A DNA stretch of 64,000 nt from Harriotta raleighana. Taxonomy: Eukaryota. The notes under the pieces are model-generated. The model searched no databases, was not told where the DNA came from, and worked only from the letters and a program-made list of their open reading frames with translations. Made by a program: the position numbers and the translations under genes. This document shows positions 1 to 64,000 of the stretch, in pieces; position 1 is the stretch's first letter; every line of letters starts with the position of its first letter. The stretch lies in contig JBNZDD010013373.1 in NCBI GenBank assembly GCA_050575255.1, positions 210,662 through 274,661 on the forward strand, in the 5' to 3' direction.

Positions 1-14
1 CCCCCCCCCCCCCC

Positions 15-350
15 GTTACACTATTACCCTGACCCCAGCCGTTACACTATTACCCCTGACCCCAGCTATTACACATTAACTCTGACCCCAGCTGTTACAC
101 TATTAGCCCTGACCCCAGATGTTACACTATTAGACCCCCCCATTACACTATTACCCTGACCCCAGCTGTTACACTATTACCCTGACCCCAGATGTTACAC
201 TATTACCCTGACCCCAGCTGTTACACTATTACCCTGATCCCAGCTGTTACACTATCACTCCTGACCCCCCCATTACACTATTACCCTGACCCCAGCTATT
301 ACACATTAACCCTGACCCCAGCTGTTACACTACAGTGTTACTCTGACCCG
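15..350. repeat. Minisatellite, ~26-bp unit GTTACACTATTACCCTGACCCCAGCT
   Basis: About a dozen imperfect tandem copies are directly visible. Confidence 0.9.
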
Positions 351-689
351 CTAGCAGCCACCCACGTACAGTAAACTAATTAACCCACGAACTAATCAAA
401 CGACGTCTTAGAATAACCCCGGCTCTCCTTGCTGAATGTCAGTCACAATAACGCTTGCCCTCCCTTCTTACATCACTTCTTCTTGGTGTAACCTAGGTGT
501 CATCCCAGTGCAACAACGGAACTGGGGAGGGGGGGGGGGGGCGGGGGAAAGCAAAGCGTGAAATTCACTTGTGATTTAAATAAAACAATTTTTGCAAACC
601 CCTACTCTCTCTCACCCCGCGCCCCCGTCCCCCCCACTAGCCCCCACTTCTCCTCCTTCCCATTTGATATATATATATATCTTACAGTG

Positions 690-806
690 CATCATATATT
701 TCGCCCACAAATATACAGTTCCGTTCACTTTACAGCACATTCTGCGAAGCCCTTCGAGAGGTCTAGAAGACGCGAAAAGCGCTGTAACAAATGCAAGGAT
801 GATTAT
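690..806 (+). mobile_element. SINE 3' fragment (family A)
   Basis: CCCACAAATATACAG...GTGAAAAGCGC...CAAATGCAAGGAT tail that recurs many times in the window. Confidence 0.8.
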
Positions 807-815
807 CACTGTATA

Positions 816-938
816 CAGGGTGATCAAAAAGTCTCTTTAATTTTCAATTATTATCTTTTTGTTTAAAAAAAATCAGAATTTCTTCAAAAGCTTATTAGAC
901 AGGTATTGCAACGGTTCTGTGACTTTTTGGTCACCCCG
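816..938. mobile_element. Small Tc1/mariner-type MITE
   Basis: Terminal inverted repeats CAGGGTGATCAAAAAGTC / GACTTTTTGGTCACCCCG; TA on the left. Confidence 0.7.
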
Positions 939-1084
939 TGTCACTAAAAAAAATAGTGAGCAGTGATTTTCCCAATAGACTGCTGTTATTATAAGAATTT
1001 ACATGGGGGTGGGGGGGGGGGTGTGGATGGGATGGATGAGGAGTCTGCTGAGGGTCAAGTGGATTGACAGGAACGACCCACCCA

Positions 1085-1215
1085 CCCGCCCACCACACGT
1101 GACCAGCGCCTTGCCTTCGTCGGGCCCCGGAGTGACTTCGGACGTGACGTCGTCGGAGCTGCCGCGGCCGCCGGCAGTCCAGGCGGGGGAGCGCGGGCTC
1201 TGGTTGCCAGGTAAC
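1085..1215 (+). promoter_or_regulatory. CCP110: CCP110 CpG-rich promoter and probable non-coding first exon (donor after 1210)
   Basis: CpG cluster; E-box CACGTGAC 1096-1103; CRE-like TGACGTC 1145-1151; CAG|GTAACG donor; X-box GTTGCCAGGTAAC 1203-1215; next acceptor ends at 2653. Confidence 0.65.
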
Positions 1216-1764
1216 GTCCCGAGTATGGCGGCCACAGCCCCCATCCCCTCTAACCCTGCCCCACGGTGACTGGGGACGCATCCCTCACCTCCACAGCGGC
1301 AGGTGAAGCTCTCCCCCCCCACCCCAACTCCCCTCCTTCCCTCCCTCCCTCCCGCCTGCCCGTCCTCCCCGGGAGGATGTGAAGCTCTGTGTGTGTGTGT
1401 CTNTCCCTCCCTTCCTCTCGCCTGCCCGTCCTCCCCGGGAGGATGTGAAGCTCTGTGTGTGTGTGTCTGTTTATCTCTGGTCGTTAAGGAGTAGCTAACG
1501 CCTGTCGCTCTGAGGCCTACTCCTCCCACATCCAACCCATCGCCCTCACCCTCATACCCTACCCCCACCTCCCCCACCCCTCGGCCTGACCCGCCACCCC
1601 TTCTCCATCCTCCCACACCACACCAGAGTGACACTCGCCTCTCGAATCCTGATGTAAGCGTCTTGTTTCCCGTCAGAGAAACAAAACAAAATTGTGGACC
1701 GCAGCTTCAGGGATTAGCTCCGAGAAGACCTGAACAGCGCTATCAATCATTCAGTCAATCAATC

Positions 1765-2040
1765 AATATTACATTTATATAGGGCCTTGGGAGGACGTCC
1801 CAAGGCGCTGAACAGTCAAATAGGGAGCAGAGTGGGTGGGGGTAGGGGGAAGGAAAGTAGGGAAACAAATTGACTGCTCAGTGTATTTGTGGGTGGAAAA
1901 CAGCAACCAAATAGCACACAGCAGCGTCCCACAAACAGTCATGGAAGTGGGGTAGTGGGGGGAGAAAGGTGGCAAGGGGAGGGGTCGGGCAGGGTAGGGG
2001 GAAGGAGAGCAGGACAAACCGACTGTATGTTTGTGGGCGA
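1765..2040 (-). mobile_element. Deu-domain SINE, family B (L2-type tail)
   Basis: Reverse complement of the elements at 34817-35095 and 48075-48470. Confidence 0.75.
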
Positions 2041-2295
2041 TAATATCAAATGGGAGGGATGTTAGTGCAGTATTATTATTCCTACTGAAGTTTGTCGAGA
2101 GTAAGATGTCCGAATTGTTCGGCGGCGTTACTTTGCAAGTTAATTTTTTTTAACAAAAGAAAACTGGGGTCTGAAGCAGTAACTGTCCAGCGCCTTGGAA
2201 TGTCCTCCTGACGTGAAAGGCGTTGTTACAAATGTAATTTTGTTGTTGTTGTTGTTGAAAGATGATGATCACAAATGACAAGTCTTTGCTTAGCT

Positions 2296-2340
2296 GGTGA
2301 CCAAAACTAGACGGTGACCAAAACTAGACGGTGACCAAAA
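2296..2340. repeat. 17-bp tandem repeat GGTGACCAAAACTAGAC x2.6
   Basis: Directly visible. Confidence 0.85.
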
Positions 2341-2681
2341 TGTTTGCAAACATTTATTTTTTAACTGAAGACGATGTGTAGCGTTCAGCTTCACTTGCGA
2401 AAAGCTAGATAATAATTGGCTCCATGGGTTTGTTTTTATCCAGTTAGAACTAAAAGAAAACTGCAATTCTTGTCTAAAAAAAATTTGAATCGTATTTAAT
2501 TTTATTATTTTATTATGTGTTTTATTTTCAGCGCCTTGGAACGACTATGCAAGAGTCATTTTGTTGTTTATTTTAAATTTTAATTACGTTATTTTACGAT
2601 TAAAGTAACTGTCCAATGCTCACGAATAGTTAATTGATATTTTTTTTATGCAGCCAGAGTCCGAATATTAAAGCAGATAGA

Positions 2682-2822
2682 ATGGAAGAATACGAGAATT
2701 TCTGCACAAGACATTTGGCCAGGATTCAGAACAAACTGGTGAAAAATGAACCTTTACAATCAATTCAACAGAAAGGCATCTCCGTTATTCAGTTCCACGG
2801 TATTGCCATACTCTCTCCTCTG
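2682..2822 (+). CDS. CCP110: CCP110 coding exon 1
   Basis: [16 protein letters not shown]...[10 protein letters not shown]; donor GTATGA. Confidence 0.93.
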
Positions 2823-5800
2823 GTATGATTTATTCATTTTTGCCAAACCAAACTTTAAATAATTATTAAGATTTAGCAAATTTCATGGGTAGAACTATAT
2901 TCAGACGAATATTTTCTGTGAATTGCTGGGACCAGTGAAATAATTTTTTTAAAACAAGGAAGTTGTTGCCCTTTGTGTTTCTCTTTGTAATAAAGAAGGA
3001 AAATTTTCTTTGGCAATAACAGTAAAATGTGTGTATTCTAAATAAGCTCTAAAATTAGGTTGAGCAGTCATACATTTTCTGTTGATGTTTATTTGTTTTA
3101 TGAGCTCTTAATTATTCTGTTGCCACCTTTGTTTTCTATTGGGTTTCAAATTGCATAACTGGGTTAGCAACCTAGAAACGGGTGTAGGGTATTCAGTCCA
3201 TCAAGCCTGTTCTGAAACCTGGTTCTTACAGCTATGCTGGAGATGGGGAGAATGATGGCACGGTCGAAAAAGGAAAGACTTGAGCCGTGACTTGAAGGAG
3301 GCTAGGGAGGGGGCGAGGCAGAGGGATTGCGGGATGTAATTCCAATGATTGGGGGCAGAGTGACTGAAGGCTTGCCCACCAATGGTGGGGCAGTTAGGTT
3401 GGGGGACATGAAACAGACCGGAGCTACCTGAGCAGGGAGACTGGACAGGTGGTCGAAGCCTATTAGAGACTCATCTGGTTCTTCCCCATACTTTCATTTC
3501 CATCAGGGATGTCTGGTTTTTCTTTGCAGTAGCACTCAGGCTAGGAACTCGGTCAGGGAATTGAACTTGTGTTCTGCCTGTCAGTGGCAATGGTACTCAA
3601 AATTTCATCAATGTCGCAACAGATATCTACTATGGATTTAGAGTAGCAATTGAGGAAAGACTAAAATAGCCAATAAGCCTATGAAGGTTTATATTTTTAT
3701 CGATCCGTTTTTTTTACCGCGGTTCCAACATTTCTTTGCCTTTTAGGAATTTTGTAATGATGTATCCCAAGGTCACAGAATGTTTAACAGATTCTTCACT
3801 TTGACAGATGTGTATTCCATAAACATAGTTTAATGAACACGCATGAAGCGGTTACCTAATAATTAACTATAAGCTTTTATTTGCAGCATGAATAGCTGAG
3901 CTTCAGTAGGTTATTTGATAGCGTTAAATTAGTTTTGAGTTACAAGCCTTCCAACAAGTACAGAGAATGCGCAGCAGTGCTAAATAGCCTGCCTTTGTAT
4001 TTAGAGGCTTAGATTGCAGTAATTATCATGAAGCACAGATTTGTTGAAAGCTCAGTGCTTAACAACAAGCTTGACTCAACTAATATTCTTCTTGCAGATG
4101 AGTGCTGAAAGGAAGCTGGAGATGCAGCAATACAGACAGAAGTCAATGGAATTGGAGCACAGCTGGGAAAATGCTGAAAAAAGTGCCTTACTCAACCGTG
4201 TACAAGAAATTATTGAGAATGTGCAGGTTTGTATTGCTTTTGCAACTTATTTATTTAGATTTTAAATGCCTAGGCTGGCCCGTCATCCAGAATAATGTTT
4301 AAAAAGAAAGAGATGCTGGTCTATATATTTTTTTAAAATACTTTTTATAACAAAAAATACTGTATGACATTCAAATATTGATAATTGCAATATTTCAAAG
4401 TTGCTGTTAGTTTGCTGAACAGAGTTGTTCTGTCCTAGTAAAAAAAAAAAAATATTAACATGATTTGATGTGGGTTTAATTCCTTAATGAATGTCACCTA
4501 TTAATTTGCAAATCAAAATCTGGGAAAGGATGTTGAAGTTAATCACAATTAGTTGTAAACAAACTTACGATAAATCCACCTGATAAAAATTTAATTCTAG
4601 CAATTTGCCTAGGAAAAGTATCATGCAAACCTTTTGGTGTTTTCCCTAGATTTATTTTAATTTATAAAGTTGTTACTTGTTTTAGTTTGGTGAAACAGCT
4701 AAGTACATAAAGCAAAGTGTTAGTTTAGTTAAACAGCTAAGTACATAAGAACATAAATGCTGGACGAAAAAAGATAAAGTTCCATCTAGCTTGCCTTCTA
4801 CCTTTCCTGGCTTGCATAGATGACCCTATGTGCTGTATCCCATAATGTTATTCCCTAAAAGAAAACTATCTAATCTGCATCTGAAGGAATCAACACTTCC
4901 TGCTTCAATCATCCCCGAAGGAGTCTATTTCACAGGTTCACTATTTGCTCACTGAATTTTCCCCCTTTCAATCGCAGACCGTGACCTCTTGTTTTACTTT
5001 TCTGGACAAGTTGAACCAGCTTGTCATATTGTCTACTTCCTTTAAAATCTTAAAGCCAGCAATTATGTTGTCTTTCAATCTTCTCTTTTCCAGCGTGAAC
5101 ACGTCCAATTTACTATGTAGCTCCTCATAGTAACAAATGACAAATGCTGAAATAATAACTTTTTATTCAAACATTAATTATCAACAAGGCATTAACAACA
5201 AAGGTTTCATGGAATGAAATGGTAAACCCTTCCTGTGTATCATCGCTAAGCCTGTATAATTGTGTTTACAACTGAGCCATGGATACAAAAGAGCAAAGGA
5301 TTACTTTGCAAATTTTGTAAGGTAATCTACTAGTATTGATTGAATCTTAGGTTCCATTTAATGAATTATTTTGTCATTGATTGCTTGAAGAGACTTTCTG
5401 GATTTAAGAAGGCAACATTAATAGATAGCTTTCTTAAAAAATGAAAAATACAAATAACTGGTGTGTTTGTCTTTGGCAGCTATCAAAACTTTATCACTCT
5501 TAAGTTGTCTTTGGAGCATTTGTCAGTATTAATTGCTTGTAGATTAAAATTAAAAATCAGTTGTTAAAAATGATCACAACCATTAAAAATTAGGTGTGTA
5601 AAATAAGTTTGGTTCAATTTAAAATATTATAATGTAAGCAGAGGCACATTGGCTCATCTTTTAAATAGGAAGTACAACTACCGTGAACACTATACATTTT
5701 GAGTTGATGCATGTTGTGTCTTTTTATTCTAAAGGTACGGAAAGTGCCAAGAACTGTGTGTGTCAAAAAACCTGTCGCTCAAGAAAAAATTGATGCAACA

Positions 5801-8800
5801 AATGGATTTACAGCAGTGCACCATACTGACTATTTTTCAGCTCTTGAAACTCAGTCTAACAAGCAAGAGGGCCTCATTTTGTCAAATAAAACTGAATTGA
5901 TGTTAAATGACACAATCACTAATGAATCCGAACAAATTGAATTCCTCAAATCCACTCAGAGTATCAAATCTGACAATGTTGTTTACACAGAATCATTCTC
6001 TTCCAATGGCACCAACATTGAACTTTCCACGAATATGAACCCTAAAAAAGATAAATTAGAAATCAATGTTCTTCCTCCTGCAAAGGAATCCCCTGATCTC
6101 TATGCAATGAGTCTTCAGAATCTTCTCAGAAAGTCGAGAGAATATGTGGAGAGAGATCAACATCGGCGTACTGGGAGAAATGCTTCCAAGGAAGGTACAA
6201 ATGGGAGCCACTCGGACAAAGAAAATGAAAGTGTTAAAATCAATGATTGGGAAAGGGATAGGAACAGAGTTTCCAACAGAAGTCGTAGTTCTAGTCCCGT
6301 GATTGTGGAAAAATCAATCAGTTTGAAGTCAGCTGCACAGATGCAAGTTGTCTCCATAACCAATGAAAGCTTTGAATTACACCATAAAATGACAGTTAAT
6401 ACCCCCACTTCAACTTCGTGTGTTTCACCAAAAGTAGACTTTCCAGTAAGATCAGTAACAGCCTTGTCTAAAGAATCCGAATCAGATGAATGGATTAACA
6501 GCTCAGCATACGAACACAACAGCAGTTTGTTCAAGAGTCTGATAGGATCCCATGCCAAATTACCCAACCCTGAACCAAGCCGAAGCCCGAAGATGCATCA
6601 AAGATGTTCTCGGACATCGGCCAATATTCAAATTAACCATCCAGTGAATGCCTATGACTTAAGTCCAAAAGAAAAGTTAAGACCAATAACTGGGACAGAT
6701 CAAGGTATCAAAAAAGCTGTGAATACGCTTGAAATCAGGAAAGCATTTCCAAATGAAATTTTGCCTTCAGTTAACCAAGAAGCAATTGAACATAGTTGCG
6801 CCAAACTGCAAGATCTTTCAGAAGGTACAGTGAAAGCATTTGATGTGCCACCCGAAGGTATATTTGCTGAGCCTTTTAGTAAATTTGAAGGAAACATGGT
6901 CAGTAACTTAAATCCAATACTGTTGAGAAGCCAGATTCATGGAGAATCGTTTAATTTGGATGGCACTTCTTTCCCTGTAGCTAAACAGAAAATCCAACTG
7001 CCTGAAACTGAGACTGAACCTGATGTCAGCAGCCAAAAGTCTAACACTGTGATTGAGAAGCCTAAGCAAAGGTTACAGGTTGATCTTAACAAATCCTATG
7101 ATATTGAAAGTCCGTCTCCCATACTGCTGCAAAGTCAACATAAAAAGCGACAAATGGATTTATCAGGTTTATCTTCTGGAAGCGAAAATAATCTGGAACA
7201 AAGCATTGAAACCAAAGCCAAACGTAAATTAGATCTGGAAGTGTCAAAGGTCAAAGAAAACAAACCACTTGTTACTACGACTATGGGCTCAATTGTTCAA
7301 GAGAAGAACCCATGGATACAAGAGGAGAAACATCAGAAAGATCATCTTGGCAGCTACAAACCTGAAAGATCTTTAAAAAGCCACATTAATGTCTCAGGTA
7401 AGAACTGTAGCTATCCTTCCAGATACAGTACTCAGGTGCGATTATGTGACTCGTTGACCCTACATTTCTTTGTTTAGAAGATGGACTGATCTCAAAACAG
7501 ATGAAAGCTTTTGAAGAAATGCGGAAGCGATTGGAGCAGCAACACACTTTGCAGTTATCCATGTTAATTGCTGAACAGGAGAAGGAACAAGAGAAATTAC
7601 GGCAGGTAGGAAGTTTTACCAATAAATAAGCTCCACGTTTTGAGTGAGGTTTGTTATAAAATATAGACAGCCATTATTGGAAAAAGAATATGATTTAAAC
7701 TGTTTTATTGTTTATTTTTCTAGGAATACTGCACTTCACAAAACCTGTGAATACTCTAAACTGGTCCTTTTTTGCACTCTTTAAATTGTGGGATTGCTTT
7801 TAACATTTAGAGGAAACTTAATCAGCTTTGAATGTCAAAACACTTTACACTTGTGATTTTCACATCAGGAGAATGTACTGAAGTGCTTGATAATTCTGGC
7901 TGGGCACTGGAACTGAGTGGGGTAAGGATGGGAATGATGACTGAAAGCAGGGTTCGATGGGTATATTTTGAAGCATCAACAATGATAATGTAATTTAGAT
8001 GAGGAGCTATGTTTAGGATCTGCAAATGCACTGTCAAAACTGGCCACCTGCAACATCAGCTGCAGCTGTTCTGCTTGGTGCAATAGAGGCCAGCAAAGTC
8101 ATTTTGTTTGTTCCCATTGGCCAACGAGACACGAACGACTGAAATAGAATCATTATATTTGCATGTATTCTGTAAATAACTTCAATCAAAATATTAGACT
8201 TTTTGATTCATTCTCAACATTTGAATTTGCAGGAAATAGAAGACAAGGAAAGACTATTCAGAGAATCAAAGGACTTTGTGATGGATTCGCACAGAAGCTA
8301 TTTCAGTAAAGAAAGCTCCTTCGATTGGAAGAGAATAAGTGAAAACTGTTCTATGGAATCCGGGCCCAATCGAATGGATGGTGTGCAATCTGTATTTCTC
8401 ATAGCATTGACAATTTGAAGTTCAGAACATGTGTATTTATCTTAAGACCACAAATGTTTTATATGCAATGGAGCACCTATGGTAGCTATTAGTTTTTTGT
8501 TCAATATTTTGAAATATTTATTTCAATGAGAACTAATGTTTTTTGTTCTGATTTTTGTCTAGGGGTTATCAATAATTTAGCTATGCAGAGTTCCAGTTTG
8601 ACCATGCCAGGCACTGAATCTGTTTTCTATCGAAGAGGAACTGTGACTGCTGAAATATCTGAAATACAGGCTCCCAGTTTTCTCATCAGATCAAAGCCTG
8701 GATGGTCACAGGTGATTTTGCTGCCATATACATTCATTTATAGAAGGAATCTCAGTGATGAAATTCTCACAATGATGATGAAAATTTTAATGGACTTTCT

Positions 8801-11800
8801 ATTTCAATGAAAAGGCTAGTAATATCTTCAAAAGTTCCATATTGCTTATTTAACTTCTAATTATCTCAAATCATATGGTAGTCGAGCTATTTTGTTCCTC
8901 CCTTGCATCACTTGTTTTTATAAATAGTCCCTGTGAATTATGAGAAATTAAAACTTAATTTTGCTTAAAACAGCTAATTCATTCATACAATGGTAGTCCT
9001 CTCAACTCGTATCTAATGCAGTATAAGGGAAATGCTATATTGCACTGATTGACAAAGATACCTTCCTTCAGAAGAGACTTGAAACCGAGATCCCACTTTC
9101 CTGTTCATACACAATTCAAACAGAAAAGGGAGTTTCTCCCAATATCCTGGTCAACCGTCTCAGATACAACAGGAATTTATCATTCACTCCTGTTTTGTGG
9201 GACATGACATTAGCTGCTGTGTTTGCATTATTTCATGTCTCTTCAAGTTGTCAAAAATGCTTACTTTGTGTGGGAACCAATTAATTGTGTGGGGTTTAAT
9301 TACCTTCTGTTTTATTTTCAATATTCAAGAAATAAATGTGATATTTTGAGAGCTGATTAGACCAAGTCTTTGAAGTTATATCGTTACTTCTGTGAAATAT
9401 TTATCTTTTACTATTATTTCTACTCCCATCTTATTTTGTTTTATTGCATTTAAGATAAATACGCCAAAGATCCGGCAGATGTTTGATAAAGTCACAGCTC
9501 TTGCAAAAGGATTCCTCACTCGCAAAATGCTGGAAACCGAGAAACTGAAGCAACTTCGACAGACTGTAAAAGTGAGGAATTTACTAAATATGGCTATTGA
9601 TCTGGTTATGATTAAATGTTGAAACAAAACTAGAATAAGTTTCAGAATTATCTAGGTGTTTATTAGCTGTCAAAAGTTTGCTATCTTATCTGTATAAACC
9701 TTGGGCAGAAGTATGAAAATTCTAGGGGAAATATATGTAAATAAGACATTTTTTTAAAAAAACGGAAGCAAGAAAAACATCAATTGGGGAAGAGAACATT
9801 CAATTGGAAAGTTCAGCACTTGCAGTGGATTGTAAATTTCCTTTTTATGTTCACTATGTAATTTCTTATATTTGTACTAGCTTTGTTGATGATAGGATGT
9901 AATAACTTACATCTGCAGTTATTTATTGCAGGATACGTTAGAATTTATGAATAACTTCCAAAAAGAAGGACCTTTGAAAAGAAGTGTTGTTTCATCTCAA
10001 GATGTTTCATTGAAGGAAAGAGTTTTTGCTCAGGTATTAAATCAAACAATAATTTTTTTCATGTGGCCAAACAACAAACATAAATAAAATGGATAACCAT
10101 TTGTCTTGTTTTCTTTCCCCAGTTACGAGCTGCCCTCTATGAGATTCATGACATCTTCATTGTGTTAAGTCCTGCTGAGAGAATGCAGATCCTGCAACAC
10201 GACCGTGAAATTCGGAAAGAGAAACAATTGCGGCAGATGGTAAATTTCTGTGACATTTGATATCTGAATGAAATAAGAGCGTGGTACATTGCTGTGTGCT
10301 TAAAATATAATAATAATTAATAATCCTTGCATTTGTGATAGCGCCTTATCGCATCTTCGAGACATCTCAAAGCGTTTCACAGAATACATTGTAAATCGAC
10401 TGTATATTTTGTGGGCGAAATGCAGCAGCCAATTGTTTTACATTAACCTTTTACAAAAAGATTCTAATTTATAGCATTCACCATCTTGGGTCCCAAACCT
10501 CTGATTAACCAGCGCCCTGGGACATCTTTCAAATGTGAAGGCTGTTTTACTTGCTTTCGCAAAACTGGCAGCTTTCCTGATTCTTGGTTCTCCTTTTTCA
10601 CTCGATTTTTGGATATTTGCATATTTATACATTTGGGTTTGATTTGCTATATTTCTTAGCGCAGTTCTTTACTGAGCTATTTTTTAAGGGGGAATATTGA
10701 TAATATTGCTATCAGCTTTCACCAACTCCTTTCATCATTGGAGCAGAGTCTGGAGGTTGTCTCAACATCCTTCAACTTATCAGAAGACATTCCCATTTGC
10801 ACAACAAGCCAGTAAGAAATAATAATTATACTGTACCATTGTCTCTACTTACGATAATATTGCTATCAGCTTTCACCAACTCCTTTCATCATTGGAGCAG
10901 AGTCTGGAGGTTGTCTCAACATCCTTCAACTTATCAGAAGACATTCCCATTTGCACAACAAGCCAGTAAGAAATAATAATTATACTGTACCATTGTCTCT
11001 ACTTACGGTTTTGTTTTATTATTTGTAGGAGAAGCGGAAAAGTCCGAAAGAAAGAATATCCCTTTCTGCTGCTACACAGAAATCTTTAGACCGGAAAAAG
11101 CAGCTAAAGTAAGTGCAGCTATAGTTAGTAGCTATTGTAATTTTTTTTACAATTCAGATACTTAGTTGAAAATTGTTTTGCAGTTATAGTTTGCCATAGT
11201 TTTACCGCTGCAATATACTTTATAGCTCTGAGATGCTATTCAAAGTACTTATTGGGGAAAACAAATCTGTGTTACTGCAATCGTATATTAAGTTTGTTTT
11301 TCATCTTGTCAGAAGTTTGATCAGTTTTGTCTTATCAAGGGCTGCTGAGATGGGAATAATCAATAAACAAAAGTTAAATGCAAAACAAAAGGTTTCTTCT
11401 CAAACCAGGTAAGGCCAGAAGTATACCATAATAAATTATATTTATGTACAACGCCTTTCATGTGAACAAATGTCGTGAGGTGCTCGATGAAATGAATTAG
11501 AAATAAAGGTGTTGTTATGGAGGGAAAATTAGAAGTAAAATTACACATTTGCCTCTGGTTATTTTCAGAATTCTTCAGCCAAGTCAGGGGCAGAATGCCC
11601 CAACGCAAAGGGCACTCCATAGACAGGGGTAAGATGCAATGTAACTAATCTGAATTTTTACATTATTTTGTATTATGGTCATTTGAATTGTAGCAGAATT
11701 GGGTAAGCAGGATATATCCCTCCGGGGAGGAAGCGTGCATTCCAACAATCTATATCTGGAATTTTAGTGCAGATGTGATGCATCGAATGTACAGTTTGGT

Positions 11801-14394
11801 TTGGATATTTTTAAGAATGGTGTTGGATTTCCGTGTGTATCAGACACCTGGCTCACACCCACCACCCCCAAAAATTGCATTGGTATTCAGTATTTGGAAA
11901 ATATTAAGAGATATCTGGATAATTTACACTGAGTAGTAAACAGCAGTAAATTGACTGCAAAGATGAATAAAAAGCAACATTTTGCATCACTTTCAGAATT
12001 TGAACCTGCTATACTGTTAAGGAATGATTGATCAGTAATTAATTTTTAGTAAAACATAAAGGTAGAAATGTCTCAAATGCTACTGTTTTTCACCCATCAT
12101 TCTAAGAATTATTTCAAGTAGATTTTACATCTTCATTTTCTGTACCTTTTTATTTAAACAACAATTAGTGTATGTCTTCATTTTGACCTAGGCTCTTAGA
12201 ACTTTAACCTACAGTGTTTACTTTCCGTGTCTGAGAGAAAATGCTTCCGGTGAAGTATGAAGTAATACAATTTGGGGGACAAAATTAGCAGCTGTCATTG
12301 AAACTACTGTATTTGTTTTTGTTTCATTGTTTTAGCAAGTACTCATGGAATAGTGCATCTACTATCTCCAAATTTGAAACTGAGCATTAAACAGTTTCTT
12401 AATACTGTATCATATAAATAATAAATTGTTATAAATAACGTTATGAATGTTTTTGTATGGCTTTAGGCAGCAGTATCTCTCATTCACAGTATTTTGCTGC
12501 TCAATGCGTTATTTCGCATTTCTGATATGTCAGAAAAACAACCAAAATGATACCACATTTATTTATCTACAAAATAATTGAGCTTTTTGTCTCAGAAGTG
12601 AGTTTTATGCGGTATATTCTCACCTCATGTAACAACTGTTTCATTCGACTAGAACCCAGCCTTCTAGGAAGGGGGTTGAACAGAATAGAGAGAGGTTCAC
12701 AGAAAGCAGATTTCCTAGAAAAGCTCTTCCAGGTTTGTTGATAAGCTTTTGCTGCATATTTACAAATGAATACATGAAATAAAAATGAAAAGACTTATGA
12801 CTTTAGATACTTGCAGACATTTTATTTGTTATTATCTATAGAAATGTTGCTGTTTGCCTCTCTGAGATAGAAAGCGGATTTCACAATTCCTTTGTTTTAT
12901 GATCTCCCAAGATTTTTTTACATTTGAATGGCCTTGACCCCACCTCTCATGATCCCTCAGATGGGAGAAAGGGCAAAACCAGCTTGTNCCTCTCTGAGAT
13001 AGAAAGCGGATTTCACAATTCCTTTGTTTTATGATCTCCCAAGATTTTTTTACATTTGAATGGCCTTGTCCCCCACCTCTCATGATCCCTCAGATGGGAG
13101 AAAGGGCAAAACCAGCTTGTATAGGCTTCAGATATTTTGTACAGGAGGAGGGAAGGAATAATTGTAGAAGCATTATATTTTGTAGCTTTCTAACAACTTA
13201 ATGTGGCAGCAAGATTGTGAAAGCAAGACCCCATGGTTAGCTCCATGTATGCACATAGAGAAATTGTTTTACCTAAACTGAGTTTACTTGGGACAGCCTA
13301 GTGTGCCAATGTCCCCCCACCCCCCACCGGCAAAGGAAATGAATAGTTTAGCTGCTGTCAGGTTAATCTGTTACTTGTCTTTAACTTTACTCCAAGGAAA
13401 ACTGAGTTGCTAAGAGAAAGGTAGGCTCGGGAGAAGAGCGTGTGGGCTATCCCTATGGTGATGTGCCCGCTTCCACAATACCCCTTTCCTCTTATGTTAC
13501 TGGATCTTAACATCTTCTCATATTACATTCTCGGCATTATCATTCTGTCTCAATGTTTTGACCTATTTTTTGTAATTTTGTTTTTGTTTTTAAAAAAAAT
13601 CTCATTCCATATTCAGCAAGTTCTCCAAGTCAATCAGTTTAATCCACTTACACTTTTACTTCTGTATTTTAGTAGAATTTAACAAATCTCTTATGTAGAT
13701 TTCTTCTTTTTCTTAGTTTATTATAGACTATTAGTTGTCTTCTGGTCTGTTAGTTAAGTTACTCTTAACTTTAAACGTTGATAGTTTGAAAATTAGCCAT
13801 GTCTCCATGCAGTTTACACCATATGCAGTATTGCATGCCTTGTTTTAAATGGTATTTGTTGACACTACCTGAAAGTATTCACTGCTGTGAATTTTGACTG
13901 GAATAACAGTATGGCACAAACAATCAGATTTCTCTTTCCTTCATGGTTTTATTTAAGTGGGTCAGTGGAAATTTGTAATACAACCCAGCTATAGGAGAGC
14001 AAGCCAGTGAGAAATGGTTTAACTGTGCGGCAGAAAAGTGAAGCCATTGACAGTTATCGCTTTCATTGCACATATTTTGCTGCGGTCTCTGTTCCATGTT
14101 TGATATGGTGATTTATAGCAGAGTGGATTACGTTATAAATTGTAATCTCTGGAAGACTTAAGATTTCCTTTGTGACGTTGATAGCTTGCTGAACTACATA
14201 CAAAGAGCGAGAAAGACTGTTTGTTATAAATAGATGTCGAGAATTGAGAAAGACCCTACTGTATTGATCTAATCAAACGTTAAATTGAAATGTTTTAACA
14301 TGTTTGTGTTCTTTGAAGGAGTATGTCCAGGAAGAGTACTGAACACAAAATAAAACGATATGACAGTCTGAGGAAGCAGCACTCCATAGGATGA
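2682..14394 (+). CDS. CCP110: Centriolar coiled-coil protein 110 (whole gene). Exons 2682-2822, 4098-4226, 5735-7397, 7478-7605, 8233-8380, 8563-8711, 9455-9571, 9932-10033, 10123-10239, 11029-11108, 11340-11408, 11569-11628, [cassette 12653-12732], 14319-14394
   Basis: [65 protein letters not shown] and [12 protein letters not shown] match vertebrate CP110. All introns are GT-AG and phase-consistent. 992 aa with the cassette skipped, 1005 aa with it included. Confidence 0.95.
3250..3450 (-). mobile_element. L2-type LINE 3' fragment
   Basis: Reverse-complement similarity to 26030-26220. Confidence 0.7.
4098..4226 (+). CDS. CCP110: CCP110 coding exon 2
   Basis: [11 protein letters not shown]...[14 protein letters not shown]; cag/gt boundaries. 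Confidence 0.93.
4745..5130 (-). mobile_element. Degraded CR1 LINE 3' fragment
   Basis: CATAAGAACATAA tail; resembles the CR1 fragment at 36470-36950. Confidence 0.55.
5735..7397 (+). CDS. CCP110: CCP110 coding exon 3 (1663 nt)
   Basis: Long ORF with [33 protein letters not shown] and KRKLDL (RxL); donor GTAAGA. Confidence 0.95.
7478..7605 (+). CDS. CCP110: CCP110 coding exon 4
   Basis: [37 protein letters not shown]. Confidence 0.93.
8233..8380 (+). CDS. CCP110: CCP110 coding exon 5
   Basis: EIEDKERLF...DWKRISEN; donor GTGTGC chosen because it fits the phase. Confidence 0.8.
8563..8711 (+). CDS. CCP110: CCP110 coding exon 6
   Basis: NNLAMQSS...RSKPGWSQ. Confidence 0.85.
9030..9270 (+). 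mobile_element. Old, degraded DeuSINE-like remnant
   Basis: GAGACTTGAAACCGAG...GGAGTTTCTCCC...TCCTGGTCAA...TGTTTTGTGGGAC resembles the body of SacSINE1/AmnSINE1. Confidence 0.5.
9455..9571 (+). CDS. CCP110: CCP110 coding exon 7
   Basis: [30 protein letters not shown]. Confidence 0.93.
9932..10033 (+). CDS. CCP110: CCP110 coding exon 8
   Basis: [34 protein letters not shown]. Confidence 0.93.
10123..10239 (+). CDS. CCP110: CCP110 coding exon 9
   Basis: [39 protein letters not shown]. Confidence 0.93.
10311..10435 (-). mobile_element. SINE family A fragment
   Basis: AATAATCCTTGCATTTG...GCGTTTCACAGAATAC...GCAGCCAATTG. Confidence 0.8.
10699..11007. repeat. Tandem duplication, 154-bp period, two apparently identical copies
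   Basis: 10699-10852 is repeated at 10853-11006, with no N at the junction. Confidence 0.9.
11029..11108 (+). CDS. CCP110: CCP110 coding exon 10
   Basis: [27 protein letters not shown]. Confidence 0.93.
11340..11408 (+). CDS. CCP110: CCP110 coding exon 11
   Basis: [23 protein letters not shown]. Confidence 0.9.
11569..11628 (+). CDS. CCP110: CCP110 coding exon 12
   Basis: [20 protein letters not shown]. Confidence 0.9.
12653..12732 (+). CDS. CCP110: CCP110 alternative 80-nt cassette exon
   Basis: tag|...|GTTTGT; [27 protein letters not shown] resembles human [29 protein letters not shown]. Confidence 0.75.
14319..14394 (+). CDS. CCP110: CCP110 last coding exon (two reading frames)
   Basis: Skip frame gives [24 protein letters not shown]; inclusion frame gives [11 protein letters not shown] (stop 14351-14353). 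Confidence 0.88.
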
Positions 14395-15135
14395 ATATGT
14401 AACACTGTTGTCTGATGTCAGTAAACAAAGCAGACTTTCATTAACAACTCTGCAAAATGCACTTTTAACATATTATTCAAATAGGCAATGCCATTTAATT
14501 GCTGGAAGTGTCAAACTTCAAGTTCTAGAAGTATTAATTGCTGCATCTGTATAATTTATAAGTTAACGATTGGCATGCTTTTCATCGATGTTGGATCTGT
14601 GGCAGCTTCATAGAACACTTATTGCCCAGTCTTGTTCTGGTTTTGAGAGTGGAGAACAGTTATTGGAAACTGTAGAAATCAATATCTTAGCACTATCTTA
14701 ACCATATGTAGTGTCTTGATTATTGGCTGCAAACTTAAAAATTCCAAACTTAATTGATTTTGCTCTGAAAATGTAGAATGACTGTTGTGTTTGTGTTACT
14801 GGCTTAATGTGTAAAGAACAGACAGATGTTACAAGTAGGGATTTTTTAAAAAAAGTGTTTACTGCAAAACTGTTCGTTTGTCCAAAATTTTTTATTTTTT
14901 ATTTTAACCTATGACAGTATGCAATTTTCAGTCCATTTCTGTTTTTTGTGTGGAATGCCTATCGTATATTTTCAAGTTCGAAAGGGCTTCAATTTGAAAT
15001 GTGCCAGATTCCCAGTAAGTGCAAATGCAGTTTTGTTTTTATTTATGTTACATAAAATGCCTTTTTTTAATCCACTTAAGTTATTATTTTTATAATATTT
15101 TGTTGATGTATCCCTCATTGTTATGCATGAATCAG

Positions 15136-15141
15136 AATAAA
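15136..15141 (+). terminator. CCP110 polyadenylation signal AATAAA
   Basis: At the end of an AU-rich 3' UTR, followed by GU/U-rich sequence. Confidence 0.6.
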
Positions 15142-15371
15142 TTGAACTGAGTTACAAAAATTCCTTTGTCATTGTATCTTGTGCACTCTCAATACAGTAG
15201 CTGTAAATTCAGGGTTGAAAGACATATTTCAGTGCAATATGTGATAGCGATGTGATAGGATAGAAAAGTTAAGAAACATAATTCACACTTCACTGGTGAC
15301 AAATTGCACGTAAAGTATAGACTCAAATGGAGATGTCTGGATCAGTTAATATATTGCGTTTCACCCACAAA

Positions 15372-15655
15372 ATATAATAATCCTTGCATTTGATACAATG
15401 CTTTTCACGTCTTCCAGACACCTCAAAGTGCTTCACAGAATATACTGTAAAGTGAAGTGACTATATTTGTGGGGGATCCGCGGCAGCCAAGTGCGCACAG
15501 CAGTGTCCCACGTACAGCTGCAGACCCAATTATTTTTTGAGGGATTATCAGCCTTGTGGAGTAAGGAAATGTGCCCAAGGTTTCACTCTGACCGGCCGGG
15601 AATCGAACCCAGATCTCTTGCTTGTAAGGCGCGAGTGAGTGCTCAAAACCAATGA
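15372..15655 (-). mobile_element. tRNA-derived SINE family A, near full length
   Basis: B box GGTTCGATTCC on the - strand, Deu-like core, (ATT)n tail. Confidence 0.8.
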
Positions 15656-15704
15656 GTTTGGGGTTGGGGTGGGGGGACGGACACACACACACACACACAC
15701 ACCA

Positions 15705-15835
15705 CTGTGCCCCATTGGCTGCCGCCGTTCCCCCCCACAAATATATACACTCGATTCGCTTTACAGTCTATCCTGTGAAGCGCTTTGAGACGCCTAGAAG
15801 ACGTGAAAAGCACTATATCAAATGCAAGGATTAAT
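15705..15835 (+). mobile_element. SINE family A 3' fragment
   Basis: ATTGGCTGCC...CCACAAATATA...CAAATGCAAGGATTA. Confidence 0.8.
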
Positions 15836-15914
15836 TACAATCACAATTGTTATCTTGATGATGAGGAGGAGGATGATGAACACACTGCTACAAAGTGTTC
15901 AGATCAGTTGGAGC

Positions 15915-16054
15915 TCCGCGCATGCGTGTCCGTCCGCGCCCGTGGCCCCGCCCCCTCCCCCAACCTCTCGGCTCCATGGCAACGGGCTCCGTGGCAACGG
16001 TCGTCATGTGAGAGGTCAGAGGGCAGCAGCCCAGTCAGCTGATGGAATGGGAAG
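15915..16054 (+). promoter_or_regulatory. VPS35L: VPS35L CpG-rich promoter and 5' UTR
   Basis: NRF1-like GCGCATGCG near 15918; GC box; two X-box-like GGCTCC(A/G)TGGCAAC at 15970-15998; GTCATGTG E-box; AAGATGGC YY1-like motif over the ATG. Confidence 0.7.
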
Positions 16055-16071
16055 ATGGCTGCCGTTCAGTG
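16055..16071 (+). CDS. VPS35L: VPS35L exon 1 coding part (MAAVQW); second assembled copy at 16476-16492
   Basis: AAGATGG Kozak context; TG|GTGAGA donor in phase 2 matches exon 2. Confidence 0.85.
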
Positions 16072-19000
16072 GTGAGAGACTTGACAGCCCCAGCGCCTCA
16101 CCTCACCTCCTCTCCTGTCGTTATTATATTGCTGCACACACAGGGCTCACAGTCAGACAGTCCCGGGAGTGGGGTGTGGGGGGGGAGAGGGAGGGAGGGA
16201 GGGCGGGGCTCCCTGAGCAGGTCTCTCCCAGTGGAGACTGCAGTCTCTCCAGCCGCAAAAGCACTGAGCTCTCCCAGTGTCCNCTCTCCTGCCGTTATTA
16301 TATTGCTGCACACACAGGGCTCACAGTCAGACAGTCCCGGGAGTGGGGTGTGGGGNGCGCCCGTGGCCCCGCCCCCTCCCCCAACCTCTCGGCTCCATGG
16401 CAACGGGCTCCGTGGCAACGGTCGTCATGTGAGAGGTCAGAGGGCAGCAGCCCAGTCAGCTGATGGAATGGGAAGATGGCTGCCGTTCAGTGGTGAGAGA
16501 CTTGACAGCCCCAGCGCCTCACCTCCTCTCCTGCCGTTATTATATTGCTGCACACACAGGGCTCACAGTCAGACAGTCCCGGGAGTGGGGTGTGGGGTGG
16601 GGGGGAGAGGGAGGGAGGGAGGGCGGGGCTCCCTGAGCAGGTCTCTCCCAGTGGAGACTGCAGTCTCTCCAGCCGCAAAAGCACTGAGCTCTCCCAGTGT
16701 CCCAGGGTTGGGGTGAGGGGAGTGGGAGGAGGGGGGTGGGGGGGGTAGGGGGTGGGGGTGTGACAGGGGCTTCTTGTCCCGTCTTCAAATGCCTCATTGC
16801 CTGAAATGTGCAATAACAAACCTGACACTCGTTTCCTCTGTATAATGATGTGCTGTCTGTCCCCATTGATGTAATTGTGTGTGTGTGTATGTTGGAAGTA
16901 AAGTTCCTGTAAATAGTGAGGCTGTCATTTGATAAAGAATCTTTTGAGGCACCCATTCTAGGCGTTTCGCCCACAAAATATACATCGGGTTCACGTACCA
17001 TCCCTGTGATTGCGGTTTGAGACGTCTCGAAGACGCGCTAAGGCGCCGTGTCAAATGCAAGGATTGTTATTGTTGTTCTTATTTATTATTGTTGGCTCGA
17101 ATAGCGATAATGGTCCCTCCGTTTAATTCCTGCTGATAATAATGCCACATCAAGGCGTCGAAATGGCTCGGAGAACTTCACAGGATTGAGAATAAACAGA
17201 GCAAGCAGTTTAACCCAAACCCAAATCAGTGCACGGGAGTTTTGTTGAGCGTTAAAAGACGGGTCATTTTTGGAGTACACAGAGTCTTACCTCTTGATGG
17301 GTTTGCTTACCCTCGTTGAGGCATTTGTCAGAATGGGCTGTCGCAGAGAAATATTGGTGCGGTGGAAAGGTTCAGCTGGTGAAATATTGGTGCATTGCGA
17401 TTGAGGGGGCTATGAAGAATAAAAGTAGATGTGTTGAGGACAACATTTTGAAATGGCTGCAAATCTTGTTTATGTGGAAGTGTTGTTGATTTATATGTTT
17501 ATTTTGATTCCAAAGGCATTCCAGATGCAGGAATTACAAAGCTGAGCTGGAAACAAGTCGCTTTGAGGTTGTACCTGTGGAGTTTGGGGACTTCCATCCT
17601 CTGAAACTTATTACTGTAAGTTTAAAAGCTGTACAGCTAACTTGTGTCTATTGTCAATTCAATAGCAAACACTGGAAATTAAATCAATTAGTCAAATGAA
17701 GAGGATTATGAATATTCTTTATAAAATCCGTAATTGTTATAGTTTAACATCCTAACCAACAAACGTGTACACTTGCCATACATGTTTCCTGCCTTGCAGT
17801 TAGTGGTCTACCAATAGTAAAGCCTTCGTTCTAAACATACCTCTTCAATATTTTGGCGTTAGTAGGGATGGAATTGGATATTGCTTGAAAAATGCAACAT
17901 GAATATTTAAACAGTACATCATATCAAGCATGCAAGCGCATGTTCCATTTAATGTACATTTTCTTTTGTACATGAAAACTGTCAATCTTGTATTGCCTAG
18001 GGTACTGGAATCTATGGCTTTTCCATTGGCTTCTGCCTTCACATTACAAACCAACATCATAACAGCTAGTTTCATACTTGAACTGCGTTCTGCATAATCA
18101 GTTGTTTTCTCTGCGCAATTGGCTGCCGCGTTTCACCCACAAATATACAGTCAATTCACTTTAAGGTATATTCTGTGAAGTGCTTTGAGACATCGATAAG
18201 ATGTGAAAAGCGCTATATCAAATGCAAGGATTATTATTATTTTCCTCCTCTGACTGTAACTGCTGACTTAGCAAGTGGCTTGTTCATGCAGTGATATGTT
18301 CACAAGAGGTAAATCCATGAGTAATTGATTTGGTTGTCTTTTGCAGGTCACCGATTCAAAGACTAAGAAGGTTGGCCGTAAAGGAAGTACTTCCTCTACT
18401 TCCTCGTCCTCATCAAGTTCGATATTGGACCCTTTGAGCAGTTTGCTAGATGGCAGTGACCCACTGTCACTGTTTGCAGCAACAGCTGATCCTCTGACAT
18501 GCACTGCATCCAACACAACCGGGAAAAACAACACCAATATGGTACTTTTTTTTAACTGTAGAGGTGCCATAAAAGTTTGTTTTTAAGCTTGTTTGGAGAG
18601 AGATAGACTGACCTCCGAGTGTAGGCTAACAACACAAGTGGAAAAGAGTGGGAGAGGAAATTAAGAGTTCAGATAGATATAGTGCCTTGGGACTTCCTCC
18701 TGGTGTGAAATGCGCTCTATAAATGTAATTTTGTTGTTGGTAACATTGGTGATGCCTAGTTTAGATTTTCTAAATGTGTGGGTTTAGAGGAGGAAGGGAT
18801 AGGGGGAGTTATAATTCCACCTTGTTAAATTGGCTTGTTGGATAAGAAGCTGCCGATTAAAGGGATAATATTACTCATTTGGTTTATGGTGGAGTTAATC
18901 AAAACTAAGAACTGTTAAAGAAAATAATTGTCTTTGATACTTGAAGTCCTCTCCTCTTCACTCTCTCCCGCCCCTCCCCCCCACCCTGCCACTCTCCCTT

Positions 19001-22000
19001 GCTGGGGTCCCGACATGACTGTTAAGTGCCTTGGGACGTCCTTCCGACATGAAAGGCGCTCTGTAAATGTAATTTTGTTGTTTATTGTTGTTGTTTGTTT
19101 TATCTCACAAAGGATCTTGGCAAAAAGAAACGTGAACGAGATGAAGACACAGGAGTTGGAAGCGACTTTGAACCATGGTGTGGGAAACGCAGTGACATCC
19201 TTGCACGATACACAACCACAGAAAAGCTGTCCATAGTAAGAGAACACGGAAGGAAAAAGTTTAACTTGCTATCATGTCTGCTTTTATATTTATAAATTCA
19301 CATGCTTTTTTCTTTTATTATACATTCATGTTAAGAATACAGAAACTAATTTATATTTCTATAAAATGCATTCACATCAATTGCTAGTCGCAACAAGGCT
19401 GAGGACTCGAGGAGGACTATTTAATTCTGTGTCCCCTTTTTTTTCCTGGGTGGCTGCCAACACTTGCTTTGTGGCCCTATTTTTCACGTAACCTCTTAAG
19501 CGTTATGTGAAAACCCTCACCCCAAAAGCTGCTGAAACCCTGGTGCACACCTTTGTCACCTCTCAGCTGGACTATTGCAATGCCCTTCTCTCCAGTCTCC
19601 CCTCCTCCACAATCTACAGAGTCCATCTTATCCAGAACTCTGCCGCTCACATTCTCACCCACACCAAACTTCGCTCCCCCATTACCCCAGTCCTCAACAG
19701 ACTTCACTGGCTCCCTATCCCAGAGAGGATTGATTTCAAAATCCTCACCCTCATCTTCAAATCCCTCCACTCTCTCCTCAAACCAGCACCCGTTGCCTTC
19801 ACTCCACCAGGTCTGGCCTCTACCGCGTCCCCCGAATCCTCCGCTCCATCCTCGGCGGCCGTGCCTTCAGCCACTACTCCCTGAGACTCTGGAATTCCCT
19901 TCCTCACTTCCTTCGCCTCGCCCCCTCTTTTTCCAGTTTCAGGTCCCAGCTAAAGACTTTTCTCTGCAATCGCGCCTTTGGTTACCTTTCTACCCCTCCC
20001 CTGGCTCAGTCCAGGGATCCGCTATTGTGAAGCGCTCTGAGGCGCCATCCGGCGTGGAGGGCGCTATATAAATCAAAGTTGTTGTTGTTGGTTATATTTA
20101 TCAATCAATTAAAGTAAAGACAATTCTTGATTTTTGCACATGAAACCTTTGTGAGCTAGAATGCAGTGTATTTAAATGTGCTGTGAAAAATACTGGTTGT
20201 TCATTGTTGCAATTGTTTTGTTTGTTAGGATAATGTTTCTCGTCCCCCATTACTTTTTTTTCTTTCCCTAACAGAACCTGTTTATGGGCTCAGAAAAAGG
20301 TAAACCCTAATGAGATTAATATACAGTTTATTTACTACAGTGAGAATTGTTGAATTCTTTAACCTTTCTGCAAAATTGCCCGGTTTCGAGGCAACCAAAA
20401 CATTCTTTGATTTATTTCCTCTTCAGGTAAAGCTACGAGTCCTGGGTCTGCTGTTTCTGAAAAAGTAAGGAATCGATTAGAAGAATTGGATGATCTGGAA
20501 GAGGTAAAAAGAAAATTCTCACTTTTTAAAAAAAAAACATTGGTTCAAAGATAAGATATGCTGGGACAGTTAAATATATTTTGGCTGGGTGTTTGAGTTT
20601 GATAATTGTATAATGTAGAGCAATGGAAATCTATAACACTAGCCATTCAAATGCAAGGATTGTTATTATTATTCAACCATTATATTTGGTATTGTTTTTT
20701 GCGTCTCCAATGAAGAAATCTATCACAATACACTATCCTCCTCTTTCCCAATATCCTTTAATACTCTGCTCTGCATATTACCTATTGAAGTCATTGTGAT
20801 AGATTCTGCAGTTGTTCCTACCTCTGTTATTTACAGCTTTCATAACCTAGAATGTGTTTACAAAATTACAGAATCTATGGTTGCCAGCAAGATTAAGAAA
20901 ACATTGTTCAGGGACACACTGTGGTTTCGCCTCTTACAGAAAACGTTAACTTATTGCACTCCAGTCTTTGTAATGCAGTTTGTCACTATCTGAAAGTGCA
21001 ATAAAGGTTACAGCTATGGATTGCAAATAAAATCTGTCCCAAATTGTTTCACTTGAATTGAAACGTTAAATGTCACTAGCTGAATAGATTTCATGTGGAA
21101 TTGCTGATCAATTGTTGGCTGACACTTGCAATAGACTTTAATAAGTAATATCGGCAGGCAATAAAACAGAAACATCATAAGTTCCACCATAAAGCACAGG
21201 CTATTATTTCTTTCCACCTCAATAGAATAAAATCTTATTTCAAAAGTGTTTTTTGAAAGCTACAATAAAGCAAGAGGTATAACTGTTCCCTTCATATAAT
21301 GGAAATGCCCTCCAGTGTTGATAACCCAGCACTTAAGTGCAATAAATATTTGATCTTCAAGCAGTTTTACTGACTGTTCCATTCTCACATTAGAATATAC
21401 GCTCCTGAGAAATTGGTCTGCTTTGCAGACAAGATTGGGTGAATAACCAAAAGGCGTTTTTTTCACATCAATGTGTTCATATTTAATCTCGGTGAATAGT
21501 CCACGGAAGCTAGCCTCTCACTTTTTTCCCTGAAGGATATTGCGTTAATTTTTTCAACAGTTTGATAATTTTGTGTTTTATCCTTTCCTATTATTGTTCT
21601 TAGATTACAGACATTTTAGTGTAAAAAAATTATTTTCTAACTTGCTAATGAGGGCAGCAGTGCGTGGAGTCAGACTGTTCTTCTGAGAACCAAATTCCGT
21701 TCCCATTGTCTTATTAATTGACATCTATCTTTTCCCCAGGGGTCCCAAAAAGAGCTTTTGAATTTGACCCAACAGGATTATATCAACAGAATCGAGGAAC
21801 AGAACCAGTCGCTGAAAGACGCATGGGCTACAGATCAAAAAGTGAAAGCATTAAAAATAGTTATTCAGGTGAGTTTTACCCAAGTATAGTCGAGCAGATT
21901 TGGATTTCTTGTTTTTTTGCTTGCCTTCTTCTGCTGTACTTTTTGAAAATCGAAATCCTGTGCAACCTGTTATAGTAAATAGTGCTGATTTGGTTAATTT

Positions 22001-25000
22001 CATTGCACTGTGCACTCCGTTCACTTCCAACCATCAGCTGTCCTTTCATGAAGTCACCTTCCGTCACTTTCTGCTTTGTTGTGAGTGAAGGGATTGCAAT
22101 GCAGCAGCTTGTTAATTACTTCAATCAAAAATTAACAAGCTACTGTTTCGATTCTTGCTATAGGAGACGTCTAAAATTGACATTGTTTTTTAAAATTAAA
22201 CTTAATTCTCTTTTCAGTGTTCAAAGCTGCTCTCCGACACCACTGTGATTCAGTTTTATCCAAGCAAGTTTGTTCTGATCACTGATATATTGGATACCTT
22301 CGGTAAGGACAGCTATCAGCGTTTTATTTGTAGCACCTGCAGCAACATGCTTTCTTGTACAGGTGGACCCCGCTAATTTGGTCGTAGTTTGGTTCTTGAA
22401 AAGTGCGACTTATGCGAAACTCGTTAAGCGAATACATTTTTCCCATAAAATAAATGTAAAAATTGGAGTTAGGTTCTTTTGAACATTTCTTGTCAAAATT
22501 TTCTATTAAAAAAATTATACTTGCTCCCCAACTGCCTGCTCGGCTCACTCACTCGCTGCCGGTCTCACTCGCTGACGGCCTGGCTCGCTCTCTTGATGCC
22601 GGCCTGGCTCACTCCCAGGTCCTAGCACCGTCGTGCCCTCTTTTCACCCGCTGGCAAACGATGTAATAGTGAACGTCGCAATGTTAAATAAATGTATGTT
22701 CCCAATGTATCAGTAATGTAATAACGAAAAAAAGTTAACCGAAGTGACATTAAGCGGGGTCTATCTGTATTGCAAGGTCATGTGTTATTTTAAACTGTGA
22801 ACATACAGTCTGAGCTATATAAGGAGGATGAATAAAACCTAGAATACAAGCTATTATATTTTATTATTGTGGTGGTTAGAAATGCTTCATTAACAGTATC
22901 TCCATGAAATGCATCTTCATGTTTATTCCATTGATTCACTGAAGACGTAACTCATTCTCTCAGTGCAGTTGAAAGAATATATTTGTAATTGAACTCGTGC
23001 AATCAATACCTACCCCTACAATTTAGGCCTGGTTTATACTGCAAGTGACATGGCAAACTGCCACAATAAATGCAGTTTAAATTTATGCTGAGCTGGAGCC
23101 CAGTTGCTGAGATCACCCTGAGTTCATTTTGATTTGTTACACTGCAGTATAAATGTAATGGACGAGGAACCATTTAGTTTCTGCTCAGAAATGGCCCCAT
23201 AATGATTCTTGGGTGAACAAAACACAAAATGCTACAGATGCTGGGAATCTGAAACAAAAACAGAAGTTGCTGGGGAAACTCAGCAGGTCAGGCAGCATCC
23301 ATGGAGAAAGGAAAGCTAACGAAGTGTCGTGGACCCGCAACGTTGACTCGCTTTCCTTTCTCCATGGATGCTGCCTGACCTGCTGAGTTTCCCCAGCAAC
23401 TTCTATTTATGATTCTTGGGTGGCTTGTTAATAACATTAACACTGGCTGATTGTGCATTAAACTCTCCACAGGGCTGGTCAATGAGATTAGCAGCAGGAA
23501 GTAAATTGGATTTCCACTTTTAATGGATTCCATTCTGGAGGGAAGCAATATGGTTTCCCTTTGTGCAAGAGACATTCTCTAGGTTGAAGTTCTGTAGCGG
23601 TCGACTTATATCGTACTGACAAAATATAACCTATGTTTAACTTGCATTCGCCACAAGATGGCACAGATCCTGATCAAGCTGCCAACTTAACATCTCTAAA
23701 GTTTGTTTCTAAATCACCCATTATTCAGTGACTGTACCTATGCCAATCCTTGGGAAACTCTGATCAGACACCACAATTCGTTATTATTAAGTGGTTAGAA
23801 TTTTTTTTTAAAAAAAGGATCACTGGAGAACAAAACTATTTGGACTCAAATTATTTTAGAGATTCCATCATCCGCAGGAGATGAGACACCGATCATCTTT
23901 GCTAATTATGTGTTGAGGAAAGATTTATGATCAAGGATCCTTTGCTCAATGAGGAGGCACTAACAGCTTGCTGCATCCCCCATCCCTGCAGAACACTGAT
24001 CAAAATCAAATGTGCCATTGTGAAATGTGATTTTGAAAAACTGGCCTCCAGTCAAGCTATTTGGATGAGTTATTTTAACCACTCAAACATCACTCCTGTC
24101 TTTTTTTAATGGAGGTGGGAAGCTAACTGAATACATTTGTAGCCTTGAAATCTCTCCAAAGGCATTCATCAACCAAAATGAAATGTCTTTAAACTAAACC
24201 ATATATGTGTGAGAACATTTATTACTGTATGAAAAATATTTACTTTGGAAATTGGGTAGTTGACCTGGTCAGCATTTTTATTGAGTATTCCTTAATGAAG
24301 AATGATTGAACTGTGACAATGTAGTGTTCTGTCTGCACACCCTTATATAATGTTTTAGACCTTTGTTTTCAAGAATTAAATATAAACCACATTTTGCTTG
24401 CAGGTAAACTAGTTTATGAAAGAATTTTGTCCATGTGCACAAGTCGGGTTTCAGTTCCTGGGGCCTCATTGCCAGGTAATGTGAAAGAATTGAATGCTCT
24501 TGGCAGATTAGGTGGAAACCAGTCTGCAATATTTAATGGTGGCAGATGAACAGATAACCTGGAAGCTTTCTTCCTTGTTTTCAATCTCAGCTGAACAATA
24601 CAGTGTTGCAAGAGAGTTTTTGAACAGTTGAAAAAGGGAACGTGAAAACTAATTGCCAGAAACAAAGCTTGAACAAATGCCCATTTTATGAAGTTGAAAT
24701 ATCTCAAAATACAGTAAAAGCCTGTTTTTCCGTGACTCGATGAACTGGAAAATCTGTTGAACCAGCATCTCCCCAAAAAAGTCCCGATTTGATAAACTGA
24801 AAGTTATCTGGCAGAATAGCGACAACGCATTTAATGAATCGATTGTCGCACGCGATAAATATGTAGGTATTTCAGCTGCTTGCTAGTCGAGCCTAAAGTC
24901 GCAATACTGCTTTTTTTTTAAAAAAAGTCGTGCTACTGCCATTTTAAAAAAAAGTCATGCTGCCGTTTTGTTTTCCTCCCATAGCAGCAATTTCAGAAGT

Positions 25001-28000
25001 TTAAGTATAAATAATAAAGTACTAATACAATATTCTGTTATTCTAGTATCTGTTATTAGTGTATTTGGCCTATTATTTATATAGTATTGTTCAACATTTA
25101 CAAAAAAGTAGCCATACATTATTCTGTTATTACAGTATCTGTTAATACTGTATTTACTCTATTATTTGTATGGTACAGTGTACAACATTTACAATAAAAT
25201 ACCCATCCAATACTGTTATTATCTGTTATTATTTAGTTTATTGTTAATATGGTATGTGTTCAAATAATTTTTAATTAAAAAAAAAAAAGTTCAACTGGAA
25301 AGCCGTTTAACCGGCACTGGCCAGGTCTGTGGGCGGCGGATGGGCTTTTACTATACTTTGCAAATAAATATTGTCGACTTTCGTGACTTGTTGGGACCTA
25401 GCTGTTGGAAAGATTAATGTTTTTGTTTTGCACTTTATTACTTGTTGATGACTCGGACTTCCTTATAATCTGTCTTTTTAACTATTTGTTAACATTAAAC
25501 TGCTGTGCGCAATTGGCTGCCATGTTTCACCCACAAATTATACAGTCAATTCATTTTACAATATATTCTGTGAAGCGCATTGAGACGTCTAGAAGAAGTG
25601 AAAAGCACTACATCAAATGCAATGATTATTACTATTTGTTATGCAGATAACTTCAGTCCAGATGAGGTGAATGAAACGGCAAAAGAAACCTGTCTGAATT
25701 GGTTCTTCAAGATCGCATCAATCAGAGAGCTCATTTCCAGATTGTATCCTAAATCATTAAATCAGAGCTAATATTCTTATTCACAAATATGGAATATTAT
25801 CTGAATGTTTATCTATCTGAAATACCTCCATAGTGTTTCTGTGGATGTGTTTTTTGCAACAGAATATAAATATTTGCCTTAATTTTGTTTGCAGTTATGT
25901 GGAGGTGGCAATATTAAAATGTAATAAATTCCTTTCCAATGTGTGAGTATTTCAAATTCAAGATCCTCATCCTTACCTACAATGCCATTCACGGCCTTGC
26001 TCCCTCCTACCTCTCTGACCTACTCTTCCCCCTATCTACCTGTCCGTACCCTCTGTTCCTCTGGCTCTGGTCTGCTCCACATCCCCTGCCCTAACCGTCC
26101 TACCATCGGTGGCCGGGCTTTCAGCCACTCAGCCCCCAGGCTCTGGAACTCCATCCCCCAGTGCCTTCGCCTCGCTTCCTCCCTTTCCTCCTTCAAGGCC
26201 GGTCTCAAGACCTTTCTCTTTGACTGTGCCTTCAGCTCTCCTCTCGACTCTCTACCCGCTCCTCGCTCCCTCCTTCCCCTCCCCTTTTCCTGATCATTTC
26301 CCCCTGCTCGGGTCCTAAACCAACTGTCCAGCGCCTTGGGACATCCTCCCAATGTGATAAGCGCTCTATAAATGCAAACTTGTTATTGTTGTTGTTGTTG
26401 AGTATGCTATTTATTGAACCAGAATACCAAATGTTTGTATCATTTGGTCTTGTGTGTGTGGGTGGATGGGTGTTTTAGTGCATTATTTAAATAATGTGCA
26501 GATTTTGTGTCTATTCAATTTGTCATTTTAAAGAGATTCAATAGATCAAAGTAGATTTAATAATTGACTGTTTTGTTATTTAACAACAAAATTACATTTG
26601 TATAGCAACTTTCACATCGGGAGGACATCCCAAGGCGGTGATTTAAAGAGAAAGTGCTCATAAATTTATCCTGAATGTAAAATACTTTTATTTGATAGTG
26701 GTATCTCCGAGACTCTTCCTCGGTTGACGTCTATGATAAGAGGCATTGGTGACCCATTGGTAGCTGTCTTTGCTAGAGCGTACCTTTTCAGGGTAGGTTT
26801 GAATGACATTTTTATATTTAATCAAAATTATAAATATCGGGCTATTCTTCATACATTTCGCCAAGTTTTTCAGCAAAAATGATTGCGGCTGTTAATCATT
26901 TATTACCCCATCTTTCTCTTCAACAGGTTGGAATGGAAGTTGCGCCCCACTTGAAGGACAGTTTGAATAAGAATTTTTTTGATTTCCTGTCCACGTTTAA
27001 ACAGGTATGACTTACAAGATGAGGTTTCTTTATATTAATACATTAGCATTTTAACAAGAACTTTTGGCCACACCAAACAGCCTAATAAACCTTGGTATGT
27101 AGCTACATATAAACCAGAGAATTCCTGATTTGATTCCCAGTCTCTGATGATCTAAGACGGAATCAGTGACCTTAAACTTGGAGGAGTGGAGAAACCAATC
27201 AATCAGCCAATAATTCCCATTGGAATTTTTAGTCATTGGGTGGGAACAGGATTTAACTTGACTGTGAGATGTCACTATTGAATATGTCAGATGCTATTAC
27301 CCTGTGTGAGGGGTGCTGTATAAATGCAAGTTGTTGTTGAATATTCTGCCAACACTTACCTGCTCTCTTCTGCTATATTGCAAAGCTATTTGTAATGGTC
27401 ATTTGAAAATAACCGTATTGACAGAGAAACAGTATTATCAGATCTATTGTCCAGATTAATATATTAATGGCATTCAAAAACAAATTGCGTTAACAACAAA
27501 TTATATTTATATAGCTACTTTCACTTCGGGAGAACATACCGCCCAATAAAATGGGAGAATTACATGTTGCAAGTCTACTTATTTCTCTTTAATGCAGATT
27601 CACGGAGAAACTGTTCAAAACCAGCTTGCTGTTCAGCGAGTAGAGATTCCAATTTACCTCACCCTGTACTCTCCCGCTATAGACTGGATTCTTCAGTGTA
27701 TTGCGTACAAAGCACCTGAGGTATGTTTTCAATTTTCTTTACACTTTATTTTAAAAAAGGGTTCATTCTTTTGTAGAATGAGCGTGTTGCATTTTCAAAC
27801 TGCATGACCTGTATACATAGGGTTGCATTTGTGTAGAATATGAGTGGGCTTTCGTCTCTTTTATATTCACTGTAAACTCGCTGACTTATATTGTATGTAG
27901 ACCTGTGAATGTATCCTTTTCAGGTCAAAATGGAGCAAAAGTTGCCCCTGAAATATATACTTTTGAACTATAAACTGGAGTAGCCGGTGAAATGCTCCAT

Positions 28001-31000
28001 TCTCTGGTTTCTCATGCAACACTGATGTGGAGAAACATTCATTCTGTCAAGAATTTGTATTTTTGTTTTCATTCTTGGCTGAATGAACATTGTCCCCACA
28101 CTGTTAAACTAGTGCTTACATTAGAAGCCAGCGAATGAAGAATTCCACGAGCCGCTTAAAATAACCTCAACTGGGTCAAAGATGTTTTCACATCGAAGTC
28201 TATTGCCTTGAAAATTCCCGAATTGACTGCATCCCACTGCTCCTCATATTTCACAATTAGACCTTTGTTCAAAATCCTGCTCAAGCGGCATTCCTGGCTA
28301 TTGAGCAATTCAGGTGCATATTAATTCAACGGTTCTTTAGGCGTGAATAATTGAGTTTTGCCTGTCGAGAGCATTCTTCGGTGCAGTGGTGGCCAAGCTT
28401 TTTGGTCGGCCACATGTAATTTTGTATTGTATTGCTTACAGGCATTGCTAACTGAAATGATGGAACGATGCAAAAAACTTGGAAACAAGTAAGTTCATTT
28501 TTCCGGTTTCCTTTTGCTCTGTGTAAAACAACCCTCTGCACCTTTACTTCATCGCGTAATTTAATTTTTTGATTCTTATCCTGTATTTTCCAATAGTGCT
28601 TTGCTATTGAACTCGGTAATGTCAGCGTTTAGGGCAGAATTCATTGCCACAAGATCGATGGATTTCATTGGTATGATTAAAGAATGTGAGGAGTCCGGTT
28701 TCCCAAAGGTAAGTTGATATTTAATGCAGTCGAGTGTTTATCTTTCTTGCCCAAATTCTAGTAATGTGTAGCATCAATCTTTGCCAGTGTTTTGGGATAT
28801 GTTCTAGTTTAAATGGCTACAGTTGTAACAACCATAGAAAGAGTGATTTAAGAAAGCATCTGTCTTTGTGGTTAACAAACGAGTGCCATTATTAGCAATG
28901 GATGTTGTTTGTTGTATAATATCCTCCTGGTTTGTTTGAATGGCAGCACCTTCTTTTCCGATCTTTGGGGATAAACCTGGCTTTGGCCGACCCTCCTGAG
29001 ATTGACCGTTTGCAGATTCTGAATGAAGCCTGGAAAGTAATCACCAAACTTAAGAATCCTCAGGTCAGTACAGCACACATGGCTTCAGGTTTCACTCTTG
29101 AGTTTGTAGGAACGGATGAACCTGGATCTAGGTCTGGCTACATCCATGAAACTGCTGGTTTCTAGAAGTTGACACCTTAAACTTGAGCCCTTATAAGTAT
29201 CCACAATAGGTTTCTGCAGCCTAAATCAAAAAATAATTATGAATAAACTTGAAATCTCCCATGTGGTTTTGGCAGCCAAAATGTCCCTTACACCAGTCTC
29301 ATCTTTTACGATGCATTGTTTTTTTGTCAGCAAATTTATCTCTGTAATTCTGCCTTTTGTTCTCTGCGCACCTCAAGCATACACTGAAGAATCTCCGATC
29401 CACATAAATAAGTTCATTCAAACTTTGTGTTGCCTTCCTTTCCCTTGGATTTGCAGAGTTGGAGGTATGCTAGATACTGTGCCCTTTTTAGAAACTTGTG
29501 TGAAGGGGAAGGAAATGTCAGAGGTGTGTATGTTTTAAGAACATAAGAAATGCCCATTAAAAAAAAATGTCTATATAGTTTGTCTTCCACCTTCCTGCCA
29601 GTAGCGTGTATATATGTCCCTAACTACCTATTTACTATATCTCATTACTGTATATTATTTCCTGAAAGCAAACAATCTAATCTGTGTTCAAAAGGTTTGT
29701 GTTCATTGCAGATTTATTACACTTGTGGGTTTTTTTGCTGGCAAAATGAATGTAGCTGGAATGGAATGAATTTGACCCAGTTACTTAGTCGTAATTTACA
29801 CAAGTCTTTAATTTTAATCGAATAACTCACCCCATCCTTAGGCCTGTGGAGATTCAATTTAATTTGGGTCAGGTTGCCTCAGTAAGCAGAAGATTTTAAT
29901 TATCTGCCCAGTGGAAGGCGTCCGTTTTACTTTCTAGCAGAATTGGGTAGCGATTTGCGGCAATGGTTCACCCGGGTCATTTAAATAACCAGTTTTCTAG
30001 CCCCATTGCACTAAGTGTAGCATAATTTACATTGACCAATTGTTGCAATTAGTTGGAAAATTGTGGTGGTGTTATAAAGTCCGCAACTCTTATGTATGGT
30101 GGTAACGACAAACAAACAAAAGCAGACATGTGGACTGTCTGCTCTCATTAATCAGCAATGCAGACAACAACTTTTTTAAAATCCAAAATACTTTCGTAAT
30201 TTAGAGGTCCATGGTGTCTAATTGTGTTATTTGAAATAAAAAAATAGATCACTGCACGATCGGTGGCTTAGGTGCTGTGCTGTACTGCAGGGATGATGAA
30301 ACTGTGCATAACGTTTTCATAGATCTGCCTAAATCGAAAGGGTGTCTTTTGATGAGAGAAAAAGTATTTTTGTCAATCAAAGCTTTACTGAGACGGTGCA
30401 TTTTTAACTAATATCGTTGTATTGCTTTGTCACTTTTAGGATTATGTTAACTGCGCTGAAGTTTGGATAGAGTACACATGCAGACACTTCACTGTAAGTG
30501 GGATTTATTTATACTCTATAGCTAGCCTTGTTGTTTTCTGACGTTAATTGGTGTGAATTGGTATGTGCTGAGTTTGTCCAATTTTCTGGAGATTGAAGGA
30601 AAATAAATTTCTGTTATTAAACTTCCCGGAGAGGAAGGACATTTTTTTTTAAAAAAGTCAAACAAACATCAGTGTTGTCTGTCAAATTAAATAAAATTCC
30701 AAAACCAACAACCCTATATATGGTTGGTTTTGTATGAAATTTGTTTGACATGGAAACTTTAATAATAATCCTTGCATTTAATGTAGTGCTTTTCACATCT
30801 TATCAATGTCGCAAAGCGCTTCACAGAATGTACTATAAAGTGAATTGATTGTATATTTATGGGTGAAACTTTAAATTCGACAGAAACGTGAAGTCAATAC
30901 TGTGTTAGCAGACGTCATCAAACATTTAACGCCAGACCGAGCTTTTGAAGATGCTTATTCACAGGTAACCAACGTGCAAAAGGTTTTTATTTTGTGTGTA

Positions 31001-34000
31001 TATATAATACAATAATAATTCTTACATTTCATACAGAGTCTTTCATATCAGGAGGGCTTCTCAAAGTGCTTCACTGGGCATACTGTAAAGTGGAGTGCTT
31101 TGGGTTTTGGGAGGAAATATGCAGCTATTTTGTGCTCAGCAATGTCCACTACATATCGCTGTGAAGTGAATATCCAGTTTTATTTGGGGGGTTATTGGCC
31201 AGGACACCAAGAGAAACTCCCTNATCTTTTTGAACAGTGCAATTGAATCTTTAACATCCACCTTAACTCGCAGGTGGGACCTCAGTTTAATATCATCCAA
31301 TTGCGCACATTTGCAACGCCTCATTGTGATGTCTGCATAGACTATATACAAGTCCCAACATTGGACCAGATTACCTGGAAACTTTCTGTGTCCTTATTCC
31401 TTCACATGGTGTTGCTGCCTCATTAACCTAGGACTACTCATTTTCTCTCACTTTTTTCAGTTGAGGCACTACACCATTACACTGTTACCTGTTGATAAAC
31501 ATGGCAGTGATAGCTGATGTTAAGTGCAAAATTCTAAATTGTTCCCTTAATGATCTTAATCCTTAAATAAAATGAGTCTATGAGTTGCCTGCTACTGCTT
31601 TTCATCTGAGATCAGCTAAAGGGTCACCATTACGTATGTTGCTGACATGACTTGCTCAGAACCATAGCAATTACTGAATCATCAGAGGTGGTGGTGGGGG
31701 TGGTTGGAGGGGTGGGAGGAGGGGGGAAGTCTAACAACAGCAGATTAAAGATGTATTTCAATTGTTGAAATGTTACAAACTGTGCTTGGATGCGCTTTAG
31801 TCTGCAGTCCTTGCCTTTCGCTCATTTTGTTTCGTTTTCTTTTCCAGCTTCAGTCAATAATAACTAAAGTACTGTATAACTTCCATGATTTTGCTGTTCT
31901 ATTTTCAATGGTAAGTGTTTTAGCTCCCAATTATTTTTTCTAAAAGTTTTAATATGGTTACCCCTTAAAATAACCAGGAGTTTGCTCACAGTATGTATAA
32001 TTATCTATAATAATTCCCAGATTGTGTTAAAATATAATGTACCTCTTGTTGACGTCACCTGGTTAGGTTTAAGTCTGAATGAATTTGGACAGTGGAAAAA
32101 ATCATCATCTAAGACATGGCGGTATTTCTGTGATTTTAAACATACTTACTATCTGTTCAAATTAGCAACCTTTTGATAATCTCAAGTATAAGTACTATAT
32201 TTAGTAATTTATACCAATTTGTTAGAACATGTTTCCTTTGCATTGCGCACAAGAACAGGCAGCATGGCTGATGTTACTTTCTGAGAACTGGCCATACACA
32301 ATATGTACAGAAAGTGTCGTTGGTGTCTCTTTGCACAGAAATTACTTTAGTTAATTTTTGAAAGGCATTAGTGCTCTCCCTTCTTCAAAACAAAGTGTTA
32401 TGTATTTCAATTAAAGTCACACTGTCCACAAAGTAGAATTGGTACTACAGAATACTCCATTTGCTGCAGAATCTGATGTAGTTTCTCATGGTGTGCTTTG
32501 TTTTCAGGAAAAATTCCTGCCCTTTCTGGATATGTTCCAGAAGGAAAGCGTCAGAGTGGAAGTTTGCAAATGCATTATGGATGTTTTTATTAGGTAAGCA
32601 CGCATTTATTTAAAATGCCTTTTCCCTGAAACCTTGAGTTTACAAATGGGCTTCCTATCCGAATCAGTGTGTTGTTGCAGCCCTGTATAGCATTAAACCC
32701 AATGAATTTAGATTTGAAATTAAGTAAAATATGAATAGTTTGCTTGATCCTACTTGTGTATAGCATATATGGGTAGCCACAGAACACTTATCACAGCTGG
32801 ATTTTCTTCCAGTATTGACTCTTGTATAATAAGGGATTCATTTTTTAAAATCAAAATGTCTTACACTTTGCCCATGACCACATATGAATAAGTTTACATT
32901 TGCAGTATAATAGGATCTGTGTTAAATGGGATATTCATTCCTCTGGAAAGCTTCCTTAACTCGCATTTAACTTCATATTTTTTCGGTTTAGATGGTCTTC
33001 ACCTAAATTGCTTTGTCCAAAATTATCCAAATCAGTAGATGCTTGGAGTTCCCAGATAATTCAACATTCCACTTCAGTGCAAGCTACTCTTAAATACCGT
33101 TATCTGCCCATATGATTCACATTGAAATTCTTTTGCACAATTTTTTATTGGACCTCATACTATTCGCATCTGCAATTAAAAGCCCTTAATTGAACATGGA
33201 GTATTCCTGCAGTCATTCGCTTCTATTATGTGATGCTTGTTATCTAAGTATTACTTTGTATATTTAAAAATAAATGGCAAAAGAAAGTGTTGATCTTGGT
33301 TTCTGTAGGATTAAAATCTGCATTCTAAGCAGATTCATGTTTAAATTCTGACTTGTTTAAGGATTTGAGCCCTGTTAATTTATCTTTTTGTTGTTGCTGC
33401 ACAGCAAATGTTCATATAACTTAACTTGATTGATTTAATTTTATATTCTAGACATCAGCAAGAACTCACCCGTGACCCTGTTATACTGAATGCTCTGATG
33501 CACGTTTGCAAGACAATGCATGACTCTGTCAAGTAAGACATAGTTTATTTTTGGCCATACATTGGAAACTCACTAATCAAGTCAGCAGACTGAGGGATTT
33601 TGTCCACATTAGTACATTGACCTCACCGGTGACTCTTGACATAAACTATCTAAAATAGCACAAGCTTCTGTAACTGGAGTCTTTGTTTATTATCAAGTCC
33701 ATATGTTCTGTTCCCAACTAAGACTTCTTTACCTCCCTCCCTCCCTCCCGAGCGCCCTACTTCCATTATAATAAGAAATATTTAAAATACATATATATAA
33801 CTCCTGGAATTATGTGTCTCATTTTGTTATTTGCTTTTGTGAAGCGCTTTAACATTGGAAGATGAAAAACGAAATTTGGCAGTTTTCCTCAGTGGATTTA
33901 TCCGAATGGTGAGTATTTCANGTCTCATTTTGTTATTTGCTTTTGTGAAGCGCTTTAACATTGGAAGATGAAAAAAGAAATTTGGCAGTTTTCCTCAGTG

Positions 34001-37000
34001 GATTTATCCGAATGGTGAGTATTTCAGTGATGTTGGTTTCATTAAATAAACTGCACAAGCTTAAAGAATGGCATTTTAAAAGTTTGCAGATCTAGTTGAT
34101 GTAATGTCATTTGAGCTTTGGTAAAGAAAAGAACCTCTACAAGTGTTACATCCAAATTATTTCAGAACATTTAAAAAATATATATATTATTCTTATCTTT
34201 TAAGGTATAGGGAATTTGATTGAGTTTTGCTTAGGACTGAATGCAGAATGTATAATATGCATTCTTTGCCCTGAGCTTTGCAGTTTTATAGTTATCCACT
34301 AGGAGACGACAAAAGGAAACCAGTGAAACAATATTCCCTATGGAAAATGCCTTGTCTGTAGCTGGCAGAGGATACATGGGAGCAATCCATGCATACACCA
34401 GTGTCCCGTCACATTGACACAGCACCTTGACGCTCTAAATCCAACCTCTTCATTCACTTGATGTAAAATCGTTGAGCGTTAGAAAGGTTATCAATGTTGT
34501 GATGTGATTTAAGTCTTTTGCTCGTTTTCATAAATCTCAGGAGGCGATTGCTTTTTACTTTTAAAAATTATTTTCCTTTTTATATAATAGGTGTCGTTTG
34601 GCCGTGACTTGGAGCAGCAGTTAAGTTTTTATGTGGAAGCCAGGTCAACATTCTGCAACCTGGAGCCTGTTCTTGTTCAGCTAATCCATGTAAGAAATCT
34701 TTGTTCTCTTCTCTTCTTCCCCAATTGAATTCACTTTTTTACAAAATTTTAAAACTCATAGATGGGCAGTTAATAGATTTTAAACATTTTGTGCAGGTCC
34801 CAGTCTTCATAACTTAGTTTCACCCACAAATATACAGTTGGTTTTTCCTGTTCTCCTTCCCCCTAACCGGACACCCTCCCCCCTCCTCCCTCCCCTACCC
34901 CACTTCCATGACTGTTTGTGGGACACTGTTGTGCGCAATTTGGCTGCCTCGTTTCGGCCACAAATATACAGTCAATTTTTCCTACTTTCCTTCCTCCGAC
35001 CCTTCCCCCGCTTGCTCTGATCCCTACTTGACTGTACAGTGCCTTGGGACGTCCTCCCAACGTGAAAGGCACTATACAAATGTAATTTTGATTGATTGAT
35101 TAATAACCAGCTAAATATTCTGTGAATTTTACATTCATTTCCAGCACAGAATCAGCCTTGTCCAGTCTGGTGTTTACTCCACATATTCCACTCTTCATCC
35201 ACTCCTTACTCCCTCTCTTCTATTCCCTTCTTCCGCATAGAAACAAGAGGAGGTCATTCAGCCCCTCAAGCCTGTTCCGCCATTTAATAAGATCATGGCC
35301 TATCTGGAAATTCAAATGAATTTAAATACAATGAAAATTCAGTTACCCGCTCTTGCCCCAAATCCCTTAATGCCCAGAACTAACAAATATCTATCTCTCC
35401 CATCTTGAAAATGTGAATGGATCCAGGCTTTTGGTCACCACTGATGGGTGCAACTGGCTGCCTTGGGGCCTCCTTCCGACATGAAAGGCACTCTATAAAT
35501 GTAATTTTGTTGGTGTTACTGTGTTTCACCCACACAATATGTAGTCAATTCACTTTACGGTATATTCTGTAAAGCGCTTTAAGACGACTTAAGGCGCTGA
35601 ATCAAATGCAAAGAATTATTATTATTGTTTTGTTACGTGGTTAGTTTCAAGATCAAATACTGAGTGTACATATGAAGTGATATCATGAGGGGGCGCTCTC
35701 AGTTAACACAAACTTATCAAAACCTGTGCAATAACACAATTCTCTTATCCTTCCCTTTTGATAAAAATAAGCTATCTTGAAATCTTGCATAATTTGTTCA
35801 TCTACACAATAATCACTATAACAACAAAAACAACAACTTGCATTTATATAGCGCCCTCCACGCAGGGTAATGCCTCAGAGCGCTTTAACGTACAATGCAG
35901 AGCACTACACTTTACAGTAAATCCTGTGCATATGAGATTTGAGATCTCACCTCGTGAAACAACAACAACAAAATTACATTTGCATAGTGACTTTCACATC
36001 GGGAGGATGTACCAAGGCGCTGAAAGACGTGGTACTAAATGCAAGGATTATTATTTTGGAATTGGATGTGTTTGAATTGTTGATCAGTGAGCTGATTAGG
36101 TTAATGTTATTATCCCTGCTCATGCCATTTTTCCCCCGAAAGTGAGTGTTGACCTAAAAATGAAAAAAAAAAAGTAATTTATTTTTCTCTCTCCACTCTT
36201 GCTTGTTTCACTCCCAGGTGAGTGAACACATAGTCTTCAGACTTCGTCTGTCCACATCGAATCATTTTTAACAATTCCTTCACCATTATGTGGGTCACTA
36301 TTTCTCAACAAATAGTTCCAGAAGCTTGAGATTTTTTCCACTTTGAGTTTGTACCCTGTCCATATGATATCCCTTTAGATTGAGTGTCGTGCTAAGGTTT
36401 ATTTATAATTGATCTGCCGCATAGTACTAATCGTTGCATTTGTTATCATGCCTAATCACATTGTCGAAACTCAGGAACTGGAGGAGGCCATTCAGCTCTT
36501 TGAGCCTGTTCTACCATTTAATTAGATCATTGCTGATCGGTACCTCAACTTACCCTTTCAATTCCAATTTCCCACTTTCTCCCTGTATCCCTTAATATCC
36601 TGACCGTACAAAACTCTTATCAACCTCCCTCTTGAAGATGTAGATGGATCCAGCAACCACGACCTTTTGGGGAAGAGAAGTCCAGATTTCTGCTACCCTT
36701 TGAATGAAAAATACTTCCTGATTTCACTCTTAATTTTAAGACTATGCCGTCCCCTGTTTTAGATTCTCCCACCAGAGGAAATAGCTTCTCTTTATTTACC
36801 CTATCAAGTGCCTTTACCATCTTAAATACCTCAATCGAATCACCCCTCAATCTTCTAAACGCAAGGGAATACAATCCAAACCTTTCCTCACAACTTAACC
36901 CTTTTGGACCTGGTAACATTCTGTTGAAACCTTCCAAAGCTCCCCATAGGATTTAGTGTCACGCACGTGTTTGTTGGCAAATGTGGCAGTTAATTTGTCC

Positions 37001-40000
37001 ACGGTGCCCCACCAACAACAACAACATCAACAGCACATTACGTTTATACAGCACCTTTCACAAACAACCAGGAGGTGAATAACCGGTTTTATTTTTTGTT
37101 CGGGGCTTTGGAGGCCAGGAGACCGGGAGATAGTCCTCTTTTCAGATAGTGGCGTGACCTTTATTAATAATAATAATCCTTGCATTTGATATAGCGCTTT
37201 CCACGTCTTCTAGACGTCTCAAAGCTCTTCGCAGAATGTAGTGTAAAGTGAATTGACTGTATATTTGTGGGTGAAACCGGCAGCCAATTGTGTCACATAA
37301 ACAGTCATGGATTGAAATGACCAATTTTATTATCGTGGGTTTCTTTAACACTGAACAGGCCGATAATTGGGAGCTCCATTTAAAGTTTCATCTGAAGGAT
37401 TGCACCTCTGACAATGTAGCATTTCTCCAGCATTGCATTGGGGTGGCTGAAGTGCTGGAGCACTCACCAAGTGCTGAAATGTGCTTCACAGTCTCTCTCT
37501 TTTGCCCCCCACCCACTACTGAAGCTTACTGTGTCACTCTGGAGAGAAACCAAACTAGGGTGTAAGTGTTTCCAATGGGAATTGGGGAAGGCAAGCGGGT
37601 TTTTACAAGTTCTTACATGGTCAGGAGTAAAGTATTGGGTGAGACCTTGTGCTGTTGGACACATGTAATCCATGACTTCACAGCATAGGAAGGAAACAAA
37701 CAATGAATGTTTAATTGAATTAATATTAATATTGTATTAAAAAAAAATTCAATACTTGTGTTTCCTTCTATGAAGAGTGTAAATCAGCTTGCAATGGAGA
37801 CGAGGAAAGTGATGAAGGGCAATCATTCCAGAAAAACTGCAGCATTTGTGAGGGTAAGAGTTGTATTTTACTTCTCGCAATGGTGCTGAGATTCTAATGT
37901 GTTCTAAACAAGTATTAAGCAGTTATAAATCTATTGTAGATAAACAACTGAACAAGTAGATGCTGTAAGTGTAAGCTGCGCAAACAATTCTGATTTTACC
38001 GTTTGAAAAGGATGAAAATTGATGATACAATTTGTAAAGTTATAAATTTGGAGATGGTATGCAACTGCAGTTTGATTTTTCATCCAACGATGAAATTAGA
38101 ATTCGATAGATTTGTAAAAAATTTATGTGGCATCCCTAGAAATTACAGAAGCAGTGTATGAAGTTCATTTTTTTTAAAAATGTTTGGCTTTGAGCACAAA
38201 TTTCACTGGAATTCAAGTTTTAATATATTGTGTTATATGATTTATGGATTTCTTTTGCTTGAATTTGTTTCATCTAATGCAGCTAATGTACAGCAGGATT
38301 TTCAGAAACCATTTGATCAGGTCCCTTGTGAGAAAGTGGAAGCTCGTGGGATTGAGGAGGAAGTTGTAAATCAGATAATGAACTGAGGGCAATTATCAGT
38401 GTAATACAAAGTCATGCGTTGGCGTCAGGGATGAAAATATTGTATTATACACCGATCCTTAGTAATAACATTATTTATACTGTGAAAATGAAATGTCTGT
38501 CTTTCAATGTATTTAAATTTAATTTTGCATTTTATATTAAATTGAGACATGTGCTTAGTTCCACAGCACAATGAAAGTGCAGGCAGCAGCAGAATTACTG
38601 TGCTGTTTGTTAGTACGTTCTATGCGTGTGCGGGACAATGAGGTGCGAAATTAGGGCCATTTCCACGTTCAGAAATAAGACTGTTTATATGTAGATTGAT
38701 ATTGGGATTGCTATTCTTGGGTGATGTGTTGTTGACCTAAAGTGAGATATTAAAGGAGAGCGAAATGCAGATCTCAGTTGTTTTTCAGATCTTCGTAGAT
38801 AGAGTTCAATGGTGATGGAGCGGAAATACCTGTGGCAGTACTGAAACCTTAACTGCCATTTGAGAAAATGTTCAATACATTGCCAGCTATCTATTTCTCA
38901 CAACAAGCTCATTCTAAGGGTATTCTAACAGTTGTGAACATTTTTTGTGTCACAGGCTTGTGCAGCATATTGCTTCATTACCATCCCATCGCTGGCCAAC
39001 ATCTTTACCCGCCTTAACCTTTACTTGCATTCAGGGCAAGTGGCCCTTGCAAATCAATGCCTTTCACAAGGTAAGAGAAATTCTCAATCGAAAGGATAGC
39101 AGCGATGAAGCTATTTATCGCCATATCAAAGGACTCTCTTTCATTTTTTTTCACGCTGACTGTTTTTTGCGCTTGCGAGCTTGTCTCGAACCGGAAATTC
39201 CAGTTTCAAAAGTATTTCAGATGCCGTGCTTTGTTCTTGTATTTGATCAATTTTGGATGGTCAACTAAATGCCTATTTTATTTGTGTTAAGTCTGAGTAA
39301 CTAGGTTGATTTCCCAAAAAAAGTATATACAGTATATACAGTAGTACTGTAGTACAGTATATGGCACCAAGTAAAGAGATGAGTATGTAAATGGATGTTC
39401 ACATGTACACTTAGTTTTTAATCTGTACAATATACAATAATAATAATAATAATCCTTGCATTTGACATAGTGCTTTTCACATCTTATCGATGTCCCAAAG
39501 CGCTTCACAGAATATACTGTAAATTGAATTGACTGTATATTTGTGGGCGGAACTTGAAGTGACCATGCCAGTGATGGAATTGCAAAGTGAGCGAGTGCCA
39601 GAATGCAGTGAAGATGTCACATTGTCATTTCACCAGATAATTGTGGGTAAGCAGGTTGTAAGCAGGTTGATGCATGCAGGCTTCATATTTAGGATATGCC
39701 TGTGGCTTTTTTATATATATATATATATATGCAGGAATAGTTTTTTTAAATTTGAATTGACGAGGCAGGAAAAGATTCAATTTTAAGCACCACATTAATA
39801 TTTGCAGTGAGGCAACACTTTGACACATTTCATCCAGTTGTTACATTTCACAAGTGTAGACACCCTCAGCTGGAAAGCAATGAAATTAATTGACTTAATG
39901 AAATGCATTTACTTTGCATTCATTAAGCATATTGAGGAATTCAAATGCATGGGGCAGATTCAGCCTACCTCTTACATATGGATGATATACACTAGTGTGT

Positions 40001-42258
40001 CAGATTTTTTTGACTTTGTCTCTAATGTAGTAATAAGCACTACTTTAATTGTCCACCTACACAGGCGTTGCAATGATGTGTTACCAATTTAAAATTGTAC
40101 CTCCATCATATGCAGTGTGAGTTATACATAGTAAAACCCTGTTTATCCGGCATCCAGGGGACCTGGCCAGTGGCGGTTAAACGGTTTTCCAGTTGAACAT
40201 TTTTTTTTAAAAGTAAAGAATTTTTTTTTAATTAAAAATTATTTTAACACATACCTTATTAATAACAGACTAAATAGTATCATTATTTATACTTACTTCA
40301 CAATGGCAGCCCTCACCCGACGGAGGTAAAAAAAATCTGCGACTTTTAAAAGGAGCAGGAGTGAATTTAGACCTGACTAGCGGCCAGCCGTGAGTACCTG
40401 CACCAGTACTCGTGTGCGACAGTTGCTTCATTAAACACATCATCACTATTTGCTGTATAACTTCCGGTTCATCGAATTGGGACTTTTTTTTGAGATGGCG
40501 GTTGAATGGGTTTTCCGGTTCATCGAGTCACGGATAAACAAGGTTTTATTGCATTAACTATAACAATACAACGGGAGATAATATACAGTGATCTCTTTTT
40601 CATGTGTTGGACCAGAAGTTGAAGTATTCAAGCTTGTACCATCATTACATTTCTAATAATAGAAAGTAAATTTCATCAGCTAATTTCTCACTTTAGAAAT
40701 GTTGCTGTCAGTCAGATCAGAGCTGTGTAGGTATGTGTGGCGCTCAGCCTTCCCCAGTGAAGGCAAACACATGTTTCATAGCTCTTGAAAATGCTTAATT
40801 TTCATACATTCTTTGCGCACTGCAACTCAGGCATTTAAAGTCTGAGCACGTTTCCTTGGTGGCTTTTTGGTGATCTCTCTGTAAACTGCAGCGTTTAGTT
40901 TCTCTGAAGTAAAGTGGATATGTTGGAGATATAAGTGGGCTGGAATGCACTCATGATTTACACGGTCCACATGTTTTCGTCATGCAGTTTTATGATTGAT
41001 CAGAGACTTTTACCTCTAACTCCCACCAACATTCTTTTACTCACTTCTTTTATCAGAGGGGATTCTGGTGAGCGCTCCCCAAACGTACAGAAATTCCTCT
41101 CAGTGACATTGTAGAATGTTTATCATTTATAAATACGCCTAAATAAATTACAGAGGGGAGGAAGCTTTCTCATTTAGGCTATGTAAGCTAGAGATCTGTT
41201 TGCCTGCAGAGAGTGTTACGAGGCTAGAACTATCAAAAACTGACTAAAGAAGGCATTGTCTGGCGATGCTTTTTCTCCATCCTAAAATGAATTAATTTTG
41301 TATTTCTACAGCTATTCAACCCAGTAAATAGTTTACGTTAAGACATTAACAGTGAAGGTTTTCAATTTATGATAATAAATAATAATCCTCGCATTTTCAC
41401 GTCTCTTCTAGACATCTCAAAGCGCTTCACAGATTATGCTGTAAAGTGAATTGACTTGTGGGAGAAACATGGCAGCCAATTGCACACAGCAGTGTCTCAC
41501 AAACAGTTGTGGGTTGAAATGACCAATTTATCTTTTTTTTTTGGAGGGATTATTATTAGGCATGTGGAGTAAGGAAACTTGCCCAAGGTTTTTTCCCAAA
41601 TATCATGGTGTTTTCCCCAAAAAAACATATTTACAGGCTGTCGAAATGCAATAACTATCTGCTACTGTGCTTGATATGGTTTTTTAAAATAACTGATTCA
41701 CAATGTGTGTGACTTGACATAGAAACTCCGAAGAAAGGCTGTGTTTTCCCCCCTCTATCTTTTGTGATTAACAGTTCACACACAGATTCGAATTGGATTA
41801 ATTTGCCTGTTGTAAAAAAAAATCTTCAAGCTCAGTCAACTGGATACTTACTTGTTTCTGTCTGGCGTGCAGAGAACTCTGTAAATGTCAGCTAATTTGC
41901 AGCTTGATGCAGAAAAAGCTGATGCAGGAAGTTTAGCGTTTTGTGCACTGCTAGAATTTGGTTATGATTAGATCCTATTGTTGCACTCTGGTGTTCTAAG
42001 TGCATTCCATAAAATAGGGATTAGTTCTTTGGCTGCTGAATAGGGTTGTTTTTGACCAGAAACACGGCATAGATAGAAGTTGTGAAGTCAGTGATGTGAG
42101 ATGGTTTACAATAAACCTTTTTTTTTTTTGAAAAACTGCATAAAGTTAAGCAGCGGGCAAATAATTTTGAATTTCTGCAACTCCTGAACATTTTGGCAAT
42201 AAATGTTAGTAAATTTGAAAGACCCTTTGGAGAAGAAGAAATATCCTCTCTCTTTCTC

Positions 42259-42300
<42 letters not shown>

Positions 42301-45300
42301 ACCCCTCCTCTTCTGAAAAGCGATTGATTTATAATATTACAGAAAGAATGCCTTTTTTGGCTTGGCTCCTCATACAAGTCTAATACAGTCTCTTACTTGG
42401 CAAGGCCACATTGTGATAGAGAATGATTTGAATTTTGTAGGATAAATAACTGACTGGCGTTTATTTCTCAGCTATCATATGTCAGTTACCCCATTAGCCG
42501 TGGAAGCTCAGAGGCAAGATATGACCAAATATAGTGTGGGATTCGTAATGAGACTGCATTGGCACACAAGCACAATGACTTTGGCATGGAAATTGAATTG
42601 GTATTGGCATCTTTCTCATTTGTGTTCCTAAATCAAAGCCAAACCCCAAGGCAGAATAAGTCAAATACATTATGAAGCTTCTTGATTTTTCATCCAGCGG
42701 ATTTGAACCTCAGTGTGAGACAAGCTCTCGGTACTATGTCAACAGGCCCTCCCTCTATTCATCACATTGCTCTCGACACCTATCACAGTGAAATGGCTCA
42801 ATTAGTACTACATTTAAGATGAACGCGGTATCTACCATCAGGAAACCAGATTCCAGCTAAAGACTTTGGCTGCCAGAGCCTGCTCTGAGTTCCAATGTTA
42901 AACAGAGATCAGAAATATCTATGTGGGATCTACATTGATTTTCATTCTGTTCTCTCTCTCGCTCTCTCTCCCCCTCTTCGTGCTAGATAATAATGAGCCA
43001 ATAAACTGGATGCTTGAATGCAGCACTCACTCCTCTTTCTTATAATGTGATTCATGTATCTTCCATGTACACATTCATGTACTGGGATATTATTCACAGA
43101 GCATTGTCCTTTCAAGAGAAGGGAATTTCTCTGTGTGTCTTGGTCAGCAATGTCCCATACAAAATTGATCATTCATGTTGCAGCTATTTGTGGGATATTA
43201 CTGTGTGGACACTGGCCAGGGTAGGTTTCATTTGATCAGGGCTAGCTCAAGAATTCAGATTGTACACATCTTATCTACCTGGTTATCTCTAAATACTGAT
43301 GGATACCATTTTACTTAACAACAACATCTTTTGTCTCTAATAATGTCATTATATCTTGTTTTAGTATCTTTTTAGTGCTAATTCCTCTATTTTCCCTTTG
43401 TTTATTTCACAATGGAGTCCCGCACTCGTCTCGCAAGTGAGAGATTTGAGTTCAATTCCCGGCAAGTCAGGGTGAAACCTTGCACAGGTTTCCGCAGTCG
43501 TATGGAGTAAGTTTCCTTCCACATAACTAATAATAATCTCTCAATAATAATAATAAATTTGTCACTCAATCCATGGCTGTTTGTGGACACCGCTGTGCGC
43601 AATTGGTGGCCACGTTTCACCCACAAATATACAGTTAATTCGCTTTACAGTATATTCTGACTATCTCCCGGTCTCCTGGCCTCCAAAGCCCCGAACAAAA
43701 AGGCGTGAAAACCGCTATATCAAATGCAAGGATTATTATTTTTATTGTAGGTTCACATTTGATTCAGAATCAAATGCTTCTCTTCGTTATTTTGACTGAC
43801 TTACAGTGAACATATTTTTCTCTCTGTTACAATCACATACAGGATTTAGGTGACAGACCTGCTTATTGTGTAAAAGAATAAAAATGATTTGTAAGGGCTT
43901 GACTGTAATGAATTCAAAAGGTATTAAAAGGTGGACATGGGCCAAGAGAGCAAAAAGACTGCTCTCAACTCATCATGAATTGCCACTCGATTGGCAAACT
44001 CGCTTGAGAGGTCACTGGATGGCTGATGTGGGAAATAGAAAGTGACACACTGGTACAGAAATAGATGCTCTTCCAGCATTGAGGCATTATTGGGAGAGCA
44101 GTGGGAGCTTCACACTACATCATTGCCAGGCTTTACCTTACTGGTGATACCTTGTACTGAAAATAGTCATAGCTCACGCCAACATCCATTATCTCTTTAG
44201 ACAAAAAAACAGAAGTGGCTGGGAACGCTCAACTGGTCAGGCAGCAACTATGGAGAAAGGGAAGTGAGTCAGCATTTTGGGTCCACGACCTTTTGTCAGA
44301 ATTGGGGCCAGTTGGAAGGAGAGGCTTGTAAGGACTAACAGAGAGGGGGCAGTCAGGGCAAGGAAGACAAAGGTGAAAATAGGATGGAGGGCAGGAGATG
44401 ATGGGTTAAAGAGGTTTTGATGGTGCAAATCAGAGTGGGGGGGAATCGCCAGAAAACAGGAGAAAAGAGATGTTAATAATGCAAAACAAAGGGTGGAGAG
44501 AGAAAAGGAGCGTCTGAGACCCAGGTGATGTGGCAATGGTCACAGAAGATCGGGAGGGGGATGGTGAGGTGTTATGGTCTTAAATTGTTGAAATAAATAT
44601 TGAGGCTAGAGGGCTGTGAAATCCCTAGAACTACTATCTCTTTATCTATTATATCACCATATCAAAATCTCTTGGAACTCAAAACACATAAAGAACGACT
44701 GAGTATCTATGCGATGCTCTCCATCTATCGAGCTGTGTTTCAGTAAGCATACTCATTATAGGCTGTGTGACAGATCACACCCATATAATAATTATTAACT
44801 GCTAATGAGCAGTTTTTTCCCCCCAACTGCTGTGATGAATCATTCATCCATCTCATCTGCACTTGGTGTGGGAGGGTGGGTGCCTCTTTGTGACAACTGA
44901 CTGTGATTTGGAACTTGCTGCATGTGTAATCACGGAGTATTCAGTTTGTAGTATAGTATTAGGTTGGTTTGTTTTAGGGTGTATCTGTGAGATTTAAGAT
45001 TGTAATCTGAAAGCAAAACTGAAATTAAATTAATAACCATGACATTGAAAGATTGCCTTAATTAATTCACGGAAGATTGTAATGCATTCAGTCCATCATG
45101 TCTTTTGTTAGTAGTGTAGACACAGTCGAAGTGATTGACATGGACAAAAGGATGAAAACTATGCTTATGATAGTCAAGGTTTTGTAGCTTATGTTTTGTT
45201 CTAGTTCAGCATGTTATAGGCTAAATGTTATAAGCGCAGTGTAAATATATATATTTACAAAATAATTTTGCATTTGATGTGCATCTCGTCATATTGTCAA

Positions 45301-48300
45301 CATGACTCAAAAGTGCTTCACAGAGTATACAGTATCATAAAGTGATTTGACTATGTGCTTTGTGGGTAAAATATGGTGTCTAAAGTTCTTGTTTCCCCGT
45401 GCAGTAAAATTTCTCATGCCTCATGTCAAACATAAATTCAGGTAGAGCTTGCTTCATGTTGTTTCGGTCAATGTTGTTTCATTATTACGTTGCTGAAACA
45501 TAGGGGAACATATATCCATTTAACGTTGAGACGTTTGCTATTATGTAATTTGCCAGTGGGTGGAAACAAACTACTTTGGGTAGCATAGGCCTACATAAAC
45601 GCTGAACGTCCAGTATTCTTGCTCGGATTCGCTTAAAGTCGTTTTGCTTAAAGTTTCACTTTTCGCGAATATAACTGTTGACTTTAAGTGAGGACTAATT
45701 GTATTTGAAGTATGGGGTAGGTTTGTGCTAGTATCTGCATTTGTGAGTTAAGTAGTTCAGCATATTATATGTAATTGGCTACATACAGCAATTTCAAAAC
45801 TTGTGCCATAAGTAATCTAGTTGAAAAGTTTAATTTAAAAGTCTTAGTTATCTATATTCTAACTTTAAGCACAGTCTGCGATCAGGGAAGCTGTTTTGGA
45901 GACAGTGGGTGTGTTTTTTTTCACTGTTGGTTTACTATGAGTTGTGATTTGTTTCAGAAGGCCATTTTTATTTCTCTGCTTCATTTGATAATCTGTAATT
46001 GCAGCTGCTGCAGTGGCTGGATAAATGTTGTTCTATTTGAATGTCATCTTGGTGTTTTTGTCAAGATAGTCGACAGAAATTTCATGTAGTAAGACATTTA
46101 AAAAAAACACACACACACACATCTGTGAAAATGTGAGTAATTATCAGCAGGCAGATGGTGATACTTGGTTTCTGCATATTTACAGAACCTTTTTAAAACA
46201 AGAGGAACGCGTATTATCAATTTGGCAGGATTTTATTTTATAAAACTGTATATGCTTGTCGCTCGGTTGAATATTCTGAATGCGCCACTGTTTGAGAAAG
46301 CCTAGATTTTTTAATTCCAGAGTAATTAAAGCCTTTCTCTTCATTGGACCAGTTTTCTGCTGCCACTGACCCGATCAGAGCAGCCACACTGGCGTTCAGT
46401 TGAATATTCAGTTGACGTTTCTTGACGAACGAAGGCTTAATTTAAAAACATAAAACCACAGGCTCAAGATCGAGGCAAGGTCACTTTTTGTTGCTCGCTC
46501 CTTCAAAATCCAGACCTCTGGATCAAATGTGGCAGCTTGTCATTTCTGAACTCTTCTTGGAGCCTATTTCAGCTTTTGCTAGTCTCCCTGGGGCTGATTG
46601 ACCTGTCTCTCAGGTCATGTGCATAGCAATTTATTTTATTATTTGATGACTAATCTATAATTGTAACTTGGTCGAAAAGATATTCAAACTTCTTTTAAAT
46701 ACAGTAAAACCCCGATTATCCAGCACCCTCGGGGTGGGGGGGGGGTCGACCAATTCACTGTGCCGGATAAACGGGCGGCAAGTCACCGAAAATCCAACAT
46801 AAAAAATTTACTTATTTTAAAACATACCATGTTAATAATAGACTAAATAGTAACAGAATATTGTATGGATACTTACCAATAAAGCATTCCAGCACAGTCG
46901 GTAAAAAGATCGGTAAAAAATGCTTTTAAAAACCAAAGTTCGTAAGTATAATAAGTGCGCATGCGCACGCATTGCTCGCGTGCGCAAAGTGAGCAAACTC
47001 GCGATTGCTGGAATGGGGAATTGCCCCGGGAGGGGTTCGAGCAATCCGGTTGGTCGGGTCACGGATAAATGGGGTTTTACTGTCCTGTGATTTGCCATCT
47101 ATCTGTGTTCCTTTTTAAAATTCTCTCTCGCTTTTGCTCTGGCTCACCCTCCAAGCAATGTCTCGGTTCCACAAGATGGCTGGACACATCCCTGCTCTCA
47201 AACAACCGCCTCATCTCCAACCTCCCTTTCCTTTCCAAGGAACGAGTTGTTGCTTCCCAGCTTCGCTCCTTTCTCTCCCGCCACAAGAACCTCTCCAATA
47301 TGCCCGCAGCACTGGTCAAAGTGACAAAGGATATTTTGTCCATCTGGGACCAGGGCTTCCTCTGCTACCTGGTCCTCCTTGACCTCTCTTCTACCTTCGA
47401 TACTGTTGACCGCTCTATCCTCCTCCACTGCCTCTCCTCTCACCTCAACCCTCACGGTTCTGTCCTTGAATGGTTCATATCCTACCTCCTGATACCATCT
47501 CCCCAAATGGCTTCTTCTATAGGCCCCTCACTCCCTTGTGTGGAGTTCCTCAGAGCCCTGTCCCTAGCCCCCACTTCCACCTTCCAATCCCCTACCAATC
47601 TGCCCACTCCCTCCACTCAGAGGGCTCCGATCTGCTCCATGTCCCCATTGGTGGGCGGGCCTTCTGCTACTCTGCGCACACCCTCTGGAACTCCATCCTG
47701 AAGAGCCTCCGCCATTCAGCTCCATGCGGCAATTCAAGCCTTCGAGTTTTCCTGAATTTTTCATATAGGCTTGTATCATCCCCGGAATCTCGTATTAATA
47801 TTGCTGGAATTTTAATGCAACCGTGTCATGCTACTCTCTTCGACATTTCTGCCTCCTGCTGAAGCTGCCACCCTCGTAGTTCTATCTCAGTGATTTACAG
47901 GACATGTAACTGGAGGCACAGAGTTTGTTGTCAGATACAGTATAGCCAGATTGCCGTTGCAGCTGATTAGTGGAAATCTGCATTCAGACTCTTCCCCACT
48001 TGCTATTTTGCTGTAATTCTGCAGTTCAGAATAGCCTGGATTTAATTTTTCCATTGACTTCCAGGCTAATCTCCCCTCTGTCTCCCCCCTTACTCTCTTT
48101 TCCCCCTTTCTCCCCGGCCCCACTTCCGCGACTGTTTGTGGGACACAACTGTGCGCAATTTGGCTGCCACGTTTCGGCCACAAATATGCAGTTGGTTTTT
48201 CATGTTCTCCTTCCCCCTACCCCGTCCCTTTCCCTTGCTATCTTTTCCCCCTTTTTCCCCTAAACCCACTTCCATGACTGTGTGTGGGACGCTGCTGTGC

Positions 48301-51300
48301 GCAATTTGGCTGTCGCGTTTCACCCACAAATATACAGTCAATTATTTTCTTACTTTCCTTTCCCCTCCTCCTCTCCCCCCTCCCCCCCCCCACTCTGATC
48401 CCTACTTGACTGTACAGCGCCTTGGGACGTCCTCCCGACATGAAAGGCACTATATAAATGTAATTTGAATTGATTGCCTGTTCATGTTGTGAATGTGGCT
48501 GACATCAGACTTCTGCATGACTCAGTTCTGAAATTGCCTCAGAGACCAACTATTTGCATGTAGTCCTGACAATTAAGAGGCACTGATTGTACACAAGGCT
48601 ACGACTAAACTGGGGGATGTAAAGATGGATGCTGGCACAAATTATATTTTATATTGCCAATCTGCTGCTACTTATTGGCATTATTTTGTGAAGTGAAAGG
48701 AAGATATTTAATATCAGAAGACTCATCGATGTTTTTGGAGACACGCATTTTGAATTATTAATCATCTTCCCAAGAGTAGGAGAGCACAGCTGGCTATTTG
48801 GAAGATTATATTAATTCTGTTCATAAAATTTATCATAAAACACAAGAGAGAAAAAGTAGGTTTTTTTTTCTATTCCCTCCATTATGTTGCCACCAAATGA
48901 ACTGGCCAGCTAATATATTTCCTATTGTACAAAGCTGGATAGTCTCATGCTTTAGACTTGAAACAGAATTGCAGCTTGGAAAAGATTATGAATACGATGC
49001 AAGAAATATCAAAATGTTTTATGAATCGATGAGCGAAACTATAGACTGCCAAAATGTAATATTTCAGAACCCCATTCATTTTGTTTTCAGATCTGGTCTC
49101 TGTGGCTTTAGTGACCCACTGGAACGTGCTCTTAACTGCTGTATTAGGCAATTTGTGTTTCCCTTGAATATTCTTGATCCTAGTTTTCTACATTCAAACC
49201 TAAGCCTCCCCATGAAACACATGTATTTATTGTAGAAAAATGCTTTATTATTAGAAAAACACATTGCAACTAACTGCTCTTTTTCTCGGTTTCTCCAATA
49301 AGATAGAATTTTTAATGTAGAGATTATAGTGTGTGTGTGTGGGTGGGTGGCATATACTCTTTAGTTAAGACCAGATAGAAAATGTTTCTTGCTAAAATGA
49401 GCTGATCGTTAGCTGCCGAGGCCCATACTACAGTAATACAGTGACTGTGGTGTTCCTATGGTGACTGTTAATCTCTCATTGTGCCAGAAACTCAACAACT
49501 ATATCAACAAAGCAGACCTGTATGTGCAGATAAGACCTGAAAAATATGACATTCAGTCAACATAATTATCTTTTATGATGACTTTTTTTTAGAGGGTAGG
49601 CTGGGAAGTGGCGGGGAGGGATGCCTCTTAAAACCATCGCCTTTCAGGGAAAATTGTTTGCTCAGGGTCAGAACATAGCTTTCCAGAAAAAAAGCCGACT
49701 CGATGAGAATTCTTGCATCTTTTTCCCTCATTTGTGTTTGGTGTTGCAGGGGAAGTGGAAAGAGGACAATTCCAGTGTCATTATTCAACTATGGGGCACA
49801 CATTTCATTATAATTGGACCAGTTAGTTATCCCATAATGCTTCTCCTCCCCCCCCCCACATACCCTTCCTCCAGAGACAGGGAAGATGACTGGAGAGTAA
49901 GGCAGCCTATACTGTTCTTGCATAAAACACAGCAGCTAGTTTTGGGGGCAGCATTAATATGCGAATGGATGACAGGCTGGTGCCTTAGTTTGAAAATTAT
50001 ATCTTGGAGAAGTGTGGCTTAATAGGGGAGAAAATGACTTGCAATATGGCAGAGAGATTAATTATAATTTTCCCCCCACCCCAACTTTGTTTAACAAGCT
50101 GACGCCTTCTTTAAAGCCGCAATCAGCCTTCTTCCAGAAGTGCCAAGGATGATCAGCGTAGATGGGAAGATGAGATCTTCAGAAGGCTTCCTCTTCGAAT
50201 TCCTCAGTAACTTCTTCTCCACTCTGTTAATCGTACCTGTGAGTATGCTGCAAATAATGTCAGTGTTGATTCAACAGGGTGGTTTATCAACAACTCCTAT
50301 GAAATAGTAGGTCGGCGGGTTCGTCACTGCATTTTGCACCTAAATCTATGCTAAGCTCTCAAGGGGATGTGCACTTCTAAATTGTAGGAGAATCAGAATA
50401 ATCATCACAGGACAGATTCCTGCATCTCCTGGCGGACTCATTTGAAGAATATTGGAAAATAGGGCAGGTCATCTGCCTACAGGTGCTTTTTAGAATGTGC
50501 TTCTCTTCCGGTGCATTTAATTTGGCTTATTGCTTAAGGTGGTGGTGCATAATACATTTATCAATGTCTATATCCAAGTTTCTATTCATTTTCTACTATT
50601 TAATAATAATAATAATAATCCTTCCATTTGATGTAGCGCTTTTCACCTCTTCTAGATCCCTCAAAGCGCTTCACAGAATGTACTGTAAAGTGAATTCACT
50701 GGATATTTGTGGGCTAAATGCGGCAGACAATTGCACACAGCAGCGTCCCATAAACAGTCATGGATTTGAAATGACCAATTTTATTATTGTGTTTTTTTTG
50801 GACGGATTATTATTAGGCGCGTGGAGTAAGGAAATTTGCCCACGGTTTCGCCCTGACCTGCCTGGATTTGAACACGGGTCTCAAGATTGTACGGCAAATG
50901 CTCTAACCACTGAGCTTCTCCATTTAAGAAGCCAATGTTTTGTACACTGATTTTCTGGCAATTCTTACAAGTGAAAATGGCTGATGATCATTTCTGACTG
51001 TTTCTACTGCCCCCTTTTAACCGGTCGTCATTCCAAACTGTTCTTGTTTAAAAGAAAATAAAACATTGTTGATACACAGCTGGCGGGGGAGCAATCTTCT
51101 TTAATCGCTGTCAGAGGAGATGCGAGATTTCAAGGGAAAATGAAAGATTTTGAAAATCTCACTCAGAAACGCAATCTCCTCAAAATTACATTTGTAATCC
51201 CCCAAATATGTATTTTATGTATCGTTTGTCCTTACTTTTTTTTTCTGCAGTTTTTTTTTCTGGTTTGTTACCTTGGAAACCTTTACAGCTTTACAAATCC

Positions 51301-54300
51301 TCCTTGAATAATGTAATAGACTGCTTGTAGCACTCATCTTGTTTTTCATAAAACCCAAGGTATCATTGTTATTCTACGGGAAAAAAAGGTTATAGTAAAT
51401 CGACACTGACTCGATGGGTCGAATGGCCTCCTTTTGTGCTGAAAAATTCTCTGGTTCCAACTCAAGAAGTTTGATTATTTATTATTAACTATTAACTAAA
51501 TTTATTATTTATTATTTAACATTCTTTCAATAACTGTTCACTATAATCTAAAAACTTTGAGTGCAGTTGCAATGAAGATGGTGCTTGGATGGAACATTAA
51601 CAATTTTCAATCATTCGCCAAATGAGTGGATGCTGAACGAGCCTGACTGTTTGATAAGAATGTGAGTTCTTCACTGTCGATATTGTGCGGTGAGAACCTC
51701 AATCGCATTATCAAAGCTCGTTATCCACTATTCTGTTTAAGCAGTCGACTGAACCCACTGTTTTATTTTGTGGAATCATGCCACCTACAACAACAAAGCT
51801 TGGATTTATAAAGGGCCCTTCACGCCAGGCGGCATCTCAGAGCGCTTCACAATGGCGGAGCCTGGGGCCGAGCCCGGGAGGGGGAAGGTGACTGTAGGCG
51901 CAGTCGAACAGAAAGATCTTCAGGCGTAACCTGAAAATGGAAAAGGAAAAGATGAGACGTAGGGATCGAGGGAGGGAGTTCCAGAGTTTCTGGGTGTAGT
52001 GACTGACGGCTGCCGATGGTGGAGCGGAGGATTCAGGGGATGAGGAGGCCAGACCCAATAGAGTGGAAGGCAGTTGTTGCTGCTGTGAGGAGAGAGGAGG
52101 TTAGAGAGGTAGGGGGTTGCAGAGGAGTGGAGGGATTTAAACTTCAAGAATGAGGAACTTGAACTTGAAATAACTTATTATTTTGTTCACCGGATTTCTG
52201 CCCTCAATTCAGTATTTGTCAGAATTTTGTTATCGGCTTGTTTCCCTAATTATAGTAATATAAAACAGCCAAGATATCATTAGTGGTTCCACAGGAAATA
52301 AAAATACACATGTTGCTGTAAATCCCAACTCTGTACATAAGTATTCAGTGTAACACAAATAATTTTGACGGTACTAAATTTATAGTCGCATATCATTCAC
52401 CTACACAATCCAGAGTCCCTACTCCTTACAGCAAATCCTGTGAAATGCTTTGAGATGTTTCCCTAATGTGAAAGGGACTATGTGAAATGCAAGGACAAAG
52501 TATTGATTACCATATTTTGATATTCTTTTTACGGAGTTTTATTATTAGTTTTGCAACTTTTTTTTTGCAAACACAAGCTAGAAGTATTGAAAAGGTAATA
52601 GTGGTTTCAGGACAAGCACTATTTCAGTGCCTTGGGACATCCTCCCGATGTGAAAGGCGCTCTATAAATGTCATTTTGTTGTTGTTGTATTCTGTTTGGT
52701 ACGGTTAGCCACTCCCTAGTTGTTTTGCACATGAACTTGTATAAAATCCTCTTTCTTTATTTCTTTCTATCTTTGGAATAGGATCACCCAGAACAAGGCG
52801 TCTTGTACCTAGTGAGGGGACTGTTGAATGTGATCCAGGACTACACATGGGAAGACAGCAGTGATCCAAAAGTGCGAACCTACACAAATGTTCTGCACTT
52901 GCTGGCTGCTGTAAGCCAAGAGAACTACCTCTATCATGTAGATAAAGGTACATTCAACATTTGAAATAATCCCCCCTCTTGTCCCGGGTCAGTCTTTTGT
53001 TGAATGTGGTTGTCATTTTTTAAAAAATGCTAAAGATAATATTTAAACTAGTTAGCGAAGATCCTGCCATCACTCTTACGGAATGACATTGGAGGAATTA
53101 GGCATTTTGTTTTTAGCATTTCCAAGAATGTCTATCTGCATAGAAATGGAAAGGTTATTAAGGAGAATAAGCAGTGAAGCAGGAATTTTTTTTTTCATTT
53201 CCTATTGACTTAATAATAAGGGAATGTAACACTCAGCAAAATCTCTTACAAATAGGCTCACTGCTTTCTACAGATTATACAAAGATTCTTTGAATATTTC
53301 ACAACACATCCCGATGGGCTGAATTGCTTCCTTCTGTGCTATATAATTCTATGATTCTCTGATCAATTACTGATATTCCGTCAAAGCCAAAGCATTCTCA
53401 TTGAATGTCTAACCAGAGAGCAGATGGTTTGTGTCATCAACTTGTGAAACTTAATTTGAAGTACAAATATGTCAAAATGGGAAGGGGGTTGTTGACAAGC
53501 ATATACAGTCAAAATCTGATAATCCAGCAAGGTCGGGACCTAGGCGTTTCCAGATTAGCGGATATGACAGATTGTTGGACGTTACTTTTAGGGGTGGGAG
53601 GATTTGAGTGTGCTGTGATCTTATCTATGTTACATACCTGTATAGCGAAACCCAGAGCTCTCCCTATCCTGGCAGAGCAGGCGTTCTGCCTATAGAGGCA
53701 TCGCACTCGCCGGAATTTCATTTTTTAAAAAAATTGTGCATGCGAGCTCACTTATTAAAGCTTGCCTGCGCACTTATTAAACATGACGTCAGTGACGGGC
53801 CCCCGAGGAAAATGCACCGAGTAGTGTGAAGGATCTCTGGGAAGAGATGTGCATAAAGATGCGTGTATTGCAAAAAAACAGACCGTCGCAGATACTGGGC
53901 TATAAGGCTTTCCGGATTATCAGGTGCCGGATTAAAGGACTTTTACTGTACTTAATTTTGCATTTATATGATGGATTCCTTCTATGAAATGATTTGATGG
54001 GAGAGGAAACTATTGGATTTTGTAACAAAATTGGAGTCTTGCAACAATGATTTTTTTCATCAAAGAGATTTGTATCATAACACAGATTGCTGTGAGCAAA
54101 TTTGAGTGCACAAGAACCAGGTGTCTCATTCACCTCAAAACCCTAAAAAAATCGCAGTTTTACTTGAGCCTAAAAGCATGGATGGAATTACTGTACCTGC
54201 TTTTGACTTTAGATTCACTTAACTGAGCAAAGGTAATAACAAACTAGTTGGGTATACATTAGAGTTGATCCTACTTTCACTTATGAAATGACATTGGAGG

Positions 54301-57300
54301 AATGAGTGGTTTATAGCCCTTTTCAGCCCCAAAATGCTTAACTGCACGGGAATGGAAAAGTTATTAAGAAGAATAAACACAGCAGGAGTGTAACCACCTG
54401 CATAGATCATTTGGGCCAAAATAGCCTGTTTCTATGCTGTACATTCTTTGTGATTCTATGTAACATTTCAGTCAGTCTTGGAGAAGTGGGCACATAGTCC
54501 ACTAGGTGGGCTAGTTTTCATTGCCCTGTAATTTATGGACAACTAATATTGTGTTCATGAAAACAATTATAAGAAACTACCTTAGAACTCCCAATAAAGG
54601 GTTATGTCTGAGGATTATCGGTTTCTGATTTAAACACTTTACGCAATTCCATTATTTATTCAGGTTTCAGCAGTTTAAGATTTTCTTTTTATTTATGCCC
54701 TTTGTGCCCTTCTTGATGTAGGTCAAATTACAAGTTTTATCTGTGGTGAATAGAGTGCATAATTGTTGAGCTGACCAACAAGAACACTAGCACAACATGA
54801 AATAGCAACATGTGGGGTGATGGGGCCACTAAGCCTCATGCAGGAGAGGACCAGGGGACAGAATTTTGGCTGATCTGCAGCCTGTAGAGGGAGGGATTGA
54901 GACAAGGAAGGAGTTTGCACAGTCAAGCCTGGATATTATGAATGCACATGTGAGAGTTTCAGCAGGCTGCGGTGAGAGACAGTGGCGGAGCTGGGCAGTG
55001 TTGCGGAGGTGGGGGGAAGGCAGAGCAGGTCAAGGCATGGATGTAGTTGAAAGGGAAGTTGAGGGTCGAACAAGATGCGATGGTTCCAGACTGGCTCATT
55101 GAGGTGGAGTGTGCATCCATGGATGGTGATGCTGTCAGTGCCTGAGGTGTGGAGATGCTGACTGGTGTCAATCAGGGGGGCCTCTGGGGGTCTTGACGTC
55201 CAACTGAAGAAAGTTAGCTCTCATCCAGGACTTGATGTCTGACAGACATTCTGTCAAGACAGCAGTAGTCTGGAGTCAAGGGTGGAGGCAGAGGGATAGA
55301 GTTGGTGATGAGTAACAAGAGCAAAGCAATTTGTCTAAAAAGGTCAGTATCAGCAGGGCTTCAGTACACTGGTGTCAATGAACTTCAATTTCAATGGAGA
55401 ATGGAGAATTAGATTTTTATTTTAGGGAGAACAAGTCTGTTAGGTTATGGGGAGAAAGCTGGGCAGTGGGATTGAGTTGCTCTTTTCAAAGAGCCGGCAC
55501 AGACTAGATGGTCTGAATGGCCTCCTTTTGTGCCATAAAATTCTATGATTCTATGAATGTTTAACCTCCCTTACCGATAGAAAGCTATCGCATTCACAGT
55601 TGTGTGATTAAATGCAACTTATAGGATCTGTGAATGTACTGTATCTTAAAGCAATGGAATTGAATTTAAATTTGAATTCAAAACAATAACAACTTGCATT
55701 TATACAGCACTTCATGCTATTCTCATGGGATAGCGTCTCAGAGCGCTTACAAAGGTCAGGGTTAGCCATGATACACACAGCTGGATTTTGTGGAGCTCCT
55801 GTATCTCAGTGGTTAGAGCACTCGCAAGCGTGAGATCTGTGTTCGAATCCAAGCAGATCACGCGAAAACTTGAGCAAATTCCTTATTCCACACGCCTAAT
55901 AATAATCCATCAAAAAAAAACACAATAATAAAAATTGTTCATTTCAATCCACGACTGTTTGTGGGACACTGCAATTGGCTGCTGCGTTTCACCCCAATTC
56001 ACTTGACAGAATATTCTGTGAAGCGCTTTGAGACGTCGATAAGATGTGAAAAGCGCTATGCCAAATGCAAGGATTATTATTATTATTATTATTTTCTTTT
56101 GTCTCTTGTTATGATTGTACACGTTTAATTTTCCTAGTACAATCTTCCCTCCCATTGAGTTAGCATTACATACAGTGAGCGCTGGGACTAAATGTGTTTT
56201 TTTTTCTTCTTCTTTTTCATGACATGACCATCATACAACTTTATGAACACCTCTCTCTGTCTTGCAGTGGATTCGAACGATAACCTCTACGGAAATGACC
56301 CCAAATTCTTGGCTGAAATTAATAAGCTGTCTGACACACTGATTGGACAGATCTTGGACCATCTCAAAACTCTTGGGAAAGATGAGGTATTGGGTTAATC
56401 AGATGTAGCAAGCAGCCATATTTCCACATTATTTATTTAAAAGCTATCATATGGGCCCAAGTGTTGCCTCCTGCTTCTAAGGGGACCAGACCAGACACTA
56501 TCTCTCTGTATTAAATGCATAATAAGTTGCGCACTGCACAATCATTCTTTATCTTTAGGCTTATTGACTCCGAGCTGCCCTCCAATTCATAACTTTTGAC
56601 AGGAGCTAGAATTGGCTTGCAGGGCTCGGCAGCTGGGAACTGCTATAAGGGATTATTGTCAGCGCTACCTGGGGAATTTTGTAGAAAATAATCTGCGCTC
56701 TGTCTTGAGTCATTCTAAAATATGTATTTTACAAGATTATTCTATACGGACGGGCAGTCTTGTTTTCCCTGCATTTATTCTGCGCACAATGGGACAGATC
56801 AATATTCCCTGTCTGTTTTTAAGATCTTCCCTTGCGTTAAGTTGCATTCAATTCTGGTTTCTGCTGTCTGCATCAGTTGCAGTTAACTGCTATTTTTTTT
56901 TTTTTTGGGTGGGGGGGGTGGGGGGAGTTTAGTTTGCTATTATTTGATGCTTCTAGACTGGCAAAGTGGTGGGGGTGGTGGGGAACCAAACCACATGCGG
57001 GTTGCCTCTGGCTAACCTCTAACTTTCTGACCTTTTGATTTTGTTCCAAGGTTTTCAAATAAATCAAAACATCAAATTCCAGACTCCCTACATCCTAAAT
57101 CAACAAATTTGCTGATGGTGCCTCTGGAAACAAAACAAATTGGCTAAAGGAGGCCATTTGTTCCCCTTTACATGAAAAAATGGGGCGACTGATTAAAGAA
57201 AGGATGTTAGTTTAAAACAATATCTAGTTGCATCTCTTATTATGGGCTGGTATTTATGGGATTGCTTCCAGGGTGACCTGTTATAACAGTGATTTGAGTC

Positions 57301-59166
57301 CGAAAACTTTGGCACCACAGTGTAAGCCTGAAAAATGGCCATTGATTGTGCCTGTGTGTTTTGTCCGGATACTGCTGTTGTTTCTCCCATTACAGACTGG
57401 CCTGCCAGTCATGGTTGCTCTTACCAGAGTTATTTGCGAGATGTTTTATAAAGGGATAATGCCTTGGATGATGTTTGAATAACTAAAGATTTCCTTAAGG
57501 CAGGATGTGAGTTTTGAAGATCTACCTTTTTTAAAAATCAATCTTCCTTCCCTGTTTTGATGGCTTATGGTTCTGTGGGTGCTGGGCAACCACAATTCGT
57601 CAATAATATGTGAGCTACAGTGGGTGCTGCATTTTTTTTAAACCTCAACAAGGAATGTGGATGATTAGCACATTCATTCAAGCATCTATTCTACTCATCC
57701 AAATTTGATTGGTGTGTGAAGCATATGTGCAGATAGCCAAAATATGGTATTTTAAGCATTCTAATATCCAAATCCAGTGTGAAACATACTCTTCACATTT
57801 CTGATAGAAAGATGACCCACATTGCTGTGTTTTGTGAAACGTTTATTGTGTCTCTTCTATTCTACAGACTTTGAGGCGGCAAAGTGCCTTGGCCTTGTCC
57901 TTGTTTAACAGTATTCTCATCCACGGAGATTTGCGGAATAATAAACTCAACCAATTAGCGATCAACCTGTGGATTCTTGCCCAAAAACATGGCTTTGCTG
58001 ACACGAAAATCATGGTAAGGACAAAAGTTAGTTATTTAGTACAATACGCAATTAAATTTAGACAGTGCCTTTCACGTCGAGAGGACGTCCCAAGTTGCTG
58101 GACATTCAGGGATTTGGTTCCGAGCTGGGGTTGGGGATCAGGGAGGGTGGAGGCTGGGAAGGTGGCTGAAAGCTCAGTCGAAGAGGAGGTCAAAGATTCA
58201 TTACTGTCGTAATTTCACCCAAAACACATTTGCTTTGTTTTGGAAGTGGTAGGTCAGAACTGAGCAAGCTAATATCCTGTTGCGTAAATTAAAATGACGT
58301 GTTTTTAAAACTCTGCAGAGATTCTTGCAATTAACTGGTATCAAAGTAGACTTTTGTTTTGCGAAGGGACATTAATGAAACATGATGTCGAAAGTGACTT
58401 CAAATTAAGGTCTGTACGCAAACCACAATCGCTGTCAGTTTACCTAATTAGTTGAGAGAATTAAAAAGGGAAACTGGGACATAGAATTAAAATAGCAATT
58501 GATTTTATTATAATAACAATCCTTGCATTTGATATAATACTTTCTTGACAGGAGCTCAAAGCACTTCACAGACTTTATTGTACAGTGCAGTGACTCTTTA
58601 TTTCATTAGTGAACATAGCAGCCAATTTTGCACACAGCAGTACTCTACAAACAGCGAGAAAACAAATCACTGATTTTTATCTGGAGCATTCGTGGCCATG
58701 ACGCTGTTTGAAAATCTCTTTTCACGTGGGGTCGTGGGAACTATAATATCCACCTGAGCCCAAGCAGACAGCGGCTCGGTTTAACATCTCATCCAAAGGT
58801 CAATATTGTATTCACTGTAAAAGAGAATGATTTGAGTGATATCTATTTGCTCAACAACAAATCTCTATACTATAAACGCAAGTTATAAAAAGGTCTTAGT
58901 CCTGTATCCCACTGATGGCTGTTAGCTGCCAGGGGTACCTTTGCAGCGGAGCTGTGTTAACCTACTTTATCCATATTTAACTCCCAAATGAAAAACTATA
59001 TTTAGAAAATATTCGACTGCTCGCTCTCCTCCTGATCATTGGTTTTTTTCCCCCCCCTAAAAAATAGGTGAGAACATTGGAACACATCAAACGTCAAAAT
59101 AAACAGCCAGGCATGGGCCACTTTGCAGAGCTGGCATTGAGACTCCCATTGCAATCGCGAACATAA
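16055..59166 (+). CDS. VPS35L: VPS35 endosomal protein-sorting factor-like (Retriever/Commander subunit, C16orf62), whole gene, 31 coding exons, ~976 aa
   Basis: Exons join in phase to 2931 nt. Peptides such as [59 protein letters not shown] and [12 protein letters not shown] match human VPS35L. Confidence 0.97.
16284..16702. other. Probable assembly redundancy duplicating the VPS35L promoter and exon 1
   Basis: Copies begin exactly after N16283 and N16356; near-identical to 15936-16282. Confidence 0.8.
16964..17075 (+). mobile_element. SINE family A 3' fragment
   Basis: Shared tail motif. Confidence 0.7.
17516..17615 (+). CDS. VPS35L: VPS35L exon 2
   Basis: [33 protein letters not shown]. 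Confidence 0.93.
18110..18240 (+). mobile_element. SINE family A 3' fragment
   Basis: Deu core plus (ATT)n tail. Confidence 0.8.
18347..18541 (+). CDS. VPS35L: VPS35L exon 3
   Basis: [32 protein letters not shown]... Confidence 0.92.
19113..19235 (+). CDS. VPS35L: VPS35L exon 4
   Basis: GSDFEPW...[13 protein letters not shown]. Confidence 0.93.
19480..20090 (+). mobile_element. L2-clade LINE 3' end with ORF2 C-terminal remnant
   Basis: [20 protein letters not shown]...[19 protein letters not shown], typical of L2 ORF2; (TTG)n tail. Confidence 0.9.
20275..20299 (+). CDS. VPS35L: VPS35L exon 5 (25-nt microexon)
   Basis: NLFMGSEK; strong pyrimidine tract. Confidence 0.92.
20427..20503 (+). 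CDS. VPS35L: VPS35L exon 6
   Basis: [26 protein letters not shown]. Confidence 0.92.
21740..21868 (+). CDS. VPS35L: VPS35L exon 7
   Basis: [14 protein letters not shown]...[12 protein letters not shown]. Confidence 0.94.
22218..22302 (+). CDS. VPS35L: VPS35L exon 8
   Basis: [28 protein letters not shown]. Confidence 0.94.
22360..22767. mobile_element. Tigger/pogo-type non-autonomous DNA transposon
   Basis: TA|CAGGTGGACCCCGCTAAT ... ATTAAGCGGGGTCTATCTG|TA. Confidence 0.8.
23216..23408. mobile_element. Palindromic Penelope-derived insertion with degenerate hammerhead core
   Basis: Perfect 55-bp inverted repeat 23262-23316 / 23350-23404; 14-bp TSD ATGATTCTTGGGTG; homologous to 44200-44300. 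Confidence 0.8.
24404..24475 (+). CDS. VPS35L: VPS35L exon 9
   Basis: [24 protein letters not shown]. Confidence 0.9.
24712..25353. mobile_element. Tigger-like MITE (CAGTAAAA TIR family)
   Basis: TA|CAGTAAAAGCC...GGCTTTTACTA|TA; inverted homolog at 40129-40551. Confidence 0.75.
25500..25632 (+). mobile_element. SINE family A 3' fragment next to the exon 10 acceptor
   Basis: Deu core plus tail. Confidence 0.8.
25647..25743 (+). CDS. VPS35L: VPS35L exon 10
   Basis: [31 protein letters not shown]. Confidence 0.93.
25744..25894 (+). other. VPS35L: U12-type (minor spliceosome) GT-AG intron
   Basis: 5' site GTATCCT; branch GCCTTAAT 25876-25883, about 11 nt from the intron end. Confidence 0.8.
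25895..25942 (+). CDS. VPS35L: VPS35L exon 11
   Basis: [15 protein letters not shown]. Confidence 0.92.
25950..26400 (+). mobile_element. L2-clade LINE 3' end
   Basis: [19 protein letters not shown]...[10 protein letters not shown]; (TTG)n tail. Confidence 0.88.
26699..26792 (+). CDS. VPS35L: VPS35L exon 12
   Basis: [31 protein letters not shown]. Confidence 0.93.
26927..27004 (+). CDS. VPS35L: VPS35L exon 13
   Basis: [26 protein letters not shown]. Confidence 0.94.
27598..27720 (+). CDS. VPS35L: VPS35L exon 14
   Basis: [10 protein letters not shown]...[13 protein letters not shown]. Confidence 0.94.
28442..28488 (+). CDS. VPS35L: VPS35L exon 15
   Basis: [15 protein letters not shown]. 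Confidence 0.94.
28597..28708 (+). CDS. VPS35L: VPS35L exon 16
   Basis: [37 protein letters not shown]. Confidence 0.94.
28947..29063 (+). CDS. VPS35L: VPS35L exon 17
   Basis: [39 protein letters not shown]. Confidence 0.94.
30440..30493 (+). CDS. VPS35L: VPS35L exon 18
   Basis: [18 protein letters not shown]. Confidence 0.94.
30763..30864 (-). mobile_element. SINE family A fragment with 10-bp flanking direct repeat GAAACTTTAA
   Basis: Direct repeats at 30753-30762 and 30865-30874. Confidence 0.8.
30884..30964 (+). CDS. VPS35L: VPS35L exon 19
   Basis: [27 protein letters not shown]. Confidence 0.94.
31010..31350 (-). mobile_element. Old DeuSINE-like remnant
   Basis: TTGGCCAGGACACC..GAGAAACTCCC...TTAACATCCACC...CCTCAGTTTAA, reverse of a SacSINE1-like body. 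Confidence 0.6.
31848..31910 (+). CDS. VPS35L: VPS35L exon 20
   Basis: [21 protein letters not shown]. Confidence 0.92.
32508..32593 (+). CDS. VPS35L: VPS35L exon 21
   Basis: [28 protein letters not shown]. Confidence 0.94.
33452..33532 (+). CDS. VPS35L: VPS35L exon 22
   Basis: [26 protein letters not shown]. Confidence 0.94.
33845..33908 (+). CDS. VPS35L: VPS35L exon 23 (redundant copy at 33951-34014 after N33921)
   Basis: [21 protein letters not shown]. Confidence 0.9.
34591..34689 (+). CDS. VPS35L: VPS35L exon 24
   Basis: [33 protein letters not shown]. Confidence 0.94.
34817..35095 (+). mobile_element. Deu-domain SINE family B
   Basis: CCCACTTCCATGACTGTTTGTGGGAC...GCCTTGGGACGTCCTCC..GTGAAAGGCACTATA. 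Confidence 0.8.
36470..36950 (-). mobile_element. CR1 LINE 3' end (ORF2 C-terminus)
   Basis: [41 protein letters not shown], typical of CR1. Confidence 0.88.
37020..37470 (-). mobile_element. Old DeuSINE-like remnant interrupted by a younger family A SINE (~37163-37330)
   Basis: GAGCCAGGAGACCGGGAG..CCTCTTTTCAGATAGTG lies left of the SINE and TTTAAAGTTTCATCTGAAGGA..CACCTCTGACAATGTAGCA lies right of it. Confidence 0.6.
37776..37853 (+). CDS. VPS35L: VPS35L exon 25
   Basis: [26 protein letters not shown]. Confidence 0.94.
38956..39070 (+). CDS. VPS35L: VPS35L exon 26
   Basis: [38 protein letters not shown]. Confidence 0.94.
39436..39550 (-). mobile_element. SINE family A fragment
   Basis: (AAT)n CCTTGCATTTG tail. 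Confidence 0.8.
40129..40551. mobile_element. Tigger-like MITE
   Basis: TAGTAAAACCCTGTTTATCCG ... CGGATAAACAAGGTTTTATTG. Confidence 0.75.
41376..41590 (-). mobile_element. SINE family A
   Basis: Shared body and tail. Confidence 0.8.
42260..42300. repeat. Poly-C tract, ~41 nt
   Basis: Directly visible. Confidence 0.9.
43413..43740 (+). mobile_element. tRNA-derived SINE family A, near full length
   Basis: B-box-like GAGTTCAATTCCC, Deu core, tail. Confidence 0.8.
44200..44630 (-). mobile_element. Penelope-like element 3' end
   Basis: The - strand encodes [18 protein letters not shown] (resembles a GIY-YIG C-terminal LGT..P.GLN motif), then a pyrimidine-rich 3' region and a hammerhead-like core; ~14-bp imperfect TSD. 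Confidence 0.75.
45439..45701. mobile_element. Tigger-like MITE, same family as 62084-62341 in opposite orientation
   Basis: CAGGTAGAGCTTGCTTCA ... TTAAGTGAGGACTAATTG|TA; internal homology. Confidence 0.75.
46702..47082. mobile_element. Tigger-like MITE
   Basis: TA|CAGTAAAACCCCGATTATCC ... GGATAAATGGGGTTTTACTG. Confidence 0.8.
47150..47720 (+). mobile_element. Internally deleted L2 LINE reverse-transcriptase fragment
   Basis: ISNLPFLSK...[10 protein letters not shown]...[17 protein letters not shown]; GGRAF...LWNS. Confidence 0.88.
48075..48470 (+). mobile_element. Deu-domain SINE family B with two tandem modules
   Basis: Module at ~48118-48190 is repeated at ~48265-48340, followed by an L2-type tail. 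Confidence 0.8.
50099..50238 (+). CDS. VPS35L: VPS35L exon 27
   Basis: [47 protein letters not shown]. Confidence 0.94.
50601..50922 (-). mobile_element. tRNA-derived SINE family A, full length
   Basis: The - strand reads AGCTCAGTGGTTAGAGCA (A box) and GTTCAAATCC (B box), then Deu core and (ATT)n tail. Confidence 0.85.
51787..52170 (-). mobile_element. L2 LINE 3' end
   Basis: Reverse homolog of 19730-20090. Confidence 0.85.
52782..52947 (+). CDS. VPS35L: VPS35L exon 28
   Basis: [25 protein letters not shown]...ENYLYHVDK. Confidence 0.94.
53506..53948. mobile_element. Tigger-like MITE
   Basis: TA|CAGTCAAAATCTGATAATCC ... GGATTAAAGGACTTTTACTG|TA. Confidence 0.75.
54850..55310 (-). mobile_element. 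Degraded L2 LINE ORF2 fragment
   Basis: Purine-rich pattern typical of the reverse strand of L2 ORF2 (GTTGAGCTG / GTCCAGGACTTGATG-like motifs). Confidence 0.55.
55792..56092 (+). mobile_element. tRNA-derived SINE family A, full length
   Basis: A box TCTCAGTGGTTAGAGC, B box GTTCGAATCC, Deu core, (ATT)n tail. Confidence 0.85.
56268..56386 (+). CDS. VPS35L: VPS35L exon 29
   Basis: [20 protein letters not shown]...[13 protein letters not shown]. Confidence 0.94.
57868..58014 (+). CDS. VPS35L: VPS35L exon 30
   Basis: [35 protein letters not shown]...DTKIM. Confidence 0.94.
58510..58800 (-). mobile_element. Old DeuSINE-like element
   Basis: Tail, GCAGCCAATTTTGCACACAGC core and CTCGGTTTAACATCTCATCC. 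Confidence 0.65.
59068..59166 (+). CDS. VPS35L: VPS35L exon 31 (last coding exon)
   Basis: [32 protein letters not shown]. Confidence 0.94.
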
Positions 59167-60271
59167 CGCTGCCTCTTTCTCTCCACTTGTTGCAATGGTG
59201 AAACTGCTGACGAGCATCTCTCTCCAACGCAACAGCGAATCAGTTTGCTAAACTTACAAGAGCTTGAACTCTTCCTTTTTTTTTCTCTCAACCAGCATTA
59301 ATCTTTTGTTGCACACCAGAAAATGTACCTAAAAAGAAGAATCATGTACAGAAAATTGCTGTTCGAGTTATTTAAAGGAACTGCTGCTTTCATGGAAAGG
59401 TTTGGTAATTCCCTGCCGGAAGGAAAAGATCTACTTTTGCACACCTACTGAACCGTTTATTGTTAGTGTTTCACTAGCTTTACGTTGTCAATGATCCTTC
59501 GCCACCAAATATAATGCAAACCGAACCAAAGGAACCGGAAGGGAAGAAAATACATTGAAAAACACTGGACAAATGAAATAGCCATCATGTTTCTATTACA
59601 CCTGAAATTTCATCCAGTGATTTAGGTTAGATTCTTTCCTTGCTCTCATTGGTTCTGTATAATTCCAACCTTGGTATTTAAGGATCAACTCTTATCATGT
59701 GAATCTGTACAATCAAGAGGCAGAATTGGCTCTTTTTAAAAATTTGGTGCCAATCACTTGCTGTAGTTATTATTTAGCCAGGGAAGTGGGTAGCCTTTGT
59801 GCTCACCTCTCTACAACTACCATCAGTGCTCGCGTGTGATCGTCTTGAGAGAAAGCATCGAAGCCAGTTTTGTCTTAATAATGTGTCTCCATCGTATATG
59901 GAATTTTTTTCCTAAAGCTTCAGCTAAAAACTATCGTACCTCACCTTCAGCCAGATTGGTTTGATTGACGGAGGCGTCTCTAGGATTTGCGATTACTATT
60001 CAAACAGATAGTTCCTCAACTCTTGAAAGACTTCTTTCTTGCATCGCAGAGAGCTTATTTGGTTTAAAACTAATTTGAGGAAGGTGAAGTGCCGAGAACA
60101 TTTACATATAAGCAACTTACAATGTTTATTCATGAACGCATTAATAAAAGACAAATGGCAAATATGTTTTGTGGAATATTTGAATGTTGCACTCGGCAAA
60201 AATTACAGCGCTTTTGTTTTTCAGATTGTGAATCAGGTTCTAAAGTAGATTCTAAACTTATTGTTTTGATG

Positions 60272-60277
60272 AATAAA
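60272..60277 (+). terminator. Candidate VPS35L polyadenylation signal (another at 60143-60148)
   Basis: AATAAA followed by U-rich sequence. Confidence 0.5.
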
Positions 60278-61650
60278 GCTTCTACTTTCATTGTTTCTTT
60301 AATGCTCTACTTGAAGCAATACCAAATTTGTATCACATCTTGTATTTATAATGATGGCACATTAGTCTGCAGTTGGGTCAAACTTAGAGACAAATTCAAA
60401 GTGACATGTAATAGAAATATATTCCGAACTAGTTGCGAAATGACAAATTGAAAATCCATTTAAAATGCATTTGGCAATTTATGCGCCTCACTAATTTATA
60501 CACGTGACATAAACTGATGTTCAAGAATCTGAATTAGCCAATTTTTCCTTTTTTTTGGCTTAGATGGAAACCTATATACGTAAATGTAAGGATCATGTTT
60601 CATTATTAAGAGCATAATTTATATAGAGAAATTGGACAATGTGTGTTAGACTGACTCAACTAATAACACTTTTGCCTCGAGTCAGACATTTATGGGATCA
60701 AACTTCACATTAAGACTTATAACCGATGGTGTGTGCTGAGGACAATGCTTTGCTGGGGATGAGCTGCATTGTCGCAGGTGCTGTCCTTTAAGTGAGACAT
60801 TGCCAATTTGTTCAATCTTGCTGATTCATTGTAAAAAGCGAATTCTCCCAGAGTCCTGATGAGCAACCACTCACATCAAATTTGTTATTCGCTCAATAGC
60901 TGTTTTGAATCTCTTGCTCAGTAAATCTTAGCTTCCTGAATGCCTTAGTAAAAGTTTCAGATTGAGCTAAATCATGTTTAACTAATTTTTGAAAACCTGT
61001 TTTGATTTTTGCAGAGCACATTACTCCCTGTGCACAAACTGAGAATGAGGAAAACAATATTATGTTTGTAGTAATGACACAAAATTCACATCTGCAGATG
61101 TGGGAGAGCAGGAAGAAAGAAAACAAGTCAATTCCAACATTGTTGAAAGATGCAAAAATGCAATGTTTTATTAATAAGTTTTGTTCATTTCTCTTGTGAA
61201 TCCAAACTGAATTGTGGAATATAAATGTAGACTCTATACGATTTCACTGTAAGCTCTGGTCTAATTTTTTTTAAAAGTCAGAAAACAGTGTTATCCATTT
61301 GCTGATTCAAAAACAAAGGTGAAATACAAAATCCTGCAGGAAAAAATCTACATAAAACTGAGCCAACAAGCGTTTGGTCCATTCAACCACAACATACGCA
61401 GCTGTGTTCTACATGAAATGCAAAGCTCAGCTGTGCTTAATTTTCATATCTACCATGATTCCAGCTTCCAATAACAGCAGCCATTTTCTAGACCAAACTT
61501 GTCTTGTAGGTAACCACACAAATTCCCAAAAGAAAGAATTTATTATATTGAAGGAGCCTATTAATTCATAATGAAAATAGACTAAAAAATGACTATACAA
61601 TACTCTTTGTTTTGTATTCAACATACTTATCATTTTCACATTTGTCTCAA

Positions 61651-61965
61651 TTAAAACTTTGCTGATGTCGAGGCATATTTATCTATGAAAAATGTTTTGC
61701 TCTTTGTCTGCGGTTGCTGGGAATAGAAGCCCAGGCCAACGCCTCGGTTCTGCCTGAAGTTCAAGGCTTTCTCAAACTCGCTCTGTAAGTGGGTGTTAAG
61801 TTTCTGCTCGTCAGACTTGTTAAGGGACACGATGGGTTTTTCAGAACCCACTCCTGTCAATAAATGTTGATTTGACTTCTTGAATCCACCCATCAATCTC
61901 AAGAATTTATTTTGCTGTTCTGGGTTCTGAAACGTAGCTGTGTTCCATTGTCCAAACTGTATGCC
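61651..61965 (-). CDS. KNOP1: Lysine-rich nucleolar protein 1, last coding exon (SMAP domain); upstream exons not found in the window
   Basis: cag|GIQFGQWNTATFQNPEQQNKFLRLMGGFKK...RGVGLGF...FFIDKYASTSAKF*; lies convergent with VPS35L as in human. Confidence 0.88.
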   Translation of the reverse strand, partial: GIQFGQWNTATFQNPEQQNKFLRLMGGFKKSNQHLLTGVGSEKPIVSLNKSDEQKLNTHLQSEFEKALNFRQNRGVGLGFYSQQPQTKSKTFFIDKYASTSAKF

Positions 61966-62022
61966 CTGCAGCAGACAAATAAAAATAAGTTGATTACATG
62001 TGAAAAAAAATGCACATTGAAG

Positions 62023-62403
62023 TAATAATAATCCTTGTATTTGACATAGGGCCTTATCACGTCTTCAAAAGCGCTTCACAGTACACTTAGTCCTCACTTA
62101 ATGCTGCAGTTGTGTTCACGGAAAGTGTGACTTTAAGCAAAGCGACATTAAGGGAACCCGCGCAAGAGTACTGGACGTTCAGAGTCTATGTATGCCTATG
62201 CTACCCAAAGTAGTTAGTTTCCACCTGCACAAACAACAATAGAGAACGTTGCGACGTTAAATGGATATATGTTCCCCTATGTACCAGCAACATAATAATG
62301 GAATAACGTTGACAGAAGCAATGTTAAGCGAGATCTACCTGTATATACTGTAAAGCGAATTGCATATTTTGTGGGGGGAAACATGACAGCCAATTGTGCA
62401 CAC
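62023..62403 (-). mobile_element. Family A SINE interrupted by a Tigger-like MITE (62084-62341)
   Basis: The SINE resumes after TA|CACTTAGTCCTCACTTAA...TTAAGCGAGATCTACCTG|TA. Confidence 0.8.
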
Positions 62404-64000
62404 AAAGTATCTCCCTCAGGCTAGTGAATATATTCACTACCCTCTGAGTGAAGAAGTTTTTTCTCAACTCAGTGCGAAAGGAGTGACCCCTAACTTTAAG
62501 ACTGTGACCCTGGCTTTAGTTTCTCCAACCAGGGATCCTTTGGAGCCATAGTTTTCCAGACCACATAAATGACCCCAAAAGCTTACAAAAGACATGAATA
62601 TGGTTAATGCCACAGGATTTTTAACATCGACTTTTAAAGTCATCTTAAAATGTAGAACAGTGTGTTAACGAAACTAGCAGTATCACTCTTCTGCAGCTGC
62701 TCAGAATCTATATTATTAAAACGGATTTTTTTTTGCTCCTCTAGTGCATCAGAGTAAAACCATTTCCAAACAGCCTTTGTGTATCACCCCTACTCTACAT
62801 GTCCCTTCAATTGCAGGAAAAAACACAACTGAGCCTGCAAATCATTTTAGGTGATGTGAAGCATGGTTTCTGATCACCTGTGAGTTCTCCCAATGTGCTG
62901 TACAATGGTCTGACACTCGGGAGTGAAGGGCCCTATATAAATGCAAGTTTTTGGTGTTGTATTCACTCATTTTTAACTTCGAGCCATATCCCCGAGACAG
63001 GGCTGCAGTGAAACGCTGGCGAAAGAAAAATCACACAAGGTAATAATGATAAAAATGCCATTTTCAGTGATAAGAGTGCTTTCAGCAAACAATTTGTTCT
63101 TCACGCTGTATTTTTCAGAAAAAGTAGTTGCAAACTAATTGTGTTCAGTCTGATAAAAGATGATATGTCATAGGCCAAGGCCAGTGAAATATGATCGATA
63201 TCAACCACCGAGTAGGGTTATTTATTGTCTGCTGCTAGGCAAATGCTTTACATCAATGTCCTTAAAACTAAACATCCAAATAGGGACACTTCTAAACATT
63301 CCAAACACATTTCGCATATTCGGATGCAATTTAAGTCAAATTTTCCAGCCAGATGCAGGCAGCTAGTCTGAGCTGATGATGTTTACTCTCCACTCCTAAT
63401 TCCTTTCGACTCCATGTGTACATCGTTTTTGTGCTACAAACATGTTAATGACATGGGGCTGTGAGGAATGCTCGCTCCACTGAATGGCTCACTCTCTCTT
63501 GAGTTATGCAGCCTGGAGGGAAGTGAACAGTTGAATATTTTTTGTATTTCAGGTATCTGGAGGGCAGCTCCGGTGTCACATTTTCCGTTGCTGACAGCAT
63601 ATCCTCTGCACATTTAATATTAATTGAAGCTTATGTGACAGATTTCAAATCGGATCCGTCCGTGGCCACTTTGTATGTGAGTCCCTCTTCAAACGCTGAA
63701 AGGCCCGAGCATAATGATAACATTTCAATCTATCAATGTAAATGTGTCAAAATGGCGGAACCATCACAGTTGCGTCATCAACATAAACCATGCTGCGAAT
63801 GTTAATTTGAATGCAATGCAACGCCTTGCATAGTAACCCTGCCGCCCACCTCCCACTGCCTTTACATAAACAAACAAAAGCAAACATTGAATTTAAAACT
63901 GAACTTATAACTTAAAATAATGCTTTCCACACAAAGAAAACATTTGTCACAAATATCCAAAGCATTACCTTTTTTTTTAATAAAAAAAAGAACATTTATA

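Follow-up and report, generated by a model that had tools for sequence, protein, structure and literature searches.

The insert and its surroundings

The window, that is, the whole 64-kb stretch of DNA analysed, carries on its + strand exons of VPS35L which match PDB chain 8p0v_O over residues 39-94, 214-242 and 461-500, and one intron of this gene hosts a 193-bp insert (23216-23408) located about 0.9 kb from the donor and about 1.0 kb from the acceptor. The exon directly after the insert (residues 242-259) matches the same chain weakly (E 0.5). The insert belongs to a repeat family whose positions are numbered on a 139-nt consensus, with +1 at the first base of hammerhead stem I, and the features of the locus are as follows.

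22303..24403, + strand: host intron of VPS35L, with GT and AG at its ends
23202..23215, unstranded: left target-site duplication, 14 bp, exact match to 23409-23422, not extendable
23216..23316, - strand: long arm, antisense of family +139 to +39 in alignment with the consensus, one-sided tail included
23216..23250, - strand: tail of about 34 nt, family +105 to +139, on one arm only
23262..23316, + strand: left arm of the perfect 55-bp hairpin, exact reverse complement of 23350-23404, not extendable
23316..23348, + strand: broken minimal type I hammerhead (G5A, stem II G to T, A13C, 5' strand of stem I missing)
23316..23408, + strand: short arm, sense copy of family +5 to about +97
23350..23404, + strand: right arm of the perfect 55-bp hairpin, exact reverse complement of 23262-23316
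23409..23422, unstranded: right target-site duplication, the same 14-mer as 23202-23215
44203..44616, - strand: solo copy without a tail, older and from a related subfamily, including a portion of the 3' untranslated region, 72-77% identical to the long copies L244/L248 in two stretches

The long and the short arm meet with one shared base, 23316. An original prediction, made from the letters alone, had described the 14-bp duplication, the exact 55-bp arms, VPS35L as the host and a related copy near 44.3 kb, all of which were confirmed, the last by a match of 82-85% over 44205-44292; this solo copy lies antisense to VPS35L.

The arms at 23262-23316 and 23350-23404 constitute the sole perfect inverted repeat of at least 14 bp with a loop of 3-200 nt in the window. 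A fold of -124.8 kcal/mol was computed for the insert, compared with -49.2 +/- 4.5 for 200 dinucleotide shuffles, and the sampled arm pairs have predicted pair probabilities of 0.93-1.0, by which the long hairpin proposed for the VPS35L pre-mRNA is borne out as a prediction. The best Rfam match in the window, the mir-354 microRNA family, fell below the gathering score and reflects the long stem. The sense arm stops (23388-23396, + strand) before the pyrimidine-rich, acceptor-like motif of the family at about +95 to +107, so that the insert would give the intron only a weak acceptor-like site. As far as its sequence tells, the locus shows no sign of function and is a dead insertion far inside an intron.

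Elsewhere in the window, a tandem array with a 26-nt unit occupies 17-358, and exons of another gene, presumably CCP110 by gene order, lie upstream of VPS35L at about 4030-8420 on the + strand, including one open frame of 589 codons that spans 5708-7474. Local duplications, exact or nearly so, at 10699-11006 (154 nt) and 15936-16623 (176 nt at 421-nt spacing, near N) are likely assembly overlaps; single-N duplications of similar type were seen in several family loci.

The hammerhead in the insert and in the family

Compared with the family consensus, both core changes named by the original prediction are real, namely G5A at 23318 and A13C at 23338, while a stem II change of G to T at 23325 had been overlooked. 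Since the sense arm begins at core C3, the 5' strand of stem I is absent, a point likewise overlooked, and the stem I pair probabilities are 0 in the predicted fold of the insert, whose hammerhead would be cut after 23344. The expectation that this copy of the ribozyme is inactive thus appears sound, given the two core changes, the missing helix I strand and the computed lack of helix I pairing. The minimal type I hammerhead read from the family consensus likewise holds at the level of sequence, where the full core is present, with a helix II of 5 bp. The core is intact in 52 of 153 family arms, which fits the minimal, dimer-type hammerhead described in the accessible part of PMC4209133. No hammerhead match to Rfam was obtained anywhere in the window at E up to 5.

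Size, sampling and age of the family

With the insert as query, 2,395 candidate places were found in the 1.1-Gb genome, 40 of which were scored. Exact patterns matched genome-wide 223 times for the tail, 859 times for the hammerhead and 1,585 times for the arm, and a looser pattern of the hammerhead core gave 1,899 matches versus 1 for a control pattern. The loci studied comprise the 30 best BLAST matches, 90 tail-anchored loci from the first 100 listed of the 223, 30 hammerhead-anchored loci of the 859, and 90 arm-anchored loci from the first 100 listed of the 1,585, from which six were dropped for N or duplication to leave 84. Since the pattern-anchored samples were drawn from the top of the listings of exact matches, they favour well-conserved copies.

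Family copies occur as solo stubs, as palindromes, and as long copies with remnants of a reverse transcriptase (RT) and a GIY-YIG endonuclease. Eight tail-anchored loci were dropped, and the 82 N-free ones comprise 48 palindromes and 34 solos, of which 30 and 11, respectively, have duplications of at least 10 bp, compared with a maximum of 8 in 96 mismatched-flank controls. The duplications of the family are 70% A+T.

The insert had been called young, which was not upheld: it differs from the consensus at 7 of 201 aligned bases (3.5%) and ranks 26th of 78, with a median of 4.0%, which indicates an average age. Although it is the only perfect-armed copy among 52, the mean of 3.4 arm mismatches leads one to expect about 1.7 such copies by chance under a Poisson distribution, and its perfect arms are therefore unremarkable.

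The parent element

Upstream of the unit, some copies retain a 3' untranslated region, preceded by a GIY-YIG motif, a linker rich in cysteine and motifs of the RT, and the order RT, GIY-YIG, 3' region and unit was observed in L075, L243, L244 and L248. In the copy L244 the unit, at 96% identity, follows the RT motif at a distance of about 1.5 kb, and this copy is 96.9% identical to the long arm (23216..23316) of the insert. The Penelope-like origin that had been proposed is thereby supported, the arms being 97% identical to a long copy with RT and GIY-YIG remnants. Pfam detected RVT_1 (E 0.0023) and GIY-YIG (E 0.0036), both below the curated cut-offs and on broken frames; three L075 fragments gave no Pfam match, a PDB search with the parent RT gave no useful one, and no intact parent gene was present among the copies translated.

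L243 and L245 are long copies with inverted ends and a tail on one side, and in L252 and L257 the tail is continuous with the element body, an arrangement known from the repeat-to-ORF junction in other Penelope-like elements (PLEs). A cysteine cluster precedes the GIY-YIG motif in L075 and L244. A Zn-finger-like linker between RT and endonuclease is common to Neptune and Nematis in the accessible text of PMC8557442, and the cluster, read from sequence, suggests one of these two clades, the name Neptune being tentative. With RT/GIY-YIG, hammerhead, one-sided tail, and inverted copy with duplication all found, the family is an endonuclease-bearing PLE.

Junctions probably made anew

According to the original prediction, the insert is a non-autonomous palindromic mini-element that spreads by being copied as a unit. 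Palindromes are indeed common (48 of the 82 N-free tail-anchored loci), and one composite of a palindrome with tandem pieces, belonging to an older subfamily, recurs with shared downstream sequence at L178, L192 and L222, with a similar junction in L192 and L222, so that some forms, other than that of the insert, have multiplied; this composite was either re-mobilised or duplicated. The junctions of the palindromes are nevertheless all but unique. Forty-seven distinct pairs of inner ends occur in 48 sampled palindromes, joined with overlaps of up to 14 nt or with filler, and no fixed internal junction common to copies at different sites, as in a MITE or a retrozyme, was found among them. An exact search of the 1.1-Gb genome finds the insert junction once, and a single further place differs from it by one mismatch. 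Hence each palindrome was likely made at insertion. The palindromic junction, which had been expected to recur, is particular to this locus, whereas the palindromic architecture itself is common. Palindrome lengths from 99 to 641 nt, grading into long gene-bearing copies, also speak against copying as a unit, as does the insert's want of an upstream promoter-like region and of stem I. For this locus, the junction search largely refutes such copying, and we consider this explanation very improbable.

The reading preferred here, with a probability of about 0.7, is that the insert consists of two cut-short copies of the same PLE end, placed head to head in one insertion in which both strands of a staggered cut served as primers for reverse transcription of the element RNA. 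The two head-to-head element ends had been proposed before and are borne out.

Two 3' borders and their pairing

The 3' ends of 301 arms fall into two clusters, at about +100 to +108 and about +136 to +139, some 34 nt apart. Among the arm-anchored solos, 20 end with the tail, 20 are short and 5 are of other kinds. A tail arm is paired with a short arm in 31 of 34 classifiable arm-anchored palindromes, five more being unclassifiable, which deviates from independent choice with P 3.8e-7. A second calling method gave mixed pairs in 32 of 38 palindromes of the same sample and in 83 of 90 overall, 48 of these having been picked by their tail.

In 76 palindromes the two arms share 15 non-CpG variants, compared with a mean of 3.8 and a maximum of 11 in 3,000 re-pairings; L048, which belongs to another subfamily, and L032 were dropped from this count. 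All 78 palindromes together give 23 shared non-CpG variants versus 4.6 in re-pairings, and unshared arm differences amount to 222 sites. The sharing could alternatively reflect later gene conversion or one dominant source locus.

Within 83 palindromes, the short arm reaches further 5' in 43, as in the insert, the tail arm in 28, and both equally in 12. The tail arm hardly exceeds the tail in 4 of the 83 (inner end at +92 to +117), meaning that almost nothing is duplicated there. A bias towards stalling of the tail arm is weak (15 versus 5, P 0.04) and could be mimicked by later deletions. In a check for priming by homology, overlaps between duplication and element average 1.1 nt at 17 tail ends and 1.6 nt at 18 short ends, among 30, many being zero.

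Strict pairing and shared variants would follow without extra assumptions from self-priming, in which a hairpin arises as the antisense strand turns back on itself near the ribozyme and serves as its own template; staggered resolution of this hairpin by the endonuclease would then account for the one-sided tail. Such fold-back, on an antisense template, was proposed for inverted PLE junctions in the accessible part of PMC3846280, and the tail is ascribed to endonuclease resolution in that of PMC8557442. The near-unduplicated products (4/83) are, however, impossible under fold-back without later deletion, and together with the further 5' reach of the short arm in 43 of 83 they argue against a plain fold-back of the tail arm. 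Many junctions are filler or short overlaps rather than a loop, and solo copies end at both borders, several with duplications of their own. The enzyme studied in vitro, moreover, uses nicked DNA to begin copying sense RNA at both borders, as described in the part of PMC11167929 at hand. We therefore regard self-priming as unlikely.

Another explanation supposes that each protein subunit brings its own RNA and that these two RNAs are copied from the two target strands, and it agrees with the preferred reading on the staggered cut, the run to the RNA 5' end and the joining by repair. Both strands are extended in vitro and the protein is a predicted dimer (PMC11167929, in part), and most arm differences are unshared (222 versus 15), which suits separate templates. 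Nevertheless, an extra rule would be needed for the subunits to pick different start sites in 31 of 34 palindromes, no clear mixed-subfamily palindrome with a duplication was seen, and in L048, the sole divergent palindrome, both arms carry one and the same type of variant. Shared variants would then come only from a few active source loci or from later gene conversion within the hairpin. We regard the use of two RNAs as unlikely and rate it somewhat below self-priming.

A 5' wall in front of the hammerhead

In the pooled arms, of whose loci the hammerhead-anchored ones (30 of 210) had been required to reach +5, 168 arms reach +6, and of these 119 end between -3 and +6 (13 per position), 14 end between -31 and -4 (0.5 per position), and 35 continue. 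This wall coincides with an initiator-like motif, has a TATA-like motif about 29 nt upstream, and also resembles a 3' splice site with a branch-point-like motif, all four assignments being ones we take from general consensus motifs. The stretch from about -40 to +2 (e.g., L244:2957-2998), which holds the promoter-like and 3'-splice-site-like motifs, is kept in most of the long arms inspected.

A spliced template is unsupported, since the 40 nt before 116 arms ending at -3 to +5 have no common upstream exon and show only 12-nt matches to five parent copies. Nor was a cap-derived extra G evident: of 35 arms with +1 to +5 intact, 23 are preceded by the templated C and 3 by G. At the predicted cut, genomic 5' ends form no peak, with 7 at +33 to +35, 14 at +27 to +32 and 6 at +36 to +41. 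Ribozyme-cut RNA was considered as the main template, as three short arms of the tail-anchored sample end at exactly +34, and was rejected on the 301 pooled arms, which have no such peak.

As to published parallels, so far as the accessible parts of the sources go, TATA-like and initiator-like motifs lie in the pseudo-LTR of rotifer elements (PMC3846280), and in Drosophila virilis an intron ends at helix I (PMC4209133) and transcription starts further upstream (PMC2377424). For the wall of the present family, a transcription start is our first choice of cause and trimming to a protected edge the second.

Proposed priming from both strands of one cut

The reading of two-strand priming draws on parent copies, junctions made de novo, the coupling of tail and short arms, shared variants, the 5' wall and the enzyme in vitro. 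Direct observation covers the family and its RT/GIY-YIG parent, the fixity of the outer ends, the variation among junctions and the presence of duplications, and the steps below are all read from fossils, no intermediate having been seen. The element protein would cut the target with a stagger of about 10-16 nt. Of the two DNA ends, one would prime at the far tail border (+137 to +139) and the second some 34 nt further in (+100 to +108). Both would probably use a single RNA, on which the rear copy would displace the front copy. The copies would run to the likely RNA 5' end before the hammerhead (-3 to +6) or stall earlier, and the two new 3' ends would be trimmed and joined by repair with short overlaps or filler. 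In the insert, the tail-side copy would have been kept to +39 and the other to +5. The product at this locus is a dead end, having no upstream promoter-like region, no stem I and a mutated core.

The in vitro work on a lizard PLE protein, as far as the accessible part of PMC11167929 describes it, demonstrated that the protein nicks and extends both strands and starts at both tail borders, and that ribozyme cleavage is unneeded. The start site was the same for both strands in that system, which alone does not explain the strict pairing of tail and short arms.

A more specific and more tentative version, which we hold to be possible and somewhat doubtful, is that a pair of proteins primes one RNA twice, invariably once per tail border; this RNA would have the first base of the hammerhead as its 5' end and would serve as template without being cleaved. 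The RNA would be copied twice by strand displacement, and the short palindromes would be run-off copies of the transcript leader. If true, inverted ends, one-sided tail and target duplication would all be explained in one step. For the in vitro system, the counts predict strict pairing of tail and no tail, a single RNA as the source of both arms, and an RNA whose start lies at the front of the ribozyme rather than at its cut site. This coupled double priming of one RNA was not found in the literature searched.

Target sites

At L032, L145, L159, L175, L176, L194 and L205, the flanks after the tail record independent insertions at nearly one position of an abundant repeat, in which the duplications of L034, L132 and L147 also fall, and which is common in the window as well (families D2, D3 and D6). 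At least 7 of 148 tail flanks begin at that position, a figure that stands uncorrected for the abundance of the repeat, and the repeat is possibly a preferred target.

Comparison with known systems

Descriptions of PLE insertion units in the accessible portions of PMC3846280, PMC8557442 and PMC2377424 include a pseudo-LTR in inverted orientation, a tail of 30-40 bp at one end only, and duplication of the target. The present family resembles such endonuclease-bearing units in its head-to-head 5'-truncated copies, tail of about 34 nt at one end, duplications and pseudo-LTR hammerhead. It differs from the units described there in that both copies of the insert are cut back to the ribozyme region, leaving 193 bp with the look of a MITE, and in duplications of 10-16 bp versus 8-10 bp in the rotifer cases. 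The pairing of tail and no tail and the sharp 5' stop were counted here, and no such counts were found in those portions of the three papers.

Poseidon PAc of Anolis carolinensis (PMC11167929, in the part accessible) is similar in its two start sites bounding the tail, the extension of both strands, AT-rich targets and a tail at the repeat-to-body junction, whereas in the present parent RT and endonuclease are separated by a cysteine-rich linker, as described for Neptune and Nematis. Inverted products and a stop at the 5' edge of the ribozyme are not discussed for PAc in that part.

The hammerhead agrees with the minimal ones of metazoan PLEs, as far as PMC4209133 is accessible, in its type I core, 4-bp helix I, extra base before helix II and palindromic 15.2-16.2 with no loop, for which a dimer is predicted to be necessary. 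It departs from them in a helix II of 5 bp and, in the insert copy, in the loss of helix I and of two core bases. In Schistosoma, the same source places opposite-strand hammerhead pairs 100-700 bp apart. No study of such palindromes in cartilaginous fishes, or of twin priming by PLEs, was found in a search that covered sources other than subscription papers and Repbase/Dfam.

Two further kinds of element invite comparison. In LINE-1 twin priming, a second primer from the other target strand yields an inverted piece that is joined by repair, and the present products would share both the second-strand primer and the repair-joined inverted piece. LINE-1 inversions do not duplicate the template, whereas most products here duplicate 40-100 nt and have two fixed internal starts. 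Like MITEs and non-LTR retrozymes, the copies are short, non-coding, numerous, and palindromic or hammerhead-bearing; unlike them, they have no fixed junction, asymmetric ends, no tandem ribozyme repeats and continuity with an RT/GIY-YIG element. Such stubs may be mis-annotated as MITEs or as microRNA hairpins, as the below-threshold Rfam match illustrates.

An inverted truncated copy with one-sided tail and duplication has already been described for PLEs, and the insert is an ordinary member of this known kind. With its ribozyme broken, it is useful mainly as a record of the probable way in which PLEs insert, and the family provides a large natural data set on how PLEs make inverted ends with a one-sided tail and on the role of the hammerhead.
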